This document shows, one piece after another, positions 1 through 64,000 of a stretch of 64,000 nucleotides of DNA. Source of the DNA: Candidatus Doudnabacteria bacterium RIFCSPHIGHO2_01_FULL_46_24. GTDB taxonomy: Bacteria; Patescibacteriota; Doudnabacteria; UBA920; O2-02-FULL-48-8. A model generated the notes under the pieces. It was not told the DNA's origin and searched no databases. It worked only from the letters and a program-made list of their open reading frames with translations. How positions within the stretch are numbered: the first letter of the stretch is position 1; every line of letters begins with the position of its first letter. The translations under genes were made by a program, and so were the position numbers. Location of the stretch: NCBI GenBank assembly GCA_001777575.1, contig MFEL01000008.1, forward strand, positions 42,634-106,633. The letters are read 5' to 3'.

Positions 1-105
1 CGACCGGCTAAAATTCACCCAAACCCACCCGTCAGCCAAACTAGTTAAGGAAGCAAAAAATCAATTCAGGCAGCTGATTATGCTGGTCTATCAGGAACCT
101 TAAAC

Positions 106-1539
106 ATGCAATTATTCGCAATTCTAATCCTGGGAGCTATTCTCCGCCTTTATCACAACATTTCCGTTGCACTCTGGCATGATGAGGCTTTTTCCGCGCT
201 CTACATCCGCTATCCATGGGGAGAGATGTTGGGCAGAATCATTGCCGACGTTCACCCTCCACTCTATTACTTCATTCTGCGGTTCTGGTCGTACATTTTC
301 GGCCAATCCCTCCTCTCCCTGCGCGGACTTTCAATTTTATTCGGCATCGCCACTATTTGGATGGGCTTTGTGCTGTTCAAGCAAATTTTTAGCAACAAAA
401 AATGGGCTTTGCTAGCCGCATTGCTAATAGCCATCAACCCATTTCAAATACAATATGCCTTGGAGGCCCGCATGTATACTTTGGGCACTTTCTTGTCGCT
501 TGTCACTTGTTACTTGTTACTCAAAGCCCTCGAGAACGACCAGCGAAAATATTGGGTCTGGTACGGCATCACCGCTGCGCTCACGCTCTACACGCACTAT
601 TTCCTGTTTTTCACTGTTGCCGCGCAAGTTATATACATCATTTATGTCTGGTTCAAAAAAAGAATCAGTCTAAAAAATCCCCTGCTGTCCGGCATCATTG
701 TGGCCGCAATGTATGCACCGTGGCTGCCTTCATTTCTAGTCCAGAACCGACGGGTGTCAGAAGCGTATTGGATTCCAGAAATGGATCGCTGGGCGATTCC
801 GGGCACCGTTTGGAAAATGATATTTGGTGGGCAAAATGTTTCCCGCCCCCTTTTAATTTTGACAACTCTGGCATGTATTGCCTTGCTTATCTACTTTTGG
901 CGTAAAACAAAATCCGAAACCAAATTCCTGATTCTATTCTCCTTGCTCGTCCCCTTTCTGGGTTCTATCTTAATCTCGCTCAAAACCTCCATCTACCTTG
1001 ACCGTTATTTCGTGTTTGCGGGTTTGTTCTTGATTGCCGCTATCGCCGCAGCGTTAATGCAAGTTCCAAATTACAGCGTGCGCAGAATCCTGGCCGCGGT
1101 TTTGGTAATTTTAAGCCTTGCGATGTTTTTCAAAAATTGGAAGGAACTGAACATCAAAAACAAGCCGGGTATGGCTGCGGCAAGCCGGATCATAAATGAA
1201 CAGGCGACGAAAGACGACAAAATTTATGTCGGCTCAAGCTTCATTTTTTTCACATTCAGATACTACAATGAAACCGGAATTAAGCCCTTGCTTTATTCCT
1301 CCGGCTCCCTCGAAACAATTCCGCACTTCTCTGGCACGGCGCTTCTTACAAACGACGATTTAATTTTGGATTTCAAGCAAGCGGAAAAAAACGACCGAGT
1401 TTGGCTGCTCTGGACCACCGGCTTTGGCGCCAGCAAGCCCAATGTCCCGGGAAATTGGAGCATTGTCTCCGAGCATGAATTCCAGGACACCCCTGACTTC
1501 AAAGGTAAAATCGTGGTCACCGAGTACCACGTCAATTAA
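106..1539 (+). CDS. GT-C fold glycosyltransferase, ArnT/PMT (GT39/GT83)-like polytopic membrane protein
   Basis: Multiple predicted TM helices. N-terminal LRLYHNISVALWHDEAF...PPLYYFILRFW motif is typical of ArnT/PMT-family transferases. ATG at 106. Confidence 0.65.
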   Translation: MQLFAILILGAILRLYHNISVALWHDEAFSALYIRYPWGEMLGRIIADVHPPLYYFILRFWSYIFGQSLLSLRGLSILFGIATIWMGFVLFKQIFSNKKWALLAALLIAINPFQIQYALEARMYTLGTFLSLVTCYLLLKALENDQRKYWVWYGITAALTLYTHYFLFFTVAAQVIYIIYVWFKKRISLKNPLLSGIIVAAMYAPWLPSFLVQNRRVSEAYWIPEMDRWAIPGTVWKMIFGGQNVSRPLLILTTLACIALLIYFWRKTKSETKFLILFSLLVPFLGSILISLKTSIYLDRYFVFAGLFLIAAIAAALMQVPNYSVRRILAAVLVILSLAMFFKNWKELNIKNKPGMAAASRIINEQATKDDKIYVGSSFIFFTFRYYNETGIKPLLYSSGSLETIPHFSGTALLTNDDLILDFKQAEKNDRVWLLWTTGFGASKPNVPGNWSIVSEHEFQDTPDFKGKIVVTEYHVN

Positions 1540-1586
1540 AGCACTTGTTCGAAATTTTGAAATACTGAACTGACTAATAATGTTTG

Positions 1587-1775
1587 TTAAACAAATCCTT
1601 CACTGCACCGTAGTAGTGAAGTATTTTTTTTATTCCCTACTAAACGATACCTACACCCTATTAACTTTTCGCACAATCCCCTTATTCGCATCCACGTGGT
1701 CCCGACGACGCAAGGAATATTCATTTCTCTGGCAATAATCGAAGCGTGAGATAAAGCTCCTGGGTAGTCAGTCAC
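1587..1775 (-). pseudogene. Remnant of a PEP-utilising enzyme mobile domain (PPDK/PEP synthase/PtsI-like), truncated and probably frameshifted
   Basis: The translation KRVRGIVTDYPGALSHASIIAREMNIPCVVGT matches the conserved GGRTSHAAIIARELGIPCVVG phospho-histidine motif. There is no N- or C-terminal catalytic domain. An alternative frame after VVGT (DHVDANKGIVRKV) resembles the domain end, which suggests a frameshift. Confidence 0.45.
1598..1632 (+). terminator. Rho-independent terminator-like hairpin downstream of the glycosyltransferase gene
   Basis: Stem cttcact / agtgaag with a 10-nt loop, followed by a run of 9 T, about 60 nt after the stop at 1539. Confidence 0.5.
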
Positions 1776-1878
1776 AATTCCCCTGACTCTCTTGAAGACG
1801 GCATAATTTTTGGCTTAGTCAAAGAATATCTGCCATACCGCATCGTTTTGCAACTCGCGGCGTTCAAAAATCGTTTCT

Positions 1879-2565
1879 CTATCCATGAATTATTGTCCCC
1901 TTAAACTTCCTCCCTGAAAGGAAGTTTTTTAGATTTGAAATCGGATTGCCGTTGAGCATGATTACGGTCAGCCCTAATTTTTGCGCCAGTTTCGAAGCAA
2001 TAGGATCAAACGGCAGATTGGCTCCCGGATGCCACTTGTTGCCTACTAATTTCCGAAATTCTGGCCAAGTTACAGTTTTAAGCGGCTTGGCGTTTCGGCG
2101 CTTAGATGGATCCTTATCGTAAACATAGTCAATATTGCTTAAATTCAAAATTGTTTTTACGCCATATTTGTGAGCCAAAACCACAGCGTCATGATCAGTA
2201 GAAAACCCCGGCCGGAACCCTGCCGCTATGACAATAGGCCTGCTGACTCTTTGCGGCTTGTAGGGATTGGTATTGATTTCAGGATGAGCTAAATTGCGAA
2301 AAATCGTGCGCAGGAGGTGCCCATTTAAGCGCGTCGAATGGATGCCCAACCAGTCCAAATCGTCACGATTGAGCATGCGTAATTCCCTAGCCGCCGCGGC
2401 ATAACGACGCGCGATTTTTCCGCCCCCAGTAATCAGGACAAATTTCCTGCCTCGGCGAACCTCAGCCTCAATAACCCTCTTAAATTCAGACAAAAACCTT
2501 ACATCAATCTGTTCCGGCACAATTAGCGAGCCGCCCAGAGAAATCACGAACCTTTCCGTCTTCAT
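1879..2565 (-). CDS. pyrH: UMP kinase (amino-acid kinase family)
   Basis: 228 aa. The N-terminal ISLGGSLI motif and GGG...ARRY motifs are typical of uridylate kinase. Confidence 0.6.
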   Translation of the reverse strand: MKTERFVISLGGSLIVPEQIDVRFLSEFKRVIEAEVRRGRKFVLITGGGKIARRYAAAARELRMLNRDDLDWLGIHSTRLNGHLLRTIFRNLAHPEINTNPYKPQRVSRPIVIAAGFRPGFSTDHDAVVLAHKYGVKTILNLSNIDYVYDKDPSKRRNAKPLKTVTWPEFRKLVGNKWHPGANLPFDPIASKLAQKLGLTVIMLNGNPISNLKNFLSGRKFKGTIIHG

Positions 2566-3482
2566 TTTTGTTCTCCTTCCGCTGCCGCGGGAATTTGCGC
2601 GCAGGGTGTTGACTTAAAACAATAATAAACCCATTTTTCGCTTCTCATGTCAACGTAAGCCAATCTGGCGCGGTCCTTGGCTGGAATTTGTTTTGACAAT
2701 AACATGCTTAACCCGGATAGTTGGGAATATACCGAGCGGTTGACGTCAAAAAAAGCCGACCACTCTTCCGCGGAAATAAATTGCACTTCATTGGCATATT
2801 TGCTGGTCAATTTGATCGAGTTGACCCTTGTCGCTATCTTGGATGGCCAAGATTTGTGCATGGATAAAATAAATGCAGTCAATTTGGTGTTCGATAAATA
2901 CTCTCCCACCACAACATCTTCTTCAGTTTGCAAAGCCACTTCGGGAAGCCCGTGATTTTCAACGGTTTCCCGGATTACAGTGCCGCTTTCGTCAACCAAG
3001 AATTTCCTATCCTTCACAGCCAGCACAAAACCCGGCACGCGCTCCTTGATTTCGATTTCGATCCGGCGAAACCCGATTCGGTCGGATTTAACCACTTCTT
3101 GTATTTCCGGCAGCGCATTGGTCAACATCTTGTTGACCCTGCCGCGGGTTAAGAGCAGGTAATGGTTCTTTTTGACAAGCAGCAAGCGATTGTTGCCGAT
3201 GGCTTCCAGAGCCTGCTGGATCTGTCCCTGTGTGACCTGACTATTGCCTGCCACCGCCACCTCCGTGATGACAAACCGACTGGAAACGACAAGATAGTAA
3301 ACTATGATGAGCGCCAAAACAATAAGCAACCATTTCAAAAATCTGAAGCGGAAAAGAAAATAGCGAACCGGCGCCAAACTCCGCTTGTAGTTTTGAGCCT
3401 GCCTCAGCCGCGATCGGAATTCCCGTCCCCCGAACCGACGGTGCGGCTCCAGTTTCCTTCTATGCTTCGAAAAAATTTTCAT
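2562..3482 (-). CDS. ftsQ: Cell division protein FtsQ/DivIB-like (single TM + POTRA-like domain)
   Basis: N-terminal basic region, one TM helix, then a periplasmic domain. It lies in the ddl/mur cluster. Overlaps pyrH by 4 nt. Confidence 0.5.
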   Translation of the reverse strand: MKIFSKHRRKLEPHRRFGGREFRSRLRQAQNYKRSLAPVRYFLFRFRFLKWLLIVLALIIVYYLVVSSRFVITEVAVAGNSQVTQGQIQQALEAIGNNRLLLVKKNHYLLLTRGRVNKMLTNALPEIQEVVKSDRIGFRRIEIEIKERVPGFVLAVKDRKFLVDESGTVIRETVENHGLPEVALQTEEDVVVGEYLSNTKLTAFILSMHKSWPSKIATRVNSIKLTSKYANEVQFISAEEWSAFFDVNRSVYSQLSGLSMLLSKQIPAKDRARLAYVDMRSEKWVYYCFKSTPCAQIPAAAEGEQK

Positions 3483-4534
3483 ATAATCATGCTTTTGAGG
3501 TCTTTGGGGATTTTGCTATGAATCTTGGGCTGTTTAGCCACGGTTATCATATCTTCTATTCTAACACCAAATTTGCCCGGCAGATAAATTCCAGGCTCAA
3601 CAGTCACCACGGAATTGACTTTCAGGACATCCTCAGAAGCGGGTGAAAAGTTGGGTTGTTCGTGAATTTCCAAACCTACGCCATGGCCGGTATTGTGGGT
3701 GAAATATTTGCCAAAACCGGCTTGGGTGATAACTTTGCGCGCGGTTTGATCAACCAACGAAGCTTTGTTGCCTATCTGGACTTTCGCGATGGCCTTAAGT
3801 TGGGAGTGTAAAACTGTTTCGTAAACTTTGGCTTGAAAACCTGTTGGCCGGCCAAGAAACAGGGTTCGTGTGAAGTCTGAGTGGTAATTTCCGACTTTGA
3901 AGCCGAAATCCAAAAGCAAAAAATTATTTCTGCCGACTCTGGTCTTGCTGGGAAAATGATGCGGGCTGGCTGCGTTGGAACCAAAAGCTACTATGGGATC
4001 GAAAGCCAAGCCTTCTGCGTCCAACTCTGTCCCATATTTCAAAATCAGTCCTGCAATTTTTGCTTCGGTTAACTCATATTTATTTATATATGCGCGTATA
4101 TACTTTTTTATTTGCTCAAAAGTCTTATCAATAATTGCACTGCCTCGCTCAATCGCCTTAAGCTGTGCTTTGGTCTTTACTGCTCGCACGTTCTCGATGA
4201 CATTAGCAGTTGATTTCCAACTAACCCCTTTCCCAATTTTCTTGAGGCTGGCAAACTCCCGCAAACTGATCCGATCCTCAATCGCGATTTTTTTATACTT
4301 AGCAAGAACCAAGTCTTTGCTAAGTCTTTCTAATTTTCTCACCGGCATGCCTGACTCTTTTTTTGCGCGCAAAAAATACCTCCCGTCAACATACAAAACC
4401 GCCTCGCGCTTGCTTATTACTAAATACCCGGCTGACCCCGTAAATCCCGAAAGATACTGCCGATTGATTTTGGTCAACACCAAAAAAGCATCCAGTTTTT
4501 TTTCAACCAGATAATCATGGATTTGGTTTGTCAT
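3479..4534 (-). CDS. Xaa-Pro aminopeptidase / M24B family metallopeptidase
   Basis: C-terminal HNTGHGVGLEIHE and GVRIEDM motifs of the M24 pita-bread fold. Has the N-terminal creatinase-like domain. Confidence 0.8.
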   Translation of the reverse strand: MTNQIHDYLVEKKLDAFLVLTKINRQYLSGFTGSAGYLVISKREAVLYVDGRYFLRAKKESGMPVRKLERLSKDLVLAKYKKIAIEDRISLREFASLKKIGKGVSWKSTANVIENVRAVKTKAQLKAIERGSAIIDKTFEQIKKYIRAYINKYELTEAKIAGLILKYGTELDAEGLAFDPIVAFGSNAASPHHFPSKTRVGRNNFLLLDFGFKVGNYHSDFTRTLFLGRPTGFQAKVYETVLHSQLKAIAKVQIGNKASLVDQTARKVITQAGFGKYFTHNTGHGVGLEIHEQPNFSPASEDVLKVNSVVTVEPGIYLPGKFGVRIEDMITVAKQPKIHSKIPKDLKSMII

Positions 4535-5681
4535 CCCTTATTTGTAATTTAATGGATTTGGTTGAATCGAGAAGGGAGGATTCGAACGTGGAAATGTAAG
4601 AATTTCGTTGCTGATGCTTTTCTTGGGCCAATTTAAGCAGGGCAGTCACGACTTCTTCCAATTCCATGCCCGAAGCTTTCCAGAGGTGGTGGTAAAGCGT
4701 TCCCGGCATAGTATTGATCTCATTGGCAAAATACTGCTCAGTTTGCTTATTATACAAAAAATCAACGCGGGCGATGCCGCTGCAGCCGAATTTTTTAAAA
4801 ATTTCCACGGCCAGATTCCGGATTTCTGAAGTTGTTTTGTCATCCAGCCTGGCAGGAATAATGATGTTCTGCTGGGCATTGCCCAACTGTGCGCCGCCGT
4901 CTTTGAGATATTTCTCGTCATAGGAGAATAATTCACTTTCAAACACCGATTCTTGCAGCAGCGATGGGCTGGCGTCGTCATTGCCAAGCACAGCGCAGGT
5001 GACATCCATCAAATTTTCTACGGTTTCTTCCACCAAAAAACGCTCGCCGTAGTGTGCGGCAACCTCAATCGCTTCCTCCAACTCCTTGGGATTTTTTGCT
5101 TTGGCAATTCCGATGGACGAGCCAAGCTTGGCTGGTTTGACAAACAACGGCCACCTAAACTTGCTTGCCTCGTTCATTATTGCACTCTTGTTTTTTTGCC
5201 ACTCTCGGGTGGAGTAAAACAAAAATTTGGCCGTTGGTATGCCAAGTTTCTCATAAAGCTGCTTGGTCAGAATCTTGTCCATGGTCACCGCCGAAGAAAC
5301 CACGTCACAGCCGACGTAAGGCAGGTTAAAAATTTCAAACAAGCCTTGGATTGTGCCGTCTTCGCCGTTCATGCCGTGAAAAGCCGGAAAAGCCAGCTCG
5401 ATTTCGTATCGTTTTTTTAGCAATCCTACCGACGCAAATACCATCTTGCCGTTGCTTGACTGCAAATCCAAAACAAACTTGCTGCGTTTCGGGAGAGGGA
5501 ATTGCTGAAAAAATTTCAGGCTCCCCAGTTCTTCGCCGACATTCCAATCTCCGTCTTTGTCCAAATAAACCGGAGTCACTTTGTGCCCCAGCTTCCTAAG
5601 CGTGGAAATTATGAGCTGCCCAGTAATGATTGAGATATCATGTTCCGGGCTGCGGCTCCCAAAAAATACCCCGATATTCAT
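4515..5681 (-). CDS. ddl: D-alanine--D-alanine ligase
   Basis: MNIGVFFGSRSPEHDISIITG N-terminus and ATP-grasp motifs. Adjacent to murF. Confidence 0.85.
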   Translation of the reverse strand: MNIGVFFGSRSPEHDISIITGQLIISTLRKLGHKVTPVYLDKDGDWNVGEELGSLKFFQQFPLPKRSKFVLDLQSSNGKMVFASVGLLKKRYEIELAFPAFHGMNGEDGTIQGLFEIFNLPYVGCDVVSSAVTMDKILTKQLYEKLGIPTAKFLFYSTREWQKNKSAIMNEASKFRWPLFVKPAKLGSSIGIAKAKNPKELEEAIEVAAHYGERFLVEETVENLMDVTCAVLGNDDASPSLLQESVFESELFSYDEKYLKDGGAQLGNAQQNIIIPARLDDKTTSEIRNLAVEIFKKFGCSGIARVDFLYNKQTEQYFANEINTMPGTLYHHLWKASGMELEEVVTALLKLAQEKHQQRNSYISTFESSLLDSTKSIKLQIRDDKPNP

Positions 5682-5787
5682 AAGTGTGATGCGAATTTAC
5701 GAATTTCATGCGAATGCTGCGAATATGCAAATCTTGGCGTTAGTCCATTCGCATATTTGTAGATTCGCATACATTCGCAGATTCGTA
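5682..5787 (-). repeat. Intergenic repeat family 1, copy A (gcgaat/ttgtagattcgcat words)
   Basis: Shares architecture and about 70% identity with 57898-58020 and 58393-58508. Fills the whole ddl-murF spacer. Confidence 0.7.
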
Positions 5788-7128
5788 TCATGTATAATTC
5801 TCCGGCCAATCGTTTTGAAACAAAATGACGTCTCCCGGCTTTACGATGCTCTTAATTGCATTGTGCGCTAGATGGGCTGATCCGAACCATTTGATGTTTT
5901 CGGATTTGAAGCCTTCCTGCAACAAACCCTGTTCAATAAATGGCGTAGCCGAATTTTTAATCAATATGACCACATCCGCCGCATGCGCCAATTGCTTGCC
6001 GATTTCTTTGTGCACCGCTTCGGTTCGGCTGCCCATCTCCACCAAACCAGGTGTGACATAAATTTTTCGCTTATCCTGAAAACCTGCCAAAACTTTTATT
6101 GCCTCTGCCGCCCCATCCGGATTACCATTGTAACTGTCATCAATTACCACCACCCCATTCGAGTTGGGCAGAATTTGAAGGCGATGCGGAATCTGCTTAA
6201 TTTTGCCAATACCGTCACGAATTTCCAACTCGCTTAAACCCAATTCTTTAGCAATTATAACACAGGCGTTGACAACACCCCAAGCGTAACTGCCCAGAAG
6301 CGGCATTTTCACATTTGGAAGCATCTGCAATTCTTTGGAATACCAGAAAACTGGACGCTCGCCAAGATATTTTTGATAGTTTTGCTTGATCAACTCACTG
6401 TCAGAATTCAAAACCACCAACGCCTGCGACTTGGAATTGACGACGATTTCAAACTTAGCCGCAATGGTGTTCTTAATCCCACCAAACAGCTCCAGGTGCG
6501 CTTCATTGATTCCGGTCAGCAACACAATGTCCGGCTGGGCAATAGCGCAAAGCTGAAAAATATCTCCCCTTTTATATGCCCCCATCTCAACGACAAAGAG
6601 CTCGATGTCACCATCAAGCTTATCTAAAATCAGTCGCGAGATTCCCAGCGGAGTATTGATATTTTCCGGCGTGGTTAGGACTTTGAAACGTTGGGATAAA
6701 ACGGCAGACAGGCTTTCCTTCATCGTGGTTTTGCCGAAACTGCCAGTAATGCCGATGATCTTAAGTTTTGGCAGTGTCCGCATTTTTGTCCTAGCCTGAG
6801 CAACTATATAATGCTTAATGGCAAAATCCAGGGGAAAGAGAATGAGCACGGATAAACTTAAAAATATGGGAGCCAACAGGTTTGCCCAAATCAGCCACAG
6901 GAACAGGAAAGCCACAACAAACCAGGGGCCGGTAAATAGGGCTTCAAAATAAGCAACAGTTGCCGCAAATAAAATTGATAATGTCAAAATCGCCAAGGCT
7001 TTGGGCGTCCAGACTATTTTTTTTCGAGGCGCTTGTTTGACCTTAAACACGCCCTTCCAGTAGCGGAGCAGGCTATAATTATTCAGTTGTAAAAAATACA
7101 ATTGGTGCAAGATTGGCCAGCGCGTCAT
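5788..7128 (-). CDS. murF: Mur ligase, MurF-like (UDP-MurNAc-tripeptide--D-Ala-D-Ala ligase), with an atypical N-terminal membrane region
   Basis: GITGSFGKTT P-loop at about residue 128. Central and C-terminal Mur ligase domains are present. The first ~100 aa are hydrophobic TM segments instead of the usual MurF N-domain. Sits next to ddl. Confidence 0.75.
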   Translation of the reverse strand: MTRWPILHQLYFLQLNNYSLLRYWKGVFKVKQAPRKKIVWTPKALAILTLSILFAATVAYFEALFTGPWFVVAFLFLWLIWANLLAPIFLSLSVLILFPLDFAIKHYIVAQARTKMRTLPKLKIIGITGSFGKTTMKESLSAVLSQRFKVLTTPENINTPLGISRLILDKLDGDIELFVVEMGAYKRGDIFQLCAIAQPDIVLLTGINEAHLELFGGIKNTIAAKFEIVVNSKSQALVVLNSDSELIKQNYQKYLGERPVFWYSKELQMLPNVKMPLLGSYAWGVVNACVIIAKELGLSELEIRDGIGKIKQIPHRLQILPNSNGVVVIDDSYNGNPDGAAEAIKVLAGFQDKRKIYVTPGLVEMGSRTEAVHKEIGKQLAHAADVVILIKNSATPFIEQGLLQEGFKSENIKWFGSAHLAHNAIKSIVKPGDVILFQNDWPENYT

Positions 7129-7901
7129 AAGACAAAACCTTCCAAGGCTTTAATAAAACCGGGAGAGTCATCCAGAAAGCTAAAATGCCCGGTAGACGGC
7201 AAAACCACCAGCCGCGACGCTGGGATCAAATCCTTCATTCGATTGCCGAATTCAAGGGGTGTTTCTCGATCCAGCTGGCCCCAAACTAACAGGGTAGGGG
7301 TTTTGATTTTGGGCAAATATGCAGTCACATCCTCATTTATGACCTTAATAAAGGTTTCTTTGAGCTTGCCGCTTGAAGTGTAATCAGAGGCGCCAATTAT
7401 CTTGTAACCGAACCTTCTAAGCCCGCTTAGGCCAGGCAGGAATAAAATTGGCTTAAACAGCTTCATAATTGCTAAAACTGAATATTTCTTGAGACTTGTG
7501 TCCTTAAATCCCGCGCAGTCAACCAAAACCAGCTTTGAAATCAGTTCCGGATACGCGCTGGCAAGCTTGATGGCAATTCTGCCGCCGAATGAGTGCCCGA
7601 TTATTGCAGCGCTTTGAATTTCAAGCTTGGCCATAAAACTTTTCACCACCTCGGCATAATCACCGACGCTGAAAGGCCGCTGTGGCAGCTGGGAGCGGCC
7701 AAACCCCGGCAAATCCAAAGCATAAAATTTAACACTCCTGGAATCAAACACTTCTAGAATGGGCTGCCACGAAAGAGCACTGCCCTGCCAGCCGTGTAAA
7801 AAAACAGCCGTGGCTGCGGCAGCAGGAGGCTCGTTGCAGTAATAAGTCACTGATAAGCCGCTAACGATTATTTGACGCGGAGAGATGGACATGCTTGCCA
7901 A
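7125..7901 (-). CDS. Alpha/beta-fold hydrolase
   Basis: HGWQGS oxyanion region, GHSFGG nucleophile elbow, and a C-terminal His. Confidence 0.7.
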   Translation of the reverse strand: MASMSISPRQIIVSGLSVTYYCNEPPAAAATAVFLHGWQGSALSWQPILEVFDSRSVKFYALDLPGFGRSQLPQRPFSVGDYAEVVKSFMAKLEIQSAAIIGHSFGGRIAIKLASAYPELISKLVLVDCAGFKDTSLKKYSVLAIMKLFKPILFLPGLSGLRRFGYKIIGASDYTSSGKLKETFIKVINEDVTAYLPKIKTPTLLVWGQLDRETPLEFGNRMKDLIPASRLVVLPSTGHFSFLDDSPGFIKALEGFVL

Positions 7902-8658
7902 ACCATTTTTTTGCCAATTTGGAATAACCCGGGTTTAATTTCGTCACTTCCAAGATTATTTTTCCGCTTTTGCCAAGCTGGCTTTGAATTTCCGGATGCC
8001 GTTTGAGGTAACTTTCAAGCTTTCCAGACAGCAAATCTTCCTGCGCGATTATCTTAACATTTTTGGGCAAACCAGCGCGAATTTGCTTTCGAATCAGCCC
8101 GTAATGGGTGCAGCCCAGAATCAGGGCCTGGATGCGATTGGCAATAAGCGGTCTGAGGTAAATTTTTAACGGCTCAACCGTGCGGTTGAGGCGTTGAGCT
8201 TCGATTAGGTCCACCAGCGCGGGAGTAGCAACGGCAAATAGTTTAACGTCGGGATCAATATTCTCTAATTCGCGGCGGTATGCGCCAGAGGCCACGGTCT
8301 GGCGCGTGCCTATGAGCCCCACCCTACGGATGTTTCCGATAGTTTCCACGGTCGGCCGGATGATTCCCAAAATTTTCCTGCCCTTAAATCGCGAATGAGG
8401 TAAATAATCTTGCTGTAACTTTCGCAGCGCTTCTGACGAGACGGTATTGCAAGCAATGACCACCAGCGCGCAATCCTGCTTGAACATGTGCTCAACGGTC
8501 CTCACCGCCAATTTATAAATCTGAGCTTGGGACTTATTGCCATACGGCAAATTTTTGGTATCACCCAGATATAGATAATCGTATTGGGGCAGTTGGCGGG
8601 CAAGCTTCCTCAAAATCATCAACCCGCCCAGACCCGAGTCAAAAATTCCAATCTTCAT
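7861..8658 (-). CDS. murI: Glutamate racemase
   Basis: MKIGIFDSGLGGL and ACNTVS motifs. Confidence 0.85.
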   Translation of the reverse strand: MKIGIFDSGLGGLMILRKLARQLPQYDYLYLGDTKNLPYGNKSQAQIYKLAVRTVEHMFKQDCALVVIACNTVSSEALRKLQQDYLPHSRFKGRKILGIIRPTVETIGNIRRVGLIGTRQTVASGAYRRELENIDPDVKLFAVATPALVDLIEAQRLNRTVEPLKIYLRPLIANRIQALILGCTHYGLIRKQIRAGLPKNVKIIAQEDLLSGKLESYLKRHPEIQSQLGKSGKIILEVTKLNPGYSKLAKKWFGKHVHLSASNNR

Positions 8659-9959
8659 TACTGAATCACGTCAAATCCGGTAAATTCCTGCAAAGCTTTG
8701 GGGACGAGGATGGAGCCGTCAGCCTGCTGGTAATTTTCCATTATGGCGATGGCGGCGCGCATGGTGATGGCTGTGGCGTCATTGGTATGGAGCAGTTCCG
8801 TGGCACCGTCAGGCTTGCGGATCTTGATATTCAACCGGCGCGCTTGATAATCCGTCATCATGTCAGCCGTATGGGTTTCGCGGTAAAGTGCTTGTCCGGG
8901 AAGCCAGCAATTCAAATCCACTCCCCGGGCATTGGGATTACCAATGTCAGCAGTGCATTTCAGCAGCTTTTGGTATGGAATTTCCAAAACCTGCAGCAGA
9001 TACTCCTCAATCGCTACGAAAAACTGGTGCTCCTTGAATGAATTCTCAGCGGTGACAAAAGACTCCATCTCTACTTTGTCGAATTGGTGCAAGCGGATCA
9101 TACCCTTGACGTCTTTGCCGTAACTGCCGGCCTCGCGCCTAAAGCAGGTGGAAATACCGACATAGCGCAGGGGCAAATTTTTCTGGTCCAAAGCTTCGTC
9201 CGCATGCATGGAAACCAGCGTGTGTTCGGCGCTGCCGATAAGATACAAATCATCGTCCGGCAGATAATAACGCTCATTTTTATCCGCATCAGACAAACGC
9301 GCGGTTTTGCGGTAAATGTCAGACTTGATCATCACTGGCGGAATGATGGGAATGAACGGCTTGGCCGGATAGCCCTTTTCAACCGTGTCCGCAATTTTTT
9401 TCAAGGTCTGCTCGCTGGTCAACGTTCTAAGAACAAACTGGATCAAGGCCAGTTCTAAAATCGCCATGCCTCCCTTCCAATATCCGAACCTGCTGCCAGC
9501 CACTTTGGAGCCGCGCTTCATATCGACGACATCCAGCGCCTCTCCCAGCTCAAGATGGTCTTTGGGCTTAAACTTGAATTTCTTCGGTTTGCCCCACTCC
9601 GCCACGATTTGATTCTCAGTCTCATCCGCTCCCACCGGCACGTCCTTCCAAGGAATGTTGGGAATTTCGTACATAGCCAAGAGCCACCGGTCCTCCACTT
9701 CCTTAAGCTCCAGTTCCAGCTTGGAAAGCTTGTCTTTGATTTTCCTGCTTTCGTCGACCAGGCTGTCGTCCTTGCCTTTCTTCAGGTTTTTGGTGATTTC
9801 GTTGCGGCGGCTTCGAAGCGCCTCAGTCTCGATGATCAACTTCCGCCGCGTGTCGTCCAGGCTTAAAACTTCATCCAGGGCTTCAAGATTGGTTCCCTTG
9901 TCCTTGATCGCCTTGCGAACAACCTCTTGATTTTCCCTAATAAATTTTATGTCCAGCAT
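8658..9959 (-). CDS. serS: Seryl-tRNA synthetase
   Basis: N-terminal coiled-coil arm (MLDIKFIRENQE...) and class II core motifs. Confidence 0.9.
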   Translation of the reverse strand: MLDIKFIRENQEVVRKAIKDKGTNLEALDEVLSLDDTRRKLIIETEALRSRRNEITKNLKKGKDDSLVDESRKIKDKLSKLELELKEVEDRWLLAMYEIPNIPWKDVPVGADETENQIVAEWGKPKKFKFKPKDHLELGEALDVVDMKRGSKVAGSRFGYWKGGMAILELALIQFVLRTLTSEQTLKKIADTVEKGYPAKPFIPIIPPVMIKSDIYRKTARLSDADKNERYYLPDDDLYLIGSAEHTLVSMHADEALDQKNLPLRYVGISTCFRREAGSYGKDVKGMIRLHQFDKVEMESFVTAENSFKEHQFFVAIEEYLLQVLEIPYQKLLKCTADIGNPNARGVDLNCWLPGQALYRETHTADMMTDYQARRLNIKIRKPDGATELLHTNDATAITMRAAIAIMENYQQADGSILVPKALQEFTGFDVIQ

Positions 9960-9983
9960 AATTTACTGTTTCCTGATTACTGT

Positions 9984-10586
9984 TTACTGTTTGCTAATTT
10001 CCTTAAAAATATCGGTTAGTTTTTCCAAGGCGTGCTTGCGGTGGTCCAAAATTTTCTCTTCTTCCTCGTCGATTTCGCACCAGTATTTTTTGTAATTGGG
10101 CAGAAATGTAACGGAGCGGTACGGGTAGCGCGGAATGATTTTCTCGGATGGCTTGTCAGCGATAACCCCGGCAATCTCGCCGTGGGAAGTAAAAATCCCA
10201 AACGGGGTGGCAAGCGCGATCACTATGCTGAATTTACAAGTCCTTCTTTCAGCGGGAACACCTTGCATCCGCCTCATAACTTCCGCAATGATTTCCTGAT
10301 CCTTCATTTCATGCCCCAGCCAACGACGGCTTCGCACTCCCGGTTCGCCGCCTAAGGCATCGATTTCCATGCCGCCATCGTCAACCAAAGTCGGCAGGTG
10401 GGATTTTTCAAAATAATATTTAGCCTTATTGATCGCCTCTTCCTCAAACGTCTCGCTTTTTTCTTCCGGTTCCGGGATCTTCAAATCACCCGCCGAAACG
10501 ATTTCGAGCTTAAAATCTTTGAGGAATTTCTTGTAACTGTTCACCTTTGCCTGATTTCCGGTGCCAATAAGCAACTTTTTGGACAT
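9984..10586 (-). CDS. rdgB: Non-canonical purine NTP pyrophosphatase (Ham1/RdgB family)
   Basis: LLIGTGNQAKV...EIVS matches the ATGNxGK Ham1 signature. Confidence 0.65.
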   Translation of the reverse strand: MSKKLLIGTGNQAKVNSYKKFLKDFKLEIVSAGDLKIPEPEEKSETFEEEAINKAKYYFEKSHLPTLVDDGGMEIDALGGEPGVRSRRWLGHEMKDQEIIAEVMRRMQGVPAERRTCKFSIVIALATPFGIFTSHGEIAGVIADKPSEKIIPRYPYRSVTFLPNYKKYWCEIDEEEEKILDHRKHALEKLTDIFKEISKQ

Positions 10587-10618
10587 TTTAGAAATTAGAT
10601 ATTAGAAATTAGAAATTT

Positions 10619-11173
10619 TTACAATCCTATTTCCTCTGCCCTTTCCTTCATGGCATTCAAGCTTATTTCCACCAGTTCCGGCAATTCCATATCGATATAT
10701 TCTTTGCAAAGCAAAATGATTTCCCGGTTCACGCCGGCGGCAAAGCTCTTTTGCCTGAATTTTCGCATCACCGAATCAGTGGTCACGCTGGCTAATTTCT
10801 TATCCGGCTGGATGAGTGCGGCGGCGGTAATCAAACCTGATAATTCTTCCACGCAATACAAGGTTTTCTCAAGCAGGGTTTCGGGCTTGATGTTGTGCGC
10901 CCAGTTGTGGACGTAAATCGCTTTGACAATTTCCGGCTTCAAATCCGTCTTTTGCAGAATCTCTCTGCTGACCTTGGTGTGGCTTTTGAAATCATCCTTG
11001 GTTTTTTCCCAATCCAGGTCATGCAGCGTGCCGGCCAGTTCCCAATCGTCTTCGTTTTGTCCGAACTTTTTCGCCAAGGCTTTCATGATAAATCCAACCA
11101 CCAAGTTGTGCCTGATTAAATTCTGGTTTTTTATGTGCTCATCCAAAAGAGCCAAGGCCTGGTCTCTAGTCAT
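10619..11173 (-). CDS. HD-domain phosphohydrolase
   Basis: H...HDLDW metal-binding motifs. 184 aa. Confidence 0.6.
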   Translation of the reverse strand: MTRDQALALLDEHIKNQNLIRHNLVVGFIMKALAKKFGQNEDDWELAGTLHDLDWEKTKDDFKSHTKVSREILQKTDLKPEIVKAIYVHNWAHNIKPETLLEKTLYCVEELSGLITAAALIQPDKKLASVTTDSVMRKFRQKSFAAGVNREIILLCKEYIDMELPELVEISLNAMKERAEEIGL

Positions 11174-12620
11174 CCTGCCTCATGGGTGGGAAAATTACGG
11201 TTTCGCGCATTGACTTGTTCATCAGCACCGCAAACACGCGCTCGCTCATGCCAAAGCCCACGGCCGGCGGCATGCCGTATTCCAGCGCTTCCACGTAATC
11301 CTCGTCCATCATTTGCGCTTCTTTGTCCCCCGCTTCGCGCAATTTCATCTGTTCCTCAAACCTCATTTTCTGGTACTGCGGGTCATTGACTTCTGACCAG
11401 GCATTGCCCAGCTCCGTGCCCGCGGCCAAAATCTGAAACCGCAGGACTTTTTTGGGATTTTTGGGATCGACTTTTGCCAGCGGTGAAATTTCCGCCGGGT
11501 GTCCGACCAGGAAACATGGCTGAATCAATTTCGGCCGAACGAGCTTTTTGTAAATTACGTCAATCAACCGGCCAACCGAACCTTCCACATCAGCACCCAA
11601 TTCTTTTGCCTTCTTACGAAGATCACCTTCGTTAGCCTTATTCAAATCCAGGCCTGTGGCATCCTTAAACGCCTTAAAGTAATCAACCTTGGGCCATTTG
11701 CTACCCCAATCAATCTTATGTCCTTCGTATTCGATTTCCATGCTGCCACAAACCTTTTTGACAATTTCTTTGAACAGTTTTTCCGAAAGCTTCATACCAT
11801 CTTTGTCATCGGCATAAGCCCAGTAAAATTCCATATCGTCGTATTCCTGCAAATGCTCGCGGTCAATGCCTTCGTTGCGGAACAGTCGGCCGATTTCAAA
11901 CACTTTTTCAAAACCGCCGACCAAAAGTCGCTTGAGTGGCAATTCTAAAGAAATCCGCAAATAAAAATCGCGGTCCAAAGCTTCGTGATGAGTAATAAAG
12001 GGCGTGGCATCAGCGCCGCCAGGAACATCTTCCAAAACCGGCGTCCAAACCTCCAGGAAGCCTTGCTTAATCATGAAATTGCGGATTACTTGCCAAAAGA
12101 CGGCCTTTTTGCGAAACAACTCTTTCGTTTCCGGGTTGGCGATAAGATCAAGATATCTTTTTCTGAGCCTAACTTCTGCGTCCTTAAGCCCAAAGTAATT
12201 CTGCGGAATAGGACGCAAGCTTTTAGCTAATAGCTGATAGCTATCAGCTTCCAAGGTTTTTTCCCCGGTTTTCGAAAGGGCCAAGGTTCCAGTAAACTCG
12301 GCAAAATCGCCGATGTCAAAAAGCTCTGAGAATTGCCGAAATTTCTCACCCAGTACGTCCTCGCGCAGCAAAAACTGGATTGAGCCCGATTCATCCTCAA
12401 GATTGCCGAAAGTCAGCTTGCCATGTGTGCGAATTGAGCGAATCCTGCCAGCCAGTGTTACGTGTTTCGTGTTACGTGTTACGTGATCAAAAAGCTGCAA
12501 AGCCTCACCCACAGTATGGTCCCGCTTCGACTCAACCGGATAAGGATTAATCCCGGCCTTTTTCAAAGCCTCAAGTTTTTGTATCCTAACTTTCCTTAAT
12601 TCTTCGATTTTTTCAGACAT
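11166..12620 (-). CDS. lysS: Lysyl-tRNA synthetase (class II)
   Basis: Aligns along the full length with bacterial LysS (anticodon-binding OB N-domain plus class II core; FRNEGI motif). Confidence 0.9.
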   Translation of the reverse strand: MSEKIEELRKVRIQKLEALKKAGINPYPVESKRDHTVGEALQLFDHVTRNTKHVTLAGRIRSIRTHGKLTFGNLEDESGSIQFLLREDVLGEKFRQFSELFDIGDFAEFTGTLALSKTGEKTLEADSYQLLAKSLRPIPQNYFGLKDAEVRLRKRYLDLIANPETKELFRKKAVFWQVIRNFMIKQGFLEVWTPVLEDVPGGADATPFITHHEALDRDFYLRISLELPLKRLLVGGFEKVFEIGRLFRNEGIDREHLQEYDDMEFYWAYADDKDGMKLSEKLFKEIVKKVCGSMEIEYEGHKIDWGSKWPKVDYFKAFKDATGLDLNKANEGDLRKKAKELGADVEGSVGRLIDVIYKKLVRPKLIQPCFLVGHPAEISPLAKVDPKNPKKVLRFQILAAGTELGNAWSEVNDPQYQKMRFEEQMKLREAGDKEAQMMDEDYVEALEYGMPPAVGFGMSERVFAVLMNKSMRETVIFPPMRQDD

Positions 12621-12721
12621 GTTACGTGTGACGTGATTCGTGTTACGTGGCCTTAATTATACCATAAATCAGTTAAACACCTCAACCGGGTTGAGGTGTT
12701 TAACGGGCTTATGTTAGTCAA

Positions 12722-13036
12722 CTATTTGAGGGTATATTTCACACTGCGTCCGGTGCGGCCGATCTGCACCAGGCGGCCCTGATGCTCCAAATCGTCCAGA
12801 TAGCGCTCGGCGGTGGCGTGCGATACGCCAAGCAAGTCAGCGGCCTCATCATTGGTTATGTCATCGTGATACGAAAGGTGGTGCAAAATTTTGTCCAGAT
12901 TCTCCTGCCGCTCCCGCATCTGCTCGGGGTTTAGGTACTTAAACGCCGCCCTCTTGCCCAATTTCCGCCCAATAAAATAGCTGGCTATGACAGCCAGAGC
13001 AATAATCGTGGCTATCCACATAACAACAACATACAC
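12722..13036 (-). CDS. Hypothetical membrane-anchored protein with a C-terminal winged-helix/HTH-like segment
   Basis: N-terminal TM helix followed by LLGVSHATAERYLDDLEHQGRL (HTH-like). Followed by a hairpin at 12690-12716. Confidence 0.4.
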   Translation of the reverse strand: MYVVVMWIATIIALAVIASYFIGRKLGKRAAFKYLNPEQMRERQENLDKILHHLSYHDDITNDEAADLLGVSHATAERYLDDLEHQGRLVQIGRTGRSVKYTLK

Positions 13037-13042
13037 CCTTAC

Positions 13043-13507
13043 CTATTCTATTGCAATGATTTCGTACTCGGTTTTTCCTGCTGGAGTTTCCACATAAACC
13101 TTGGATCCGTGCTTGGCGCCAAGCAAAGCCTTGCCCACCAGCGATTCGTTTGAAATCCTGCCCTGGGCCGGGTTGGCTTCGTTGGACCCGACAATGGTGT
13201 AGATAGCAGCCTCGGTCATGCCTGTTTTGACTGTGACTGTGGAGCCAACGCTGACGACATTGTGATCGCCGTTGTGCTTGATGATCTCGGCGTTCTTGAC
13301 CATTTCTTCCAGTTCCAAAATCCGGCCTTCGATAAATGCCTGCTCTTCCTTGGCCTGGGCGTAATCGGCATTTTCCGCAAGATCGCCATGACTAATGGCC
13401 TCCTGGATCCGCTCGATGACTTCTTTTCTCCGCTCGTTTTTGAGAACCCGCAGTTCATCCTGCAGTTTCTTAAGCCCGTCTTGAGTCAATAATACTTTCT
13501 TTCCCAT
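13043..13507 (-). CDS. greA: Transcription elongation factor GreA
   Basis: N-terminal coiled coil (LTQDGLKKLQDEL...) plus a C-terminal FKBP-like domain. Confidence 0.85.
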   Translation of the reverse strand: MGKKVLLTQDGLKKLQDELRVLKNERRKEVIERIQEAISHGDLAENADYAQAKEEQAFIEGRILELEEMVKNAEIIKHNGDHNVVSVGSTVTVKTGMTEAAIYTIVGSNEANPAQGRISNESLVGKALLGAKHGSKVYVETPAGKTEYEIIAIE

Positions 13508-13623
13508 TTTACAACCTATTAAAAGGCCTCTTTGGGCCTTAATTTATGAAGGAAGTCTAAATTATATTGCAAACGCTGTCAACCCCGTTGCTATCGAACA
13601 GACAACCCGCGAACGACGCCCGT

Positions 13624-15555
13624 TTACTTATTCATTCTATTGTCATACCACCACTCGTAGACCATCCGCGCCACCGGCACCGCCACCGAACTGCCTTCTC
13701 CCCCAGACTCGACCAGGATGGTCAAGGCAATCTGGGGATCTGCAAATGGCGCATAAGAAGTAAACCAGGCATGGGTCCGGCTTGGGTTTCTGGCGTCAAA
13801 CTGGGCCGTGCCGGTTTTACCCGCAATCTCAACCGGCAAGGAAGCCAAAGATCGCGCGCTGCCGGCAAGCACGGTCCGCCGCATGCCGTCGGCAGCGACT
13901 TTGACCCATTGCGGATCCAGAAAATTCTCCCGTAAAACCTCGGGCGCTTTTCGTTCAATCAGCTCGCCGGAAGGGGTTTGGATTTCACTCACAACTTGCG
14001 GCTGCATAATTTTGCCGCCATTGGCAATGGTGGCGGTCCAGTTGTTGACCTGCAAAGGAGTGACCAACAAATCACCCTGCCCGATTGCGACGTGATAAGT
14101 GTCGCCCAGATACCATTGTTCCTTTTTCACTTCTTGCTTCCAACCAGGCGAAGGAACCAAACCGGATTTTTCTCCTGGCAAGTCAATGCCCAATCTTTCA
14201 CCCAAATTGAATTTGCGATACCATTGTGCCAATTTCTCCGGCCCCAAGCCCTGTACCGGGCTTTTGGGGCTGCCTCCGCCGATAGTGTAAAAATAAATAT
14301 CAGAAGAACGCGCGATGGCGGAATAGATGTCCATCAGGCCCAAACCTTTCGGGTCATAGCCGTAAAAAGTGAAATTGCCGATGCGGATAACCCCGTCATC
14401 CAAAATCCTGGTCTGGGGCGTGATGACCCCTTCGCTGAGAGCCGCGATCGCGAGCATCGGCTTGACTGTGGATCCTGGCGGATAAGTGCCGGAAAGAACG
14501 CGGTTCAAGAGCGGAATGTTCGGATCATTCAGTAAGGCTTGATACTCCCTTAAAGTAATCCCGCGCGCGAACATATTGTTGTCAAATCCCGGCAGGGAAA
14601 CGAAAGCCAACACTGAGCCGGTTTCGGGGTCTTGGGCGATGGCCGCAGCTCTCTTACTGCCACCGCGCCGCATAATCTCCAAAAGCGAATCATAGATTTT
14701 TTTCTGCAGATCGTAGTCAATGTTGAGTTTGAGATTGTTGCCGACAGTTGCCGGCACTTCCGGCAGGTTTTTTTTGAATTTACCGGCAGCGTCAATCTCA
14801 ACCTGTTTTCTGCCGGCAATGCCTCGTAAATACTCTTCGTATTCGATCTCCAAGCCGGTTTTGCCGATATAATCATTGAGCAAATAATTCTGACCCTGGT
14901 ACTGTTTAAGCTCCTCTGCCGTGATTTTACCGGAATAGCCGACCAAATGGGAAAATACCGCGGAATCCTTATAGTCGCGGATAGAAGCATTTTCAACCCC
15001 AAACCCCTTGAGCGAATCCTGCTTGGCAATCAGGATCAGCGCTTGCTCTTTGGTGATATTTTGCGCCAGAGTTTGATTGCCAAACGCATCAGGAACAGCC
15101 TGGCTGATGCGATCCAAAATTTCAGCTTTGTCCTGGCCCAAGATCAATGCGATTTCTTCGATTTCCCTCAATCGCTGCGCATCATCCCGGGGCAGAAGGT
15201 TTATATTAACAGCCAATTCAAAGCTCGGCATGTTGGCCGCGATAACTTTTTCATATTTATCCAAAACCAGACCCCGCGGCGGGAGCACATACTCCACGCG
15301 GAGCTTGTTTCCTTCTGCTAAATCCCGATAAGCTTCGCCATGAACGATCTGAAGCTGGTAAATCCTGCCGGCCAGGACAAAAAATGAAATGAGAACCAGC
15401 CAAACCAGAGGTCGCAAATCAAATCGGTCTTTTTCATCATCCATGATTTGCGGGTCGTCATTTTGCACATCCAAAAAAGCTTCGTCAAAGCTCAGATTTT
15501 TCTGCTCTCTAAGCTTCTTGCCGCCAAAAAAATTGAGATTAAACGGGTCGGGCAT
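13624..15555 (-). CDS. mrdA: Penicillin-binding protein 2 (elongasome transpeptidase)
   Basis: PBP dimerisation domain plus transpeptidase domain. Sits downstream of mreBCD. The start is uncertain (ATG at 15555 or 15444); the ORF track extends further 5'. Confidence 0.8.
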   Translation of the reverse strand: MPDPFNLNFFGGKKLREQKNLSFDEAFLDVQNDDPQIMDDEKDRFDLRPLVWLVLISFFVLAGRIYQLQIVHGEAYRDLAEGNKLRVEYVLPPRGLVLDKYEKVIAANMPSFELAVNINLLPRDDAQRLREIEEIALILGQDKAEILDRISQAVPDAFGNQTLAQNITKEQALILIAKQDSLKGFGVENASIRDYKDSAVFSHLVGYSGKITAEELKQYQGQNYLLNDYIGKTGLEIEYEEYLRGIAGRKQVEIDAAGKFKKNLPEVPATVGNNLKLNIDYDLQKKIYDSLLEIMRRGGSKRAAAIAQDPETGSVLAFVSLPGFDNNMFARGITLREYQALLNDPNIPLLNRVLSGTYPPGSTVKPMLAIAALSEGVITPQTRILDDGVIRIGNFTFYGYDPKGLGLMDIYSAIARSSDIYFYTIGGGSPKSPVQGLGPEKLAQWYRKFNLGERLGIDLPGEKSGLVPSPGWKQEVKKEQWYLGDTYHVAIGQGDLLVTPLQVNNWTATIANGGKIMQPQVVSEIQTPSGELIERKAPEVLRENFLDPQWVKVAADGMRRTVLAGSARSLASLPVEIAGKTGTAQFDARNPSRTHAWFTSYAPFADPQIALTILVESGGEGSSVAVPVARMVYEWWYDNRMNK

Positions 15556-16039
15556 GACGCGACAATTTAAGAGTCCGGTTATGATACCAAACCACGGGAT
15601 AATAAAAGATGGCAGATAAGACCAAATCAAGCCAAAGCTTGTCAAATATCAATCTCTTCCAGTTAACATAGGCGCTTAGGTTCAGAAGGTTGAACAGTCC
15701 TATCATGGAAATTGAAATGAGATAAAAGGTCAGCACTGATGCCAAAACAAGTAAAAACTCGATGTATCTCTGGTCCCGTTTTGAAAAAAATCGATTCAAT
15801 GCCGACTTAAGCGAAAATATGGTAACTGGCGCGGCAACTAAAAAAATTCCGTCAGGTAAGCCTGAGGCAAGATCCATCATCAACCCCAATACCAACGATA
15901 TGGTGAGGGGGTTTTTTTTTGAATAAAAAATCGCGGACAAACCGAAAAGTAACACCGTGTTGCCAGTCAAACCAAACGCCTGAGACAAGCCGCCTTGAAT
16001 CATCAACAAAACCAATGCCGCAAGGATGAAAATAATCAT
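15539..16039 (-). CDS. mreD: Rod shape-determining protein MreD-like (polytopic membrane)
   Basis: 166 aa with 4-5 TM helices. Position is between mreC and PBP2. Confidence 0.55.
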   Translation of the reverse strand: MIIFILAALVLLMIQGGLSQAFGLTGNTVLLFGLSAIFYSKKNPLTISLVLGLMMDLASGLPDGIFLVAAPVTIFSLKSALNRFFSKRDQRYIEFLLVLASVLTFYLISISMIGLFNLLNLSAYVNWKRLIFDKLWLDLVLSAIFYYPVVWYHNRTLKLSRHARPV

Positions 16040-16920
16040 TGAGCCACGATAAATAAGAATTTCAAATTTCGAAGATCAGCGGCTGGCTGGACAAACGCTT
16101 TCTGGAACAATTCCGAAGGAGATGAGCTTAGGGAGCTAATTTCTCCGATTAAAATCCCTTTCGGGAAATCACCGGCTAAGCCAGAAGTTAAAATTTTGTC
16201 CCCTGGTTTAATAACCTCGTTATGCGTAATCAAGTCGAATCTCAGGCTTAAACCATGCTCGCCAGTCACCAACCCTGAAGCGCCCGAATCAACGACAATA
16301 CCGTTGATTTTGATAGACGGGTCGGTGATCAACGTCACTTCCACGGCGTTGTCGTAAATATTTGTGATCTTGCCCACCAATAGCCCCGGTTGCGACACCA
16401 CGGCTGCATTGAGTTTGAGTTCGGCATCGGTTGCGACGTCAAGCATCAAGGTTTGAGTGAAACCCGTGGGGTCCAGGAATTTGACCACTGCCGGGATGAG
16501 GCCAAGCTCCGTTTCTTCGGCAAAGTTCAAGGCTCGCCGCAGTGTTTGGTTTTCCTGCTTCGCAGCCTTGAGCCTCGCGTTTTCGAAAGCCAACTCATCC
16601 ACTTTTTGTTTCAAGAGGTCGTTTTCGTGCGACAAGCCCTTGATCAACAAAAATGTGGCAAAAAAATTTTTAGTTTTGGCTGCGGAATTGGAAATAAAGC
16701 TAGTGCCCGCGCCGTACACTTCAAAAAAAATGCCCTTGGCTTTCGATAAATATCCCTTGGCGTCCGAGACAATAATAAAAGCCACTAAAACCAAAACGAC
16801 AAACAGACGGCGAAATGTTTTGGTGTAGATAAAGCGCATAAATAGCACGCTAGCGGGGAATTTGCTCAAACTCGGTGATGACCAAGACGTCCTTGAGCGC
16901 GTCCAGGTCTTCCAGTACAA
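16036..16920 (-). CDS. mreC: Rod shape-determining protein MreC
   Basis: TM helix, coiled-coil (LKQKVDELAFENARLKA), then the beta-rich MreC domain. Confidence 0.7.
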   Translation of the reverse strand: MYWKTWTRSRTSWSSPSLSKFPASVLFMRFIYTKTFRRLFVVLVLVAFIIVSDAKGYLSKAKGIFFEVYGAGTSFISNSAAKTKNFFATFLLIKGLSHENDLLKQKVDELAFENARLKAAKQENQTLRRALNFAEETELGLIPAVVKFLDPTGFTQTLMLDVATDAELKLNAAVVSQPGLLVGKITNIYDNAVEVTLITDPSIKINGIVVDSGASGLVTGEHGLSLRFDLITHNEVIKPGDKILTSGLAGDFPKGILIGEISSLSSSPSELFQKAFVQPAADLRNLKFLFIVAQ

Positions 16921-17908
16921 TTCCCGTCCCGCGCACCACTGTGGTTAAGGGATCGTCCGCTACGGTCACCGGCATCAGCGTTTCTTCCGCAATCAATCGG
17001 TCAAGCCCCCGAAGCAGAGCCCCGCCGCCAGCCAAAGTTATGCCCTTCTCCATGATGTCAGCCACCAATTCCGGCGGGGTTTCCTCAACGGCAATTTTAA
17101 TGTTGTTGACTATGACCCGCACCGACCGCTGCAAAGCTTGTCGAATTTGGTCGTCCATAACCGTCACTTCTTTTGGCAATCCCGTGACCAGATCACGGCC
17201 GCGGATTTGGGCCTTCATCTTTTCTTTCAACGGATACGCTGAACCGATCTTGATCTTCACATCCTCGGCAGTGCGCTCGCCCAGAAGCAGGTTAAATTCT
17301 TCGCGCGCGAACTGGATGATATTTTCGTTCATCTCATCCCCCGCCACCCTGATGCTTTTGGAAATGACAATGCCGCCAAGGGAAATCACGGCAATCTCCG
17401 CAGTCCCGCCGCCGATATCAACAATCAGGGACCCAGTGGCGTCCTGGACCGGCAACCTCGCCCCAATCGCCGCAGCCATGGGTTCTTCGATCAAAAGCGC
17501 CATTCTGGCTCCGGCATTGAGAGTCGCGTCCTGCACCGCTCTTTTTTCAACTTCGGTCACACCGGACGGTATGCCCACAACCACCCGGGGCCGGTTCAAA
17601 AAACCCAAAGCTGTGGGACTAACCTTTTCGATGAAGTACCTTAGCATCTGTTCTGTGATTTCAAAATCCGAGATTACCCCGTCCGTCAACGGCCTGTTGG
17701 CCACGATGTGGGCCGGGGTGCGACCGACCATGCGCTTAGCCTCTTCGCCAATGGCCAATATCTGCTTGGTTTTCTGGTTGACGGCCACAACTGACGGTTC
17801 ATTAATAACAATACCCTTGCCTTTGACATACACAAGGGTATTGGCAGTGCCAAGATCAATTCCAATGTCTTTAGAAAATTTATTGTAGATTGCGTCTAAA
17901 ATCGGCAT
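16850..17908 (-). CDS. mreB: Rod shape-determining protein MreB (actin homolog)
   Basis: [14 protein letters not shown] phosphate-1 motif. Full-length actin fold. Confidence 0.9.
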   Translation of the reverse strand: MPILDAIYNKFSKDIGIDLGTANTLVYVKGKGIVINEPSVVAVNQKTKQILAIGEEAKRMVGRTPAHIVANRPLTDGVISDFEITEQMLRYFIEKVSPTALGFLNRPRVVVGIPSGVTEVEKRAVQDATLNAGARMALLIEEPMAAAIGARLPVQDATGSLIVDIGGGTAEIAVISLGGIVISKSIRVAGDEMNENIIQFAREEFNLLLGERTAEDVKIKIGSAYPLKEKMKAQIRGRDLVTGLPKEVTVMDDQIRQALQRSVRVIVNNIKIAVEETPPELVADIMEKGITLAGGGALLRGLDRLIAEETLMPVTVADDPLTTVVRGTGIVLEDLDALKDVLVITEFEQIPR

Positions 17909-19142
17909 GTCTGGTTAATCTCTCGGGCAACTCCTTAATCTCAATTATTTCGATTTTATCGCTGTTTCGCTTTTTCAATTCCACGCTTTCTTTTTCTAGC
18001 GTTTTATCCGAAACGACCACACGATGAACAATCCCAATCAGATCCGCATCAGCAAATTTCACTCCTGGCGTTGTGTCCCGCTGATCAAATAGTACCGAAA
18101 CACCGGCACCCTGTAAAGCATTGTAAATGTTTTCGGCTTTTTTCGAATCTTTGGTAATGCTAACCAAATGCACATCAAATGGGCTGACCGCTTGAGGCCA
18201 AATGATACCCCGCTCATCGTGGAATTTTTCCACAATCACGCCCATGAGGCGCGAAACCCCCAGGCCATAGCAGCCCATGACCGGATATTGCTTTTCGTCG
18301 CCGCGGCCTTTGAATCCGAGTTCAAAATCTTTGCCGTACTTTTGGGCCAAATCAAAGACATTGCCCACCTCCGAAGCCGTGGCTGCATTCAGTTTACCGT
18401 TCCTGCACTTAGGACAATTATCGTTTGCTTTCTGTTTGGCTATATCCACATTAACGCAAAACTCGCAAGCATCGCAATACAGGATGTTGTCCTCGCCGGC
18501 GTCGGTTAAAACCATGAATTCATAAGAAATCTTCTCGCTAAAACCGCCGCCCGAGGCTTCGGTCGCTTTGGCCACTAAGCCGATGCGTTTAAAAATTTTG
18601 AGATAAGCCTGCTTGACCACGTCATAAAAATTGTCAAAATCTGCCTGGTTCTCGTGAAAGCTGTACATGTCCTTCATGTAAAACTCGCGCCCGCGCAGCA
18701 AACCTGATTTGCTCCGCAGTTCATCGCGGTACTTCCAACCTATCTGGTAGACGGCCTTGGGCAAATCTTTGTGCGTTTCGATGTATTGCATCACCAAAGG
18801 GGTAACCACCTCTTCTTCGCTTTGGCCCAAGGCATAATCCTTACCCGTGCGGCTCTTGAGCTTAAACAGCACATCCACTTTCTCCCAAGCTCCGGTTTTC
18901 TTCCAGATTTCCGCCGGATGCAACGCCGGCATGAGGATCTCCTGCCCGCCAATTCTATCCATTTCTTCCCGGACGATTTGCTCGATGTTTTTCAAAACCC
19001 GCAAGCCAAGCGGCAGATACGAATACACGCCGGCCATGAGTTTTTTGACAAACCCCGCCCGCGTCAAAAGCTGGGCATTTACTGTTTCTTCGCCCGAAGG
19101 CGCCTGTCTAAGGGTTTTTGTAAATAATTGAGATTGGAGCAT
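17880..19142 (-). CDS. proS: Prolyl-tRNA synthetase (short form without an editing insertion)
   Basis: Class II motifs. 420 aa. A Cys cluster CDACEFC...CPKCRNG. Confidence 0.8.
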   Translation of the reverse strand: MLQSQLFTKTLRQAPSGEETVNAQLLTRAGFVKKLMAGVYSYLPLGLRVLKNIEQIVREEMDRIGGQEILMPALHPAEIWKKTGAWEKVDVLFKLKSRTGKDYALGQSEEEVVTPLVMQYIETHKDLPKAVYQIGWKYRDELRSKSGLLRGREFYMKDMYSFHENQADFDNFYDVVKQAYLKIFKRIGLVAKATEASGGGFSEKISYEFMVLTDAGEDNILYCDACEFCVNVDIAKQKANDNCPKCRNGKLNAATASEVGNVFDLAQKYGKDFELGFKGRGDEKQYPVMGCYGLGVSRLMGVIVEKFHDERGIIWPQAVSPFDVHLVSITKDSKKAENIYNALQGAGVSVLFDQRDTTPGVKFADADLIGIVHRVVVSDKTLEKESVELKKRNSDKIEIIEIKELPERLTRHADFRRNLQ

Positions 19143-19149
19143 AGTTTTT

Positions 19150-19197
19150 GGAGGGGTATCCTCCTGGCTAAACGCTTATCTGGGAGGATGCCCCTCC
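19150..19197. promoter_or_regulatory. Long GC-rich hairpin immediately 5' of proS (15-bp arms GGAGGGGTATCCTCC / GGAGGATGCCCCTCC, 18-nt loop)
   Basis: The arms are reverse complements with one mismatch. Located 8 nt upstream of the proS start codon. Confidence 0.5.
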
Positions 19198-19334
19198 CTG
19201 AAAGTGCCAAGCGCATAAATTCAAATGATGTCTAAATTATACCCTCTCTTGACAATTTGGGCAAAAAATCCTATTTTTAACTGCTCAGTGCTGTGCGTAC
19301 CGATTCATCATCGACTCAAGGCTCAGGAGGAACC

Positions 19335-19529
19335 ATGAAGGAACTCATCAAGGGGTTCTCTTTCGCCATCACGATCGCTCTGATCGCAGCGTCTCTGACC
19401 GCTTCTGGCCACCGCGATTGGGCCTTCGCCGTGTTGTATGGAGCCTTGGTGTGGGTTGGCGTAAGCGTGGGTGTCCATCACCGCCGCCGCTCCCGCCACA
19501 GGCGACAATACCGCCGCGACGTTCACTAA
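19335..19529 (+). CDS. Small GC-rich ORF: two-TM membrane peptide with an Arg-rich C-terminal tail. The frame continues after an in-frame TAA to 19667.
   Basis: AGGAGG 4 nt upstream of the ATG at 19335. GC3-rich codon usage, unlike the host genome. The same frame stays open for 45 more codons after the TAA at 19527. Confidence 0.35.
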   Translation: MKELIKGFSFAITIALIAASLTASGHRDWAFAVLYGALVWVGVSVGVHHRRRSRHRRQYRRDVH

Positions 19530-19977
19530 GTAGTTGTCATTCCCAGAGCCGACGACTTCGTCAAGACTCTGGTCGAGTGCCGACTCGAACGCGAGGCGCA
19601 AAAACTCATCGCCAGAGCAATCCACGACAGGGTCGCCGTTCTCGCACGGCAGGCGGGCATGATCTGATCTAGGTTTCATGCCCAGATCACCGCCTCAAAC
19701 GCGAGGAGAGGATGGCTAAGTAAGCTTCCCTCCTCGCCCCCCTTTTTCCCCTTACTCCATTTCTCTCCTTACTCCCTTTACACCCATTATTCCCCTTTCT
19801 GAGGTTTTTATTTTACCCTAAAGGACACCCCTAAAGGACACCAGGACAACCCAATCAATACTTCACTGCACTGAAGCAGTGAAGTATTGCGTTGTCCAGA
19901 TTGACAGGAAACTTTAATGCGCCAGGCGCCTGGCGCAATAAAATGTTGCTTTAATATTAAATAAACGAAATTTTAAA

Positions 19978-19998
19978 GGCTCAACCGGCGGTTGAGCC
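19978..19998 (-). terminator. Hairpin (ggctcaacc/ggttgagcc) downstream of the rseP stop
   Basis: A 9-10 bp GC-rich stem 8 nt after the rseP stop, followed on the minus strand by a U-rich stretch. Confidence 0.45.
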
Positions 19999-20005
19999 TT
20001 GGCCT

Positions 20006-21124
20006 CTAGAAAATTCTCTGGAACAAATTTTTGAAGTTTTCGCTATAGCGGCTGACGTCCTTGATAGTGACCAGAACCATCAAAAGCAACAGCAGGCCGA
20101 AGCCGATGGTGTTGGCTGCCTGTTCGGCTTTGGCCGGGAGTTTTTTACGGCGGATGGTTTCGATGGCTAAAAACAAGACCCGGCCGCCGTCCAGGGCAGG
20201 AAACGGAACGGCGTTGATTACCGCCAGGTTGATGGAAAGCAGGGCGGTGAATTGCAGAATATAAATAAAGCCAAGTTCAGCCACATCTCTGGTCAGCACC
20301 GCAATTCCCACCGGTCCTGACACAGCCACAGCCACAGACGCGCCCTGAAGCCAGGAGCCAATCACTTCAGCAAACGCCGATATCGTGACGCCGACCAGGC
20401 TGAAAGCGGAAACAAACCCGCGGGGCAATAATTGGTACCAAGGGTAAGAAACTCGCGCCACCATTGCCAGACCTATGCCCAAGGGACCCTGACCCTCCGG
20501 CGGATTTTCCCTGGGCACTAAGTTTTTTTCAAATGTCGAATCTCCGCGCCTGATTTCATACACTGTCTGTCTCCCAACATTCTGCCGCGTCAGCTCCTGC
20601 AGCTGTTCAATGCTGGCAATGATTTCGCCTCCGACTTTGATAATACTGTCCCCGGCCTTGATCCCTACTGACGATGCCGGAGAATCAGCAGCTAAATCTA
20701 TGATTGTAATCGACGGGTTTTTAACCCTGGCCGAGGCAGGCAAGCTTTCGCCTTCATGAATCACGGTCGGCAAACCCAAACCTAAGCCTATTGCGATTAA
20801 AATCCAGGCCAAAACCACGTTCATCGACACTCCGGCGACTAAGACAAAAAATCTCTGCCAAGCGGATTTGTTGGCAAAACTTTTGGAGTCTTGGGATTCA
20901 GCCCCATCTTCGCCGGTAATTTTGACGAAACCGCCCAGTGGAATCCAATTGATCGAATAAATGGTTTCGCCTCGTTTAATCCCGAAAAATCTGGGCGGAA
21001 AGCCAAACCCGAATTCTTCCACGCGCATGCCGGCCCGTTTGGCCATAATAAAATGCCCCAGTTCATGGACAAAAACCAGGAGGCCAAGGATTGCTATAAA
21101 AATGATAATCGTGAGTAGAATCAT
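20006..21124 (-). CDS. rseP: Site-2 protease RseP (M50 zinc metalloprotease with PDZ domain)
   Basis: HELGHFIMAKRAG HExxH motif and a PDZ segment. Polytopic membrane protein. Confidence 0.85.
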   Translation of the reverse strand: MILLTIIIFIAILGLLVFVHELGHFIMAKRAGMRVEEFGFGFPPRFFGIKRGETIYSINWIPLGGFVKITGEDGAESQDSKSFANKSAWQRFFVLVAGVSMNVVLAWILIAIGLGLGLPTVIHEGESLPASARVKNPSITIIDLAADSPASSVGIKAGDSIIKVGGEIIASIEQLQELTRQNVGRQTVYEIRRGDSTFEKNLVPRENPPEGQGPLGIGLAMVARVSYPWYQLLPRGFVSAFSLVGVTISAFAEVIGSWLQGASVAVAVSGPVGIAVLTRDVAELGFIYILQFTALLSINLAVINAVPFPALDGGRVLFLAIETIRRKKLPAKAEQAANTIGFGLLLLLMVLVTIKDVSRYSENFKNLFQRIF

Positions 21125-21236
21125 GCAGTAATGCGTTATTCGTCGGCGCCACGCGTATCGTCTTACGGCTTACGTTTTGCGGCCGCTTACCGTTTAACGC
21201 TTACCAATACGCGCCGCGCTGCCGTTAAACGTTTAA
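21125..21236 (-). repeat. Intergenic repeat family 3, copy 1 (acg/cgt-rich; contains gcgctgccgttaaacg)
   Basis: Shares a 16-mer and vocabulary with 27653-27752 and 35380-35479. Confidence 0.55.
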
Positions 21237-21791
21237 CTAAATGGTCAATACTTCCTTCTCTTTCGCTTCTGCTAATTTTTTAATCTCCTCGTTAAACTTG
21301 TCCACCATTTTCTGCAAATCCTGCTTTGAGGAAATTTTATCGTCTTCCGAAATTTTTCCGTCTTTTTCCTGCTTCTGGATGTCCTTCCAAATTTCCTCGC
21401 GGATGTTGCGGATAGAAACGCGAGTTTTTTCCGCCAATTGCGCCACGATTTTTACCATCTCCTTTCTTCGCTCCTCAGTCATCGGCGGGATGTTGAGCCT
21501 GATGTATGTTCCGTCATTGATGGGATTGATGCCAAGATTGGAAGTCTGGACTGCTTTTTCGATATCTTTCAGCGCGTTTTTGTCATATGGCTGGATGGCG
21601 ATTGAGCGAGCTTCCGGCACCGTAATTTGGGCGATCTGAATCAGCGGCGTTTTGGCGCCATAATACTCAACCTCGAGATGCTCCACAAGCTGCGTGGAGG
21701 CGCGCCCAGTGCGCAGGGTTTTAAGTTCAGACTTAAAATACTGAACGGCTTTGGCAAATTCTTGTTCTTTTTTTGTGAGGTCAATGGTCAT
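21237..21791 (-). CDS. frr: Ribosome recycling factor
   Basis: Full-length RRF similarity (LRTGRASTQLVEHLEVEYYG). Confidence 0.9.
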   Translation of the reverse strand: MTIDLTKKEQEFAKAVQYFKSELKTLRTGRASTQLVEHLEVEYYGAKTPLIQIAQITVPEARSIAIQPYDKNALKDIEKAVQTSNLGINPINDGTYIRLNIPPMTEERRKEMVKIVAQLAEKTRVSIRNIREEIWKDIQKQEKDGKISEDDKISSKQDLQKMVDKFNEEIKKLAEAKEKEVLTI

Positions 21792-22840
21792 TTCTTATCT
21801 CCGAGTCCTAAATATACTATATTTCGCTCCTTGGGATCAATGGTCACGACCCTGATCGCCTGCTCGGTGCGCAATTCATTGGTCTCCCAGGTAATCGCGC
21901 CGTTTAGGCTTTTGAAAATAGTCGAGCCGATACTGACGAAAATATTGTTGGAATTGCCGGGGTTGACTGCCACTGCCGAAACTTTGAGTGCTTGATCCCG
22001 AACCGGCAGAGTCAGCATATTCCAAGCAGCGCCGTCATTGACCGTCCGGAAAAGCCCCTCCTCGCCAGCGAGGTAAATAACCCCGGTCTGCCGCAAGTCC
22101 AAGGCAAAATCATGAAACAGGGAAACATGCGGCAATGATCCCTGCCCCGTTGATATGTTGTCTGTGGTCAAACTGGAAGAGATAAGAGTCCAACTGTTGC
22201 CGGAATCCGTGCTCTTATAAAAACCTGATGTTCTGGCAAGCGCATAAACGGTGTTGAGATTGTTGAACTTGATTTTGATGATACGATTTTGGAAATCGCG
22301 CGAAGCCTGCCAGGTGTTGCCGGAATCGAAGGAACGAATAATCTCCCCGCTCGCCAACCCCCCGATAACCACGGAATTCGACACAGCTAAGCTCGTGACT
22401 GACACCGCTTTGGAAGGTTCGGTATAAGAATCCGTCCAATTCACGCCGCCATCCACGCTTTTGATAATCTTGCCATTGTTACCCGAGAGCCCGGCGGCAT
22501 AAACGGTGGTGGGTTTGCTCAACTCGACCGCAATGTCAGCAACCGACATTCCCGACAGCAAATATCTCCAGTTTTGGCCGCCGTTTTCCGTTTTATAAAT
22601 GCCGGAAGCGGAACCGAGATAAATCACCTCGGGATTCTTGGGATCAAAAGTCAGGGAATTGACGGAAACATTGTTGATGTTTCCCTTTTTTTCCAGCGCG
22701 TTTGAAGCCCTGAAACTCTCGCCGCCGTCTTCGGACTTAAATACACCGCGGCTGCCGGTCGTTATTGAAAACGGGTCAGCCAAATTACAGCTGGCGGCGA
22801 TGAATATCGTTGATAGGAGTGCCAATATGAATTTATGCAT
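21788..22840 (-). CDS. Secreted BNR/Asp-box repeat beta-propeller lipoprotein
   Basis: Lipoprotein signal (…AASC). Repeated S-x-D-x-G-x-(T/N)-W Asp-box motifs (STDSGNSW, SFDSGNTW, SVDGGVNW, TENGGQNW). Confidence 0.6.
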   Translation of the reverse strand: MHKFILALLSTIFIAASCNLADPFSITTGSRGVFKSEDGGESFRASNALEKKGNINNVSVNSLTFDPKNPEVIYLGSASGIYKTENGGQNWRYLLSGMSVADIAVELSKPTTVYAAGLSGNNGKIIKSVDGGVNWTDSYTEPSKAVSVTSLAVSNSVVIGGLASGEIIRSFDSGNTWQASRDFQNRIIKIKFNNLNTVYALARTSGFYKSTDSGNSWTLISSSLTTDNISTGQGSLPHVSLFHDFALDLRQTGVIYLAGEEGLFRTVNDGAAWNMLTLPVRDQALKVSAVAVNPGNSNNIFVSIGSTIFKSLNGAITWETNELRTEQAIRVVTIDPKERNIVYLGLGDKK

Positions 22841-23801
22841 TCAATTCATTATTAAGCATTAAGTTCGTCAGCACGAGCTTACTGTTGAGGTTTTGGTCGA
22901 GCAATAATGTGGTCGCCAACAGATTTCTAAGTTTGGCTGCGGTCGATACCGAAGGTTTGGTTTTCAATTCCTCAGCTAGTTTAACTGTCCAAAAATGAAT
23001 CTTTGAGTGAACCGTATCGTTCTCCTCATCCTCAAGCGCGGAGACCAAAAGAAGCCGTTGCATCTCATCAGTAGAAATAAGATCATTATATTGTGAATCA
23101 ATCTCGCTCAAATGCGCCAAAAAATCTTCATCGCTAGAAATGCGCATCGCAATCCCCGGTTGAGTCGGGGCGTAGGCGGCAATCAGTCTTTTTTGCTCTG
23201 ATGAAAGTTTGGCGGGAAGTAAATTTTCGTAATCCTTGAATTCCGCGCCGCCGAAAGTTATTTTCTGCAATCTCGAGGAAATGGTTTTAAGCAGGCGCTG
23301 CGGGTTGGCGGTGACCAGAACAATAACCGTGTAAGACGTGGGCTCTTCCAGGCTTTTGAGCAAGGCGTTTTGAGCCTCAACCGTCATGTTCTCCGCCTGG
23401 TCTATGATCGCAACTTTATAAGTCGCGCTGTAAGGCTTTAGGGATAATTTGTAAATCAATTCCCGCACCTGACCAATCTTGATTCCGCCTGTGCCATCCA
23501 GCTCTATAAGATCTGGATGGAACCTGTTGCTCTTGTCATCTCTACTCCCCACACCCAACTCCAAAAGCCTCTCCGCAAACCTCCTCGCCGCAGTCCGCTT
23601 GCCCACGCCCTCTGGCCCGGCAAATAAATACCCATGCGCAAGCTTGCCTCGACTTATGGCATTTTCCAAAAATTCCAGTTGTCTTTTGTGTCCGCAAATG
23701 TCTCCCCACATATTATTAATTTTAGCATTTTCTATCAGGATTGACAAAAGCCCCGCCAACGCCGGAGCGTCGCAACAAAAAACCAGCAAGCGAGAGCGCA
23801 T
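22833..23801 (-). CDS. holB: DNA polymerase III delta-prime subunit
   Basis: AAA+ clamp-loader fold. GPEGVGK P-loop. Confidence 0.75.
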   Translation of the reverse strand: MRSRLLVFCCDAPALAGLLSILIENAKINNMWGDICGHKRQLEFLENAISRGKLAHGYLFAGPEGVGKRTAARRFAERLLELGVGSRDDKSNRFHPDLIELDGTGGIKIGQVRELIYKLSLKPYSATYKVAIIDQAENMTVEAQNALLKSLEEPTSYTVIVLVTANPQRLLKTISSRLQKITFGGAEFKDYENLLPAKLSSEQKRLIAAYAPTQPGIAMRISSDEDFLAHLSEIDSQYNDLISTDEMQRLLLVSALEDEENDTVHSKIHFWTVKLAEELKTKPSVSTAAKLRNLLATTLLLDQNLNSKLVLTNLMLNNELNA

Positions 23802-24036
23802 GCTGACTTTTGTTAGGCCCAGTATATCAACTTCGATAAATGGTTTTATCCGCTTTTGCGGTCTACTATAACCAAGCTCTCGGTTATAGTTGATGAAAGA
23901 TCAGGCATTGATCGATCCGACCATTTGAACGCAAAAGCGATCGAAGTTGTATTACTGGGTAGGCTTAACCTCAGCCATTTTCGCAAAAGCAAACTTAGGC
24001 GTCAATCAGGATAAGTGGAAAAAATGTTAGTAAAAA

Positions 24037-24053
24037 GCCACCTCATCGGTGGC
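24037..24053. terminator. Symmetric hairpin gccacc-tcatc-ggtggc flanked by A5 and GTTTTA (bidirectional terminator-like)
   Basis: Lies inside the 575-bp ORF-free region. Read on the minus strand it is followed by a T run. Confidence 0.4.
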
Positions 24054-24399
24054 GTTTTACATACAGATCGGTGTGGTACTGATTTGTCAGCTTCGCCCTT
24101 ACGAACTCCACTGACCGAAGGAAAAGGTCCAAGAGGTTTCCCTTACTTGTTTGACACCGAAGACATTTCTTCTTCAGCGTACCTTTACTAACCAGTATCT
24201 CTTGATCCATCGAACAGCCTTTTTAGAGCCGTCCTGCTTCGCAAGGGTTGCCCCTTACGAAGACCATGGTAGGAACATTCTAACTAGGGTAAAAAATCAC
24301 GTCAAATATTTTTTCAATTACAAAAAATAGCCACATTTGCAGGCTTTTTTGTCAGGCTGTGAATAAGCTGTGCCTATCAAGAGGATAATATCTTAATAT

Positions 24400-24445
24400 C
24401 TATAATATCCCAATATCGATATTAGGATACTAAGATATTGGGATA
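24400..24445 (-). terminator. Perfect 15-bp inverted repeat (taatatcccaatatc / gatattgggatatta) immediately after the mreB-paralog stop
   Basis: AT-rich perfect palindromic arms separated by 16 nt, directly 3' of the stop at 24446. Confidence 0.4.
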
Positions 24446-25453
24446 TTATTTGCTCGCCAATATGCTGCGCTTATAACTCTCCAAGTTTTCCAGTGCCACA
24501 CCCGTTCCTTTGGCTACGCATAAAATAGCATCATCAGCCACATAAGCAGGTACGCCGGTGGATTGGCCAATCAGACGCTCAATGTTCCGCAGGAGCGCCG
24601 TACCGCCAGTTAGAACCATGCCTTTATCAATGATATCCGCGGCCAGCTCCGGCGGCGTTTCCTGCAGGACGGTTCTTACGGCTTTGATGATTTCGCGCAG
24701 TTCTTCCTGGATGGACTCGACAACCTCATTGGTCGAAACCTGTACGGTTTTGGGCAGGCCCTGAATCAAATCCCGGCCGCGAATCTCGATCGTGGTTTCT
24801 TTATCCACGGGCAAAGCCGAGCCAATTTTGATTTTTATCTCCTCAGCCGTACGATCCCCGACCGCCAAGCCATATTTGCGGCGAATATATTCAGCAATAG
24901 CCTGGTCAAGCTTATTACCAGCCACGCGCACGGACGTCTGGGTCACAATTCCGCCCAAAGACAGCACCGCAACATCAGTCGTGCCCCCGCCAATATCGAT
25001 AATCATGTTACCGGAAGGCGTCGAAATATCTATTCCAGCACCTATGGCAGCAGCCACCGTCTCTTTAATGACATAGGCGGCCTTGGCGCCAGCTGCGGTA
25101 GCGGCGTCCACCACGGCGCGGCGCTCAGTCGATGTAATGCCGCCTGGCACAGAAATCATGACTTCCGGCCGGAAGAACCGGATATTGCCCGCCGCCTTGT
25201 TGATAAAATACCGCAACATGGCCTCGGTTACGCGGTAATCCGCAATCACCCCGTCCTTCATGGGCCGGTGCGCCACGATGGTGTCCGGGGTTCGGCCAAG
25301 CATCTCTTTGGCTTCCGCGCCCACAGCCAAAACTTTGTTGTCAACGGTTGAAATAGCCACCACTGTTGGCTCATTGATGATAATGCCTTTTTTCGGCACG
25401 AAGACTAAGGTATTAGCTGTGCCTAAATCTATGCCGATTCTCTTTAGAAACAT
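24446..25453 (-). CDS. mreB: MreB-family actin homolog (second paralog)
   Basis: [14 protein letters not shown] motif. 335 aa. About 50% identical to the copy at 16850-17908. Confidence 0.85.
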
Positions 25454-25521
25454 AGTTATAAATTATTTTATTACGAATTCCGGATTAACGAATTGTCAAT
25501 CCGCAATCCGTTAATTCGCAA
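25454..25521 (-). repeat. Intergenic repeat family 2, copy 1 (cggattaacgaattg / ccgttaattcg words)
   Basis: Related to 55728-55804 and 56960-57034. Contains nested inverted repeats. Confidence 0.65.
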
Positions 25522-26775
25522 TTAATCAATTCTCTTGATATCCGCGCCCAAGCTTTGCAGTCTTTCTTCTAATCGCTCATACCCCCGATCAATATGCTCC
25601 ACTCCGCCTATCTCGGATTGTCCAGTGGCCACCAGAGCCGCAATTATCATGGTCATACCCATCCGAATGTCAAGGCCTATTATTTTAGCACCATGCAGGG
25701 GAGTAACACCAGCGATCTTTACCTGATGGGAGTCTAACACTTCCGCGTTGGCACCCATTTTTTTAAGCTGTTGGACATAGCTGAGACGGTTCTCGTAAAG
25801 CCATTCGAAAATATAAGATTCACCTTCGGCCTGCGTGGCCAGCACGGCCATGGGCGGCATGTCGTCTGAAGCCAACTTAGGATACAACCCGCTTTGGATT
25901 TTAGAGCCAGTATAAGGCTTTTGGGACGGCGACACATGGATATAATCTTTTCCGGTTTCAAAATTTACATGCATCTGCCGCAGTTTCAGCAAAAAATCTT
26001 CCATAAATTCCGGATTCAATCGGGAAATGACCACGTCGCTTTTGGTAGCTGCGGCCAAGGTAATAAAACCGGCAGCCTCGTTGGAATCCGGAATAAGTTC
26101 GGCGGTGGCGCCATGAAGCTCAAGCGCGCCTTCCACGACCAAAGTCGGCGACCCGATGCCGGAAATCTTGGCCCCCATTCTGTTCAAAAATTCGCACAAA
26201 GCCTGGACATGCGGCTCCATGGCCGCCAGTTTGATTATGGTTGTCCCCGAGGCCAAAACCGCGGCCATTAACGCGTTTTCCGTGGCTGTGACCGATGATT
26301 CAATTAAAACGATTTTATTGCCTGTTAATTGCTCGCAGTTAAGCTCAATGCCGTTTCCCTGCCTCACCTCGGCTCCTAAATCCTCAAAAGCGCGCAAATG
26401 GGCATCCACGGGCCGTTTGCCGATCAAATCGCCGCCTGGCAAAATCATGGCGGCTTTTTTCTTCCGGGCCAACAAAGGCCCCAAAAGCAATATGGATCCG
26501 CGCAATTTGGCAGCCAAATCCGGATTAACTTCGGTCTTGGAAAGTTTTGCGGCCCTGATGCTGAGGCGGTGATCTCCCAAACTGACTTCTGCGCCCAAAT
26601 CCGAAAGCAATGACGCCATGGTTTCCACATCGCGGATTTTGGGCACATTGGTCAATATGCACTCGTCCGCCGTCAAAAGGCAGGCCGCCATCATGGGCAA
26701 AACCGCGTTCTTTGACCCCGCGACTGTTATTTCCCCGTTTAGCGGTTTATTGCCGTTTATAATAAATTTAGCCAT
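25522..26775 (-). CDS. murA: UDP-N-acetylglucosamine 1-carboxyvinyltransferase
   Basis: Start reassigned to MAKFIINGNKPLNGEITVAGSKNA (ATG at 26775). The 88-aa N-terminal extension in the ORF track has no similarity. Confidence 0.9.
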   Translation of the reverse strand: MAKFIINGNKPLNGEITVAGSKNAVLPMMAACLLTADECILTNVPKIRDVETMASLLSDLGAEVSLGDHRLSIRAAKLSKTEVNPDLAAKLRGSILLLGPLLARKKKAAMILPGGDLIGKRPVDAHLRAFEDLGAEVRQGNGIELNCEQLTGNKIVLIESSVTATENALMAAVLASGTTIIKLAAMEPHVQALCEFLNRMGAKISGIGSPTLVVEGALELHGATAELIPDSNEAAGFITLAAATKSDVVISRLNPEFMEDFLLKLRQMHVNFETGKDYIHVSPSQKPYTGSKIQSGLYPKLASDDMPPMAVLATQAEGESYIFEWLYENRLSYVQQLKKMGANAEVLDSHQVKIAGVTPLHGAKIIGLDIRMGMTMIIAALVATGQSEIGGVEHIDRGYERLEERLQSLGADIKRID

Positions 26776-26824
26776 ATATAAGCTTGGGTATTTTAACAAA
26801 AAATAGTAAAATAATGAATAGCTT

Positions 26825-27652
26825 ATGAAACTGCGAAATCGGCTATTACTTGTAGGTTTCGGGGTGGTGGTATTCCTAATTGTAACCCCGGCTCTAATCA
26901 TGTTTGCTCGGGGTTTTAAGTTTGACCTGCAAAGTTGGCAATTGATCAAGACCGGGACTCTGGTGGTGAGAACCGAGCCGGAACATGCCACGGTCTTTAT
27001 CGACGATAAGCCGCAAAAAAATTTGACTCCTTTGACCATCCGATTCCTCTTGCCTGGCGATTATGTCATCCGCATCGAAAAAGAGGGTTACAGTTCCTGG
27101 ACCAAGCGACTTTCAATCAAAAGCCAGCTGGCGACCTGGGCCAACGCCAACCGCGAATTTATTACCCTTTTTCTTAAGCAACCCCAGCCGGAAACACAAG
27201 CCGAAGTCCCAAAAAATGAAGCCTTCCCAATTTCGGAGGGTTTAATCCAGGCGGGCCAACTCAGCTTCACTCTCCAGGATTCAATCCTCTTTAGACAAAA
27301 CCCGGGCTTAGAAAAAATTTATGAACCGGTCAGGGAAGCCTATTGGGATGATGAATCTAAAAGGATTGTATTATCCAATAATAACGAAATTTTGCTTCTC
27401 GACCCCCTCAATGACAGCCCTGATCTTATCCTCCGCAGCGTTTCGGAAATCAGAAATGCCAGGCTCAACTGGCATACCGGCTACATGTTTTTCCAAAACG
27501 AAGGCCGGATCAAAGCCATTGAACTGGATGGCCGGGATCACCGGAATGTTTATACAATCACAGATGCCGGGGTAGATTTTACGATAGATGAAAAAGGCGA
27601 GAGGCTGTATGTGATGGGTCAGACAGAGGTTAAGGAATATCGGATACGGTAA
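26825..27652 (+). CDS. Membrane-anchored PEGA-domain protein
   Basis: N-terminal TM helix and the PEGA motif region (…LLPGDYVIRIEKEGYSSW). Confidence 0.55.
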   Translation: MKLRNRLLLVGFGVVVFLIVTPALIMFARGFKFDLQSWQLIKTGTLVVRTEPEHATVFIDDKPQKNLTPLTIRFLLPGDYVIRIEKEGYSSWTKRLSIKSQLATWANANREFITLFLKQPQPETQAEVPKNEAFPISEGLIQAGQLSFTLQDSILFRQNPGLEKIYEPVREAYWDDESKRIVLSNNNEILLLDPLNDSPDLILRSVSEIRNARLNWHTGYMFFQNEGRIKAIELDGRDHRNVYTITDAGVDFTIDEKGERLYVMGQTEVKEYRIR

Positions 27653-27752
27653 ATCGTTGTTCGTCTGCGCTTGCGCGTATCGGTGAACGTCAAACGTCAA
27701 GCGGCCACATAACGCCGCCGTCAGACGATACGCGCAGCGCTGCCGTTAAACG
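27653..27752 (-). repeat. Intergenic repeat family 3, copy 2
   Basis: Contains cgcgcagcgctgccgttaaacgctaag, related to 21125-21236. Confidence 0.55.
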
Positions 27753-28175
27753 CTAAGTGCTTTCATCCAAAGCCTCATTGACTAGCTTATCCGCCAGTTT
27801 ATTTTTTTCCCGCGGAACATGCTTATATTCCACGCTCAGAAACTTGTTCGAAAGCTTAAAAACCTCGGCAGCCAAAAGTTTCAGTTCTTGCTCTTTTACT
27901 TTGTACTTGCCGGTCAGCTGGCGCACCACCAACTCTGAATCCAAAAAACAGGTTAATTCTTTGGCTTCTAAACTTTCAGCTTCTTTGAGGCCTCGGATCA
28001 AAGCCTGATATTCAGCCTGGTTATTTGTGGCATTGCCAATATGCTCGCCTACTTGGCGCAAGGGCTTCTCGCCAACGCCATAAATCACCACCCCAATCGC
28101 CGCCGGCCCGGGATTCCCCCGCGCCCCGCCATCCGTGTAGATTGTAATCTTATTTGGCATAATTTTTAGTGTCAA
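27753..28175 (-). CDS. rnhA: Ribonuclease HI
   Basis: ITIYTDGGARGNPGPAAIG N-terminus and the DEDD catalytic residues. Confidence 0.8.
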   Translation of the reverse strand: MTLKIMPNKITIYTDGGARGNPGPAAIGVVIYGVGEKPLRQVGEHIGNATNNQAEYQALIRGLKEAESLEAKELTCFLDSELVVRQLTGKYKVKEQELKLLAAEVFKLSNKFLSVEYKHVPREKNKLADKLVNEALDEST

Positions 28176-28408
28176 AGATGCCCTTTGACACTAAATCTTG
28201 GTTCAACGAGCCGGAACGCCCGATTTTTTGCAATTTTCTGATTGAATTTACAGGTCTGGCCATAAATTACGTAACAAATTATATAATTATCTCTATAATT
28301 ATAGTTTAGCATATTTGTGCTATAATCTCTCTGCCCAAAGCCTTGCTGCCCCACAGGCCCATGTGTCTGCCGGCGCGTTTTTTTTATTCCACTAAAAACA
28401 GAGTCTTT

Positions 28409-28437
28409 TTGACAAAATTGTCAAGAGAGGATAGAAT
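28409..28437 (+). promoter_or_regulatory. Sigma70-like promoter for the TA operon (TTGACA-17-TAGAAT) overlapping a TTGACAA/TTGTCAA palindrome. Predicts a leaderless transcript.
   Basis: -35 at 28409-28414, a 17-nt spacer, and -10 at 28432-28437. The ATG at 28444 is 7 nt after the -10. Confidence 0.5.
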
Positions 28438-28443
28438 TTAAAT

Positions 28444-28671
28444 ATGACACAAGCAGTAATTACGAAGATCAAATCAAACAGCATTTTACTGCCCAAAACA
28501 TGGAAGGGCAGCAAGGTTCTTTTACGCATCACTGACAACACTGCGACTATTACCAAGGTACCCAAGACAAGCAATATTTTTTCACTTCAAGAAATTAAAG
28601 CTTGGCGACGATTGGGCAAAAAGGTCGCCAAATCAACCCTAAATAAAGCCTTGGCAAAAGCTCGTGAATGA
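28444..28671 (+). CDS. Putative antitoxin (AbrB/MazE-like swapped-hairpin DNA-binding protein)
   Basis: 75 aa. Its stop overlaps the start of the PIN gene by 4 nt. Confidence 0.5.
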   Translation: MTQAVITKIKSNSILLPKTWKGSKVLLRITDNTATITKVPKTSNIFSLQEIKAWRRLGKKVAKSTLNKALAKARE

Positions 28672-29090
28672 AAATCTTTGCCGATACTAATGTTATAGTT
28701 TCCATGCTGCTCTGGGGAAAGTCCTTAGAGCAGCTTTTTGTCCTAATCAACGCTCGCAAGATAACTTTAGGCTTTTCGCCGGCGACAATCGAGGAATTGT
28801 TCCGTGTTGTCAATTATCCGCAAATAGCCAAACAAGCCCTTAAGCAGAATGTTGATGCCGAAGTCCTTGCCGATAAATTAGTTGCCGCTTCTGAAATTTG
28901 TTATCCAAGCAAAACATTTGACATTGTCGCTGATGATCCAAGCGATAATAAAATACTCGAAACAGCTCTGGAAGCCAAAGCCGAGTATATAATTTCTGGG
29001 GACAGGCATTTGCTGCAATTGAAAACTTTCGAAAAAATCCCAATTGTTACACCAGCAAAATTTCTAAAGCTTAATATCAACAATTTTTAA
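28668..29090 (+). CDS. PIN-domain toxin (VapC-like)
   Basis: MKIFADTNVI…DPSDNKILETAL…ISGDRHLL carries the conserved acidic residues of a PIN nuclease. Confidence 0.75.
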   Translation: MKIFADTNVIVSMLLWGKSLEQLFVLINARKITLGFSPATIEELFRVVNYPQIAKQALKQNVDAEVLADKLVAASEICYPSKTFDIVADDPSDNKILETALEAKAEYIISGDRHLLQLKTFEKIPIVTPAKFLKLNINNF

Positions 29091-30821
29091 TTCCAAATTC
29101 GTATTGCCTTTCCAGGAGTTTTCTTCGAGTTCATAGACTGCGTCAATTTTGGTTCCAGAAACAAGTTTATCAGAAAGAAAACCTTGGCCAAAGGCAATGG
29201 CTCCGATAAATTTGCCGGCAAGTTTAAGCCGCATCTTCAAGTGCTTGCTGCCGTTGCCTACCGTCCGGCACTCCACGACTTCCATGCCACAGGAAACGAA
29301 TTTTGGTTTGGGGTTATCCACGCCGAACGGCGCCATTTTTTTTATGTAAGCGTAATTTTCCGCAGTAATGTCTTCTGCGGCTAGTTCGCAATCGACCTCT
29401 AACACCGGCGGCTCGAATTCGGCGCTGACAGTTTCCACGTATTCCAGAAGCTTCTGGTGAAAACTTGGGATGTGTTCGGAGGCCAAAGTGAACCCGGCGG
29501 CCTGGGTGTGCCCGCCGAACCGCACCAGCAAATCCTTGCTGGAATTAAGTGCCGCCACTAAATCAAAATTTCCAATTGAGCGGCCGGAGCCGGTAGCCAA
29601 TAATTCTTCCTTGCGCAAAATCAGCACCGGCCGGCCGTATTCTTCCACCAGTTTGCCAGCCACCAGACCCACTACTCCTTTGGGCCAATCGGCGCCATAA
29701 GCCAGCAGAATTTTCTTGTCCGGCATCAGCGAAAGCTGCTCGCGGGCTTCGCTTAACACCTGCTCTGTCAACGTCTGCCGTTGCTTGTTCAAATCGTTCA
29801 ACTCCAAGGCCAGCCGGCCGGCCTCGGCCTCATCTTCGCTAACCAAAAGCTTGAATGCCAAATCCGCATGCTTGATCCTTCCCGCGGCATTGATGCGGGG
29901 CGCCAAAATAAATCCCAATGTAAAAGTGTCAAAGGGAATCTTTGACACCTGGGAAACGTCCAAAAGCTTCCTAATTCCAAGCCAGCGGGTTTTGGCTAAA
30001 ACTTTGAGGCCAAATGAAACCAGAATGCGATTCTCTCCGGTTAGACTTTGACAATCCGCCACAGTCCCAATGGCTACGAGGTCGAGCAGCCATTTTTCCC
30101 AGCCAGGCGCTACTCCATTCCCGCTGAGAATTCGCTGAGTTGAGCGGGAATCTTGCTGAGATCCCCGATTACTTGCCTGACCCTCCTTTCGGGGATGGTT
30201 TGGGTCTGTGGAGAATAAAGCCTGCACAAGCTTATAAGCGACGCCTACGCCTGTTAAAAATCGAAACGGATAATTGTCCGTTGGATTCTTAGGATTGATC
30301 AAAGCGTAAGCCCCTGGCAATTCCCCTGTGACCTCGTGGTGGTCCGTGACGATCAAATCAATCCCCAGCTCCTGGCAAAGTTTGGCCTCGGCAACTGAAT
30401 TGGTCCCGCAATCAACCGTGATGATCAGCTTACTTCCGCTTTCCGCAATTTTTTTGACAGCATCGCTGTTGACGCCATAACCTTCCGCGAATCGGTCCGG
30501 AATATAACAATCAATGACGGCGCCAAGTTTTTTTAGCGCCAAAAAAACCACGCTGGCGGCGGTAATCGCATCCGCGTCATAGTCTGCGTAAATCGTGATT
30601 TTTTCCTGATTTGTTATTGCTAATTTGACACGCTCCACTGTCTTCTCCATCTCTCGAAACAAGAACGGGTCATGAAGTTTGTAATACTCGGGCTCCAAAA
30701 AACCCCGGATTTCCTCAGCCTCAAACAGGCTGCGCAAGTTGAGCAATTTTAAGACAAACGCCGGATATTCCGGCAGGTTTGGCTGTTGCTGAGGCAAATT
30801 TTTCAATTTCCACTTTTTCAT
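29064..30821 (-). CDS. recJ: Single-stranded-DNA-specific exonuclease RecJ
   Basis: DHH (ITIYADYDADAITAAS) and DHHA1 motifs. Start set at ATG 30821, directly after the receiver gene's stop. Confidence 0.85.
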   Translation of the reverse strand: MKKWKLKNLPQQQPNLPEYPAFVLKLLNLRSLFEAEEIRGFLEPEYYKLHDPFLFREMEKTVERVKLAITNQEKITIYADYDADAITAASVVFLALKKLGAVIDCYIPDRFAEGYGVNSDAVKKIAESGSKLIITVDCGTNSVAEAKLCQELGIDLIVTDHHEVTGELPGAYALINPKNPTDNYPFRFLTGVGVAYKLVQALFSTDPNHPRKEGQASNRGSQQDSRSTQRILSGNGVAPGWEKWLLDLVAIGTVADCQSLTGENRILVSFGLKVLAKTRWLGIRKLLDVSQVSKIPFDTFTLGFILAPRINAAGRIKHADLAFKLLVSEDEAEAGRLALELNDLNKQRQTLTEQVLSEAREQLSLMPDKKILLAYGADWPKGVVGLVAGKLVEEYGRPVLILRKEELLATGSGRSIGNFDLVAALNSSKDLLVRFGGHTQAAGFTLASEHIPSFHQKLLEYVETVSAEFEPPVLEVDCELAAEDITAENYAYIKKMAPFGVDNPKPKFVSCGMEVVECRTVGNGSKHLKMRLKLAGKFIGAIAFGQGFLSDKLVSGTKIDAVYELEENSWKGNTNLELKIVDIKL

Positions 30822-30822
30822 C

Positions 30823-31251
30823 TCAAATTGTCGTTCTCCCGACTTGCTCATCGTCTGAGGGAACAACTGGTTTGGGCTTGGCCGGATTCAAAAGTTCCTT
30901 GACTTTCTGCAAAATTTTAGAAGGATTATCATAGCCCTTGACCATAAAGTTGACGTTTATAAGCTTGGCAGCTTTCTGCTTGTCCTCTTCCCGCCCCAAA
31001 TGTGAGAACAAAATCACGGGAGTGACGGCTGTGGCGACATTGTTGCGCAAATTGTGAATAAGCTCAAATCCATCCATGCGCGGCATGATAATGCCAGTAA
31101 ACAGCAAGTCCGGGATATGTGCCAGCGCCATTTCCAATCCTTCCAATCCGTCATCCGCTTCATAAACCGTAAAACCATTCTGACGAAACAGTTCGGCGTA
31201 AAGCCCTCGTTGCTCTTGGTCGTCGTCAATGACAAGTATTTTCTTAGCCAT
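30823..31251 (-). CDS. Stand-alone CheY-like receiver domain lacking the phospho-acceptor aspartate
   Basis: VIDDD acidic pocket, and S and K at the conserved positions. The CheY D57 position is Gly (LLFTGIIMPRMDG). Confidence 0.7.
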   Translation of the reverse strand: MAKKILVIDDDQEQRGLYAELFRQNGFTVYEADDGLEGLEMALAHIPDLLFTGIIMPRMDGFELIHNLRNNVATAVTPVILFSHLGREEDKQKAAKLINVNFMVKGYDNPSKILQKVKELLNPAKPKPVVPSDDEQVGRTTI

Positions 31252-31260
31252 ATCAATAGT

Positions 31261-32862
31261 TTAAATTTGTTTTAGTAATTGTGGCAGTAAGCTAATCCCG
31301 GTCATTTCTGCAGGCTTAGCCATACCCATCAATTCCAGCACGGTCGGCGATACGTCGGAAAGCACGCCTACGGGAATGACCGAAGACAGAGAAACGATCC
31401 CACCGACCTTGGGTTTTTTTTCTTCAAACTGCCGCCCGACCAATATAAATGGCACAGGGTTGGTGGAGTGTTCCTTGTCCATGCCGCCGGAGCGAATGTC
31501 CAAGAGTTCCTCGATGTTGCCATGGTCGGCTGTGATGATCATGCAAATATCCTGTTCCAGGCAAGCATCCGCCAATTTTTTCAAACATTCATCGATGACT
31601 TTGATTGCCTGAATGGAGGCGCTGACATTGCCCGTGTGGCCCACCATGTCGGGGTTGGCGTAATTGACCAGGAAAAAACTGTAATTGCCGTTAAGCCGGG
31701 ACAATAGCGCGTCCGTGACTTTGTAGGCGGACATCTCCGGAATGTCTTGGTAATTTTGATAGTTCGACATGGGCGAGGTGACAATTTCGCGGTCCTCTCC
31801 CGGAAAAGGATTGATGATTCCGCCGTTAAAGAATACCGACACATGGGCGTATTTCTCCGATTCAGCGACGTGAAATTGCCGCAACCCTTGCTTGCTGACC
31901 ACTTCCGCCAGCCCATTTAGGATTTCCATTGGCGGGAAAGCGATTTTCACTTGCAAGTCTTTGGCATATTCGGTCATAGTCACGACCAATAAATTCTTAA
32001 ACTGCTTAACCGAAGGAAACTTATCAAACCCCGGCTCGACCAAAGCTCTGGTCATTTGCAGCGCTCGGTCGGGACGAAAGTTGAATTGAATGACCGCGTC
32101 GTTTTCCGAAATTACGGCCGGATTGCCGTCCTTTTGGATGATCACCGTCGGTGGAATCATTTCGTCAAAGATGTGTTTGGCGTAATTTTCTTCAATAGCC
32201 GCTTTGACTGAGGTTGCTTTTGGGCCATTCCCCATGACCATGACTTTGTAGGCAAGATCGGTTAAATTCCAATGTTCGGCGCGATCCATGGCATAAAACC
32301 TGCCGGAAATCGATGCAATATTTCCGGTCCCGAACGTGTTGATTTTATGCATGAGTTTCTCCAAAGATTCCAGTGCAATCTGCGGCGGGGTGTCCCGGCC
32401 ATCCGTAAACATGTGGATATAGACGTTTTTCACCTTCGATTCGGAAGCCAAACCCAAAAGCGCATAAAGATGTTCGTCGTAGCTGTGTACGCCGCCGGGG
32501 CTGACCAAACCCATCAAGTGTAAAGAGGAATTATGCTTTTTAACATGCTCCACTGCCGCCGAAAAAGCCTGGTTCTTAAAAAAACTCCGATCTTCGATGG
32601 AGAGCGTAATACGGGACAAATCCTGCCCCACAATTCTGCCCGCCCCCAAATTGAGGTGACCGACTTCGGAATTGCCCATCTCCCCCCACGGCAAGCCCAC
32701 AGCAGGACCAGAAGCCTGCAGGGTGGTATTGGGATAATGGTTGACGAAATGATCAATATTGGCAGGCTGGGCCAAGGTCACGGCATTGCCGTGAGACGCG
32801 GTGGCAATGCCAAAACCGTCAAGGACGACCAGGACGAGTTTTTTGAAAGGCTGGAAAGTCAT
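31261..32862 (-). CDS. gpmI: 2,3-bisphosphoglycerate-independent phosphoglycerate mutase
   Basis: Full-length iPGM similarity (VLDGFG…, metal-binding His/Asp). Confidence 0.9.
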   Translation of the reverse strand: MTFQPFKKLVLVVLDGFGIATASHGNAVTLAQPANIDHFVNHYPNTTLQASGPAVGLPWGEMGNSEVGHLNLGAGRIVGQDLSRITLSIEDRSFFKNQAFSAAVEHVKKHNSSLHLMGLVSPGGVHSYDEHLYALLGLASESKVKNVYIHMFTDGRDTPPQIALESLEKLMHKINTFGTGNIASISGRFYAMDRAEHWNLTDLAYKVMVMGNGPKATSVKAAIEENYAKHIFDEMIPPTVIIQKDGNPAVISENDAVIQFNFRPDRALQMTRALVEPGFDKFPSVKQFKNLLVVTMTEYAKDLQVKIAFPPMEILNGLAEVVSKQGLRQFHVAESEKYAHVSVFFNGGIINPFPGEDREIVTSPMSNYQNYQDIPEMSAYKVTDALLSRLNGNYSFFLVNYANPDMVGHTGNVSASIQAIKVIDECLKKLADACLEQDICMIITADHGNIEELLDIRSGGMDKEHSTNPVPFILVGRQFEEKKPKVGGIVSLSSVIPVGVLSDVSPTVLELMGMAKPAEMTGISLLPQLLKQI

Positions 32863-32903
32863 AAAATAGTTGAAAGTTTATAAAGTTTCGGAACTTTATA
32901 AAC

Positions 32904-34157
32904 TTAGAACTTAGAACTTAATTCTTCTTCTATCGCCATCAACCGGTTGTATTTTGCCACTCTTTCTCCTCTCGCCACCGATCCCGACATTATATAATCC
33001 GCGCCAATGCCGACAGCAAGATCAGCGATGAAATCATCGTTGGTTTCGCCACTTCTATGCTTTGCCACGACTTTGTATCCGTGTTTCTGAGCCAAAGCGA
33101 CAGTCTCAAGAGTTTCAGTAATCGTACCAACCTGGTTTGGTTTTATGATTATCGCGTTGGCAATGCCAAGATCAATTCCTTTTTGCAACCGCGATTTTTG
33201 GGTTGTGAACAAATCATCGCCGATCAAAAGCATTTTCTTGCCCAAGCGATCCTGCATCATCTGCCAGTCTTCAAAATCTTCTTCCATTAACCCGTCTTCA
33301 ATCGCCACAATCGGATATTGCTCGGCCCATTGGTTATACAGCGACACCAAGCGCTCAGCGGACAAGGAGGTATGATCCGCCTTCAATACATATTCCTTGT
33401 GGTTGACGTCATAAAATTCACTGGCCGCGGCATCAATGGCCAGGCCGACACTTTTGTATCCAGTTTCCTTAACCGCCTTCATAATCATATCGAACGCCTG
33501 GCCATTTCCCTCCCAGTTCGGCGCAAATCCGCCCTCAAACCCCAAATCCGTGTCCAACCGATGAAGTTTGAGGACTTTTCGAAGAGATTGGAAAATATCC
33601 GCGCCCATTTCAATTGCCTTGGCAACTGAATCCGCTTGCGGGATAACCATGAATTCCTGAATGTCAAGATTGGTGTCTCCATGCAAGCCGCCTTCAATGA
33701 GCAAAATCGAAGGTTGGGGTAATTTCCAGCCCTTTTTATGCTTATGCAAAAATGCTATGTATTTGTAAACTGGAACTTTTTTCGCAGCCGCAGCGGCTTT
33801 GCAAACCGCGCCGGAAACGCCCAAAATCGCATTGGCTCCCAGCCTGGCTTTATTAGGAGTGCCGTCCAGATCAATCAAAGCCTGGTCAATTTTGCCCTGG
33901 GCCAGCACGTCCATGCCGTGCAATTTCTTGGCAATGACATTGTTGACATGATCAACCGCCTGACTTACGCCCTTGCCGCTGAAAGCCGTACCGCCGTCGC
34001 GCAGCTCCAAAGCCTCGTTCTTGCCCGTGGAAATCCCGCCCGGCACGCCAAAAGTCCCGCTGCCCTTGGCGGTTTCCACCGTGGCCTCCACAGTCGGAAT
34101 CCCCCGCGAATCCAAGATCTGACGGGCAAATGTGTTTTTTATCGTAATTTTAGGCAT
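32904..34157 (-). CDS. eno: Enolase
   Basis: ILDSRGIPTVEA N-terminus and the enolase signature. Confidence 0.95.
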   Translation of the reverse strand: MPKITIKNTFARQILDSRGIPTVEATVETAKGSGTFGVPGGISTGKNEALELRDGGTAFSGKGVSQAVDHVNNVIAKKLHGMDVLAQGKIDQALIDLDGTPNKARLGANAILGVSGAVCKAAAAAKKVPVYKYIAFLHKHKKGWKLPQPSILLIEGGLHGDTNLDIQEFMVIPQADSVAKAIEMGADIFQSLRKVLKLHRLDTDLGFEGGFAPNWEGNGQAFDMIMKAVKETGYKSVGLAIDAAASEFYDVNHKEYVLKADHTSLSAERLVSLYNQWAEQYPIVAIEDGLMEEDFEDWQMMQDRLGKKMLLIGDDLFTTQKSRLQKGIDLGIANAIIIKPNQVGTITETLETVALAQKHGYKVVAKHRSGETNDDFIADLAVGIGADYIMSGSVARGERVAKYNRLMAIEEELSSKF

Positions 34158-35379
34158 GATTGGCCTCCAACACCTTAATTGCAGGAAGTTTTTTGCCGCT
34201 TAGGAATTCTAGCATGGCGCCGCCGCCGGTGGAAACATGATCCACGAACTGGGTGACTTTGGCCGAATTCAAAACTTCCAAAGTTTCCCCGCCGCCCGCG
34301 ACGCCATAAGCCGGTCCTTTGGAGCGACCGGCAAAAACCCGCGCCATTGATTCGCTGCCGAATGCATACCGCTTGATCTCGATCATGCCAAAGGGGCCGT
34401 TCCAGACCAATGTCACGGCATTTTTGACATATTCAGAAAACTTTCTAATCGTTTCCGGGCCGATATCCAGAATTATGTCCTCCGGCATGACCTTGCTTAC
34501 AGCCGCATTGTGAGGTGTATCCTCCAAAGAATGAGCAACCACCACATCCACTGGCAGAATTATTTTTTCTTTAAAATTTCGCGTCAGTTCCTTGGCCAAG
34601 GATTCATCGGCGAATTTGGATTTGCCAATTTCATACCCTTTCGCTTTTAGGAAAGTGTTGGCAATGGCTCCACCCAGAAGAATGTGAGAAGCCCCCTTGA
34701 GTAAATTTCTCATACTTTCGACTTTGTCGGAAATTTTTAACCCTCCAATCAAAATCACCATGGGTTTGGTCGGGTTTCTCAAAAGTCTATACAAGGCTTT
34801 GATCTCCCGTTCAAACGCGATCCCGCAATAGGATTTAAGTTTTACCGCCAATCCATAGGTAGAAGCGGACACTCTGTGGCTGACAGAAAACGCCTCGTTG
34901 ACGTAAAGTTCGCCAAACTTGGCCAGGGTTTGGATGAATTCCGGGTCATTTTCTTCTTCTCCGGCATAAAACCTCAGGTTTTCTAAAAACAATATACTCC
35001 CATTCGGTATCGGCAATTTCGAATAGTCGTGCTTAGTGATATCTTCTGTTAAAAAATAAATATGCGGGATGGGATAGTGCGGCAATTCGGAGGAAATTTT
35101 GACTACTTTCATGCCCAAAAATTCGCCCAGTCTCTTTGCTGCAGGCCACAGACTTTTATCAGCCTGCCGGCCTTCCGGCCTGCCCAAATGGGAAATCAGC
35201 GTGACCTTGGCTTGATTCTGAATCAGATATTCGATCGTTCTTAGAGCGTCCTTGATTCTGGTATCATCCGCCGCCTCCCATTCTTCGGTATGGATATTTT
35301 TTTTCAGAGGCACGTCAAACCCGACGCGAACTATCACGCGCCGGCCTTGCACTTTAACAGAAGTAATGCTCTTAATCAT
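34150..35379 (-). CDS. pgk: Phosphoglycerate kinase
   Basis: Full-length PGK similarity. Confidence 0.9.
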   Translation of the reverse strand: MIKSITSVKVQGRRVIVRVGFDVPLKKNIHTEEWEAADDTRIKDALRTIEYLIQNQAKVTLISHLGRPEGRQADKSLWPAAKRLGEFLGMKVVKISSELPHYPIPHIYFLTEDITKHDYSKLPIPNGSILFLENLRFYAGEEENDPEFIQTLAKFGELYVNEAFSVSHRVSASTYGLAVKLKSYCGIAFEREIKALYRLLRNPTKPMVILIGGLKISDKVESMRNLLKGASHILLGGAIANTFLKAKGYEIGKSKFADESLAKELTRNFKEKIILPVDVVVAHSLEDTPHNAAVSKVMPEDIILDIGPETIRKFSEYVKNAVTLVWNGPFGMIEIKRYAFGSESMARVFAGRSKGPAYGVAGGGETLEVLNSAKVTQFVDHVSTGGGAMLEFLSGKKLPAIKVLEANHA

Positions 35380-35479
35380 TTAGTAATAAGTTAAAGGGCT
35401 GCGATGCCCGTTTCGTCATACGGTGACGCTTTACGTCTAACTCTCAACGATACGGGCTTCGTTACCGTAAGACGCTAAA
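35380..35479 (-). repeat. Intergenic repeat family 3, copy 3
   Basis: acg/cgt-rich words (cgtttcgtcatacggtgacgctttacg…ccgtaagacgctaaac). Confidence 0.5.
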
Positions 35480-36541
35480 CTATAAGTTCTTGCCAATAAG
35501 TATTGCCTGCTCCACAAACCTGTTTGCATACCCAAACTCATTGTCGTACCACGCCACGACTTTGACCAGGTCGCCGTCCACGACTTGCGTTAGCGACAAA
35601 TCAACAATGGCCGAATGGGGATTGCCGACAATGTCCGACGACACGATCGGATCAGTCGTCACTTGCAAAACTTTTTCCCACATGGGATTTTTGGCCGCTT
35701 CCATAAAAACTTTATTAATTTCATCCACCGTGACCTTGCGCTGCAGAACCGCGGTAAAATCCGAAAGCGAACCGCAAGTGACTGGCACGCGATAAGCCGC
35801 TCCGCCAAACAAGCCTTTAAGCTCAGGGATGACTTCAGTAGCGGCAATGGTTGCTCCGGTTGTAGTCGGGATAATGTTGGCCGAGGCGGCGCGGGCGCGG
35901 CGCAAGTCATTTGATTTGCCGCCAGGCGGCGGACCGTCCACCAAATTCTGTTCCGCGGTATAGGCGTGGATGGTGGACATCATCATTTTTTTGATCCCGA
36001 ATTTGCTATGCAAAATGGCGGCCACCGGCGTGATGCAATTGGTGGTGCAGGAAGCGTTTGAGATAATCTGTTGGTTCTGGTAACCCCTATCATTAACGCC
36101 AATGATGAAAGTTAGCGTAATTCCTTCGTCCTTGGCCGGCGCTGAAATAATTACTTTCTTCGCCCCGGCTTTCAAATGCGCGCTGGCCAATTCCGTAGTC
36201 ACAAATCTGCCGGTGGACTCCAATACCACGTCCACGTCCAAATCTTTCCACGGCAAAAGGCCCGGGTCTTTTTCGGCAAACACCGGAACTTTAATTTCAT
36301 CTGCAATCAGACTTCCGACTGAATACGAAACCGAACTGGCTCGTTCGTGCCTGTCGTCAAAGCTGACCTTTTTTTCATAAACGCCATAAACCGAATCGTA
36401 GCGCAGGAGATGCGCCAAAACTTTCGGCTCCGTCAAATCATTGATAGCCGCGACCTTGAGTTCGGGTTTGGTTAAGGCGATTTTGAAGGCAGAACGCCCT
36501 ATCCGGCCAAAGCCGTTGATTGCAACACGTATCGGACTCAT
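35480..36541 (-). CDS. gap: Glyceraldehyde-3-phosphate dehydrogenase
   Basis: INGFGRIGR NAD motif. Catalytic SCTTNC. Confidence 0.9.
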   Translation of the reverse strand: MSPIRVAINGFGRIGRSAFKIALTKPELKVAAINDLTEPKVLAHLLRYDSVYGVYEKKVSFDDRHERASSVSYSVGSLIADEIKVPVFAEKDPGLLPWKDLDVDVVLESTGRFVTTELASAHLKAGAKKVIISAPAKDEGITLTFIIGVNDRGYQNQQIISNASCTTNCITPVAAILHSKFGIKKMMMSTIHAYTAEQNLVDGPPPGGKSNDLRRARAASANIIPTTTGATIAATEVIPELKGLFGGAAYRVPVTCGSLSDFTAVLQRKVTVDEINKVFMEAAKNPMWEKVLQVTTDPIVSSDIVGNPHSAIVDLSLTQVVDGDLVKVVAWYDNEFGYANRFVEQAILIGKNL

Positions 36542-36548
36542 TTTGGCT

Positions 36549-36698
36549 TTAGATGAAATTTGTCAAAAATACGGACACAAAAAGCGCCCAGATCAGAAAG
36601 ATGATGTATTCTTTTTCATCGTCGAAGTTGAAATGCTTGAGCAACCAACCTTCCAAATCATATTTCTTATAAAGCCAGTGGTTATTTTGTTTTGCCAT
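36549..36698 (-). CDS. Small ORF (49 aa) with a C-terminal TM helix, between fba and gap
   Basis: AAAGGA 7 nt upstream of the ATG at 36698. Below the ORF-track length threshold. Confidence 0.3.
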   Translation of the reverse strand: MAKQNNHWLYKKYDLEGWLLKHFNFDDEKEYIIFLIWALFVSVFLTNFI

Positions 36699-36771
36699 TT
36701 TTTATCCTTTCTTTGCTCCCGCCATCTTCGATGGGCGGGGTTCGCTCAACACGGCTGAGCGGCGTCCCGAT

Positions 36772-37665
36772 TTAATCGGGGCGGCGACCTTTATTGCTTG
36801 CTTTTAATATTTTAATTTTTTTCTCAGCTTCGTCCTGGAGCGCATCAGTTGCCGGGGCCAAAATTTTCCGAGGGTCATATATGGATAAGTGCTTCTTAAG
36901 ATTTTCGCGAAGTGCCCGATTGAATGCCACCCGCAAATCAGTGTCTATGTTGAATATCGCCACACCAGTTCTGACGGCGAAGCGAATTTGCTGATCCGGC
37001 ACTCCGGATGCGCCATGCAAAACCAACGGGATTTTGACTTTCCTGCGAATCGCTTGAAGGCGTTCAAGATCGATATGTTCCTTGAGCGTCGTTAATACTT
37101 TTTTGGTTTTCGGATTGACTGGAATGCCGTGCATCGAACCAACCGCCACCGCCAAAGTGTCAATCCGTGTTTCAGACACAAATCTTGCGGCTTCATCCGG
37201 ATCAGTCATCAAATCTTTTCCCGACTTGACCTTCTGCCAATCCTCGTTGCCCAAAATCCGACCAAGCTCGGCCTGGACCCAGACACCTCTTTTGTGGGCG
37301 TACGAAACCACGACTCGTGTCAGCTTCACGTTTTCTTTATAAGTCAAATGCGAGGCGTCAATCATCACGCTGCTGTATCCTAAGTTTATCAGTTTTTTAA
37401 TAAGGTTGAAATCATGGCAGTGATCCTGGTGCAGGGCAATCGGGACTCTGGCTTTTCTGGCCTCAATCTTGATTATCGAAACCAGCTCTTCCATGCCGGC
37501 ATATTCCAAAGCCCCAACCGAGGTTTGGATGATCACCGGCGCTTTCTGCTTTTCCGCCGCCCGCACAATCCCCTGTGTCATTTCCAAATCCTGGGTATTG
37601 AAAGCCGGGATGGCATATTTGCCAATTATTCTTTTGTTTACGATTTTTCCAATGTGTACGAGCAT
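36772..37665 (-). CDS. fba: Class II fructose-bisphosphate aldolase
   Basis: Class II ketose-bisphosphate aldolase metal-binding His residues (HLDH, HGASG). Confidence 0.85.
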   Translation of the reverse strand: MLVHIGKIVNKRIIGKYAIPAFNTQDLEMTQGIVRAAEKQKAPVIIQTSVGALEYAGMEELVSIIKIEARKARVPIALHQDHCHDFNLIKKLINLGYSSVMIDASHLTYKENVKLTRVVVSYAHKRGVWVQAELGRILGNEDWQKVKSGKDLMTDPDEAARFVSETRIDTLAVAVGSMHGIPVNPKTKKVLTTLKEHIDLERLQAIRRKVKIPLVLHGASGVPDQQIRFAVRTGVAIFNIDTDLRVAFNRALRENLKKHLSIYDPRKILAPATDALQDEAEKKIKILKASNKGRRPD

Positions 37666-37666
37666 A

Positions 37667-38089
37667 TCAGCGATTCGAAATTAACGAATGGACATCCGAA
37701 TGATCCGAAACTACAAAATCCGGATTAAGAACCCTCTTGGGTTTAATAAAAGAGCCTCTGAAATTTACTATCAAACCAAGTTCTAAATTTGCCGCTTTAA
37801 GGTACCTCTGCATTTGGATATAATCTTCTTTGGTTATAAAAGTCTTTGCTTTGAAATCTACGAAAATTTTGCGCTCGACAAAAAAATCTACTTTGTTGCC
37901 TCTCGGCGAATTTTTGTTCAGTTTACTAATTTCGAACTCTCGCTCATATTCCCACTTTTCTTCTTTAAGTAACTCTTCAAATCTATCGCCATACTGCTTT
38001 TCTCTACAGAAACGTCCGAGCTCTTTCGCTACTCTAAAGCATAAACCACTAATCTTATAAGATAATTTTGCTTCAACTATTTTTGGCAT
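37667..38089 (-). CDS. GxxExxY family protein
   Basis: LSYKISGLCFRVAKELG…YGDRFEELL…ELGLIVNFRG matches the GxxExxY signature. Confidence 0.8.
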   Translation of the reverse strand: MPKIVEAKLSYKISGLCFRVAKELGRFCREKQYGDRFEELLKEEKWEYEREFEISKLNKNSPRGNKVDFFVERKIFVDFKAKTFITKEDYIQMQRYLKAANLELGLIVNFRGSFIKPKRVLNPDFVVSDHSDVHSLISNR

Positions 38090-38171
38090 ATTCGGATGCG
38101 CGCTTTCGTAGTGCGCCTTTCGGATACTATTCGTGGCATTCGAATGTCCAATTCGTGGCTTCGTATCGCTG

Positions 38172-38381
38172 TCAAAACTTGGCTCCCGCCTTCAGCACAT
38201 CAAATATGCTCGGCAACTCCGTGGCCTTGCCTTTCTGCTTGCAGATGGCGTAAACCAGATGCCACTCGCATTCCAGATTTTTTTCGTTGGCAATGGCCTT
38301 GGTCCCGCGCCAATACAGAAATGCCAGGGCAAACAGGACTAACAGAATCAATTTTGATCTCATGCGTTTTTTGATATACAT
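38172..38381 (-). CDS. Small membrane protein (69 aa; one TM helix plus ~40-aa soluble tail), second gene of the AbrB-like operon
   Basis: ATG at 38381 is 2 nt after the stop of the upstream 59-aa ORF. AAAGGAG lies upstream. Confidence 0.4.
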   Translation of the reverse strand: MYIKKRMRSKLILLVLFALAFLYWRGTKAIANEKNLECEWHLVYAICKQKGKATELPSIFDVLKAGAKF

Positions 38382-38383
38382 AA

Positions 38384-38563
38384 TTATTTTCTCCTTTTTG
38401 TTTTTGCATCCCGGATGACAATCGCGCCCGGGATTTTTTTGACCAGCAGCCGCTGCCGCTCGCGCCACTTAAGCTGCCGCAGCATTTCCGCGGGCAGCAA
38501 CACTCCCAAAGAACTTCTGCCAATCTTAGTTAGCTTGCGAATATTATTTATCGGCCTGGCCAT
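38384..38563 (-). CDS. AbrB/MazE/SpoVT-family swapped-hairpin protein (59 aa; antitoxin-like or transcriptional regulator). Missing from the ORF track because it is under 60 aa.
   Basis: Manual translation gives MARPINNIRKLTKIGRSSLGVLLPAEMLRQLKWRERQRLLVKKIPGAIVIRDAKTKRRK. The TKIG-S-LGV-LP…G-I-I segment is the classic SpoVT/AbrB fold signature. Confidence 0.55.
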   Translation of the reverse strand: MARPINNIRKLTKIGRSSLGVLLPAEMLRQLKWRERQRLLVKKIPGAIVIRDAKTKRRK

Positions 38564-38586
38564 ACGTATACGTAAACCACGTGGTT
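38564..38586 (-). promoter_or_regulatory. Two perfect palindromes (acgtatacgt, aaccacgtggtt) abutting the start codon of the AbrB-like gene
   Basis: A 10-bp and a 12-bp perfect palindrome within 25 nt upstream of the ATG at 38563. Confidence 0.45.
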
Positions 38587-38592
38587 TAATAC

Positions 38593-39408
38593 TTACCTGA
38601 CGAACATAAAAGTGGAAATAATTTGGTCAAAAACTCTAGCATACTCATCCTGCTGCTCTTGCGTCAAATCGCCTCGGATAGTCATAGATATTAGCATAAC
38701 TCCGGTTGTTTTCTCAATAAATAAATATTCCATAGCCTTGTTTGCGGCGAATCCAGAAACCGCCTCGATCTCTCCGCGGCATCGCAGCGCCTTCGCTCCG
38801 CTGATTGTCAAGGACTTGGGATTGCTGCAATAAGACAGCGAGTATTGCGTCATATTTGTCCCCACGTCTACAGGTCCAAACGGAATCTTTAGCCAGGCGT
38901 AATAATCTTTCAATTCTCCGGCATACTTTAGTGTATCGAATCCGGATTCTTTTGTGCTTAGAACAAGATATTTATCTTTACTGCCGTATTCATCAGTCCT
39001 GTCCACCCAATCGCTGGGGTATTCGAATCTGAACCTGAAATCATAAAACGGGCTAAGATAGGTCTGCCAGTTCGCAGCTTCGCCTGCTCCGACCGAAGCG
39101 TCGGAGTCAAGCTGATTTGTGTCTTCAAACCAAGCGGCCGGGCTCCATCCTGGAGGCAAACAGGAATTATAAAACTTTTTAGTCTCGCCATCATTATTTA
39201 CTGCCAAAATTTCTTTTCTTGAACAATCGTTCCCAAACGTCCAACCATATTGCCAATAAAAGACGCCAGCGACAATGCCGGCAAAAACCAGCCCCAAAAA
39301 CACGTAGCCTAAAACCATGTGGCGGCTAAGCCAATTCTTATTTGGCGGCAAGGTCGGCACTGGTTGGTTGCTTATATTTTTCTGTGACACTCCCTGTTGA
39401 TTTTCCAT
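38593..39408 (-). CDS. Hypothetical secreted/membrane-anchored protein (271 aa)
   Basis: Single N-terminal TM helix. Promoter-operator copy 1 lies directly upstream. Confidence 0.5.
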   Translation of the reverse strand: MENQQGVSQKNISNQPVPTLPPNKNWLSRHMVLGYVFLGLVFAGIVAGVFYWQYGWTFGNDCSRKEILAVNNDGETKKFYNSCLPPGWSPAAWFEDTNQLDSDASVGAGEAANWQTYLSPFYDFRFRFEYPSDWVDRTDEYGSKDKYLVLSTKESGFDTLKYAGELKDYYAWLKIPFGPVDVGTNMTQYSLSYCSNPKSLTISGAKALRCRGEIEAVSGFAANKAMEYLFIEKTTGVMLISMTIRGDLTQEQQDEYARVFDQIISTFMFVR

Positions 39409-39420
39409 ACTTCCGTTCTA

Positions 39421-39444
39421 CATTCATACACGACTGTATGAATG
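39421..39444 (-). promoter_or_regulatory. Operator copy 1: palindrome cattcataca-cgac-tgtatgaatg just downstream of a TATAAT -10 box
   Basis: A 32-bp segment (39420-39451) is identical to 39956-39987. The minus strand reads TATAAT-ACATTCATACAGTCGTGTATGAATG. Confidence 0.6.
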
Positions 39445-39453
39445 TATTATAAA

Positions 39454-39945
39454 TTATAGCTGTAAATCTCTGCTTGCTGAACGCTGCTTAAGTTTCTTTG
39501 TGATAAGACGACTAACTTCCGGAATGCCCTCGGTGACCAAATCCGCCAAAAACGTTTCAGCCGGCATTTTTCTCCGAACTCGCCTTTCCAGGATCGTCTG
39601 TCTCTCCTCGCGTTTTCTCTGGAATTTATTTTCCAAATCAACCAATTTCTGATGAACCTTCTTTAATCCTTCGCCCCGGGTCATCAGCGTATTATTAACG
39701 GTTGTGATTGTTCTGGCGGTAACTTTCAGGGCATCCATGATCTCTTCGTATGTCTGACCATCGATGAGGCGCCTAGCGATTTCTAACCGCTTAGCAAACA
39801 TCTTATATTCTGTGTGTGTAAATAAATCCTTAAACAGCAAACGAACATCCTCCTTGGAATCCATTAAAGTAAAGGCTGACCATAAATTGTTCACATAATG
39901 GCCGAAGTGCTGCGGGTCTAAATGTAATCTTGATAGTTTTGTCAT
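39454..39945 (-). CDS. TrpR-like (YerC/YecD family) helix-turn-helix regulator
   Basis: ARRLIDGQTYEEIMDALKVTARTITTVNN matches the Trp-repressor-like YerC/YecD HTH. Confidence 0.6.
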   Translation of the reverse strand: MTKLSRLHLDPQHFGHYVNNLWSAFTLMDSKEDVRLLFKDLFTHTEYKMFAKRLEIARRLIDGQTYEEIMDALKVTARTITTVNNTLMTRGEGLKKVHQKLVDLENKFQRKREERQTILERRVRRKMPAETFLADLVTEGIPEVSRLITKKLKQRSASRDLQL

Positions 39946-39956
39946 TTTTTATTTCA

Positions 39957-39980
39957 CATTCATACACGACTGTATGAATG
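39957..39980 (-). promoter_or_regulatory. Operator copy 2 (identical palindrome) overlapping the promoter of the TrpR-like gene
   Basis: The minus strand reads gcgcTATAAT-acattcatacagtcgtgtatgaatg-tgaaataaaaaATG. Confidence 0.6.
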
Positions 39981-39990
39981 TATTATAGCG

Positions 39991-40965
39991 CTAACTATTG
40001 GCTTTTACAATATTGGGAGGAGTATTGCCTTTCAGTGCCGCAATGATATTTTCTGCGGCCACGCGGCTCATGTTGTCGCGGGCTTCGATGGTGGCGGAGG
40101 CGGTGTGCGGCGTGATGACAATATTCTCAAGTTCGGCTAATCCCGGCGTTAATTCCGGTTCATGCTCCCAGACATCTATGCCGGCGGCAAAGATGTCCCC
40201 TTTTTTCAGGGCATCGCGGAGGGCTGCCTCATTCACCACCGGGCCACGGCTGGTGTTGACGAAAATTGCGGTTTTTTTCATCAGCTCAAACTGCGCCGCG
40301 CCAAACATATGGCGCGTAGAATCCAGCAGCGGCACGTGGACCGAAACAAAATCCGAATTTTTCAAAAGTTCTTCCAGCGTGCAAAACTTGGCGCCCAAGT
40401 CTTTTTCAATCTGGTCATTGGGTTTTTGGTCATGATATAAAATTTTCATGCCAAAGCCTTTAGCCGCCCTTTCGGCCAAAGCCGCGCCGATCCGGCCGGT
40501 GCCGACAATTCCAAGAGTTTTACCAAACACATCCTGGCCCAGCAACAAAAACGGCTGCCAGCCGGTATATTTGCCGGCGCGGGAAAACCGGTCTGATTCC
40601 ACGATCCGCCGACCCGCAGCCAGCATCAGGCCAAAGGCATGGTCTGCCACTGAACCGGTCAAGATGTCTGGGGTATTTGTGACCAAAACGTGTCGCGCTG
40701 CCGCATCCTTGATGTTGATGTTGTCGTAGCCGACCGCGTAATTGGCCACGATTTTCAGCTGCGGTCCAATAGTGTCCAAAACAACACCGTCAATTTTATC
40801 CACCAGTTGGGAAAGCAAGGCGTCACAGCCAGCTGCTTCCAGCATCAATTCCTCGCGCGACAGGGGCCGGTCAAGCGGCGAAATTTTTACTTCGTGCCCG
40901 GCTTGCTTAAGCATATCAATCCCCACTTGAGGAATTTTTCGAGTAACAAATATTTTCATAAGCAT
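39991..40965 (-). CDS. D-isomer-specific 2-hydroxyacid dehydrogenase (glycerate/hydroxypyruvate reductase-like)
   Basis: NAD-binding GxGxxG (GIVGTGRIG) and the catalytic R/E/H triad region. Confidence 0.8.
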   Translation of the reverse strand: MLMKIFVTRKIPQVGIDMLKQAGHEVKISPLDRPLSREELMLEAAGCDALLSQLVDKIDGVVLDTIGPQLKIVANYAVGYDNINIKDAAARHVLVTNTPDILTGSVADHAFGLMLAAGRRIVESDRFSRAGKYTGWQPFLLLGQDVFGKTLGIVGTGRIGAALAERAAKGFGMKILYHDQKPNDQIEKDLGAKFCTLEELLKNSDFVSVHVPLLDSTRHMFGAAQFELMKKTAIFVNTSRGPVVNEAALRDALKKGDIFAAGIDVWEHEPELTPGLAELENIVITPHTASATIEARDNMSRVAAENIIAALKGNTPPNIVKANS

Positions 40966-41062
40966 TTGGTCTATCCCCGACTTGATCGGGGATCCACTAC
41001 AGCTATTAATACCATTTGGTTTTAATTATCGAAGTGGATCCCAAATTAAATTTGGGATAGGC

Positions 41063-42037
41063 TCATATCTCCCTCGCCCTAAACTTTGAGTGCTTTCTTA
41101 AATAATTTTCAATCTGCGCCTTGGTCTGCAAACCTTTATGCGGCCCGACGTGCATGACGACATTGCCGCCGTTTACAGTGCCCCAAGCCATGGCTTCGGC
41201 TACGCTGCGGCCGTAAAACATGGCGGCAGTGAAAGCCGAGCCATACGCGTCACCAGCTCCGGTAGCCTCCACTTTTGGCCCTACAAATTCCTCTAGATAC
41301 CAAACCTTACTCGATCCATTGGAAGCGTAGGAGCCATCCCTTCCATCTGTAATCACGGCGATTTTGGCGCCCAGCTTGTGCAAGCCCTTGAGCAGGGTTT
41401 TTACGTTTTTCGTGTTTTGCTTCAATACCAGCTGCGCTTCTTCGTGGTTGAGAAATAAAATTTCCGTGTGCTTATAAATTCCATTCAGCTTATGCCCCAT
41501 TCGGATTTGAAAAGTTCCTGGGTTAAACGCCAGCTTAACGCCCTTGTGCTTTTCCAAAAAATTCTCAAATTCTTTGTGAAATTTTTCCGTCCCTGCAGCC
41601 ATGGAGGAAAAATAAACCCATGGTGCGTCCAACCTGCTCGGCAATCGGTAGTTAAACTTGTTGTGCTTAATCAGGATTGTCCGCTCGCCGCGGAAAGCCA
41701 GGACAAAATGAAAATTGGTCTGTGCCTGCTTGTCCACATGGATAAATCCGGTATCCACGCCCTCCCGTTTTAGTTCGGTAATGATCAGCTTACCCTGGTT
41801 GTCGCTGCCGACCGAGGTGATAAAAGCATTTTTCATGCCAAGCCGCGCCGAGCCCACGGCATTGTTGGTGGAATTGCCCGCCGGCAGCATAGTCAACTTC
41901 TCATATGGAATCTTATCCGCGTAAGAAAGCTCCAGCTTGCAATCCGTATGATCCACCGCGCAATGCACGCTCGCCTCGTGCAATTCAATAAAAGCGTCAA
42001 TCGTGCAATCGCCGATGGAAACTATGTCGTATTTCAT
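41063..42037 (-). CDS. PfkB-family carbohydrate kinase (ribokinase-like)
   Basis: GAGDAYGSAF anion-hole motif. N-terminal GG motif. Confidence 0.8.
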   Translation of the reverse strand: MKYDIVSIGDCTIDAFIELHEASVHCAVDHTDCKLELSYADKIPYEKLTMLPAGNSTNNAVGSARLGMKNAFITSVGSDNQGKLIITELKREGVDTGFIHVDKQAQTNFHFVLAFRGERTILIKHNKFNYRLPSRLDAPWVYFSSMAAGTEKFHKEFENFLEKHKGVKLAFNPGTFQIRMGHKLNGIYKHTEILFLNHEEAQLVLKQNTKNVKTLLKGLHKLGAKIAVITDGRDGSYASNGSSKVWYLEEFVGPKVEATGAGDAYGSAFTAAMFYGRSVAEAMAWGTVNGGNVVMHVGPHKGLQTKAQIENYLRKHSKFRAREI

Positions 42038-42092
42038 GGATTTTGTTTCAGAAATTTGCCTTAAGACATCTAAATTATAAAGATTTTAATCA

Positions 42093-42124
42093 AATTTGTA
42101 AACCCCGTTAGAAGTGGATATACT
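42093..42124. promoter_or_regulatory. 13-bp inverted repeat (ccccgttagaagt / acttccaacgggg) in the divergent promoter region
   Basis: Stem with one mismatch and a 6-nt loop. Lies between the divergently transcribed kinase and DUF457 genes. Confidence 0.4.
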
Positions 42125-42166
42125 TCCAACGGGGTAAAGAAAGCGCAAAAGATATAAGATAACATT

Positions 42167-42709
42167 ATGATGCCTTATGACCACGCAGCGGCCGGGTTTG
42201 TCTTGACTTTTATTTTGCTGAAAATTATAAACCCGGCGTTGATGCCTGATCAGATTCAGTCGTTGCTTTATTGGAGCCTGTTTTGGGCCGTGATCGTGGA
42301 TTGGGACATGATTATTTCTTACGGCCTGATGCGCTCGTTAAAAATGGGCAAAGTCAGCCATCGCAGTTTCCCAAGCCACGCGCCTTTGCCTTGGATTATA
42401 TTTATTCTGCTGGTTTACTTTTTGGCCAATTCGCTGTATGGCAAATATTTCGCCGTGGCAATAGCCGGAGGAGCCGGGAGCCATCTTTTGGTGGACACGA
42501 TCGAACATGGCATCATGTGGCTGTGGCCATTCAGCAAGAAACAATACATGCTTTATGAAGGCCCGCCCAGCGGCCAATTTTCCGAAGAAAAAAATCTCTT
42601 GATCTATTACGCCAAAATGTTTCGATATGTTTATATGCGCATGCGGTCGTTCAAGGTGGGGCTAGCGGTCGTGGCCGCCGCGCTTGTTATCTTTTTCGGA
42701 AAATTGTAA
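42167..42709 (+). CDS. Membrane-bound metal-dependent hydrolase (DUF457/YdjM-like)
   Basis: TM helices with conserved His (HLLVDTIEHG). Confidence 0.55.
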   Translation: MMPYDHAAAGFVLTFILLKIINPALMPDQIQSLLYWSLFWAVIVDWDMIISYGLMRSLKMGKVSHRSFPSHAPLPWIIFILLVYFLANSLYGKYFAVAIAGGAGSHLLVDTIEHGIMWLWPFSKKQYMLYEGPPSGQFSEEKNLLIYYAKMFRYVYMRMRSFKVGLAVVAAALVIFFGKL

Positions 42710-42759
42710 AAAATACATTGTATTGTATAGAAATTGAAAAAAAATAAAATAAGCTCATC

Positions 42760-42789
42760 AACCTAAATGTGCCATGGCACATTTAGGTT
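42760..42789. promoter_or_regulatory. Perfect 30-bp palindrome aacctaaatgtgccatggcacatttaggtt
   Basis: Centred on CCATGG. Shares the 14-bp core tgtgccatggcaca with the palindrome at 43414-43433. Confidence 0.55.
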
Positions 42790-42811
42790 AACTGACTTTA
42801 TCTGCTTGGTT

Positions 42812-43387
42812 TCAAACTTTTAATCCGAATTTTTTGAGCAAATCGTTTTGGAAATCCAGTTCCTGGACAATGGCAATCCTGACATATCGGTCAATTTCAT
42901 AAATTTCTTTCAAAAAATCTACTTCGTCTTCGCAAGGGTATGGGCATGCCCAGACGCTTTTTTGCATAGGATAAAACCCTATTTCCTTAAGCTGGCGAGT
43001 AAAATAATAGCTGTTTCGCTTGAACTGTTTGGGAATATCAAACATCACCAGGCGCCATTTTTTGTCCCAGGTTTTTTGCGGCTTAATTTGCATCTTGTCC
43101 ATTTTGAACTTCAAAAGTTTCTGCTTGCCATTCTTGGTCATTTTAATGACTGTCTTATGCCTTTCCTCGGTTATCGAAATCAGGTTCTGGTCTTCCATGC
43201 TCTTAAGTGAGCGCCGGATCTGCCACGGTTGATAACGTTTTTGTGTTTTGCCCAAAAAAGGAGCCAAGGCCATGGGCAGGCCAGGCAAGACCGCAACGGC
43301 AACCACAAACCCGGCTGCCGCGATTACGGTTAAAATCATTTTTATTATTTCCGCCTTGCTCCGTTTCTCTTTTTCCACTATTTGCAT
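42812..43387 (-). CDS. PaaX-family transcriptional regulator-like protein with an N-terminal TM helix
   Basis: WDKKWRLVMFDIP…TRQLKEIGFYPMQKSVWACP aligns with the PaaX WDGKWLLLL…KKQLIWQGFGALAPSLMASP segment. A winged-helix-like segment precedes it. Confidence 0.55.
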   Translation of the reverse strand: MQIVEKEKRSKAEIIKMILTVIAAAGFVVAVAVLPGLPMALAPFLGKTQKRYQPWQIRRSLKSMEDQNLISITEERHKTVIKMTKNGKQKLLKFKMDKMQIKPQKTWDKKWRLVMFDIPKQFKRNSYYFTRQLKEIGFYPMQKSVWACPYPCEDEVDFLKEIYEIDRYVRIAIVQELDFQNDLLKKFGLKV

Positions 43388-43413
43388 ATTTTTTAAATTT
43401 ATTGAGCCTACCT

Positions 43414-43433
43414 ATTTGTGCCATGGCACAAAT
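43414..43433. promoter_or_regulatory. Perfect 20-bp palindrome atttgtgccatggcacaaat, 27 nt upstream of the PaaX-like gene start
   Basis: Same CCATGG-centred core as the 42760 palindrome. Putative autoregulatory operator. Confidence 0.55.
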
Positions 43434-43498
43434 GGGTCAACGAGCATGCTCAAATCTACCATTAAGCCTCAATTAACCTAAAAATTATTAATTTCTTG

Positions 43499-43837
43499 TT
43501 AATTTGTAAATTCAAATGTGGCGACGATTGCTTTCAGCTGAGCAAGAGTTTGGTCATATCTCGGATAATAAATAATCTCGTAGAAGTGCTCGTTGTAGCC
43601 GGCAAGGATCACGTAGTAACTTGGACTGCCCTGAACGGTTATGGCCGAGGTAGCCGATCCTGTGGTAAAGGCAGTTTTTTTCTGGTCCTTAAAATATTGG
43701 GGGTCATTGACATACTGTTCAAAGTATTCAACCGGCCGCGGAAGATTTGCAAGACTGCCATAATATTTAATAGTTATGCTGGCCAAATCGGCCCTGGGAC
43801 CGTAGAGACTAATTGCATTAGATAGCCCTGCCATCAC
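43499..43837 (-). CDS. Hypothetical protein (112 aa, Tyr-rich)
   Basis: ORF only; no recognisable motif. Confidence 0.3.
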   Translation of the reverse strand: MMAGLSNAISLYGPRADLASITIKYYGSLANLPRPVEYFEQYVNDPQYFKDQKKTAFTTGSATSAITVQGSPSYYVILAGYNEHFYEIIYYPRYDQTLAQLKAIVATFEFTN

Positions 43838-43921
43838 TGTCCAATCAGAAGGGTATTTTTACATCATAATTTTATCATTAATGCTTAAAAGGCAACAGGT
43901 CTAATATACAATTTTACCAAA

Positions 43922-44896
43922 TCATTTCCTCTTGAGAACTTTTTTAACCGCGTTGAAAATTGCCTTGCCGTCCATGCCCCATTTGGCAATAAGTTCGTTG
44001 GGCTCGCCGCTCTCGCCGAAACTGTCCGGCATGCCTACGAATTCCTGCGGCACCGGAAAATTCCTGCTCAAAACTTCCGCAATTGCCGAGCCAACACCGC
44101 CGGTGATTTGGTGCTCTTCGGCTGAAACTATTGCGCCGGTTTTTTTGACTGATTCGATCAAGGTCCTTTCGTCCATGGGTTTGACTGAAACCATGTTCAA
44201 AACCTCGCACTCAATCCCCTCTTTGGCCAGTTCATTGGCGGCTTGAAGAGCGTAATAAACTTGCGGACCGGCAGCAGCAACGGTGCAATCCTTGCCCTCG
44301 CGGTAAACAAATGCTTTGCCGATTTCAAACGGCGTTTCATCCGTGGTAAATTGCGGAGTTTTTTCCCGCGCCAATCGGATATAGACCGGGCCTTGAATTT
44401 TTGCCGCGGCCACCGTTGCCTTGCGCGCCTCAATCGCGTCGCAAGGCACCAAAACCGTCATGCGCGGCAAAACCCGGGTAATGGCAATATCCTCAAGAGC
44501 TTGGTGAGTCGCGCCATCCGGGCCCACGGAAATGCCGGCGTGAGAGCCAATAATCTTGACATTGTTGCCGGAATAGCAAATTGCCACGCGAATCTGGTCC
44601 CAGTTCCGGCCGGGCGAAAAAACCGCATAAGAGGTGATAAAAGGAATTTTGCCTTCATGCGCCATGCCCGCGCCCAAGCCTGCCAGATTTTGTTCAGCCA
44701 CGCCAACCTCCACAAACCGATCCGGGTAGGCCTTGGCAAAATCCAAAGACCGCGTGGATTCAGTTAAATCGCAGCACAAAACCACTACATTGGGATTTTC
44801 TTTGCCCAAAATCAAAAGGCCGTCGCCGTATCCGTTGCGGATTGGAGCTTGTTTGATATCAGAGGAAAATAAATTGTCGGCTAATTTAACGCTCAT
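43922..44896 (-). CDS. Transketolase, C-terminal subunit (pyrimidine-binding and C-terminal domains)
   Basis: Full-length similarity to split transketolase subunit B. Confidence 0.85.
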   Translation of the reverse strand: MSVKLADNLFSSDIKQAPIRNGYGDGLLILGKENPNVVVLCCDLTESTRSLDFAKAYPDRFVEVGVAEQNLAGLGAGMAHEGKIPFITSYAVFSPGRNWDQIRVAICYSGNNVKIIGSHAGISVGPDGATHQALEDIAITRVLPRMTVLVPCDAIEARKATVAAAKIQGPVYIRLAREKTPQFTTDETPFEIGKAFVYREGKDCTVAAAGPQVYYALQAANELAKEGIECEVLNMVSVKPMDERTLIESVKKTGAIVSAEEHQITGGVGSAIAEVLSRNFPVPQEFVGMPDSFGESGEPNELIAKWGMDGKAIFNAVKKVLKRK

Positions 44897-44949
44897 GGAA
44901 GATTAAAGAGTAAAGATAAAAACGAAAAACATCAACTTAAAATTAAAAA

Positions 44950-45321
44950 CTATCCTTTTTTCAAGGTTAAAATACTAGCCGCTAGTATATTGGATAATTC
45001 TGTTACTTCTTTTAATAAAACTTCAAGCTTATTCTTATCAGCTAGATTAGCATCTCGCATTAGACCCAGCCAGAACTTAGTCTCGTTGGCAGACTTTAAC
45101 GCATGAGTGAAAAAATTGGCAAAATCTTTCCGTGTTCTGCCCGCTTGCGCTTCAATAATATTTGCCCCAATGCTAGTTGCGCTTCTCAAAACTTGTTTGG
45201 ACAAAACTTGACAACTTAGATCACGCTGATCGAGTATTTTTATTAACTTAATAATCTCAAGCGCAAAATTATACGCTCTGGTTTTTGTATCTATCTTAGA
45301 TTTTACTTCGCTGTTTTGCAT
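44950..45321 (-). CDS. Four-helix-bundle protein (23S rRNA intervening-sequence protein family)
   Basis: ATSIGANIIEAQ…FFTHALKSANETKFWL matches the four-helix-bundle family signature. Confidence 0.8.
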   Translation of the reverse strand: MQNSEVKSKIDTKTRAYNFALEIIKLIKILDQRDLSCQVLSKQVLRSATSIGANIIEAQAGRTRKDFANFFTHALKSANETKFWLGLMRDANLADKNKLEVLLKEVTELSNILAASILTLKKG

Positions 45322-45365
45322 TTTGCCTTGAATGTTTTAATCTCTTCTCTTTACGTTTTAATTTT

Positions 45366-46211
45366 CTACTCATGCTCGCTCCTAATCTTCCCTCCCAGGG
45401 TTCTTAATTCTTTCAAGGCTTCGTGGCCTTGCTTGCCATCTGGCGGGATGCCATGCCATTTGTAATCGTATTCCATAAAATCCACGCCCTTGCCAGGGAT
45501 AGTATGACAAATAATCAACGTCGGGTTTTCGGCAATGGCCTTGGCTTTGTTGCAGGCGTCAATAATTTCGCGGATATTATGTCCATCGACTTCAAGAACC
45601 GTCCAGCCGAACGCTTCATACTTTGCCCGCAAAGGCTCAAGCGGCATGACTTCCTCGGTATAGCCGTCAATCTGGATATTGTTGCGGTCCATCAAGGCCG
45701 TAAGGTTGCGTAAATTATTTTTGCCGGCAAACATGGCGGCTTCCCAAATCTGGCCTTCCTCCTGCTCGCCGTCAGACATGACGCAATACACCCGCCAAGG
45801 TTTGTGATCCATTTTAAGCCCCACATAAGCCATGCCCGCGGCTTGCGACAATCCTTGGCCCAAAGGGCCGGAAGAATTTTCCGCGCCCGGCAGAACCTCG
45901 TTGTGCGGATGGCCATGGAGTCGGGTACCGAGCTTTCGCAAAGTCGCTAGTTCATGATGCGGGAAAAATCCGGCATGCGCCAAAGTCGCGTACCACACCG
46001 GGCAAATATGGCCGCAAGACAACACAAACCGGTCCCGCTGGGGCCAGGCCGGATTTTGCGGATCATATTGCATGACGCCAAAATAAAGGGCCGTAAACAC
46101 GTCGGTCATACCCAAAGGTCCGGCCGAGTGCCCGGATTTGGCCGTGACCAGCATCTTGACGATGTCCTGCCGTATTTCGTTAGCTTTTTGTTCCAGTTCT
46201 CTAATATCCAT
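45366..46211 (-). CDS. Transketolase, N-terminal (TPP-binding) subunit
   Basis: TPP-binding GDG…N motif region. Confidence 0.85.
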   Translation of the reverse strand: MDIRELEQKANEIRQDIVKMLVTAKSGHSAGPLGMTDVFTALYFGVMQYDPQNPAWPQRDRFVLSCGHICPVWYATLAHAGFFPHHELATLRKLGTRLHGHPHNEVLPGAENSSGPLGQGLSQAAGMAYVGLKMDHKPWRVYCVMSDGEQEEGQIWEAAMFAGKNNLRNLTALMDRNNIQIDGYTEEVMPLEPLRAKYEAFGWTVLEVDGHNIREIIDACNKAKAIAENPTLIICHTIPGKGVDFMEYDYKWHGIPPDGKQGHEALKELRTLGGKIRSEHE

Positions 46212-46213
46212 AT

Positions 46214-46513
46214 TCAGTATTTTCTAAATTTAATAAAAGCCATACTGGTAAATAATGCCGCGAGAAGCAAAAAATCTATCGGGATCAACCTATATAATGT
46301 AAAACAATCCGGCACTACCGCAGGAACACGAACGTTTACATCAAAAAAAATCGTCCTCAGATAATCCAGCAGTCCGCTGCCAAAGATAATTTTTTCATCC
46401 CTGTTTTGTAAGCATTCCTCCGAAGAATATACCGGGTCCAATTGTATATCAATCACAATTCCGGCGGAAAGAATAAACAAGGCGATTGCCAAAAAAATAA
46501 AAATAATTTTCAT
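46214..46513 (-). CDS. Small membrane protein (about 100 aa), downstream of rpe
   Basis: ATG at 46513 is 10 nt after the rpe stop. N-terminal TM helix. The ORF-track N-terminal extension overlaps rpe and is rejected. Confidence 0.35.
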   Translation of the reverse strand: MKIIFIFLAIALFILSAGIVIDIQLDPVYSSEECLQNRDEKIIFGSGLLDYLRTIFFDVNVRVPAVVPDCFTLYRLIPIDFLLLAALFTSMAFIKFRKY

Positions 46514-46523
46514 TAAGATCCGC

Positions 46524-47180
46524 TTATGTTTCAATATCGGCTTGCAGAGCTTCAATCGCCATCTCTTCATCTTCGGAACGAAAAATTGCCGAGCCGGCAA
46601 CCAATATGTCCGCTCCAGCCTTGGCGCACTGGCGGGCAATGCCAACTTTGATGCCGCCGTCTACGCAAATTATGACATTTTTGGTCAACGCCCGCAATTC
46701 TTTCACTTTTTCTATTGTCTCCGGGATAAATGGACGGCCCTGAGCGCCAGGATGGATGCCCATATGTTGAATCAGGTCAACTCTGGTCAAAAATTTTGCA
46801 GCCGTATAAAGCGGGGTTTCGGGATTGAGCGCTATACCAATTTTCAACCCTATTTTTTTAGCCAGTGCAATCGCTTCCGCAAGTTCTGATTCCTCTCTAT
46901 AGGCTTCGTGATGCACGATCACCCAAGAAAAACCCACAGCCTTGGCGTCCTCGAAATATTTCTGCGGCTCCAAAGCCATAAAATGCGCCATCAGAGTAAG
47001 CGGCGAAGATTTCAAAAAAACCAAATCCTTGGGCATGACGGTCTTGTTACGTATAAACTCGTCATCAATAAAATCCACATGCAGTTTGGAAAAAAGATGG
47101 TTCAGAGCAAAAAGCTCCGCATACTTCTTGCGGAAATCAGAAACGTCATTGCTTAATATCGCGGGCGCTATCTCCGCCAT
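46524..47180 (-). CDS. rpe: Ribulose-phosphate 3-epimerase
   Basis: TIM-barrel Rpe motifs (ILSNDVSDF…HVDFIDDEF). Confidence 0.85.
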   Translation of the reverse strand: MAEIAPAILSNDVSDFRKKYAELFALNHLFSKLHVDFIDDEFIRNKTVMPKDLVFLKSSPLTLMAHFMALEPQKYFEDAKAVGFSWVIVHHEAYREESELAEAIALAKKIGLKIGIALNPETPLYTAAKFLTRVDLIQHMGIHPGAQGRPFIPETIEKVKELRALTKNVIICVDGGIKVGIARQCAKAGADILVAGSAIFRSEDEEMAIEALQADIET

Positions 47181-47629
47181 TATAAATTGATGTCAATTTT
47201 GCGCACCTTGTCGACGCGGCGTTTGAAGCGTTCTTCGTTAGCAAAGGGTGTGGTCAGGAAGGTGTGGATGATTTTATTGGCTTCCGAAAGAGAAACATAA
47301 TCTGCGGGCAGGCAAAGAACATTAGCGTCGTCGTCATTGCGCGCGGCAAATGCAGATTTTTCATTCCAACAAAGCGCAGCGCGCACTCCTTTGGCTTTAT
47401 TGGCCACAATGCATTCACCCTGTCCTGAGCGGCAAGCTAAAATCCCAAACGAGCCGATCTGGCTGCCAACTTTCACCGCCACCGGCCAGGCAAAATCCGG
47501 ATAATCGTCTTTGGAATCGAACTTATGCGCACCCAAATCCTCAAACTCAAAATTCCATTCCGAAAGCCAGCGCTTAATCTCTCCCTTAAGCTTATATCCC
47601 CCGTGGTCAGCCCCGATGTATGCTTTCAC
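47180..47629 (-). CDS. rpiB: Ribose-5-phosphate isomerase B
   Basis: RpiB/LacAB family motifs (IGADHGGY, C-rich active site). Confidence 0.85.
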   Translation of the reverse strand: MKAYIGADHGGYKLKGEIKRWLSEWNFEFEDLGAHKFDSKDDYPDFAWPVAVKVGSQIGSFGILACRSGQGECIVANKAKGVRAALCWNEKSAFAARNDDDANVLCLPADYVSLSEANKIIHTFLTTPFANEERFKRRVDKVRKIDINL

Positions 47630-48380
47630 GTTCGAACTCCTTGATTATTTCCCAAAAATTATTTGGATCCAAAGACGCAGCTCCGACCAAGGCACCGTCA
47701 ATTTCCGAATACTGAGCATATTCCCTCGCATTGTGTTTATTTACTGTGCCGCCATAAAGCACTCGGCAATTTGGTCCCGCAAACTTATGAATATACATGA
47801 TAAGCTCACGCGCATGCTCGCCGTCTGCCGGCTTGGAATGAAGACTGGTGGATATGGCCCAGGTCGGTTCGTAAACAAACACAATTTTATGCAGTTCGTT
47901 CTTTTCAATCCCCTTCATTGTAGCGCGGAATTGCTTGGCTACAATTTTTTTCATGTCCGTTTTTTTGGCTTTGGCCACAGCACCCAGGCATACAATGGGT
48001 ATGATCTTGTGCCTCAACGCCGACCTGACCTTGACATTGACCATTTGGTCTGTCTCGCCCAAACCCAATCTCCGTTCCGAATGGCCCAAAATCGCAAAGT
48101 TTACATTGAACGGCTTGAGCATGGTCGGCGAAGATTCACCTGTAAAAGCTCCGGCTTCTTCCCAGTGCATATTCTGTGCTCCCAATTTTACGCTGTGCAC
48201 ATAATGCGAAAATGCCGGCAAGTACAGAGCCGGAGGGCAAATTACGGCTTCGCTTTTGTTCATCAATGGCGCGCGGTGCTCCAAGATCATCAAAATCCTG
48301 CGCGCTTCACTCAGCGTTTGGGGATTCATTTTCCAGTTTGCGACTATAAGCTTTTTTTTATACATAAATTTAATTATCAA
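47607..48380 (-). CDS. tpiA: Triosephosphate isomerase
   Basis: LIVANWKMN N-terminus. Catalytic His/Glu. Confidence 0.9.
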   Translation of the reverse strand: MIIKFMYKKKLIVANWKMNPQTLSEARRILMILEHRAPLMNKSEAVICPPALYLPAFSHYVHSVKLGAQNMHWEEAGAFTGESSPTMLKPFNVNFAILGHSERRLGLGETDQMVNVKVRSALRHKIIPIVCLGAVAKAKKTDMKKIVAKQFRATMKGIEKNELHKIVFVYEPTWAISTSLHSKPADGEHARELIMYIHKFAGPNCRVLYGGTVNKHNAREYAQYSEIDGALVGAASLDPNNFWEIIKEFERESIHRG

Positions 48381-48448
48381 TTTTCAGTTTTCAATTTACA
48401 ATTAATTTTCAAAATTCAATTTTCAAATCTTGATAATTGAAAATTATG
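48381..48448 (-). repeat. Tandem 'ttttcaa/caatttt' word spacer upstream of tpiA
   Basis: caattttcagttttcaatttacaattaattttcaaaattcaattttcaaatc. Confidence 0.5.
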
Positions 48449-49447
48449 CTAAGGTTGTCTTAAGACATCTGCGGCCACTTCCGGCAGCACGGTATTTACG
48501 TACACGTCCGATCCAAGTTCGAACCCACCCCACACGTTAATCCTGGGTAGAATTTCCAAATGCCAATGGTAACTACGGTCATCATAACGGGTTAAAATCG
48601 AATGCGAAACCGGCAAGGTGTGAATATAATAATTGTAAGACGGATTATGAAGCTTGTAATAAAGCTTTTGCAATGCAAATTTCAAAACCTTTGCCAAGGA
48701 ACGACGCTCTTCGTCCGACAAATCAATAAAGCTTGCACGATGCCGTTTGGCGATAATGCGCATTGCATACGGCACCCGGGACGCAAACGGCGTGAATACC
48801 AAGAAATCTTTATGGTCAAGGACAACCCGTTCACGGTCTGTCAGTTCCTTGAGGATCATTTCGCAATAAACGCATGCGCCGTTTTGCATAAAATACACGA
48901 AACTTCCTGTCACTTCGTCATGCAAATGCTCCGGCACAAAAGGGGTGGCGAATACTTGCGAGTGGGGATGGATCATGGAAGCCCCGCCGTCCCGCCCATG
49001 GTTCTGAAGCACGTGGACATATTGCACCTCGGGATGATTGCTTAAATCCCGCATCCGTTTCTGATACACCTTCAAATTCAAATCCATCAACTCATCCAAC
49101 AAAAAAGCGGTTAAGACGTTATGTGGGCGCGTCACGATGACTTCGTGGTCGCCGATCCCTTCCCTGACTATATAAAAATCGGACCGCTCTCGTCCGCCGC
49201 GGTGTCCCAGAGCCTCATACTTGTTCGGAATAATGCGGACCTGCCAATCCTTTCCTTTGGGATAAGAATCAATTTCCTGATTGAACGCCTCCTTACCTGG
49301 ACAGAACACGCAGTGTGCGTCTATCTCGTCTAATTTGGAAGGGTCAGCCGCAGCTTGAAACAACGTAAAATCCTCCGGGCGCGAGCCGCGGTTGGGCGCG
49401 AACAGCACCCAGTGTTTGGAAACGATATCCTGTCGAAATTCACTCAT
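48449..49447 (-). CDS. galT: Galactose-1-phosphate uridylyltransferase (HIT family)
   Basis: CVFCPGKE zinc motif and HPHSQ HIT motif. Confidence 0.8.
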   Translation of the reverse strand: MSEFRQDIVSKHWVLFAPNRGSRPEDFTLFQAAADPSKLDEIDAHCVFCPGKEAFNQEIDSYPKGKDWQVRIIPNKYEALGHRGGRERSDFYIVREGIGDHEVIVTRPHNVLTAFLLDELMDLNLKVYQKRMRDLSNHPEVQYVHVLQNHGRDGGASMIHPHSQVFATPFVPEHLHDEVTGSFVYFMQNGACVYCEMILKELTDRERVVLDHKDFLVFTPFASRVPYAMRIIAKRHRASFIDLSDEERRSLAKVLKFALQKLYYKLHNPSYNYYIHTLPVSHSILTRYDDRSYHWHLEILPRINVWGGFELGSDVYVNTVLPEVAADVLRQP

Positions 49448-49450
49448 TAA

Positions 49451-49852
49451 TTATTTCGCGTCTAAATATTTTTGCAATATAATCTGAGCCGCAACATTAT
49501 CGATTATTTGTCTTTGTTTTTTATCATGCAAACCTTGAGAATGCAAAAGTTTCCGGGCCTCTACTGAACTGAAGCGTTCATCTGCTAGACTCTGCGGAAT
49601 TCCTGTTTCTCTTGATAACTTATCAGCGAAATTTTTTGTAAGCATTGCCGAATGCCCTTCGTTCCCGCTTGTTGTTTTAGGTATGCCGATTAGAATCCAA
49701 GCGACTTTGTAACGAGCGATAATATATTTGATTTCATTAATTGCCTTTTTGGTTTCTATAACCTTATCCAATGGAAATGCGATTTTACCGTCTTCATCTG
49801 AGATTGCAGCGCCTATTCTCTTACTCCCCCAATCCAAAGCCAATATCCTCAT
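49451..49852 (-). CDS. ruvX: Holliday-junction resolvase-like RuvX/YqgF
   Basis: ILALDWGSKRIGAAISD RNase H-like motif. Confidence 0.85.
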   Translation of the reverse strand: MRILALDWGSKRIGAAISDEDGKIAFPLDKVIETKKAINEIKYIIARYKVAWILIGIPKTTSGNEGHSAMLTKNFADKLSRETGIPQSLADERFSSVEARKLLHSQGLHDKKQRQIIDNVAAQIILQKYLDAK

Positions 49853-51111
49853 TTGTTTTCGCCTAAAATTACCGCCGCTTCTTTTTCGCTCCCTTCCGAA
49901 AGCACTTTCAACTTGATCGTGTCTCCGGGACTATAATTCTTAAGCAACGCCGCCAAACTGTGCTCGCGGTCCACCTTCACGCCGTTGACTTCCAGGATAA
50001 TATCACCTTCCTTAAGTCCGGCTTTGTCCGCAGCCGAACCTTCCAACACCGCCGGATTGGACCTGCCTTCTCCGATAATCAACGCTCCGTAACCAACCGT
50101 CAATTTTCTTTCTTCTTTAATCGATTCGTTGACTAGCACATATCTCACTCCCAAGAACGGCTTGACTATGCGGCCGAATTTCTTAAAGCTTTCGAGGTCG
50201 ATTTTCAAATCCGAAACCGGAATGGCAAAACCAACCAATTGACCCTGTAAATCTATGGCAGTGTTGATCCCAATCACTGACCCGCCGATGTCCAGAAGCG
50301 GCCCGCCGGAATTGCCGGGATTGATGGCCGCATCAGTCTGAATCACTCCTTCCAGCTGCTCTGTGCGGATATTGCTACCCGAAGCCGTGATGGTCCGGCC
50401 GATGCCGGAGACCACCCCGGTTGTTACGGTATTGTGGTACTGGCCCAGGGAATTTCCGATCGCGATGACTTTTTGTCCGATTTCGAGCTTGGACGAATCG
50501 CCCAAAATCAAAGTCGGGAGGTTTTCGGCTTCAATCTTGACCAGGGCCAGGTCATTGACCGGGTCTCTGGATAAAACCTGAGCTTCATATTTCCTGCCGT
50601 CCTGCGTCAGTACTGTATAGGTGGCATCCGTGTCTGCCACCACATGCTTGTTGGTGGCGATCAAGCCGTCAGATGAAATGATAAAACCCGAGCCCTGGCC
50701 GATTTCCTGGACGTTGGGCCGGGCTTCTTGGTCACTGGGATTGCGAAACTGGAAAAATGGGTCAAAGAAAAACGGCCCGAAATCAAACGGAGAGGAAGAA
50801 TAACCGGGCAGTTTGTTTAAGTCTTTGGAAATGACGATGGAAACGACAGCCGGACTGGCTTTTTTTACCACTTCCACAACACCCGAATCTTCATTCACCG
50901 AGACGTTTTTGACCTCGCTGACAGGACTGCCCGCGCTTTTTTTGCTTATTGACGGGAAGAACCACAGACCCACTACCGACCCGGCAAGACCGAACAAAAA
51001 CGAAAGCAAAATCACAGTGGAAATCATTTTCGCTTCAGGGTTCGGCTCGCGCTTTGGAAGGTCTGAAGTCAAACTTGGCATGGCATTTTTTGTTCCTTTT
51101 ATTTCAGGCAT
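49849..51111 (-). CDS. htrA: HtrA/DegP-family serine protease with PDZ domain
   Basis: GNSGGPL catalytic Ser motif, the His/Asp triad, and a C-terminal PDZ domain. Confidence 0.85.
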   Translation of the reverse strand: MPEIKGTKNAMPSLTSDLPKREPNPEAKMISTVILLSFLFGLAGSVVGLWFFPSISKKSAGSPVSEVKNVSVNEDSGVVEVVKKASPAVVSIVISKDLNKLPGYSSSPFDFGPFFFDPFFQFRNPSDQEARPNVQEIGQGSGFIISSDGLIATNKHVVADTDATYTVLTQDGRKYEAQVLSRDPVNDLALVKIEAENLPTLILGDSSKLEIGQKVIAIGNSLGQYHNTVTTGVVSGIGRTITASGSNIRTEQLEGVIQTDAAINPGNSGGPLLDIGGSVIGINTAIDLQGQLVGFAIPVSDLKIDLESFKKFGRIVKPFLGVRYVLVNESIKEERKLTVGYGALIIGEGRSNPAVLEGSAADKAGLKEGDIILEVNGVKVDREHSLAALLKNYSPGDTIKLKVLSEGSEKEAAVILGENK

Positions 51112-51130
51112 AAGAAAAAATCCAGCTTAA

Positions 51131-51895
51131 TTATACCATGTTTGTTAGCGTTTCACAACCGTTTTCCGTTACTATTACCGTATGTTCAAAATGCGCTGAG
51201 CGGCTCCCGTCAGCGGTTTTGACAGTCCAGCCGTCATCGGTAAATATCACTTTCCATGCCCCGGCGTTAATCATCGGCTCTATAGCCAGAACCATTCCCG
51301 AAACAAGTTTAGTTCCTGTGCCGCTTTTTCCATAACAAGGAACCTCAGGGTCCTCATGCACAGATTTTCCAACCCCGTGGCCGACCAACTCTCGAACAAC
51401 GTTGAATTTATTTTGCCGAGCTACTTCTTCGATCGTTTGCCCGATGTCACCGGTAAAATCGCCGGCCCTCACTTTGAGCGCTGTTTTAAGAGCGATCCGG
51501 GCGGTTTCAATAAGCCTTAATGATTCAATATCGACTTTCCCCACGGCAACGGTGACCGCCGCATCGGTGTAGAATCCCTGGTACACAACCCCCAAATCCA
51601 AACCAACAATGTCGCCTTGCCGCAAAATTTTATCCTTGCTGGGAATCCCATGCACGACCTCGTCATTTACCGACACGCATAAGCTTGCGGGAAAGGGTTT
51701 TTGGCCTTTCATGGAACTGTAATTCTTAAAAGCGGAGCAAGCGCCACTGCTTCTGATTTCCTGTTCCGCGATCTGGTCCAGCTCAAGAGCGGAAACCCCA
51801 GGCCTGACGTGCGCTTGCGCAATCGCCAAAGTTTTTGCAAGTATCCGGCCGGATTGCCTAAGCAGGTCAAGCTCTTTTGGATCGCTGGTAATCAT
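51131..51895 (-). CDS. map: Methionine aminopeptidase type I
   Basis: Full-length M24A similarity. Confidence 0.9.
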   Translation of the reverse strand: MITSDPKELDLLRQSGRILAKTLAIAQAHVRPGVSALELDQIAEQEIRSSGACSAFKNYSSMKGQKPFPASLCVSVNDEVVHGIPSKDKILRQGDIVGLDLGVVYQGFYTDAAVTVAVGKVDIESLRLIETARIALKTALKVRAGDFTGDIGQTIEEVARQNKFNVVRELVGHGVGKSVHEDPEVPCYGKSGTGTKLVSGMVLAIEPMINAGAWKVIFTDDGWTVKTADGSRSAHFEHTVIVTENGCETLTNMV

Positions 51896-52469
51896 GGATG
51901 GCTTTCTGGATATCTTGAGCGACTTTTTTAATACGCTGGTCGCCTTTAATAAATCGCAGTTTATTGATTGACTGAAAATATTTAATGCCCTTGTTGGTAT
52001 CGGGATTCTGCCATTGCATCCGCTTCTTTATATATGCGAGATTTGAATCGTCTTCGCGCTCATGTTTGGATAAGCGTTTTTTGAGCCGTCTGTACACTTC
52101 TCTTTCCGGCAATTTGATGAACAAAACAAAAAAATCCCGACGCTTCTCACTCAAAAGTTTTTTCAGCAACCAAGCCTCCGGCTTGAGTCTGGGATTGCCG
52201 ACAAAAATCAAATCACGATTTGAACTTACTGTACTGATTTGATTCTTTAGGAACTTTTTCATCAGAGGCACTGGCGTATATTGACCTCTGTTCATGGTTC
52301 TTCTCAGCCACCGGCCCTCGGCATTATTTTTTTTTGCCATTGCGCGCCAATGCTTGCCGGATTCAACCGGTTTGAGCGAATAACGCTCTTGCAAAATTCG
52401 GGCTTGGGTGTCTTTCCCAGACCCCGGGCCTCCAAGCAGCACTAAATCAAATCCGAGCCGTTCTTTCAT
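51867..52469 (-). CDS. Divergent adenylate-kinase-like NMP kinase (second paralog)
   Basis: GGPGSGKDTQ P-loop. Basic C-terminal extension. Confidence 0.55.
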   Translation of the reverse strand: MKERLGFDLVLLGGPGSGKDTQARILQERYSLKPVESGKHWRAMAKKNNAEGRWLRRTMNRGQYTPVPLMKKFLKNQISTVSSNRDLIFVGNPRLKPEAWLLKKLLSEKRRDFFVLFIKLPEREVYRRLKKRLSKHEREDDSNLAYIKKRMQWQNPDTNKGIKYFQSINKLRFIKGDQRIKKVAQDIQKAIHDYQRSKRA

Positions 52470-52474
52470 TCTGT

Positions 52475-53053
52475 TTACTGATTACTGATTACTAGTTTTT
52501 GCATTATTTCCCGATGCACGTCTTCAATCGGCTGGTCGCCGTTAATTTCCACCAGTTCGCCTTTGCTTTTGTAATGCTCTTTGATCAGGATGTTGCGCTT
52601 CTCGTATTCCTCGTACCTGTGACGGGCAATTTGGGGATCATCATCAGAACGGCCCTGTCCCCGGATGGTTATCCTTTTGACAACCTCTTCCTCGGATACA
52701 TTGAGAAAAACGATTCTTAGATCCTTAATTTTTATATCTTCCACTATCCTGTCCAGATCTTCTGCCTGGCCCATGGATAAGGGATACGTATCAAAAACCA
52801 CGGTGCCAGAGTCGGCAAGAGCCTTCAGCTTCCTGTCAAGAAGCATGCTGGCAATCGCATCGGGTTGCGGGGTCCCCTGGTCATAACGCGCCTTGGCTTC
52901 ATGCGCTTCATCGGAATTTTCTTGGATAAACTCTCTGATCAAATCACCCAAAACAATCCTGGGTGCCCCTAAAAATTTAGCCAATAATTCCGATTGCGTC
53001 CCCTTGCCGCTCCCCGGCGGCCCCAAAACCACAAATATTTTCTGTAACTTCAT
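52475..53053 (-). CDS. adk: Adenylate kinase
   Basis: Start reassigned to MKLQKIFVVLGPPGSGKGTQ (ATG at 53053). The canonical secY-adk-map arrangement is present. Confidence 0.85.
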   Translation of the reverse strand: MKLQKIFVVLGPPGSGKGTQSELLAKFLGAPRIVLGDLIREFIQENSDEAHEAKARYDQGTPQPDAIASMLLDRKLKALADSGTVVFDTYPLSMGQAEDLDRIVEDIKIKDLRIVFLNVSEEEVVKRITIRGQGRSDDDPQIARHRYEEYEKRNILIKEHYKSKGELVEINGDQPIEDVHREIMQKLVISNQ

Positions 53054-53131
53054 GCAAACATTATAGCTAAAAATTACAAATAAAAAAAGGCTTAAATAAG
53101 CCATTTCTAACACCTCACATGGATTGAGGCG

Positions 53132-54430
53132 TTAGAAATTTTCGTAGTCCCGCATGATCATCTGGGACTTGACCTGATTGATAATCTCAATCACTACGGC
53201 CACGACGATCAAAATGCCAGTGCCTCCAAGAGTCAAAGTGGAAGTTTTGGTGAATGATTGGATGATATAAGGCAAAACAGCGATCAAGCCCAAAAACAGC
53301 GCTCCAACCAAGGTGATGCGGTTTAGGACCTTGTACAAAAACTCCGCGGTCTGTCGACCCGGCCGCAGTCCCGGCACAAAGCCGCCCTGTTTTTGGATAT
53401 TGTCGGCGATTTCATCGGGATTAAACACGATCGCCGTGTAGAAGTAGGTAAAAGCGACCACCAGCAAGAAATACATGATACCGTAATAAGTCTGGTTCTG
53501 GAAAAAATCGTTGATGCTTGCGGCAAACGAGGCAATCTGCGGCGTGCGAGACTGTGAAAAGAAATTGGCAATAAGTCCCGGAAACAACAAAATCGAAATG
53601 GCGAAGATGATGGGTATCACACCGGCCTGGTTGACCCTCAGCGGCAAATGAGTGCTGACTCCGCCGTAAAGCTTATTGCCCCGCACGCGCTTGGCGTAAG
53701 AAACGGGGATATTGCGCTGAGCCTCGGTAATACCGACGATTGCGGCGATGACGAGAAACGCCACAGCCAAAAAGCCGACAGCGGTGACGACACCGGTGGA
53801 AGACAGCTGGCCAGTCGAGGTCGTGAGATTAACATAACCCTGCTGGATCGCCGGAGGCAATTGAGAAACAATGCCGGCGAAGATAATCATGGACACGCCG
53901 TTGCCCAATTTATACTCGGTAATCAATTCACCCAGCCACAAAAGCAGCATACTGCCGGCAGTGATGGATAATAACGCCACAAACCACTGGAAAGCCGAAA
54001 ATTCGGTAATGAGGTCGCTGCCGCTCGTGCGCGTAAGCAAGATGATCGTGCCATAGCCTTGCAAAACGGTCAGCGGGACGGTCAGCCAGCGCGTATATTG
54101 GTTAATCTTCGCCCGACCGGCCTCGCCGCCCTCTTTGGCCAACTCTCCCAATTTCGGGACAATGATAGTCAGTAACTGCATGATGATGGATGCAGTAATG
54201 TATGGCCCCACCCCGAGCATGGCCACGGAAAAATTCTGCAGACCGCCGCCGGAGAAGATGTTGAACAACCCGAACAGCTGATTGGAATTAAGCAGATTTC
54301 TCAGATTGGCGAGTTCAACGCCGGGAATCGGAATGTTAGCCAGGATCCTGGTCCCAATCAAAAGCAGAGCGACGAACAAAATTCTGTTCCGCAAATCTTT
54401 CACTTTCCAAAGTTGTGATAGTCTGGACAT
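53132..54430 (-). CDS. secY: Preprotein translocase subunit SecY
   Basis: Start reassigned to MSRLSQLW… (ATG at 54430, 1 nt after the rplO stop). 10-TM SecY fold. Confidence 0.9.
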   Translation of the reverse strand: MSRLSQLWKVKDLRNRILFVALLLIGTRILANIPIPGVELANLRNLLNSNQLFGLFNIFSGGGLQNFSVAMLGVGPYITASIIMQLLTIIVPKLGELAKEGGEAGRAKINQYTRWLTVPLTVLQGYGTIILLTRTSGSDLITEFSAFQWFVALLSITAGSMLLLWLGELITEYKLGNGVSMIIFAGIVSQLPPAIQQGYVNLTTSTGQLSSTGVVTAVGFLAVAFLVIAAIVGITEAQRNIPVSYAKRVRGNKLYGGVSTHLPLRVNQAGVIPIIFAISILLFPGLIANFFSQSRTPQIASFAASINDFFQNQTYYGIMYFLLVVAFTYFYTAIVFNPDEIADNIQKQGGFVPGLRPGRQTAEFLYKVLNRITLVGALFLGLIAVLPYIIQSFTKTSTLTLGGTGILIVVAVVIEIINQVKSQMIMRDYENF

Positions 54431-54431
54431 A

Positions 54432-54872
54432 TTACGTGACCTTGCCGCCCGCTTTTTCAATTTTTGCCTTGGCGGCAGCAGAGAGCAAAACATTCTCGAA
54501 ATTCAAAGCCTTAGCAAGCTCTCCATCTCCCAAAATTTTCACGCTTGTGAGTTGGGACTTGATCAAACCCTTATTGACTAAATTTTTAGGATTAACGGTT
54601 TCTCCGCTTGAAAACTTAACCGCTAAATCAGCCAAACTCAGCGCTTGGGCTTTGGGCGACAAACTCTTAAATCCCCGTTTCTTGGGGATTTGCCGGTGCA
54701 ACGGCATCCGACCGCCCTCAAAGCCGACTGGAATGGAGCTGCCGCTGCGGGCTTTCTGGCCCTTGGCACCCCGGCCGGAAAACGTCCCGTGGCCGGAACC
54801 AACCCCGCGTCCGATGACTTTGCGGCGGCGAGTCGAGCCCTTATACGGTTTTAATTGGGATAGCTCAAGCAT
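54432..54872 (-). CDS. rplO: 50S ribosomal protein L15
   Basis: GRGVGSGHGTFSGRG motif. Confidence 0.9.
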   Translation of the reverse strand: MLELSQLKPYKGSTRRRKVIGRGVGSGHGTFSGRGAKGQKARSGSSIPVGFEGGRMPLHRQIPKKRGFKSLSPKAQALSLADLAVKFSSGETVNPKNLVNKGLIKSQLTSVKILGDGELAKALNFENVLLSAAAKAKIEKAGGKVT

Positions 54873-55353
54873 TGTGGTTCGTTTCCCTTATTTTCATTTT
54901 CGCCAAAGCATGATAAGTCGCCAAAACGTTGTTTATCTTATTGGACGAACCAAGCATCTTCGACAAAACGTTCTTAACCCCGACCAAATCCAAGACTGAG
55001 CGGATAGCCCCGCCGGCAATGATGCCTGTGCCAGGCCGTGCCGGTTTGAGGAAGACCACTGATGATTTGTATTTCAGCTTCATTTCATGCGGAATCGAGT
55101 CATTTACCAAATTGACCTTGATCATATTCTTTTTCGCCTGTGAGACGGCCTTGTTTACGGCTTCTGAGACGTCCGCGCCTTTTTTTACTCCCACTCCCAC
55201 TTTCCCTTTGCGATCGCCAACCACGACCAAAGCGCGAAACCTCATTCGCTTGCCGCCGGCCACGACGCGAGTGACGCGCTTGACCTCGACGACCTTCTGG
55301 TCGAATTCTCTTTTGATTGCTTCTTGTGATCTGCCTCTTGTAGGTCTAGCCAT
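54865..55353 (-). CDS. rpsE: 30S ribosomal protein S5
   Basis: Full-length S5 similarity. Confidence 0.9.
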   Translation of the reverse strand: MARPTRGRSQEAIKREFDQKVVEVKRVTRVVAGGKRMRFRALVVVGDRKGKVGVGVKKGADVSEAVNKAVSQAKKNMIKVNLVNDSIPHEMKLKYKSSVVFLKPARPGTGIIAGGAIRSVLDLVGVKNVLSKMLGSSNKINNVLATYHALAKMKIRETNHNA

Positions 55354-55385
55354 TTGATTAGTAATTAGTAAATAGAAATTAGAAA
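55354..55385 (-). repeat. Stop-codon-rich tandem word spacer (ttagtaa/ttagaaa) between rplR and rpsE
   Basis: ttgattagtaattagtaaatagaaattagaaa. Confidence 0.5.
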
Positions 55386-55727
55386 TTAGAACTTGAGACC
55401 GGCTGACCGCGCGGCGTCAGCCAATTCTTTTATCCGGCCGTGATATTTATAACCGCCGCGGTCGAAAGTGACCTCTGAAATGCCCGCTTTCAAGGCCTTT
55501 TCCGCGGCCAACTTCCCGACCAATGCAGCCAATTGGGTCTTGTTGCTCTTACCCGGCACTTCTCGGCTGGTCGCGCTAATAAGCGTCCTGCCGCTTTCAT
55601 CGTCAATCAACTGCACATAAATATGGCTTAATGATCGAAACACGCTTAAGCGGGGGCGGGCTGCGATGCCGCTTATTTTTGCCCGAACTCTTCGATGCCT
55701 TGATTGTCTTTGCTTATTTCTGGCCAT
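55386..55727 (-). CDS. rplR: 50S ribosomal protein L18
   Basis: Full-length L18 similarity. Confidence 0.9.
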
Positions 55728-55804
55728 ATTCTTATAATTATTTATTAACGAATTGCGGATTACGGATTATCAATTCACAATTCGTTAATCCGTTAATTCG
55801 CCAA
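55728..55804 (-). repeat. Intergenic repeat family 2, copy 2 (between rplF and rplR)
   Basis: ttaacgaattg…caattcgttaa 11-bp inverted repeat nested with a cggattacgg / ccgttaatccg pair. Confidence 0.65.
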
Positions 55805-56359
55805 TTACTTACCACCACCGACTGCCTTCACGACTTTGCCAGCCTTGCGCCTAATGATTTCATCCGAATATTTAATTCCTTTTCCTTTGTAGGGTTCCGG
55901 TTCTCTTTGGGAACGAACAACCGCGGCAAACTGCCCGACCTGTTGTTTGTCGCTGCCGCTGATTGTGATAAGATTTTTGTCGACCTTGGCTTCGAGGCCG
56001 GGAGGAATAGCCATTTCGATCGGATGGGAATAACCTAAATTCAACGTCAGCGACTTACCCGTAACCGCAGCCTTGTACCCAACACCGTTGACTTCCAAGA
56101 TTTTAGTGTACCCATTGGTCACACCGAGGACCATATTGTTGATCAGCGAGCGAAACAGCCCCCACAGCGCCTTTTCTTGTTTCGATGCTTTGTCAGCCAC
56201 TTCCACGACCAATTCCGAATCACGCTTCACCGCTTTGACTTTGGGATGAATCGTAAGCGACAGTTCTCCTTTCGGCCCTTTAACCTTAAGGATTTGGTCT
56301 ATGACTTCGGCGGTAACGCCTGAAGGGATGGTGATCGGTTTTTTTCCTATGCGTGACAT
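55805..56359 (-). CDS. rplF: 50S ribosomal protein L6
   Basis: Start reassigned to MSRIGKKPI (ATG at 56359). Confidence 0.9.
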   Translation of the reverse strand: MSRIGKKPITIPSGVTAEVIDQILKVKGPKGELSLTIHPKVKAVKRDSELVVEVADKASKQEKALWGLFRSLINNMVLGVTNGYTKILEVNGVGYKAAVTGKSLTLNLGYSHPIEMAIPPGLEAKVDKNLITISGSDKQQVGQFAAVVRSQREPEPYKGKGIKYSDEIIRRKAGKVVKAVGGGK

Positions 56360-56367
56360 AAAGTTTA

Positions 56368-56760
56368 TTACCAAATTTGACAAATAATTTCGCCGCCAAT
56401 TTTCTGCTTTCGCGCATTTTCAGCCGTGACCAGCCCCTTGGAGGTCGAAACGATAGTAGTGCCCAGCCCTCCCATCACTCTCGGAATGTCGGTGGTTTTT
56501 TTATAAATCCTCTGTCCGGGCTTGCTGATTCGCTGAATTCCGGAAATCACCGGTTGACCTTCGGCCGTATATTTCAGTTCAAGCTGCAAATTTTTGAATT
56601 TGCTGTCATTGCCGACTTCGAAATTCCTAATCCAACCCCCGTGCATAAGCACTTTGGCTAAATTGTGCTTAAAATTCGAATACGGCACCACTACCTCTGT
56701 CTTGCGAGAGGCATATGCGTTTCTTATTCGTGTTAGCATGTCTGAAATTGGGTCTGTCAT
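56368..56760 (-). CDS. rpsH: 30S ribosomal protein S8
   Basis: MTDPISDMLTRIRNA N-terminus. Confidence 0.9.
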   Translation of the reverse strand: MTDPISDMLTRIRNAYASRKTEVVVPYSNFKHNLAKVLMHGGWIRNFEVGNDSKFKNLQLELKYTAEGQPVISGIQRISKPGQRIYKKTTDIPRVMGGLGTTIVSTSKGLVTAENARKQKIGGEIICQIW

Positions 56761-56764
56761 ATGT

Positions 56765-56959
56765 TTACCATGAAGACTTTGTAACGCCGGGAATTTCGCC
56801 GTTGGAGGCCAGCTCCCGGAAACAAATGCGGCAAATATTGAAATTCCGCATGTAACCGTGCTTTCTGCCGCACCGCCAACAGCGTCTAACTACCCTGGTT
56901 GAATACTTGGGCTTGGTCCGGGATCTTAATGATTTGATTGTTTGAGCTTTAGTGGCCAT
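56765..56959 (-). CDS. rpsZ: 30S ribosomal protein S14 type Z (zinc-binding)
   Basis: 61-aa form with the CxxC…CxxC zinc motif. Confidence 0.85.
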
Positions 56960-57034
56960 AATGCTTAAAAATTATTTATTAACGGATTACGGGTTACGGA
57001 TTTGCAATTCGCAATTCGTTAATCCGTTAATTCT
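56960..57034 (-). repeat. Intergenic repeat family 2, copy 3 (between rplE and rpsZ)
   Basis: ttattaacggattacgggttacgg…caattcgttaatccgttaattc. Confidence 0.65.
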
Positions 57035-57577
57035 CTAATCATTCTTAAAGGGGAAGCCTAAAGATTTTAGCAGAGCGAGCGCCTTCTTGTCATTGTCGGT
57101 ATTGGTCTGAATGTTTATCTCCAGCCCAAATGCATGCTCAATGTGCTCGTCGCCGGTTTCCGGAAAAACATTCTGCTCTTTGATGCCGATGTTGTAATTC
57201 CCACACCCGTCAAATCCTTGCTTGGACAAACCACGGAAGTCGCGGACACGGGGCAACGCAGCTCTAATCAATTTTTCCAAAAAATCATACATGCGCCGGC
57301 CCCGCAGCGTAACCTTAAGTCCAACTACCTGATTCTGCCTGATCTTAAACCCAGCAATGGATTTACGAGCCAATGTTTTAACCGGCCGCTGCCCTGCTAT
57401 GCGTTGGATGTCTTCGATAATGATATCCAAAAATTTGGGATCTTTCAAAGTTTTACCGACTCCAACGTTAAGCACGACCTTCTCGATTTTGGGAACCGCG
57501 GAAGCGTTTTGCAAACCCAACTCTTGCTTCAGAGCTGGGACGATTTTTTCTTTATAAATCGTTCTTAAATCTGTCAT
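57035..57577 (-). CDS. rplE: 50S ribosomal protein L5
   Basis: Start reassigned to MTDLRTIYKEKIVPAL, which aligns with the E. coli L5 N-terminus and abuts the rplX stop. Confidence 0.9.
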   Translation of the reverse strand: MTDLRTIYKEKIVPALKQELGLQNASAVPKIEKVVLNVGVGKTLKDPKFLDIIIEDIQRIAGQRPVKTLARKSIAGFKIRQNQVVGLKVTLRGRRMYDFLEKLIRAALPRVRDFRGLSKQGFDGCGNYNIGIKEQNVFPETGDEHIEHAFGLEINIQTNTDNDKKALALLKSLGFPFKND

Positions 57578-57579
57578 AA

Positions 57580-57897
57580 TTAATTCAAAGTTTTGCCGCA
57601 TTTCTTACAGCGTCTAAAATTGCCCTCATCACTCACCTCGTGAGCCACCCGGGTCGGCTTGCCGCAGTGTGGACAAATCAACATCACTTTGGAAATATTT
57701 AAGGGCCCTGGCAGTTCCATCCGCTGGCCTTTTTCACCGGCTTTTTTCGGGCGTGAAAAACGAAAATGCACATTGAGTCCTTCCACAATGATTCGCGAGT
57801 ACTTGGGCAGGACGCGAATAATCTTGCCCCGTTTGTTCTTATCCTTGCCGGAAAGCAGTTTGACCTCATCGCCTTTTTTGATGCTCAGTTTGTTCAT
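57580..57897 (-). CDS. rplX: 50S ribosomal protein L24 with a C-terminal Cys4 zinc-ribbon extension
   Basis: KOW motif (KKGDEVKLLSGKDK) plus CPHCGK…CKKCGK. Confidence 0.85.
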   Translation of the reverse strand: MNKLSIKKGDEVKLLSGKDKNKRGKIIRVLPKYSRIIVEGLNVHFRFSRPKKAGEKGQRMELPGPLNISKVMLICPHCGKPTRVAHEVSDEGNFRRCKKCGKTLN

Positions 57898-58020
57898 AAG
57901 AATAATATGATGCTAATTTGCTAATTTATGCCAATTGGCGAATTGCTAATGGCCCAACGCTAAGTGTTTGGTTATTCGCAATTTGTAGATTGGCATGACA
58001 TTCGTAGATTCGCATCGTAT
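57898..58020 (-). repeat. Intergenic repeat family 1, copy B (between rplN and rplX)
   Basis: About 85-90% identical to 58393-58508. Confidence 0.75.
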
Positions 58021-58392
58021 TTATATTACTTCCGGGGCTAATGAAATAATTTTCGTAAAACCCAGATCGCGCAATTCCCTCGGAATCGGGCCAAATATGC
58101 GTGTCCCCCGGGGCTCTTGGCTGTCCTTATTCACCAGCACGGCAGCATTGTCATCAAATCGAATATACGAACCGTCGCTCCTCCGAGTCTCCTTCCGGGT
58201 TCTGACGATTACCGCATAAACCTTGTCGCCTTTTTTGACCTGCCCTTTTGGTGAAGCATCCTTAACCGAAGCCGCGACCACGTCGCCGAGCCTGACTACG
58301 CGCCTGCGGTTTTTCCCGGCTACGCCGAATACGGCCAATTCCTTGGCCCCCGTATTGTCTGCAACGTTTAATCTGGTCCTGAGCTGAATCAT
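58021..58392 (-). CDS. rplN: 50S ribosomal protein L14
   Basis: [18 protein letters not shown]-terminus. Confidence 0.9.
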
Positions 58393-58508
58393 GAATATGT
58401 GATGCTAATTTGCGAATCTTATGCCAATCTGGCGAATTGCTAATGGTCCAACGCTAAGGGTTGGGTTATTCGCAATTTGTAGATTGGCATTGCATTTGTA
58501 GATTCGCA
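58393..58508 (-). repeat. Intergenic repeat family 1, copy C (between rpsQ and rplN)
   Basis: Near-identical to copy B. Contains a tandem atttgtagatt(g/c)gcat unit. Confidence 0.75.
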
Positions 58509-58742
58509 TCATATCTTACTGATTACTCTCCAATGCACTGTCTTGGAAATTGGCCGACATTCTTCTATAACAACTCGGTCTCCGGCCTTAAATTCGCCCT
58601 CGCCAATCTGTGCTGGGTATCGTTTGTGCACCTTAAATCGTTTCAGGTATTTTGGGTGGGTTTTTGTAGACTCGACCTTGACCACCACGGTTTTATGCAT
58701 TTTTACGGAATCTATAATCCCAATCAAATGTCTCTTTGACAT
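58509..58742 (-). CDS. rpsQ: 30S ribosomal protein S17
   Basis: Full-length S17 similarity. Confidence 0.9.
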   Translation of the reverse strand: MSKRHLIGIIDSVKMHKTVVVKVESTKTHPKYLKRFKVHKRYPAQIGEGEFKAGDRVVIEECRPISKTVHWRVISKI

Positions 58743-58743
58743 A

Positions 58744-58926
58744 TTATTGCTGGTTTAATATCGTTAAAATTCTGGCGATGTCTTTCCTCAGAACCCTGAG
58801 TTGGTGATTATTCTTAACTTCCTTGGAATAAATCTTGAAACGCATCGTTCGCAGCTGCTCCCGAAGCGAGGCAATCAGCTTGTTCAATTCCACTTCGGAC
58901 ATTCGCTTTAATTCAGAGATTTTCAT
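58744..58926 (-). CDS. rpmC: 50S ribosomal protein L29
   Basis: 60-aa helical protein. Position is between S17 and L16. Confidence 0.85.
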   Translation of the reverse strand: MKISELKRMSEVELNKLIASLREQLRTMRFKIYSKEVKNNHQLRVLRKDIARILTILNQQ

Positions 58927-58928
58927 GA

Positions 58929-59342
58929 TTACTGCCTCTCTTTTGTTATAAATCGAGTTTTAATGGGGAGTTTATGCGAGGCTAATCTCATCGCTTCCGC
59001 CGCTGCTTCGACAGGCACGCCGTCCATTTCAAACAACACTCGTCCTTTCCGGACTACGGCCACGAAATGGTCCACTGCCCCCTTACCGCTGCCCATGGGC
59101 GATTCGTTGCCGTGAGAAGTGATTGGTTTGTCCGGAAAAATCCGGATCCAAATCTTGCCGCCGCGGGCCACATAACGGGTCATGGCGCGCCTAGCCGCCT
59201 CAATTTGGCGGGAGGTAACCCAGCTGTTCTCCACAGCCTTCAATCCGAAAGAACCGAAAGCCACCGTGTTTCCTGACATGGCCTTGCCGCTCGATCGTCC
59301 GCGGTGGTGCTTTCGATGTTTGACTCTCTTAGGTATAAGCAT
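58929..59342 (-). CDS. rplP: 50S ribosomal protein L16
   Basis: [16 protein letters not shown]-terminus. Confidence 0.9.
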
Positions 59343-59396
59343 ATTTATAGATTAAAGATTAAAGAGAAAAGATCAAAATATTTTGCGTTTTTCTCT

Positions 59397-60041
59397 TTAC
59401 GTTTTACTCTTGTCAAAGACTTCGCCCTTATTTATCCAAACCTTTACGCCGATCGTGCCGTAGGTCGTGTAGGCAGTGGCTTTGGCAAAATCAATATTTG
59501 CGCGCAGGGTGTGCAGGGGTAATTTTCCCTTCATCAACCGTTCCGACCGCGCAATGTCAGAACCGCCCAGCCTCCCGGCGACTTCCAGCTTGACGCCGAT
59601 GGCACCGGATTCCATAATCTGTTCAATTGAGCCTTTCATGGCTCTGCGGTAAGCAATCCGCTTCTCCAGCTGGTCGGCGATATTTTGGGCAATAACCTGG
59701 GCTTGCAAATTGATTTCTTTGACTTCCTCAATATTGATCTTAATGTCCAATTTCTTTCCCAGATGTCTGACGATCTTCTTCTTCAACTCGTCAACTCCAC
59801 CGCCGCCCTTACCGATAATCATGCCTGGTTTGACGGTTTTGATGGTCACGTTGACGGCTGCTCCAAAACGCTCGATATCAATGCGGACCACTCCGGCTTT
59901 TTTTAAAATGTTAAACAAAAACTGCCTAATCCTGGTGTCTTCTTCCAGATACTGAGAAAAATGAGTCTTTGTCAGCCAGCGCGATTTCCAAGTGTCGGTT
60001 ATTTTCAGCCTAAAGCTGTTGGCGTTAACCTTTTGTCCCAT
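59397..60041 (-). CDS. rpsC: 30S ribosomal protein S3
   Basis: Start reassigned to MGQKVNANSFRLKIT (ATG at 60041). KH domain. Confidence 0.9.
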   Translation of the reverse strand: MGQKVNANSFRLKITDTWKSRWLTKTHFSQYLEEDTRIRQFLFNILKKAGVVRIDIERFGAAVNVTIKTVKPGMIIGKGGGGVDELKKKIVRHLGKKLDIKINIEEVKEINLQAQVIAQNIADQLEKRIAYRRAMKGSIEQIMESGAIGVKLEVAGRLGGSDIARSERLMKGKLPLHTLRANIDFAKATAYTTYGTIGVKVWINKGEVFDKSKT

Positions 60042-60098
60042 AAAATTTGCTTGCAAATTTTACCCCGAGCGAGCGTTAGCGAGCCGAGGGGTTAATTT

Positions 60099-60665
60099 TT
60101 ATTGCCCGCTCTTCCTGTTAAATAATCTTCGCTTCAAATCCACCAAATGCTTCTTGACCTTCTCTCCCGACTTCGGCGGCGTCTTCGCCTTCTGTTTTTC
60201 CACTTCTATCTTACCGGACATTTTTTCCTCAGGTTGTTTTGGTTCAGCCGCAACCGGAGCAGGACGAATGCTGAAGATCGATCGCTTTGTCTTTTTGGCT
60301 GTTCGAATTCTGGGCTCCAACAGAACAGAAATATGGCTTAAGCGTTTGCGCTCGATAAATCCCCGACCCTGGGCCCGGGGGGAGAGTTTTTTGATAACCG
60401 GACCGGCGTCTACCGTGATGGATTTAATGTACAAATCGTCCCTGTTCAATTCAAAGTTATGTACAGCATTGGCAATTGCCGAATTAATGACTTTGCTGAT
60501 CGGCTGGGCCGCTTTCTTGGATGAAAAGCGCAGTTGTTCCAAGGCTGTGTCCACTGGCGTTCGGCGGATCAAATCAGCGACCAGACGAAGCTTGCGCGGC
60601 GAGACATGAATGTATCGCGCGTAAGCTTTGACTTCCTTGATTTGCTGCTTTTCCTGTGCGGCCAT
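60099..60665 (-). CDS. rplV: 50S ribosomal protein L22 with a ~70-aa Lys-rich C-terminal extension
   Basis: L22 core (ARYIHVSPRKLRLVADLIR) plus a basic tail. Confidence 0.85.
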   Translation of the reverse strand: MAAQEKQQIKEVKAYARYIHVSPRKLRLVADLIRRTPVDTALEQLRFSSKKAAQPISKVINSAIANAVHNFELNRDDLYIKSITVDAGPVIKKLSPRAQGRGFIERKRLSHISVLLEPRIRTAKKTKRSIFSIRPAPVAAEPKQPEEKMSGKIEVEKQKAKTPPKSGEKVKKHLVDLKRRLFNRKSGQ

Positions 60666-60689
60666 GGTTAGTAGTTAAATAATTAATAG

Positions 60690-61034
60690 TTACTTTTTAG
60701 CCTCAGGCTCGGGAGCTTTGGCCGCTTCCATTTGCCGTTTCTCCGCATCTACCGACGCGGCAGCCTCCTCTTTGGCCATGCGGCCGCCATGCCTGACAAA
60801 CTTTCGGGTGGGAGCGAACTCTCCCAATTTGTGTCCGACCATATTTTCATTCACGTTGACAGTGATAAAATTCTTGCCGTTGTGCACCAGAAAAGCCAAA
60901 CCAACCATCTCCGGAAAAATCGTAGAATCCCGGGACCAAGTCTTAATCTCGTTTTTTGAGCCAGGCCTAATTTTCTGGATTTTCGCCCAGAGTTTAGGAT
61001 CAATAAACGGACCTTTTTTAAGGGAACGTGACAT
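60690..61034 (-). CDS. rpsS: 30S ribosomal protein S19 (with a short acidic/Lys C-terminal extension)
   Basis: Start reassigned to [12 protein letters not shown] (ATG at 61034). Confidence 0.9.
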
Positions 61035-61042
61035 ATGGTTTG

Positions 61043-61876
61043 TTAATTCCTTCTCTTTACGATAAATTTCGAACTCGCCTTCTTGGGATTGCGGGTTTTG
61101 ACTCCCAAGGCATGCTTGCCCCAAGGCGTCTTCGGATATTTCAGGCCTATCGGGTTATGACCCTCGCCGCCCCCGTGGGGATGATCCACAGGGTTCATGG
61201 CCTTACCCCGCACGGTCGGCCGCCGGCCCATATGGCGCACTCTGCCGGCCTTGCCGATCCTAACATACATCCAATCGATATTGGAAACCTGGCCGACTGT
61301 CGCATAAGATTCAGACGAAACTTTCCGAATTTCTCCAGAAGGAAACTTCAATAACGTACTCTCACCTTCCGTGGCCACAATAATGGCATAACTGCCTGCT
61401 GATCGTGCAACGGAGCTTCCTTGTGTCCTGTCAATTTGGACATTGTGAACATAGGTGCCGACGGGGATATTTCTAAGCATCATTCGATTGCCCGCGCTAA
61501 CATCGGTGCGAGGAGCGGCAACAATTTCTGATCCGACTTTAAGTCCGTCAGGAGCCAAAATATAGCGCTTCTCTCCGTCTCGATAGGCCAATAGCGAGAT
61601 AAAGCCGCTGCGGGTTGGGTCATATTCCAAAGTTTGGACTTTGGCTGGGATATTCAGCTTGTCGGTGCGCAGAAAATCTACCACCCTTGCCTTCAATCTA
61701 TGCCCCCCACCTTGGTGGCGGACAGTAATTTTTCCCTGGTTATTGCGCCCTGCGTTTTTTTTGAAGGCCACGATCAAATTCTTGGGAGTCTTAACGCGTT
61801 TGTCCAAGACCGAATAATCGGTGACTGAATGAATCCTGCGTCCTGGGCTAGTTGGTTTATAAATCTTGATTGCCAT
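61043..61876 (-). CDS. rplB: 50S ribosomal protein L2
   Basis: Full-length L2 similarity (…[14 protein letters not shown]…). Confidence 0.95.
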
Positions 61877-61878
61877 GT

Positions 61879-62232
61879 TTAGACTCCTTCAATAAGGCCG
61901 GAAATTTTTTCTCCTGTTTTCAAGGTGACCACGGCTTTTTTCCAATCACCGGTTTGGCTCGTAGTCCGCCCTGTCCGCCGCGGCTTCCCCTTGCTATTGA
62001 TGATGTTTACCTTTACAACGTGGACATCATAAGTTTTTTCGACAGCCTGCCTGATTCCCAGCTTGTTTGCTGACTGGGAAACCTTAAACACGTATCTGCC
62101 ATTCTGGCCAAATGCAGTGGTTTTTTCCGATAAGTGGGCATTCTTCAAAATTCGAAAAGCACGGCCGGTGTCTTCTTTGGTTTTCTGTTCTGACCGCGTT
62201 TTGTCCACATCAGTCGGGGTCTCCTTGACCAT
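61879..62232 (-). CDS. rplW: 50S ribosomal protein L23 (start uncertain: ATG at 62232 or 62301; the ORF-track start at 62328 is TTG)
   Basis: Conserved L23 core (ILKNAHLSEKT…DWKKAVVTLKTGEKI). The upstream in-frame stretch is purine-rich and SD-like rather than protein-like. Confidence 0.65.
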   Translation of the reverse strand: MVKETPTDVDKTRSEQKTKEDTGRAFRILKNAHLSEKTTAFGQNGRYVFKVSQSANKLGIRQAVEKTYDVHVVKVNIINSKGKPRRTGRTTSQTGDWKKAVVTLKTGEKISGLIEGV

Positions 62233-62431
62233 ATCCAAAACATTTTCCCCCTGAACTACCTTGCTTCCCTTACCTCCCCTAATTTTACTTAACAGTCCCA
62301 TACCCAGTATATCAACTTTCAGATACAAACAGCTTCGCTGTTTGTATAAAATTAATTAACAATACTAATTTAGCAAACGCAACGACATTTAATCAATATT
62401 TATACGGATATTTCTAAAACTGAAAGTTGTA

Positions 62432-63067
62432 TTACTGGGCATAAGTCTTTTCTATTACTGTCAAAGCGTCTTTCAAAATAATCGGATCGTATTTCAATAA
62501 ATCAAAAATATTCAACTGGTTGGCTGCCAAAATTTTGGCATTGGGCAAATTCTTCCCCGCCCGCTCAAGTTCTCGATTGTGGGCTCCCAGGATCAAAATA
62601 TATTTTTTGCCCAAACCGGCCTTGTCGGCAATTGCAGAAAGTTTCCGCGAAAGATCTTTGGTTTTATTCGCGGCAATGCTATCCACCACTGCCAACTTAT
62701 TATCTTTGACTTTGTCGCTGAGAATCGTAAATAACGCTTTTCTAAAAATACTCTGGTTAAGCTTGATTGAAAAACTACGCCCCTTGGTTGGGCCAAAAGT
62801 GATACCCCCGCCCCGCCAAAGCGGCGAGCGAACAGAACCGGCCCGGGCTCGGCCGGTGCCTTTTTGCTTCCATGGTTTCTTGCCGCTGCCGGAAACTTCT
62901 CCGCGATTCTTAGTGTGGGCAATCGCCGACCGGGCATTGTTCCGCTGAGCCCTAAGTGCAAAATGCACCAAATTAACGTCAATTTTAGCCAAACCAAAAA
63001 CTGCCGGGTTCAAATCCGTTTCCGAGACTTTTTCACCTGTTTGGTTATAGACTGCCGTTTTTGCCAT
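62432..63067 (-). CDS. rplD: 50S ribosomal protein L4
   Basis: Start reassigned to MAKTAVYNQTG (ATG at 63067, 2 nt after the GDPD stop). Confidence 0.85.
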   Translation of the reverse strand: MAKTAVYNQTGEKVSETDLNPAVFGLAKIDVNLVHFALRAQRNNARSAIAHTKNRGEVSGSGKKPWKQKGTGRARAGSVRSPLWRGGGITFGPTKGRSFSIKLNQSIFRKALFTILSDKVKDNKLAVVDSIAANKTKDLSRKLSAIADKAGLGKKYILILGAHNRELERAGKNLPNAKILAANQLNIFDLLKYDPIILKDALTVIEKTYAQ

Positions 63068-63068
63068 A

Positions 63069-63737
63069 TCAATTATGGATAATATTGGGGTAATCGGTGC
63101 CAATCCCATCAACCCCCATCTCTTTCATGATTTCAAATTGATTAATATCGTTAATAACCCATGTCATAATTTTCATCTCAAGATTGTGGATAAATTTAAT
63201 ACGTTTGGAAGTAATCAAATCATGCCTGAGATTAATCGAATAGAATCTTAGAGAACGAAAAAATGGAAAGAGAAATATGTACAAATAATTTCTTTTTGGA
63301 CTAATAATCAAGGCTATTTTGATATTTCTATCCAAAGCTCTAATTTTTCTTAATACTCCTAACTTAAAAGAGGAAATTAAAACCTTAGATGGAAATCCCT
63401 TGATCTCTTCAAGTAATCGTTGTTCAAATCCCGTTTCCTTAACCTCCAAATTCAGAGGCATATGAATTTTATCAAGAACTTCCTTCAATAACGGTGTTGG
63501 GTAATTCACTTTCTGACTCAGAATCTGCAATTCTTCCCAGATAATCTCAGAGATTTTTCTTGGATCGTGATGGGTTCTTAGTAAATCTTCGTCGTGATGA
63601 ACGACGATGTACTTATCTTTAGTCGCTCTCAAATCCATTTCAATCACATCTACCCCTAATTCCTGTGCTTTTTTAAAAGAGCTGATTGTATTTTCTCGCT
63701 CCAATCCTCTAGCGCCCCGATGTCCGGTTATTTCCAT
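63069..63737 (-). CDS. Glycerophosphodiester phosphodiesterase (GDPD family)
   Basis: HRG…E…D GDPD N-terminal motif (ITGHRGARGLERENT, IEMDL, HHDEDL). Lower GC than the flanking r-protein genes. Confidence 0.8.
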   Translation of the reverse strand: MEITGHRGARGLERENTISSFKKAQELGVDVIEMDLRATKDKYIVVHHDEDLLRTHHDPRKISEIIWEELQILSQKVNYPTPLLKEVLDKIHMPLNLEVKETGFEQRLLEEIKGFPSKVLISSFKLGVLRKIRALDRNIKIALIISPKRNYLYIFLFPFFRSLRFYSINLRHDLITSKRIKFIHNLEMKIMTWVINDINQFEIMKEMGVDGIGTDYPNIIHN

Positions 63738-63740
63738 GCG

Positions 63741-64000
63741 CTAGACAGTTTGAATCTTAACGATGCCGCCTCTAGCCCCCGGTACCGCGCCTTTCACGGC
63801 AATCAAATTCCGCTCTGAGTCAACATCCACAACCTCTAAATTTCTGATGGTTCTGACCCCTCCCATCCTACTGGCCATTCTTAAACCCTTCCTGACGTGT
63901 TGTGGAAACCGGCCGCCAATGGCGCCCACAGCGCGCGGATGATCGTGTCCATGCGACGCTGGGGCCCCTTTAAAGCCGTATTTCTTAATAGGTCCGGCAA
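63741..64000 (-). CDS. rplC: 50S ribosomal protein L3 (C-terminal part; the N-terminus lies beyond the window end)
   Basis: C-terminal L3 similarity (…AVKGAVPGARGGIVKI). The reading frame stays open to the window edge. Confidence 0.8.
   Translation of the reverse strand, partial: AGPIKKYGFKGAPASHGHDHPRAVGAIGGRFPQHVRKGLRMASRMGGVRTIRNLEVVDVDSERNLIAVKGAVPGARGGIVKIQTV

Follow-up and report, generated by a model that had tools for sequence, protein, structure and literature searches.

The described repeats that are closest to those analyzed here are the Correia elements (CREE) of Neisseria and the ERIC sequences and, as judged by behavior, the Rickettsia palindromic elements. Correia elements are cleaved by RNase III and can create promoters, and Rickettsia palindromic elements are inserted between genes as well as in frame within protein-coding genes, where they are read through (PMC10969869). 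In the present work, repeats termed family 1 were analyzed in a 64,000-nt stretch of DNA from a Candidatus Doudnabacteria (CPR) genome, referred to below as the window, in which they fill two junctions of the spc ribosomal operon and the junction between a Mur ligase gene and ddl. These repeats are insertions, their relatives are dispersed, their arms are shared with longer elements that carry a gene for a GxxExxY protein, and the architecture of the longer elements is fixed. The family-1 repeats are probably the gene-less members of a GxxExxY-associated insertion family. Their best reading is that of a MITE-like derivative of a nuclease-in-hairpin element, which is apparently undescribed; no account of this element was found in the open-access literature.

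Family-1 copies and the junctions that they fill

Copy 1 (57905..58020) fills the junction between rplN (L14; 58021..58392) and rplX (L24; 57580..57897), the host gene downstream of it, while copy 2 (58396..58513) fills the junction between rplN and the upstream gene rpsQ (S17; 58509..58742). The diverged copy 3 (5684..5792) fills the junction between a murF-like Mur ligase gene (5788..7128), which is upstream, and the downstream ddl gene for D-Ala-D-Ala ligase (4515..5681). All these genes, as well as rplE of the same ribosomal operon (57035-57601), are on the minus strand, and the three copies are on the plus strand in the element's own polarity, which in copy 1 is marked by ATTTGTAG-type units in the 3′ arm. 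On contig L115, which is identical, the Pfam labels confirmed S17, L14, L24 and L5; the D-Ala-D-Ala ligase and the Mur ligase were confirmed as well, and the gene names given in the original prediction are right. Read along the minus strand, the copies are upstream of rplN, rplX and ddl; the original prediction had not recognized on which strand the genes lie.

The comparison of the window with itself by blastn showed that the spacer with copy 1 (57898-58020) is 90.2% identical over 123 nt to the spacer with copy 2 (58393-58514; E 2e-41), which agrees with the 85-90% identity originally noticed. The same query matched the right arm of the ddl-murF spacer (5682-5793) with 88.6% identity over 44 nt (E 9e-10), so that the proposed third copy is indeed present, in a diverged form. 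When the three copies were aligned using MAFFT the mean column identity was 83%, and copy 2 was supported by blastn, nhmmer, folding and the junctions of relatives. The nhmmer score of copy 1 was 116 bits in the plus orientation versus 62 bits in the minus orientation, and copy 3, which was also supported by the alignment and blastn, scored 95 bits. Each copy matched itself on the opposite strand with about 73% identity (blastn), and hence each is a single long imperfect palindrome. The 5′/3′ complementarity had been described as partial, but it extends almost from end to end. The gene-less family-1 copies are 107-116 bp long, copy 1 being a 113-116-bp imperfect palindrome, and their ends are the terminal inverted repeats TGATGC...GCATCA. 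The motif string quoted in the original prediction and the internal direct repeat ATTYGTAGATTSGCAT in two copies are both present in the sequence. The coding capacity of the window copies consists of a 4-codon ORF in the loop and nothing more.

The predicted folding energies of the window copies as RNA are −50 to −58 kcal/mol on the plus strand (z −7.3 to −8.4) and −27 to −40 kcal/mol on the minus strand, which is that of the mRNA; the values for copy 1 are −57 and −26.8 kcal/mol, respectively. The stronger folding of the plus strand is explained by the 6-10 G·U pairs formed there, of which copy 1 has 10 on the plus and none on the minus strand. With DNA parameters a hairpin of −17 to −25 kcal/mol is predicted on both strands. 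The rpsQ stop codon TGA (58509-58511) is located inside the terminal TGATGC of copy 2, and the Mur ligase stop codon TGA (5788-5790) inside the terminal TGATAC of copy 3. In the predicted minus-strand fold of copy 2, the sequence UAUGA, which contains the rpsQ stop codon, pairs with UCAUG, which contains the rplN start codon.

The same operon was compared among the closest Doudnabacteria relatives, whose L14 is 85-89% identical. The data showed that, with one exception among the five closest relatives, both junctions measure from −4 to +11 nt, as compared to 116 nt for rpsQ-rplN and 123 nt for rplN-rplX in the window. The rpsQ-rplN junction is an ATGA stop/start overlap (−4 nt) in L120/L121 and L124/L125, where the rplN-rplX gap is 9-11 nt, and L123 has gaps of 9 nt (rpsQ-rplN) and 4 nt (rplN-rplX); the orthologous sites are empty in L120, L121, L123, L124 and L125. 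In L122, the rpsQ-rplN gap contains its own, unrelated small ACGAAT/ATTCGT palindrome. The junction of copy 2 reads ...agtaagatATGAT, followed by the insert gcgaatc...cacatattc and then by ATGATtcagctc, which indicates that the ancestral ATGA(T) is found on either side of the insert. The resulting 5-bp direct repeat ATGAT could alternatively reflect microhomology. No consistent target-site duplication was seen by eye at copies 1 and 3 or at the family-1 copies of other genomes, and no regular one was detected among 55 gene-carrying elements with ends mapped by local alignment. Both ribosomal spacers are unchanged in five independently assembled contigs (L115-L119), with identical HMM scores, and hence they are not an assembly artefact; a local duplication was rejected on the same grounds. 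Within the source population, as represented by these contigs, the insert is fixed. The window copies are lineage-specific insertions into gene junctions that were once tiny.

Palindromes of a second family are located in the same window. One unit-array palindrome (55736..55805), composed of the units ACGAAT/CGGATTA ... TAATCCG/ATTCG, is at the rplR-rplF junction; another (56970..57039), 89% identical to the former, is at the rpsN-rplE junction; and a family-2-like palindrome (25454..25531) lies between two minus-strand genes. They are elements of the same kind as family 1, shorter and built of different units. The 64-kb window thus contains three family-1 and three family-2 gene-less copies versus one gene-carrying element.

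The dispersal of family 1 was analyzed with a 25-26-nt arm pattern, TTGTAGATTSGCATN{1,2}CATTYGYAGA, which was searched in one genome per species (596 Gb). It was found at 34 loci, as compared to about 0.07 hits estimated to occur by chance, and nearly all of these loci belong to CPR metagenome-assembled genomes of many lineages, including Kaiser-, Lipton-, Jorgensen-, Harrison-, Staskawicz-, Magasanik- and Sungiibacteria, and bins labelled Saccharibacteria. A profile made from the window copies identified 23 full-length palindromes among the 34 loci. The dispersed copies are located between unrelated genes and usually take up the whole gap, except for 2-9 nt next to the neighboring stop and start codons. 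After the arms of gene-carrying elements were removed, eight were in the same and 11 in the opposite orientation to the flanking genes. Other genomes have two or three arm-pattern hits each, for example MHLB01 with L007, L026 and L027. In viral contigs neither the arm pattern nor the GxxExxY profile was matched, and in plasmids a CPR GxxExxY protein had no tblastn match.

Arms shared with GxxExxY genes

Longer elements with arms matching family 1 were found in L011, L105, L110 and L106. In L011, where the element is located between prfB and ftsE, the left arm (TGATGCGAATAATGCGAATCGGATGCTAATCTACGAATTGCGAAT) and the right arm (ATTTGTAGATTCGCATTTCATTTGTAGATTGGCATC) are separated by a 131-aa ORF, which matched PF13366, PDDEXK_3 (E 2.6e-23, 83 bits), and TIGR04256, "GxxExxY protein" (E 1e-21, 77.5 bits, cut-off 35). 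A GxxExxY gene also adjoins the arm hit in L016, as detected by tblastn. Compared with the matching halves of gene-less copies, those of the window included, the L105 and L011 arms show 85-97% identity. The family-1 HMM matched both sides of the L105 gene in the sense orientation (E 7e-10 and 1e-8), and it also matched the right arms of L110, L104, L101 and L056. The T/G-rich arm is downstream of the gene in the sense direction, so that all three copies in the window run antisense to the genes around them. In the L011 ORF, the opening and closing codons (ATGTCAAAG...GACGCATAA) are similar to the loop sequence of the window copies (ATGGTCCAACGCTAA); this likeness is suggestive only, and would fit the loss of the ORF better than its gain.

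The window itself contains a complete gene-carrying element of a sister subfamily (37668..38171, minus strand, 504 bp), which was identified by tblastn, PF13366 and a fold model. It consists of a left arm (38090-38171, minus strand; CAGCGATACGAAGCCACGAAT...ATCCGAAT), a GxxExxY ORF (37667-38089, minus strand; PF13366 E 3.5e-19, 69.7 bits, cut-off 22) and a right arm (37668-37722, minus strand; ATTTTGTAGTTTCGGATCATTCGGATGTCCATTCGTTAATTTCGAATCGCTG), through which the ORF continues, so that the arm encodes its C-terminal tail; the ATG of the following gene is at 37665. The other flank of the gene reads ATTTTGTAGTTTCGGATCATTCGGATG...TTTCGAATCGCTG. The terminal inverted repeat of this element was mapped on the identical contig L035. 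Its arms differ from those of family 1, and the 64-kb window yielded no gene-carrying element of family 1. The original prediction did not include the link to the GxxExxY gene at 37667-38089.

To obtain a set of loci by the protein rather than by the arms, metagenome contigs were scanned for relatives of the protein, and the best 80 of 262 relatives gave 67 non-redundant loci with enough flanking sequence. The flanks pair at −25 kcal/mol or better in 62 of the 67 loci, with a mean of −46 kcal/mol as compared to −27 kcal/mol for shuffled controls. The 106 nt upstream of these genes contain 243 CNAAT versus 45 ATTNG motifs, and the downstream flanks 266 ATTNG versus 62 CNAAT. The polarity is fixed, with xxxCNAAT units, the gene and ATTNGxxx units following in this order. 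The right arm usually has four units at 8-9-nt spacing, the commonest being ATTCGGAT and ATTCGCAT. Subfamilies can be distinguished by the terminal motifs AGCGATCCGAAT..., CGACACGAAT..., GCGATGCGAAT... and TGATGCCAAT..., of which the last defines family 1.

The full elements are about 450-580 bp long. They are co-directional with the upstream neighbor in 46 of 47 cases and with the downstream neighbor in 36 of 38; they start at a median of 1 nt past the upstream stop codon and often end 0-5 nt ahead of the next start codon. As the gene-carrying form is co-directional and the window copies are antisense, simple deletion in place cannot explain the latter. The similarity between L039 and L040 (88.6% identity) begins and ends with the 475-nt element, the sequences outside being unrelated; their left arms are 100% identical, while the ORF has diverged. 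This comparison indicates that the unit reached two different sites and that the arms are constrained.

Some elements are inserted within proteins. The 628-aa GatB of L004, when aligned with solved GatB structures, contains two clean insertions, of which one (aa 79-223) consists of the arms and a GxxExxY domain, and the other (aa 313-341) is an empty palindrome with a folding energy of −56.5 kcal/mol. The reading frame of the intragenic inserts is open over 29-145 codons. In the protein-found CPR set about seven of 74 GxxExxY genes continue in frame into a host ORF, the hosts being archease, pilin-like proteins and an M50 protease, which is entered in its interior. A CPR-only profile searched against 1.84 billion representative proteins detected PF13366-like proteins in 5,290 clusters at 50% identity (E ≤ 1e-3), and many of the top matches are long proteins with an embedded GxxExxY domain, whose Pfam hosts are FolD, M50 peptidase, RecG, GT4 glycosyltransferases, GatB (at another site) and enolase.

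The function of PF13366/TIGR04256 is given as "Unknown" (PMC3424549). The GxxExxY gene products are about 125-140 aa long and have a minimal PD-(D/E)XK nuclease fold with a conserved D...D-x-K; for the window protein this fold is seen in an AF2 model with pLDDT of 85. The triad is of the type found in metal-dependent DNases, and not the Y-H-K of splicing endonucleases. The associated ORFs matched only PF13366/TIGR04256, and not the HUH/Y1 (IS200-like) type that defines RAYT proteins, and no transposase of a known class is present in the element. No reported activity of any GxxExxY protein was found in the open-access literature, and no solved structure was found by sequence.

The protein is also found beyond CPR; at least 7,990 proteins share words with one Bacteroides GxxExxY member. 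In a sample of 12 non-CPR genes, all those with annotated neighbors are located between co-directional housekeeping genes, for example between fabD and fabG, after radA, or between the B and D genes of a V-ATPase. Inverted arrays of other 8-9-nt units, for example CACAGAGGA in Bacteroides, CGCGAAGG in Sphingomonas and CACGAAG in L137, bracket five of the 12 genes; four have gene-less hairpins of such units alongside and three have none. The arrangement in Bacteroidota is more complex than that in CPR.

Proposed mechanism and rival explanations

Each family-1 repeat is probably the miniature of a small selfish element that occurs across CPR/Patescibacteria. The full element consists of about four tandem 8-9-nt units (xxxCNAAT), the GxxExxY gene and about four complementary units (ATTNGxxx), and in the miniature form the gene is missing and the two arms are joined as one hairpin of about 110 bp. 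In the mechanism that we propose, the gene-less copies would have been derived from full elements through loss of the ORF, and they may be moved in trans, or may have been so formerly, by the nuclease, whose target would be the arm arrays or, alternatively, the hairpin or cruciform formed by the arms. This nuclease-driven way of moving is proposed only tentatively. The copies are predicted to be co-transcribed within the spc and mur-ddl operons, where the base of the long hairpin would bring the upstream stop codon beside the downstream start codon. The hairpin likely makes the insertion nearly harmless, for example because the hand-over of ribosomes is kept or because it provides an RNase III-type processing site. 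It is unlikely that the window copies provide regulation needed by the cell.

Several other explanations of the data can be considered. The palindromes could be primary, REP-like repeats spread by a host or an unknown factor, and the GxxExxY genes could have come later, by homing into hairpin loops in the way that homing-endonuclease genes enter introns. PD-(D/E)XK homing endonucleases exist, the gene-less copies outnumber the gene-carrying one in the window six to one, gene-less hairpins are found beside GxxExxY genes in L043, L063, L088, L090, L131, L134, L136 and L138, and the 55 gene-carrying elements have no visible target-site duplication, all of which would fit such invasion. However, the polarity of the gene relative to the arms is the same in every case, the arms and gene of L039 and L040 move as a single unit, and the units vary by lineage and yet accompany the gene in CPR as well as in Bacteroidota, Sphingomonas and Treponema. 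Together with the suggestive likeness of the window loop to the ends of the L011 ORF, these observations make later invasion of the hairpins improbable. Another explanation places the function in RNA, with the base of the stem in the transcript being cleaved, either by RNase III or by the nuclease that the element encodes, and the ends perhaps re-ligated; the element would then be a processing cassette or an intron-like, self-removing insert. Consistent with it are the much better folding of the window copies as plus than as minus strand, the co-directionality of the gene-carrying elements and their abutting of stop and start codons, the inserts within the essential genes for GatB, enolase, FolD, RecG and M50 protease, and the cleavage of Correia elements at their inverted repeats by RNase III (PMC10969869). 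On the other hand, the pairing energy of the arms is −46.1 kcal/mol in the sense and −47.7 kcal/mol in the antisense direction, with the sense better in 29 of 67 loci, and the window copies are antisense, so that the host mRNA contains the weaker hairpin. The intragenic inserts keep an open frame, which splicing would not need, and the D...D-x-K triad is of the metal-dependent DNase type. The excess of G·U pairs on one strand, which was seen in 22 of 23 pattern-found copies, was biased by the TTGTAG of the search pattern. This asymmetry was dropped as proof of RNA function, because the pattern fixes the T/G-rich arm and the unbiased, protein-found set shows no asymmetry. We therefore see little chance that a self-removing RNA insert is the explanation.

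The copies could also be leader, promoter or attenuator modules that control the synthesis of L14, L24 and Ddl. On the gene strand all three immediately precede a start codon, and two promoter-like matches, TTGGCA-N16/17-CATCAT, face outward at the element ends. However, these match the consensus at just 9 of 12 positions and arise as a by-product of the arm units, four of the five closest relatives lack the element at the same junctions, and in more than 30 other genomes it is found beside unrelated genes in either orientation. Rfam gave no match at the gathering score in the whole window and merely sub-threshold miRNA-precursor hairpins, which we regard as noise, in the element region at E ≤ 1, and no terminator-like site (GC-rich stem with T-run) was found in 57500-58800 on either strand. 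Control of these genes by the element is thus hardly credible. The original prediction had offered three options, and two of them, the promoter/leader module and the protein-binding RNA of the ribosomal operon, are not supported, given the empty junctions of relatives, the unrelated neighbors in either orientation, the Rfam result, the lack of terminator-like sites and the weak promoter-like matches. The remaining option of a MITE/REP-like element is supported by the empty junctions, the CPR-wide dispersal and the arms matching those of gene-carrying elements. Other known repeats were considered as well. TIGR-Tas arrays were rejected, as neither an array nor a Tas protein is present; integron attC sites, as no GTTRRRY core is seen at the element ends when read by eye; and DNA-uptake sequences, as in our judgement far too few copies were found per genome.

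The explanation of the window copies as gene-less members of a GxxExxY-associated insertion family has several consequences. It gives a genomic context to the orphan family PF13366/TIGR04256 and suggests a role that can be tested, namely that of the protein encoded by a small mobile element. The long structured spacers in core operons of compact CPR genomes are insertions and not lineage-specific regulation, and both annotation and comparative searches for RNA motifs should treat such spacers accordingly. In view of the in-frame inserts in GatB, enolase, FolD, RecG and M50 protease, it may be asked how a reduced genome can accommodate insertions the size of a domain in its essential proteins. 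The sequence-defined arms, which vary with the lineage, could serve as markers of recent gene flow among CPR lineages, and they could be used as substrates in the search for a new nuclease specific for structures or repeats. A broader possibility, which we regard as doubtful, is that GxxExxY genes are the signature of an undescribed selfish "nuclease-in-hairpin" class, with a minimal PD-(D/E)XK nuclease enclosed by two arrays of 8-9-nt units. If true, this class would wedge into the junctions of operons, where it would be co-directional, or into essential proteins, where it would be in frame, in CPR and other phyla, and its full elements would shed gene-less hairpins like those of the spc operon. 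It would be nearly cost-free, since the arms would fold in RNA or serve as flexible protein linkers and the host frames would stay connected, and its movement would differ from that of known transposase families, perhaps depending on structure-specific cutting of hairpins or cruciforms.

Relation to known systems

The window copies have several of the features by which MITEs are recognized, namely a length below about 600 bp without coding capacity, terminal inverted repeats, dispersed copies and presence/absence polymorphism. With Correia/CREE and ERIC sequences they share the short length (about 110 bp), the non-coding and multi-copy nature, the terminal inverted repeats folding to a hairpin, the location in intergenic gaps within operons, with co-transcription being predicted here, and the ends common to a longer protein-coding relative. 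In contrast to those elements, the partner here encodes a protein of about 130 aa with a PD-(D/E)XK fold and not a DDE or other known transposase, there is no regular target-site duplication to be seen, the arms, instead of forming a simple inverted repeat, are built as arrays of about four tandem 8-9-nt units, and the family covers many phylum-level CPR lineages.

The likeness to Rickettsia palindromic elements, which are also palindromic repeats of about 100-150 bp in a reduced genome, is one of behavior, namely in-frame insertion, and it is best seen in the two GatB inserts of L004, the empty and the gene-carrying one. To our knowledge, the Rickettsia elements have no known protein-coding parent and are restricted to Rickettsia. 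The REP/REPIN-RAYT systems are also dispersed intergenic palindromes, with one small gene between inverted copies as the presumed mobilizer in trans, but RAYT proteins are HUH/Y1 (IS200-like) enzymes, as opposed to the PF13366 gene here, and REP sequences are 20-40 nt long, as compared to arms of 40-55 nt made of repeated units. The intervening sequences of 23S rRNA similarly have a small ORF of unknown function within a long stem in a host transcript; they interrupt rRNA helices and are excised by RNase III, while the elements described here are at junctions of protein-coding genes or within such genes. Inteins and free-standing homing endonuclease genes resemble the inserts in GatB, enolase, FolD and RecG in bringing an in-frame nuclease domain into conserved, essential host proteins. 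The GxxExxY elements differ from them in having no Hint or splicing domain, in occupying many unrelated sites and in being mostly intergenic.

Palindromes and other repeats in the window

A second family of palindromes, each about 70 bp long and composed of related units (TTAACGAAT / CGGATTA ... TAATCCG / ATTCG), was located at window positions 55736-55805, 56970-57039 and 25454-25531. The first two occupy the rplR-rplF and rpsN-rplE junctions, respectively, in the same operon as the ribosomal copies of family 1, and they are 89% identical to each other. The rpsQ-rplN junction, which holds a family-1 copy in the window, was compared with that of locus L122, from a relative whose L14 protein is 89% identical. 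The data showed that this junction in L122 (2447-2501) contains a small palindrome, GATTTACGAATTTACGAATCAGTACAAATTCGTACTTCGTAG, which is distinct from that of the window. Because the relative has its own, different palindrome at this place, the rpsQ-rplN junction is a site struck independently by related elements.

Several other repeats were observed in the window. Identical 32-nt hairpin sequences, ACATTCATACACGACTGTATGAATGTATTATA, are present as direct repeats at 39420-39451 and 39956-39987, with a 163-aa ORF between them on the minus strand (39454-39945). Two related palindromes with a perfect core (...CCTAAATGTGCCATGGCACATTTAGG...), at 42753-42788 and 43410-43445, flank a 191-aa ORF, one in each of the adjoining gaps, and resemble operator or terminator sites. 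Intergenic short-unit repeats of another kind (GTTACGTG; CTTACGG/CCGTAAG) were found at 12456-12485, 12620-12649, 21133-21236, 27717-27753 and 35380-35479. Within them, 21207-21231 and 27728-27752 match over 25 nt at 96% identity. These repeats may represent further families of unit arrays. A low-complexity TTAGAAATTAG repeat is common to the gap near 10.6 kb (10588-10617) and the rpsE-rplR junction (55358-55401).

Complete elements and their ends

The window also contains a complete, gene-carrying element of 504 bp on the minus strand (37668-38171), in which a GxxExxY (PF13366) ORF is located between two arms of CGAAT/ATTCG-type units. The element is separated from the upstream stop codon by 28 nt, while its own stop is 1 nt ahead of the ATG of the next gene. 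Its right arm is translated, and forms the C-terminal tail DFVVSDHSDVHSLISNR.

Two copies of another gene-carrying element, L039 (2954-3428) and L040 (2710-3184), were compared at their ends. The block common to both extends past the inverted repeats, by 4 nt (TAGC) on the left and by 11 nt (AAWATATGAAA) on the right, and therefore takes in the stop codon of the upstream gene and the ATG of the downstream gene. These extra bases may reflect a target preference or, alternatively, junction codons carried by the element itself.

GxxExxY domains within host proteins

Compared with solved GatB structures, the 628-aa GatB ORF of locus L004 (760-2646, minus strand) has two clean inserts, both in frame. 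The insert at aa 79-223 consists of a GxxExxY domain plus arms, while that at aa 313-341 is an empty palindrome of four-plus-four units. GxxExxY domains embedded in frame were found in FolD, M50 peptidase, RecG, GT4 glycosyltransferases, GatB and enolase, and domains joined in frame at the N-terminus in archease and pilin-like proteins (embedded or fused cases: proteins P0375, P0378, P0383, P0388, P0390, P0398, P0407, P0443 and P0445; loci L036, L053, L047, L055, L060 and L062). In the pilin-like fusions the GxxExxY part stops immediately ahead of the ...FTLIE prepilin motif.

GxxExxY genes outside CPR

In Bacteroidota, Sphingomonas, Treponema and Gemmatirosa, too, GxxExxY genes are located between co-directional housekeeping genes, and are bracketed or adjoined by palindromes of other 8-9-nt units (CACAGAGGA, CGCGAAGG, CACGAAG), as observed at loci L126-L131, L134 and L136-L138. 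At L136 and L138 the gene is surrounded by several tandem hairpins.

Follow-up and report, generated by a model that had tools for sequence, protein, structure and literature searches.

The S10 operon is among the most stable of bacterial gene orders. Passages of one comparison of Gammaproteobacteria and Bacilli describe insertions that lie between operons or inside rpoBC, and none within S10 (PMC8046335). Here we describe a departure from this order in a clade of Candidatus Doudnabacteria, in which a gene encoding a glycerophosphodiester phosphodiesterase (GDPD) lies between those for ribosomal proteins L3 and L4.

Two described enzymes of this family bear on what such a protein might do. LpgD of S. 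aureus is a lysophosphatidylglycerol phospholipase D (8GHH), in which a long hydrophobic helix α6 permits acceptance of an acyl chain. Together with loop L7 this helix forms the acyl-chain groove, and the protein carries an N-terminal membrane helix (PMC10404611). The lipid scavenger Mycoplasma pneumoniae uses GlpQ to obtain glycerol-3-phosphate (G3P) from deacylated phospholipids of its host (PMC3178575). The bacteria of the CPR are reported to have incomplete lipid synthesis, and their lipids, which include abundant lysolipids, apparently come from other cells (PMC7242380).

The DNA that we have analyzed is a stretch of 64,000 nucleotides, referred to below as the window. All the genes and codons whose positions are given lie on its minus strand.

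Results

A GDPD gene lies between rplC and rplD

Reading of the sequence and its open reading frames (ORFs) reveals a GDPD gene at 63069..63737, encoding 222 amino acids, that begins with ATG at 63737-63735 and ends with TGA at 63071-63069. Upstream lies the 3′ part of rplC (63741..64000; Pfam Ribosomal_L3), which is truncated by the end of the window at 64000. It encodes the C-terminal ~85 amino acids of L3, the stop codon being TAG (63743-63741). The two genes are separated by three nucleotides (CGC on the coding strand; 63738..63740). On the downstream side a single nucleotide (63068..63068) lies between the TGA of the GDPD gene and the ATG of rplD at 63067-63065, and this is a candidate junction for termination-reinitiation. 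The rplD gene (62432..63067) encodes the 211 amino acids of L4 (Pfam Ribosomal_L4, E = 1e-54).

Beyond rplD there is an AT-rich spacer of 103 nucleotides (62329..62431; GC 0.35) leading to rplW (61879..62328). From its putative start codon the latter would encode L23 extended at the N-terminus by ~60 amino acids, the match to Pfam Ribosomal_L23 covering residues 60-142. A hairpin of 9 bp at 62325-62345 overlaps the TTG that may serve as the start codon of L23. Gene calls for rplW among relatives range from 89 to 150 amino acids.

The remainder of the S10 operon (59397..61876) follows in canonical order, with rplB at 61043-61876, rpsS at 60690-61034, rplV at 60099-60665 and rpsC at 59397-60041. 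These assignments come from the ORFs together with the gene and Pfam table of an identical locus, L176. In that table L16, L29, S17 and the spc genes lie past rpsC; L3 is complete at 186 amino acids, and the genes for S10, EF-Tu, EF-G, S7 and S12 are found upstream. Taken together, the window ORFs and L176 give the order S10-L3-L4-L23-L2-S19-L22-S3-L16-L29-S17 on one strand, from which the GDPD gene between L3 and L4 is the sole departure.

Inspection of the sequence found no Shine-Dalgarno-like motif ahead of the GDPD gene or ahead of L4. There is no σ70-like promoter and no intrinsic-terminator-like site on the coding strand in or beside the GDPD gene. A scan of the whole 64 kb against Rfam at gathering thresholds gave no matches, and so no known ribosomal protein leader or other RNA lies near the gene. 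Because the junctions are tight and the coding strand has no promoter- or terminator-like site, the gene is probably co-transcribed with the S10 operon. We also infer from the junctions that translation may be coupled from L3 through GDPD to L4 by termination-reinitiation.

The protein is an intact GDPD with a complete active site

The product of the gene is an intact, full-length enzyme of the GDPD family with a complete active site. Pfam GDPD (PF03009) matches residues 6-218 across positions 1-243 of the 244 in the profile, with a score of 128.7 bits against a gathering threshold of 23.6 (E = 5e-37). The best sequence matches in the PDB are the small GDPDs 2pz0 and 4oec. The preliminary description of this locus had reported a complete GDPD gene joined to L3 and L4 by 1-3 nucleotides, and the full-length profile match and the spacers of three and one nucleotides bear this out.

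The active site can be placed by alignment with 2pz0. His6 and Arg7 (63717..63722) form the HR motif, comprising the catalytic histidine and the phosphate-binding arginine, and align to H17 and R18. The E-x-D metal ligands are provided by Glu33-Met34-Asp35 (63633..63641), aligning to E44 and D46, and the second catalytic histidine is His48 (63594..63596), aligning to H59. Finally, Glu98-Val99-Lys100 (63438..63446) align to E119-x-K121, contributing the third metal ligand and a conserved lysine. We aligned 24 sequences of the clade to which the protein belongs, with a mean column identity of 53%. H6, R7, E33, D35, H48 and K100 are invariant in these, and E98 is nearly so (at least 90% conserved). 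The HR motif is also invariant in the archaeal-type relatives.

An AF2 model built on the clade sequences (pLDDT 95.4, pTM 0.92) is a TIM barrel of eight β/α units. Its nearest Foldseek match is 2pz0, the GDPD of T. tengcongensis (E = 7.7e-20, TM 0.87), and the top matches are the small GDPDs 2pz0, 1v8e, 1o1z, 7e0v and 4oec. Nearly all of the top matches listed have the GDPD fold.

The protein has neither a signal peptide nor a transmembrane anchor, opening at strand β1 (M-E-I-T-G-H-R-G). Since it begins directly at β1 without a leader, the enzyme is predicted to be cytoplasmic. It scores 69.8 bits with the UgpQ-type equivalog model NF006989 of NCBIfam, for which the cut-off is 264, and 45 bits with the LpgD model NF053857, for which the cut-off is 450 and the match is limited to residues 3-74. 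It lies below the equivalog cut-offs, and is therefore a member of the GDPD family and not an orthologue of any characterized enzyme. The sequence falls in a protein cluster that bears the label Candidatus Doudnabacteria, with members (e.g., OGE81476.1) annotated as "hypothetical protein" or "GP-PDE domain-containing protein".

The company kept by the gene could be taken to suggest a role in translation, whereby the protein would be a phosphodiesterase with an RNA or a glycerophosphoryl modification of a translation factor as its target, or would be a ribosome-associated factor. The one observation pointing that way is its conserved and tightly coupled place among ribosomal genes downstream of tuf and fusA. 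However, all the features of the protein are those of a canonical metal-dependent GDPD that acts on glycerol-phosphate esters. It has no RNA-binding domain and no basic extension, and we found no precedent for such a role in the literature. We regard it as very unlikely.

The arrangement is conserved across a clade of Doudnabacteria

Contigs carrying identical L3-GDPD-L4 DNA number at least 24 and come from several samples and sources. These include GCA_001777815.1, from which the window differs solely by an indel of one nucleotide in the rplD-rplW spacer, the GDPD gene being identical. The region 62395-64000 is identical in L176 and in contigs of different samples. The closest GDPD homologues are 40-58% identical to the window protein, and the L3-GDPD-L4 order was found in all ten members of the subfamily that were looked up.

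In the other carriers the junction between L3 and GDPD is 0-3 nucleotides or an overlap, the exception being a gap of 142 nucleotides in L001; not every carrier would thus couple the gene tightly to L3. The junction between GDPD and L4 is 1-2 nucleotides, with an overlap of eight nucleotides in L004 and L007. A second, unrelated insertion occurs in another carrier lineage, where a PsbP-like gene lies between rplB and rpsS.

The preliminary description had raised an assembly error or a degenerate pseudogene as ways in which the locus might mislead. An artefact of either kind, a chimeric assembly or a decaying gene, is suggested only by an abrupt drop in GC content at the borders of the gene. 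On the other side, the same DNA from 62395 to 64000 is found on contigs of different samples and sources, and the gene order is conserved in divergent relatives. The reading frame is intact and of full length, the active-site residues are conserved and the fold is predicted with confidence. An artefact is hardly credible.

Seven carriers have enough sequence for their divergence to be compared. Their ribosomal proteins are 62-84% identical and their GDPDs 42-62%, and these two measures vary together (Mantel r = 0.73, exact p = 0.011). The L4 proteins of the true close relatives are 63-67% identical, and the nearest GDPD relatives of the window belong to its nearest relatives by ribosomal proteins. 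In an NJ tree of L4 and L3 that sets eight carriers against 80 other loci, mostly from Patescibacteria, the carriers group together as a single clade (199/200 bootstraps). The carrier GDPDs are likewise monophyletic with respect to their nearest outside relatives (NJ tree; 200/200 bootstraps).

None of ~78 other loci, again mostly from Patescibacteria, has a GDPD gene between L3 and L4 among the matches listed; this set is a sample drawn from an L4 scan of genome contigs, and not a census. As a negative control we used 80 unrelated GDPD loci from metagenomes, which came from a pattern scan based on the clade alignment, have at most 38% identity and include no members of the clade. Among the matches listed, the GDPD gene adjoins L3 or L4 in none of the 80. 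One MAG labelled Doudnabacteria (L017) is without a GDPD at this position, and is placed outside the carrier clade. No loss of the gene was seen in any carrier sampled. Wider gaps between L3 and L4 occur elsewhere in the CPR, of ~0.5-0.7 kb in L053 and 1.9 kb in L062, and these are accounted for by an extended L3 tail, non-coding DNA or small ORFs on the opposite strand; they contain no enzymes.

The insertion is thus rare and specific to one lineage, as the preliminary description had proposed, and the comparison of synteny and the GDPD phylogeny agree with that view. The simplest reading of these data is a single ancient capture of the gene by the ancestor of a clade of Doudnabacteria, after which it would have been inherited vertically. 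An invariant active site, and a position that all the lineages sampled have kept despite their deep divergence, speak for selection on the enzyme.

The GDPD gene has a low GC content

The GDPD gene has a GC content of 0.345 and a GC3 of 0.35, compared with 0.46-0.55 and 0.49-0.59, respectively, for the flanking ribosomal protein genes. The higher AT content that had been remarked upon earlier is therefore real, and the drop in GC coincides with the borders of the gene. Comparison across the 72 ORFs of the window (mean 0.474, sd 0.042) places it lowest of all, ~3 sd below the mean. In the other carriers measured, the GC content of the GDPD gene is below that of both flanking genes, by 0.01-0.12. 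In the low-GC relative L175 it equals that of L4, and the GC3 of the GDPD gene is 0.36. The remaining low-GC ORFs of the window encode a PD-(D/E)XK nuclease (PDDEXK_3), a 23S_rRNA_IVP family protein, a PIN protein and RuvX. A codon adaptation index with the ribosomal proteins as reference shows that codon bias is weak in this genome (mean 0.72, sd 0.04), and at least eight of the 71 genes score below the GDPD gene.

Such a composition might indicate that the position of the gene has no functional meaning, the gene being either a chance insertion that became frozen in place, since L4 translation had come to rely on it and its excision would harm the operon, or a resident copy that in this lineage was recently exchanged for one from a relative of low GC. 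Most of the other low-GC ORFs are of small accessory or mobile type (PDDEXK_3, 23S_rRNA_IVP, PIN), and the GC3 of the gene in L175 is similar to that in the window. The GDPD also evolves faster than its neighbors, by the identities given above, and the PsbP-like gene between rplB and rpsS in another carrier suggests that the operon tolerates insertions. Yet the residues of the active site do not vary, and the gene has kept its position across the divergent lineages sampled, with no carrier seen to have dropped it. Replacement from a distant source is further opposed by the co-variation of GDPD and ribosomal protein distances, and by the agreement of the nearest relatives in the two comparisons. 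The low GC is no proof of foreign origin, because the core gene RuvX is equally low. Nor does AT-richness point to recent arrival, since the gene order was already in place before the carriers diverged to 62-84% ribosomal protein identity. Recent horizontal insertion as the source of the low GC is ruled out by the antiquity of the gene order. We consider it improbable that the position is without meaning. The composition itself would be compatible with a drift toward AT where constraint is weaker, or with homologous replacement by a copy from some low-GC relative outside the sample.

The clade has a variable lid and a hydrophobic helix α6

Two elements of the protein differ within the clade or between the clade and its relatives. 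The first is a lid or insertion element, defined from the clade alignment as residues 55-76 (63510..63575), between β2 and α2. The window protein keeps this lid of ~22 residues, as do the archaeal-type relatives. The alignment and NJ tree show that two separate subgroups of the clade have lost it by deletion, giving forms of 195-203 amino acids. Since the short forms make two independent groups in the tree, the lid has been lost at least twice.

The second element is loop 6 and helix α6 on the catalytic face of the barrel, placed by the alignment and the AF2 model at residues 146-166 (SPKRNYLYIFLFPFFRSLRFY; 63240..63302). The segment has a mean length of 21.5 residues in the clade, compared with 17.6 in 94 other relatives (Mann-Whitney p = 3e-15), and contains on average 10.9 residues of the set FWYLIVM, compared with 4.7 (Mann-Whitney p = 4e-11). 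A lengthened hydrophobic or aromatic segment, such as YLYIFLFPFF, is present in 24 of 24 clade members. In the AF2 model the segment forms helices at 152-155 and 157-163, and the lowest internal pLDDT is found there.

These elements speak for a different assignment, in which the enzyme would be a lysophospholipase D similar to LpgD. Located at the inner face of the membrane, it would take the head group off scavenged lysophospholipids to leave lysophosphatidic acid, which PlsC could re-acylate. The long and very hydrophobic α6 of the clade would suit this activity, and with the lid repeatedly lost, bulkier substrates would gain access to the active site. Cell fractions of CPR are reported to be enriched in lysolipids, and some CPR have PlsC/PlsY without PlsX (PMC7242380). 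The N-terminal third of the protein matches the NCBIfam LpgD model with E = 8e-12, although the whole protein falls well short of the cut-off as noted above. LpgD (8ghh) appears only at rank 36 among the Foldseek matches (TM 0.79), behind many GDPDs with soluble substrates, and the N-terminal membrane anchor of LpgD (PMC10404611) is lacking here. The hydrophobic helix could instead be an interface between subunits of an oligomer, or simply be buried. Moreover, the lysolipids reported in CPR have betaine head groups and not phosphodiesters (PMC7242380). The likeness of α6 to that of LpgD is best regarded as analogous, and as a lead toward a lipid substrate rather than a demonstration of one.

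Overall we hold a lysophospholipase D of this kind to be a tentative, minority possibility. The fuller proposal, that the protein is a peripheral-membrane lysophospholipase D made at ribosomal protein levels, with α6 and loss of the lid as adaptations to a lipid substrate, is doubtful. If true, a lysophospholipase D would give a lipid-auxotrophic CPR lineage the missing entry step for membrane rebuilding alongside growth.

Discussion

The explanation that we prefer is that the protein is a cytoplasmic GDPD whose synthesis is coupled to that of the ribosomal proteins, freeing G3P from scavenged glycerophosphodiesters in proportion to growth. We give this about half of our confidence. The gene would have entered between rplC and rplD in a single capture by the ancestor of the clade, with its position inherited vertically since. 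With no promoter or terminator of its own it would be transcribed with the S10 operon, and ribosomes would pass from L3 to GDPD to L4 by termination-reinitiation. Synthesis of the enzyme would thereby be tied to ribosome production, and so to growth. As judged from its sequence, the enzyme should be catalytically competent, cytoplasmic and minimal, of the size of UgpQ. Its substrates would be glycerophosphodiesters that come from scavenged host phospholipids, and hydrolysis of their phosphodiester bond would yield sn-glycerol-3-phosphate and the head-group alcohol. A cell unable to build lipids de novo would then gain the glycerol-phosphate backbone, together with carbon and phosphate, in proportion to its growth. 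The substrate and the physiological role in lipid salvage are suggested by analogy with the lipid scavengers described above, and the inability to make lipids is taken from the literature on CPR bacteria (PMC7242380) rather than from the genes of the window.

Several observations count against growth-coupled hydrolysis of glycerophosphodiesters. In L001 the GDPD gene lies 142 nucleotides from that for L3, and the score of the protein is far from the UgpQ-type equivalog cut-off. An enzyme acting on small soluble diesters would not be expected to have so hydrophobic an α6, or to lose its lid repeatedly. Among the ~45 annotated proteins of the window there are no partner genes, neither a Ugp or GlpT transporter nor PlsY, PlsC, GpsA or GlpD. 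A further observation is the very low GC content of the GDPD gene.

We found no description in the literature of a GDPD in the S10 operon or in Doudnabacteria. The enzyme family and the operon are both already known; what is new is their combination, its conservation across the clade and the clade-specific changes in the enzyme. Fixation of a metabolic enzyme in the S10 operon across a deep clade, with stop and start codons that abut or overlap, would tie a non-ribosomal activity to ribosome output. The locus also provides a specific, cloneable and probably highly expressed enzyme that is a candidate for processing scavenged lipids in lipid-auxotrophic CPR episymbionts. In addition, the L3-GDPD-L4 arrangement is a handy synteny marker for the carrier clade of Doudnabacteria.

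Comparison with known systems

The best matches in sequence and structure are the small cytoplasmic GDPDs of the E. coli UgpQ type (2PZ0; T. maritima 1O1Z; T. thermophilus 1V8E; P. furiosus 7E0V). In common with these, the window protein is a single TIM-barrel domain in the range of ~220-250 amino acids without a signal peptide, and has the H-R/E-x-D/H/E-x-K residues. It differs from them in that the identity is only 22-29%, and the clade has a longer hydrophobic α6 with many members lacking the lid. Furthermore, the gene lies inside the S10 operon, and not in a ugp or glp operon regulated by phosphate or glycerol.

The nearest relatives outside the clade are GDPDs of Bathyarchaeota type (P0087 from Candidatus Bathyarchaeum, and P0043), found by a word-indexed search at 33-39% identity; many of these relatives carry the label Bathyarchaeota. 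Like the window protein they retain the lid, and they are of equal length. Unlike that of the clade, their α6 is short and polar (AKHKNPLKAALELKAQ). Their genes lie outside ribosomal operons, with P0087 beside NAD kinase and AdoMet synthase and P0025 beside a cupin and TrmB.

LpgD shares with the window protein the GDPD fold and the canonical active-site residues, and resembles it in a modified, longer and hydrophobic α6. It has an N-terminal membrane helix that the window protein does not, and is structurally less close to it than are the soluble GDPDs. GlpQ is also a GDPD, and Mycoplasma pneumoniae, to which it belongs, is a genome-reduced lipid scavenger (PMC3178575); the likeness is a physiological analogy only, and the genomic context is different.

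Lastly, the locus can be compared with the canonical S10 operon, rpsJ-rplC-rplD-rplW-rplB-rpsS-rplV-rpsC-rplP-rpmC-rpsQ. All of its genes are present here, in the canonical order and following tuf. The difference is that the gene for an enzyme has become intercalated between rplC and rplD.

Insertions in the S10 operon of related genomes

The rplB-rpsS interval of GCA_001780035.1, a Doudnabacterium that carries the glycerophosphodiester phosphodiesterase-family (GDPD) gene, holds a second non-ribosomal gene within the S10 operon. This PsbP_2-like gene lies at positions 6479-7024 of locus L004, and is also found between rplB and rpsS in loci L005 and L006. The L004 product is a protein of 181 amino acids with PsbP_2 similarity (Pfam E=6.7e-8), and the GC content of its gene is 0.40, compared with about 0.51-0.54 in the adjoining genes. 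The S10 operon in the GDPD-carrying Doudnabacteria group seems to be unusually tolerant of insertions.

Two other CPR genomes have an unusually long L3-L4 interval, of about 0.5-0.7 kb in locus L053 (positions 2978-3491) and about 1.8 kb in locus L062 (1667-3497). L3 has a long acidic/lysine-rich C-terminal tail in these intervals, which also contain non-coding DNA and small ORFs on the opposite strand; no recognisable enzyme was found in either.

Within the window the spacer between rplD and rplW (in the region 62325-62431) is AT-rich and 103 nt in length, compared with junctions of 1-3 nt elsewhere. The spacer includes a hairpin of 9 perfectly matched base pairs at 62325-62345, reading ACAAACAGC-ttc-GCTGTTTGT on the + strand; the hairpin overlaps a TTG codon that may be the start of an L23 with an N-terminal extension. 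In the rplD-rplW part of the window a 1-nt indel near 62394 is the sole difference from GCA_001777815.1, a second assembly carrying the same DNA. A search of the whole 64 kb (window 1-64000) with Rfam at gathering thresholds gave no match to any RNA family, and so neither tRNA nor rRNA, and neither a riboswitch nor a leader of a ribosomal-protein operon.

Composition and organization of other window genes

Markedly low GC, in the range 0.35-0.39, is also observed in window ORFs other than the GDPD. These encode a PDDEXK_3 nuclease (37667-38089), directly preceded on its 5' side by a class-II FBP aldolase gene, a PIN-domain protein (28668-29090) on the opposite strand, and RuvX (49451-49852), a core gene flanked by genes for a GalT-like protein and an HtrA-like protease. 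Together with the GDPD they form a distinct compositional class in the window.

Transketolase is divided into two separate genes (43922-46211): 45366-46211 codes for the N-terminal half, and 43922-44896 for the other half, with the pyrimidine-binding and C-terminal parts. Between them lies a gene of low GC (0.36) encoding a 23S rRNA-intervening-sequence family protein (44950-45321). Located between pentose-phosphate and glycolysis genes, the ORF at 42812-43387 encodes a 191-aa protein whose central domain is Cas2-like and of the PaaX type (Pfam PaaX_M, E=6e-18); no CRISPR context is present among the annotated ORFs nearby.

Comparison with familiar arrangements

The active-site lid, an insertion element between beta2 and alpha2, is absent from two subgroups within the clade of GDPDs encoded in the operon (proteins P0001-P0024, columns ~65-90 of protein alignment A1), and the two losses are independent of each other. 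The lid-less enzymes comprise 195-203 amino acids, and are among the smallest GDPDs seen in this analysis. In the spc region a single adenylate-kinase gene usually lies between secY and map; here there are two in tandem (51867-52469 and 52475-53113), both matching Pfam ADK.
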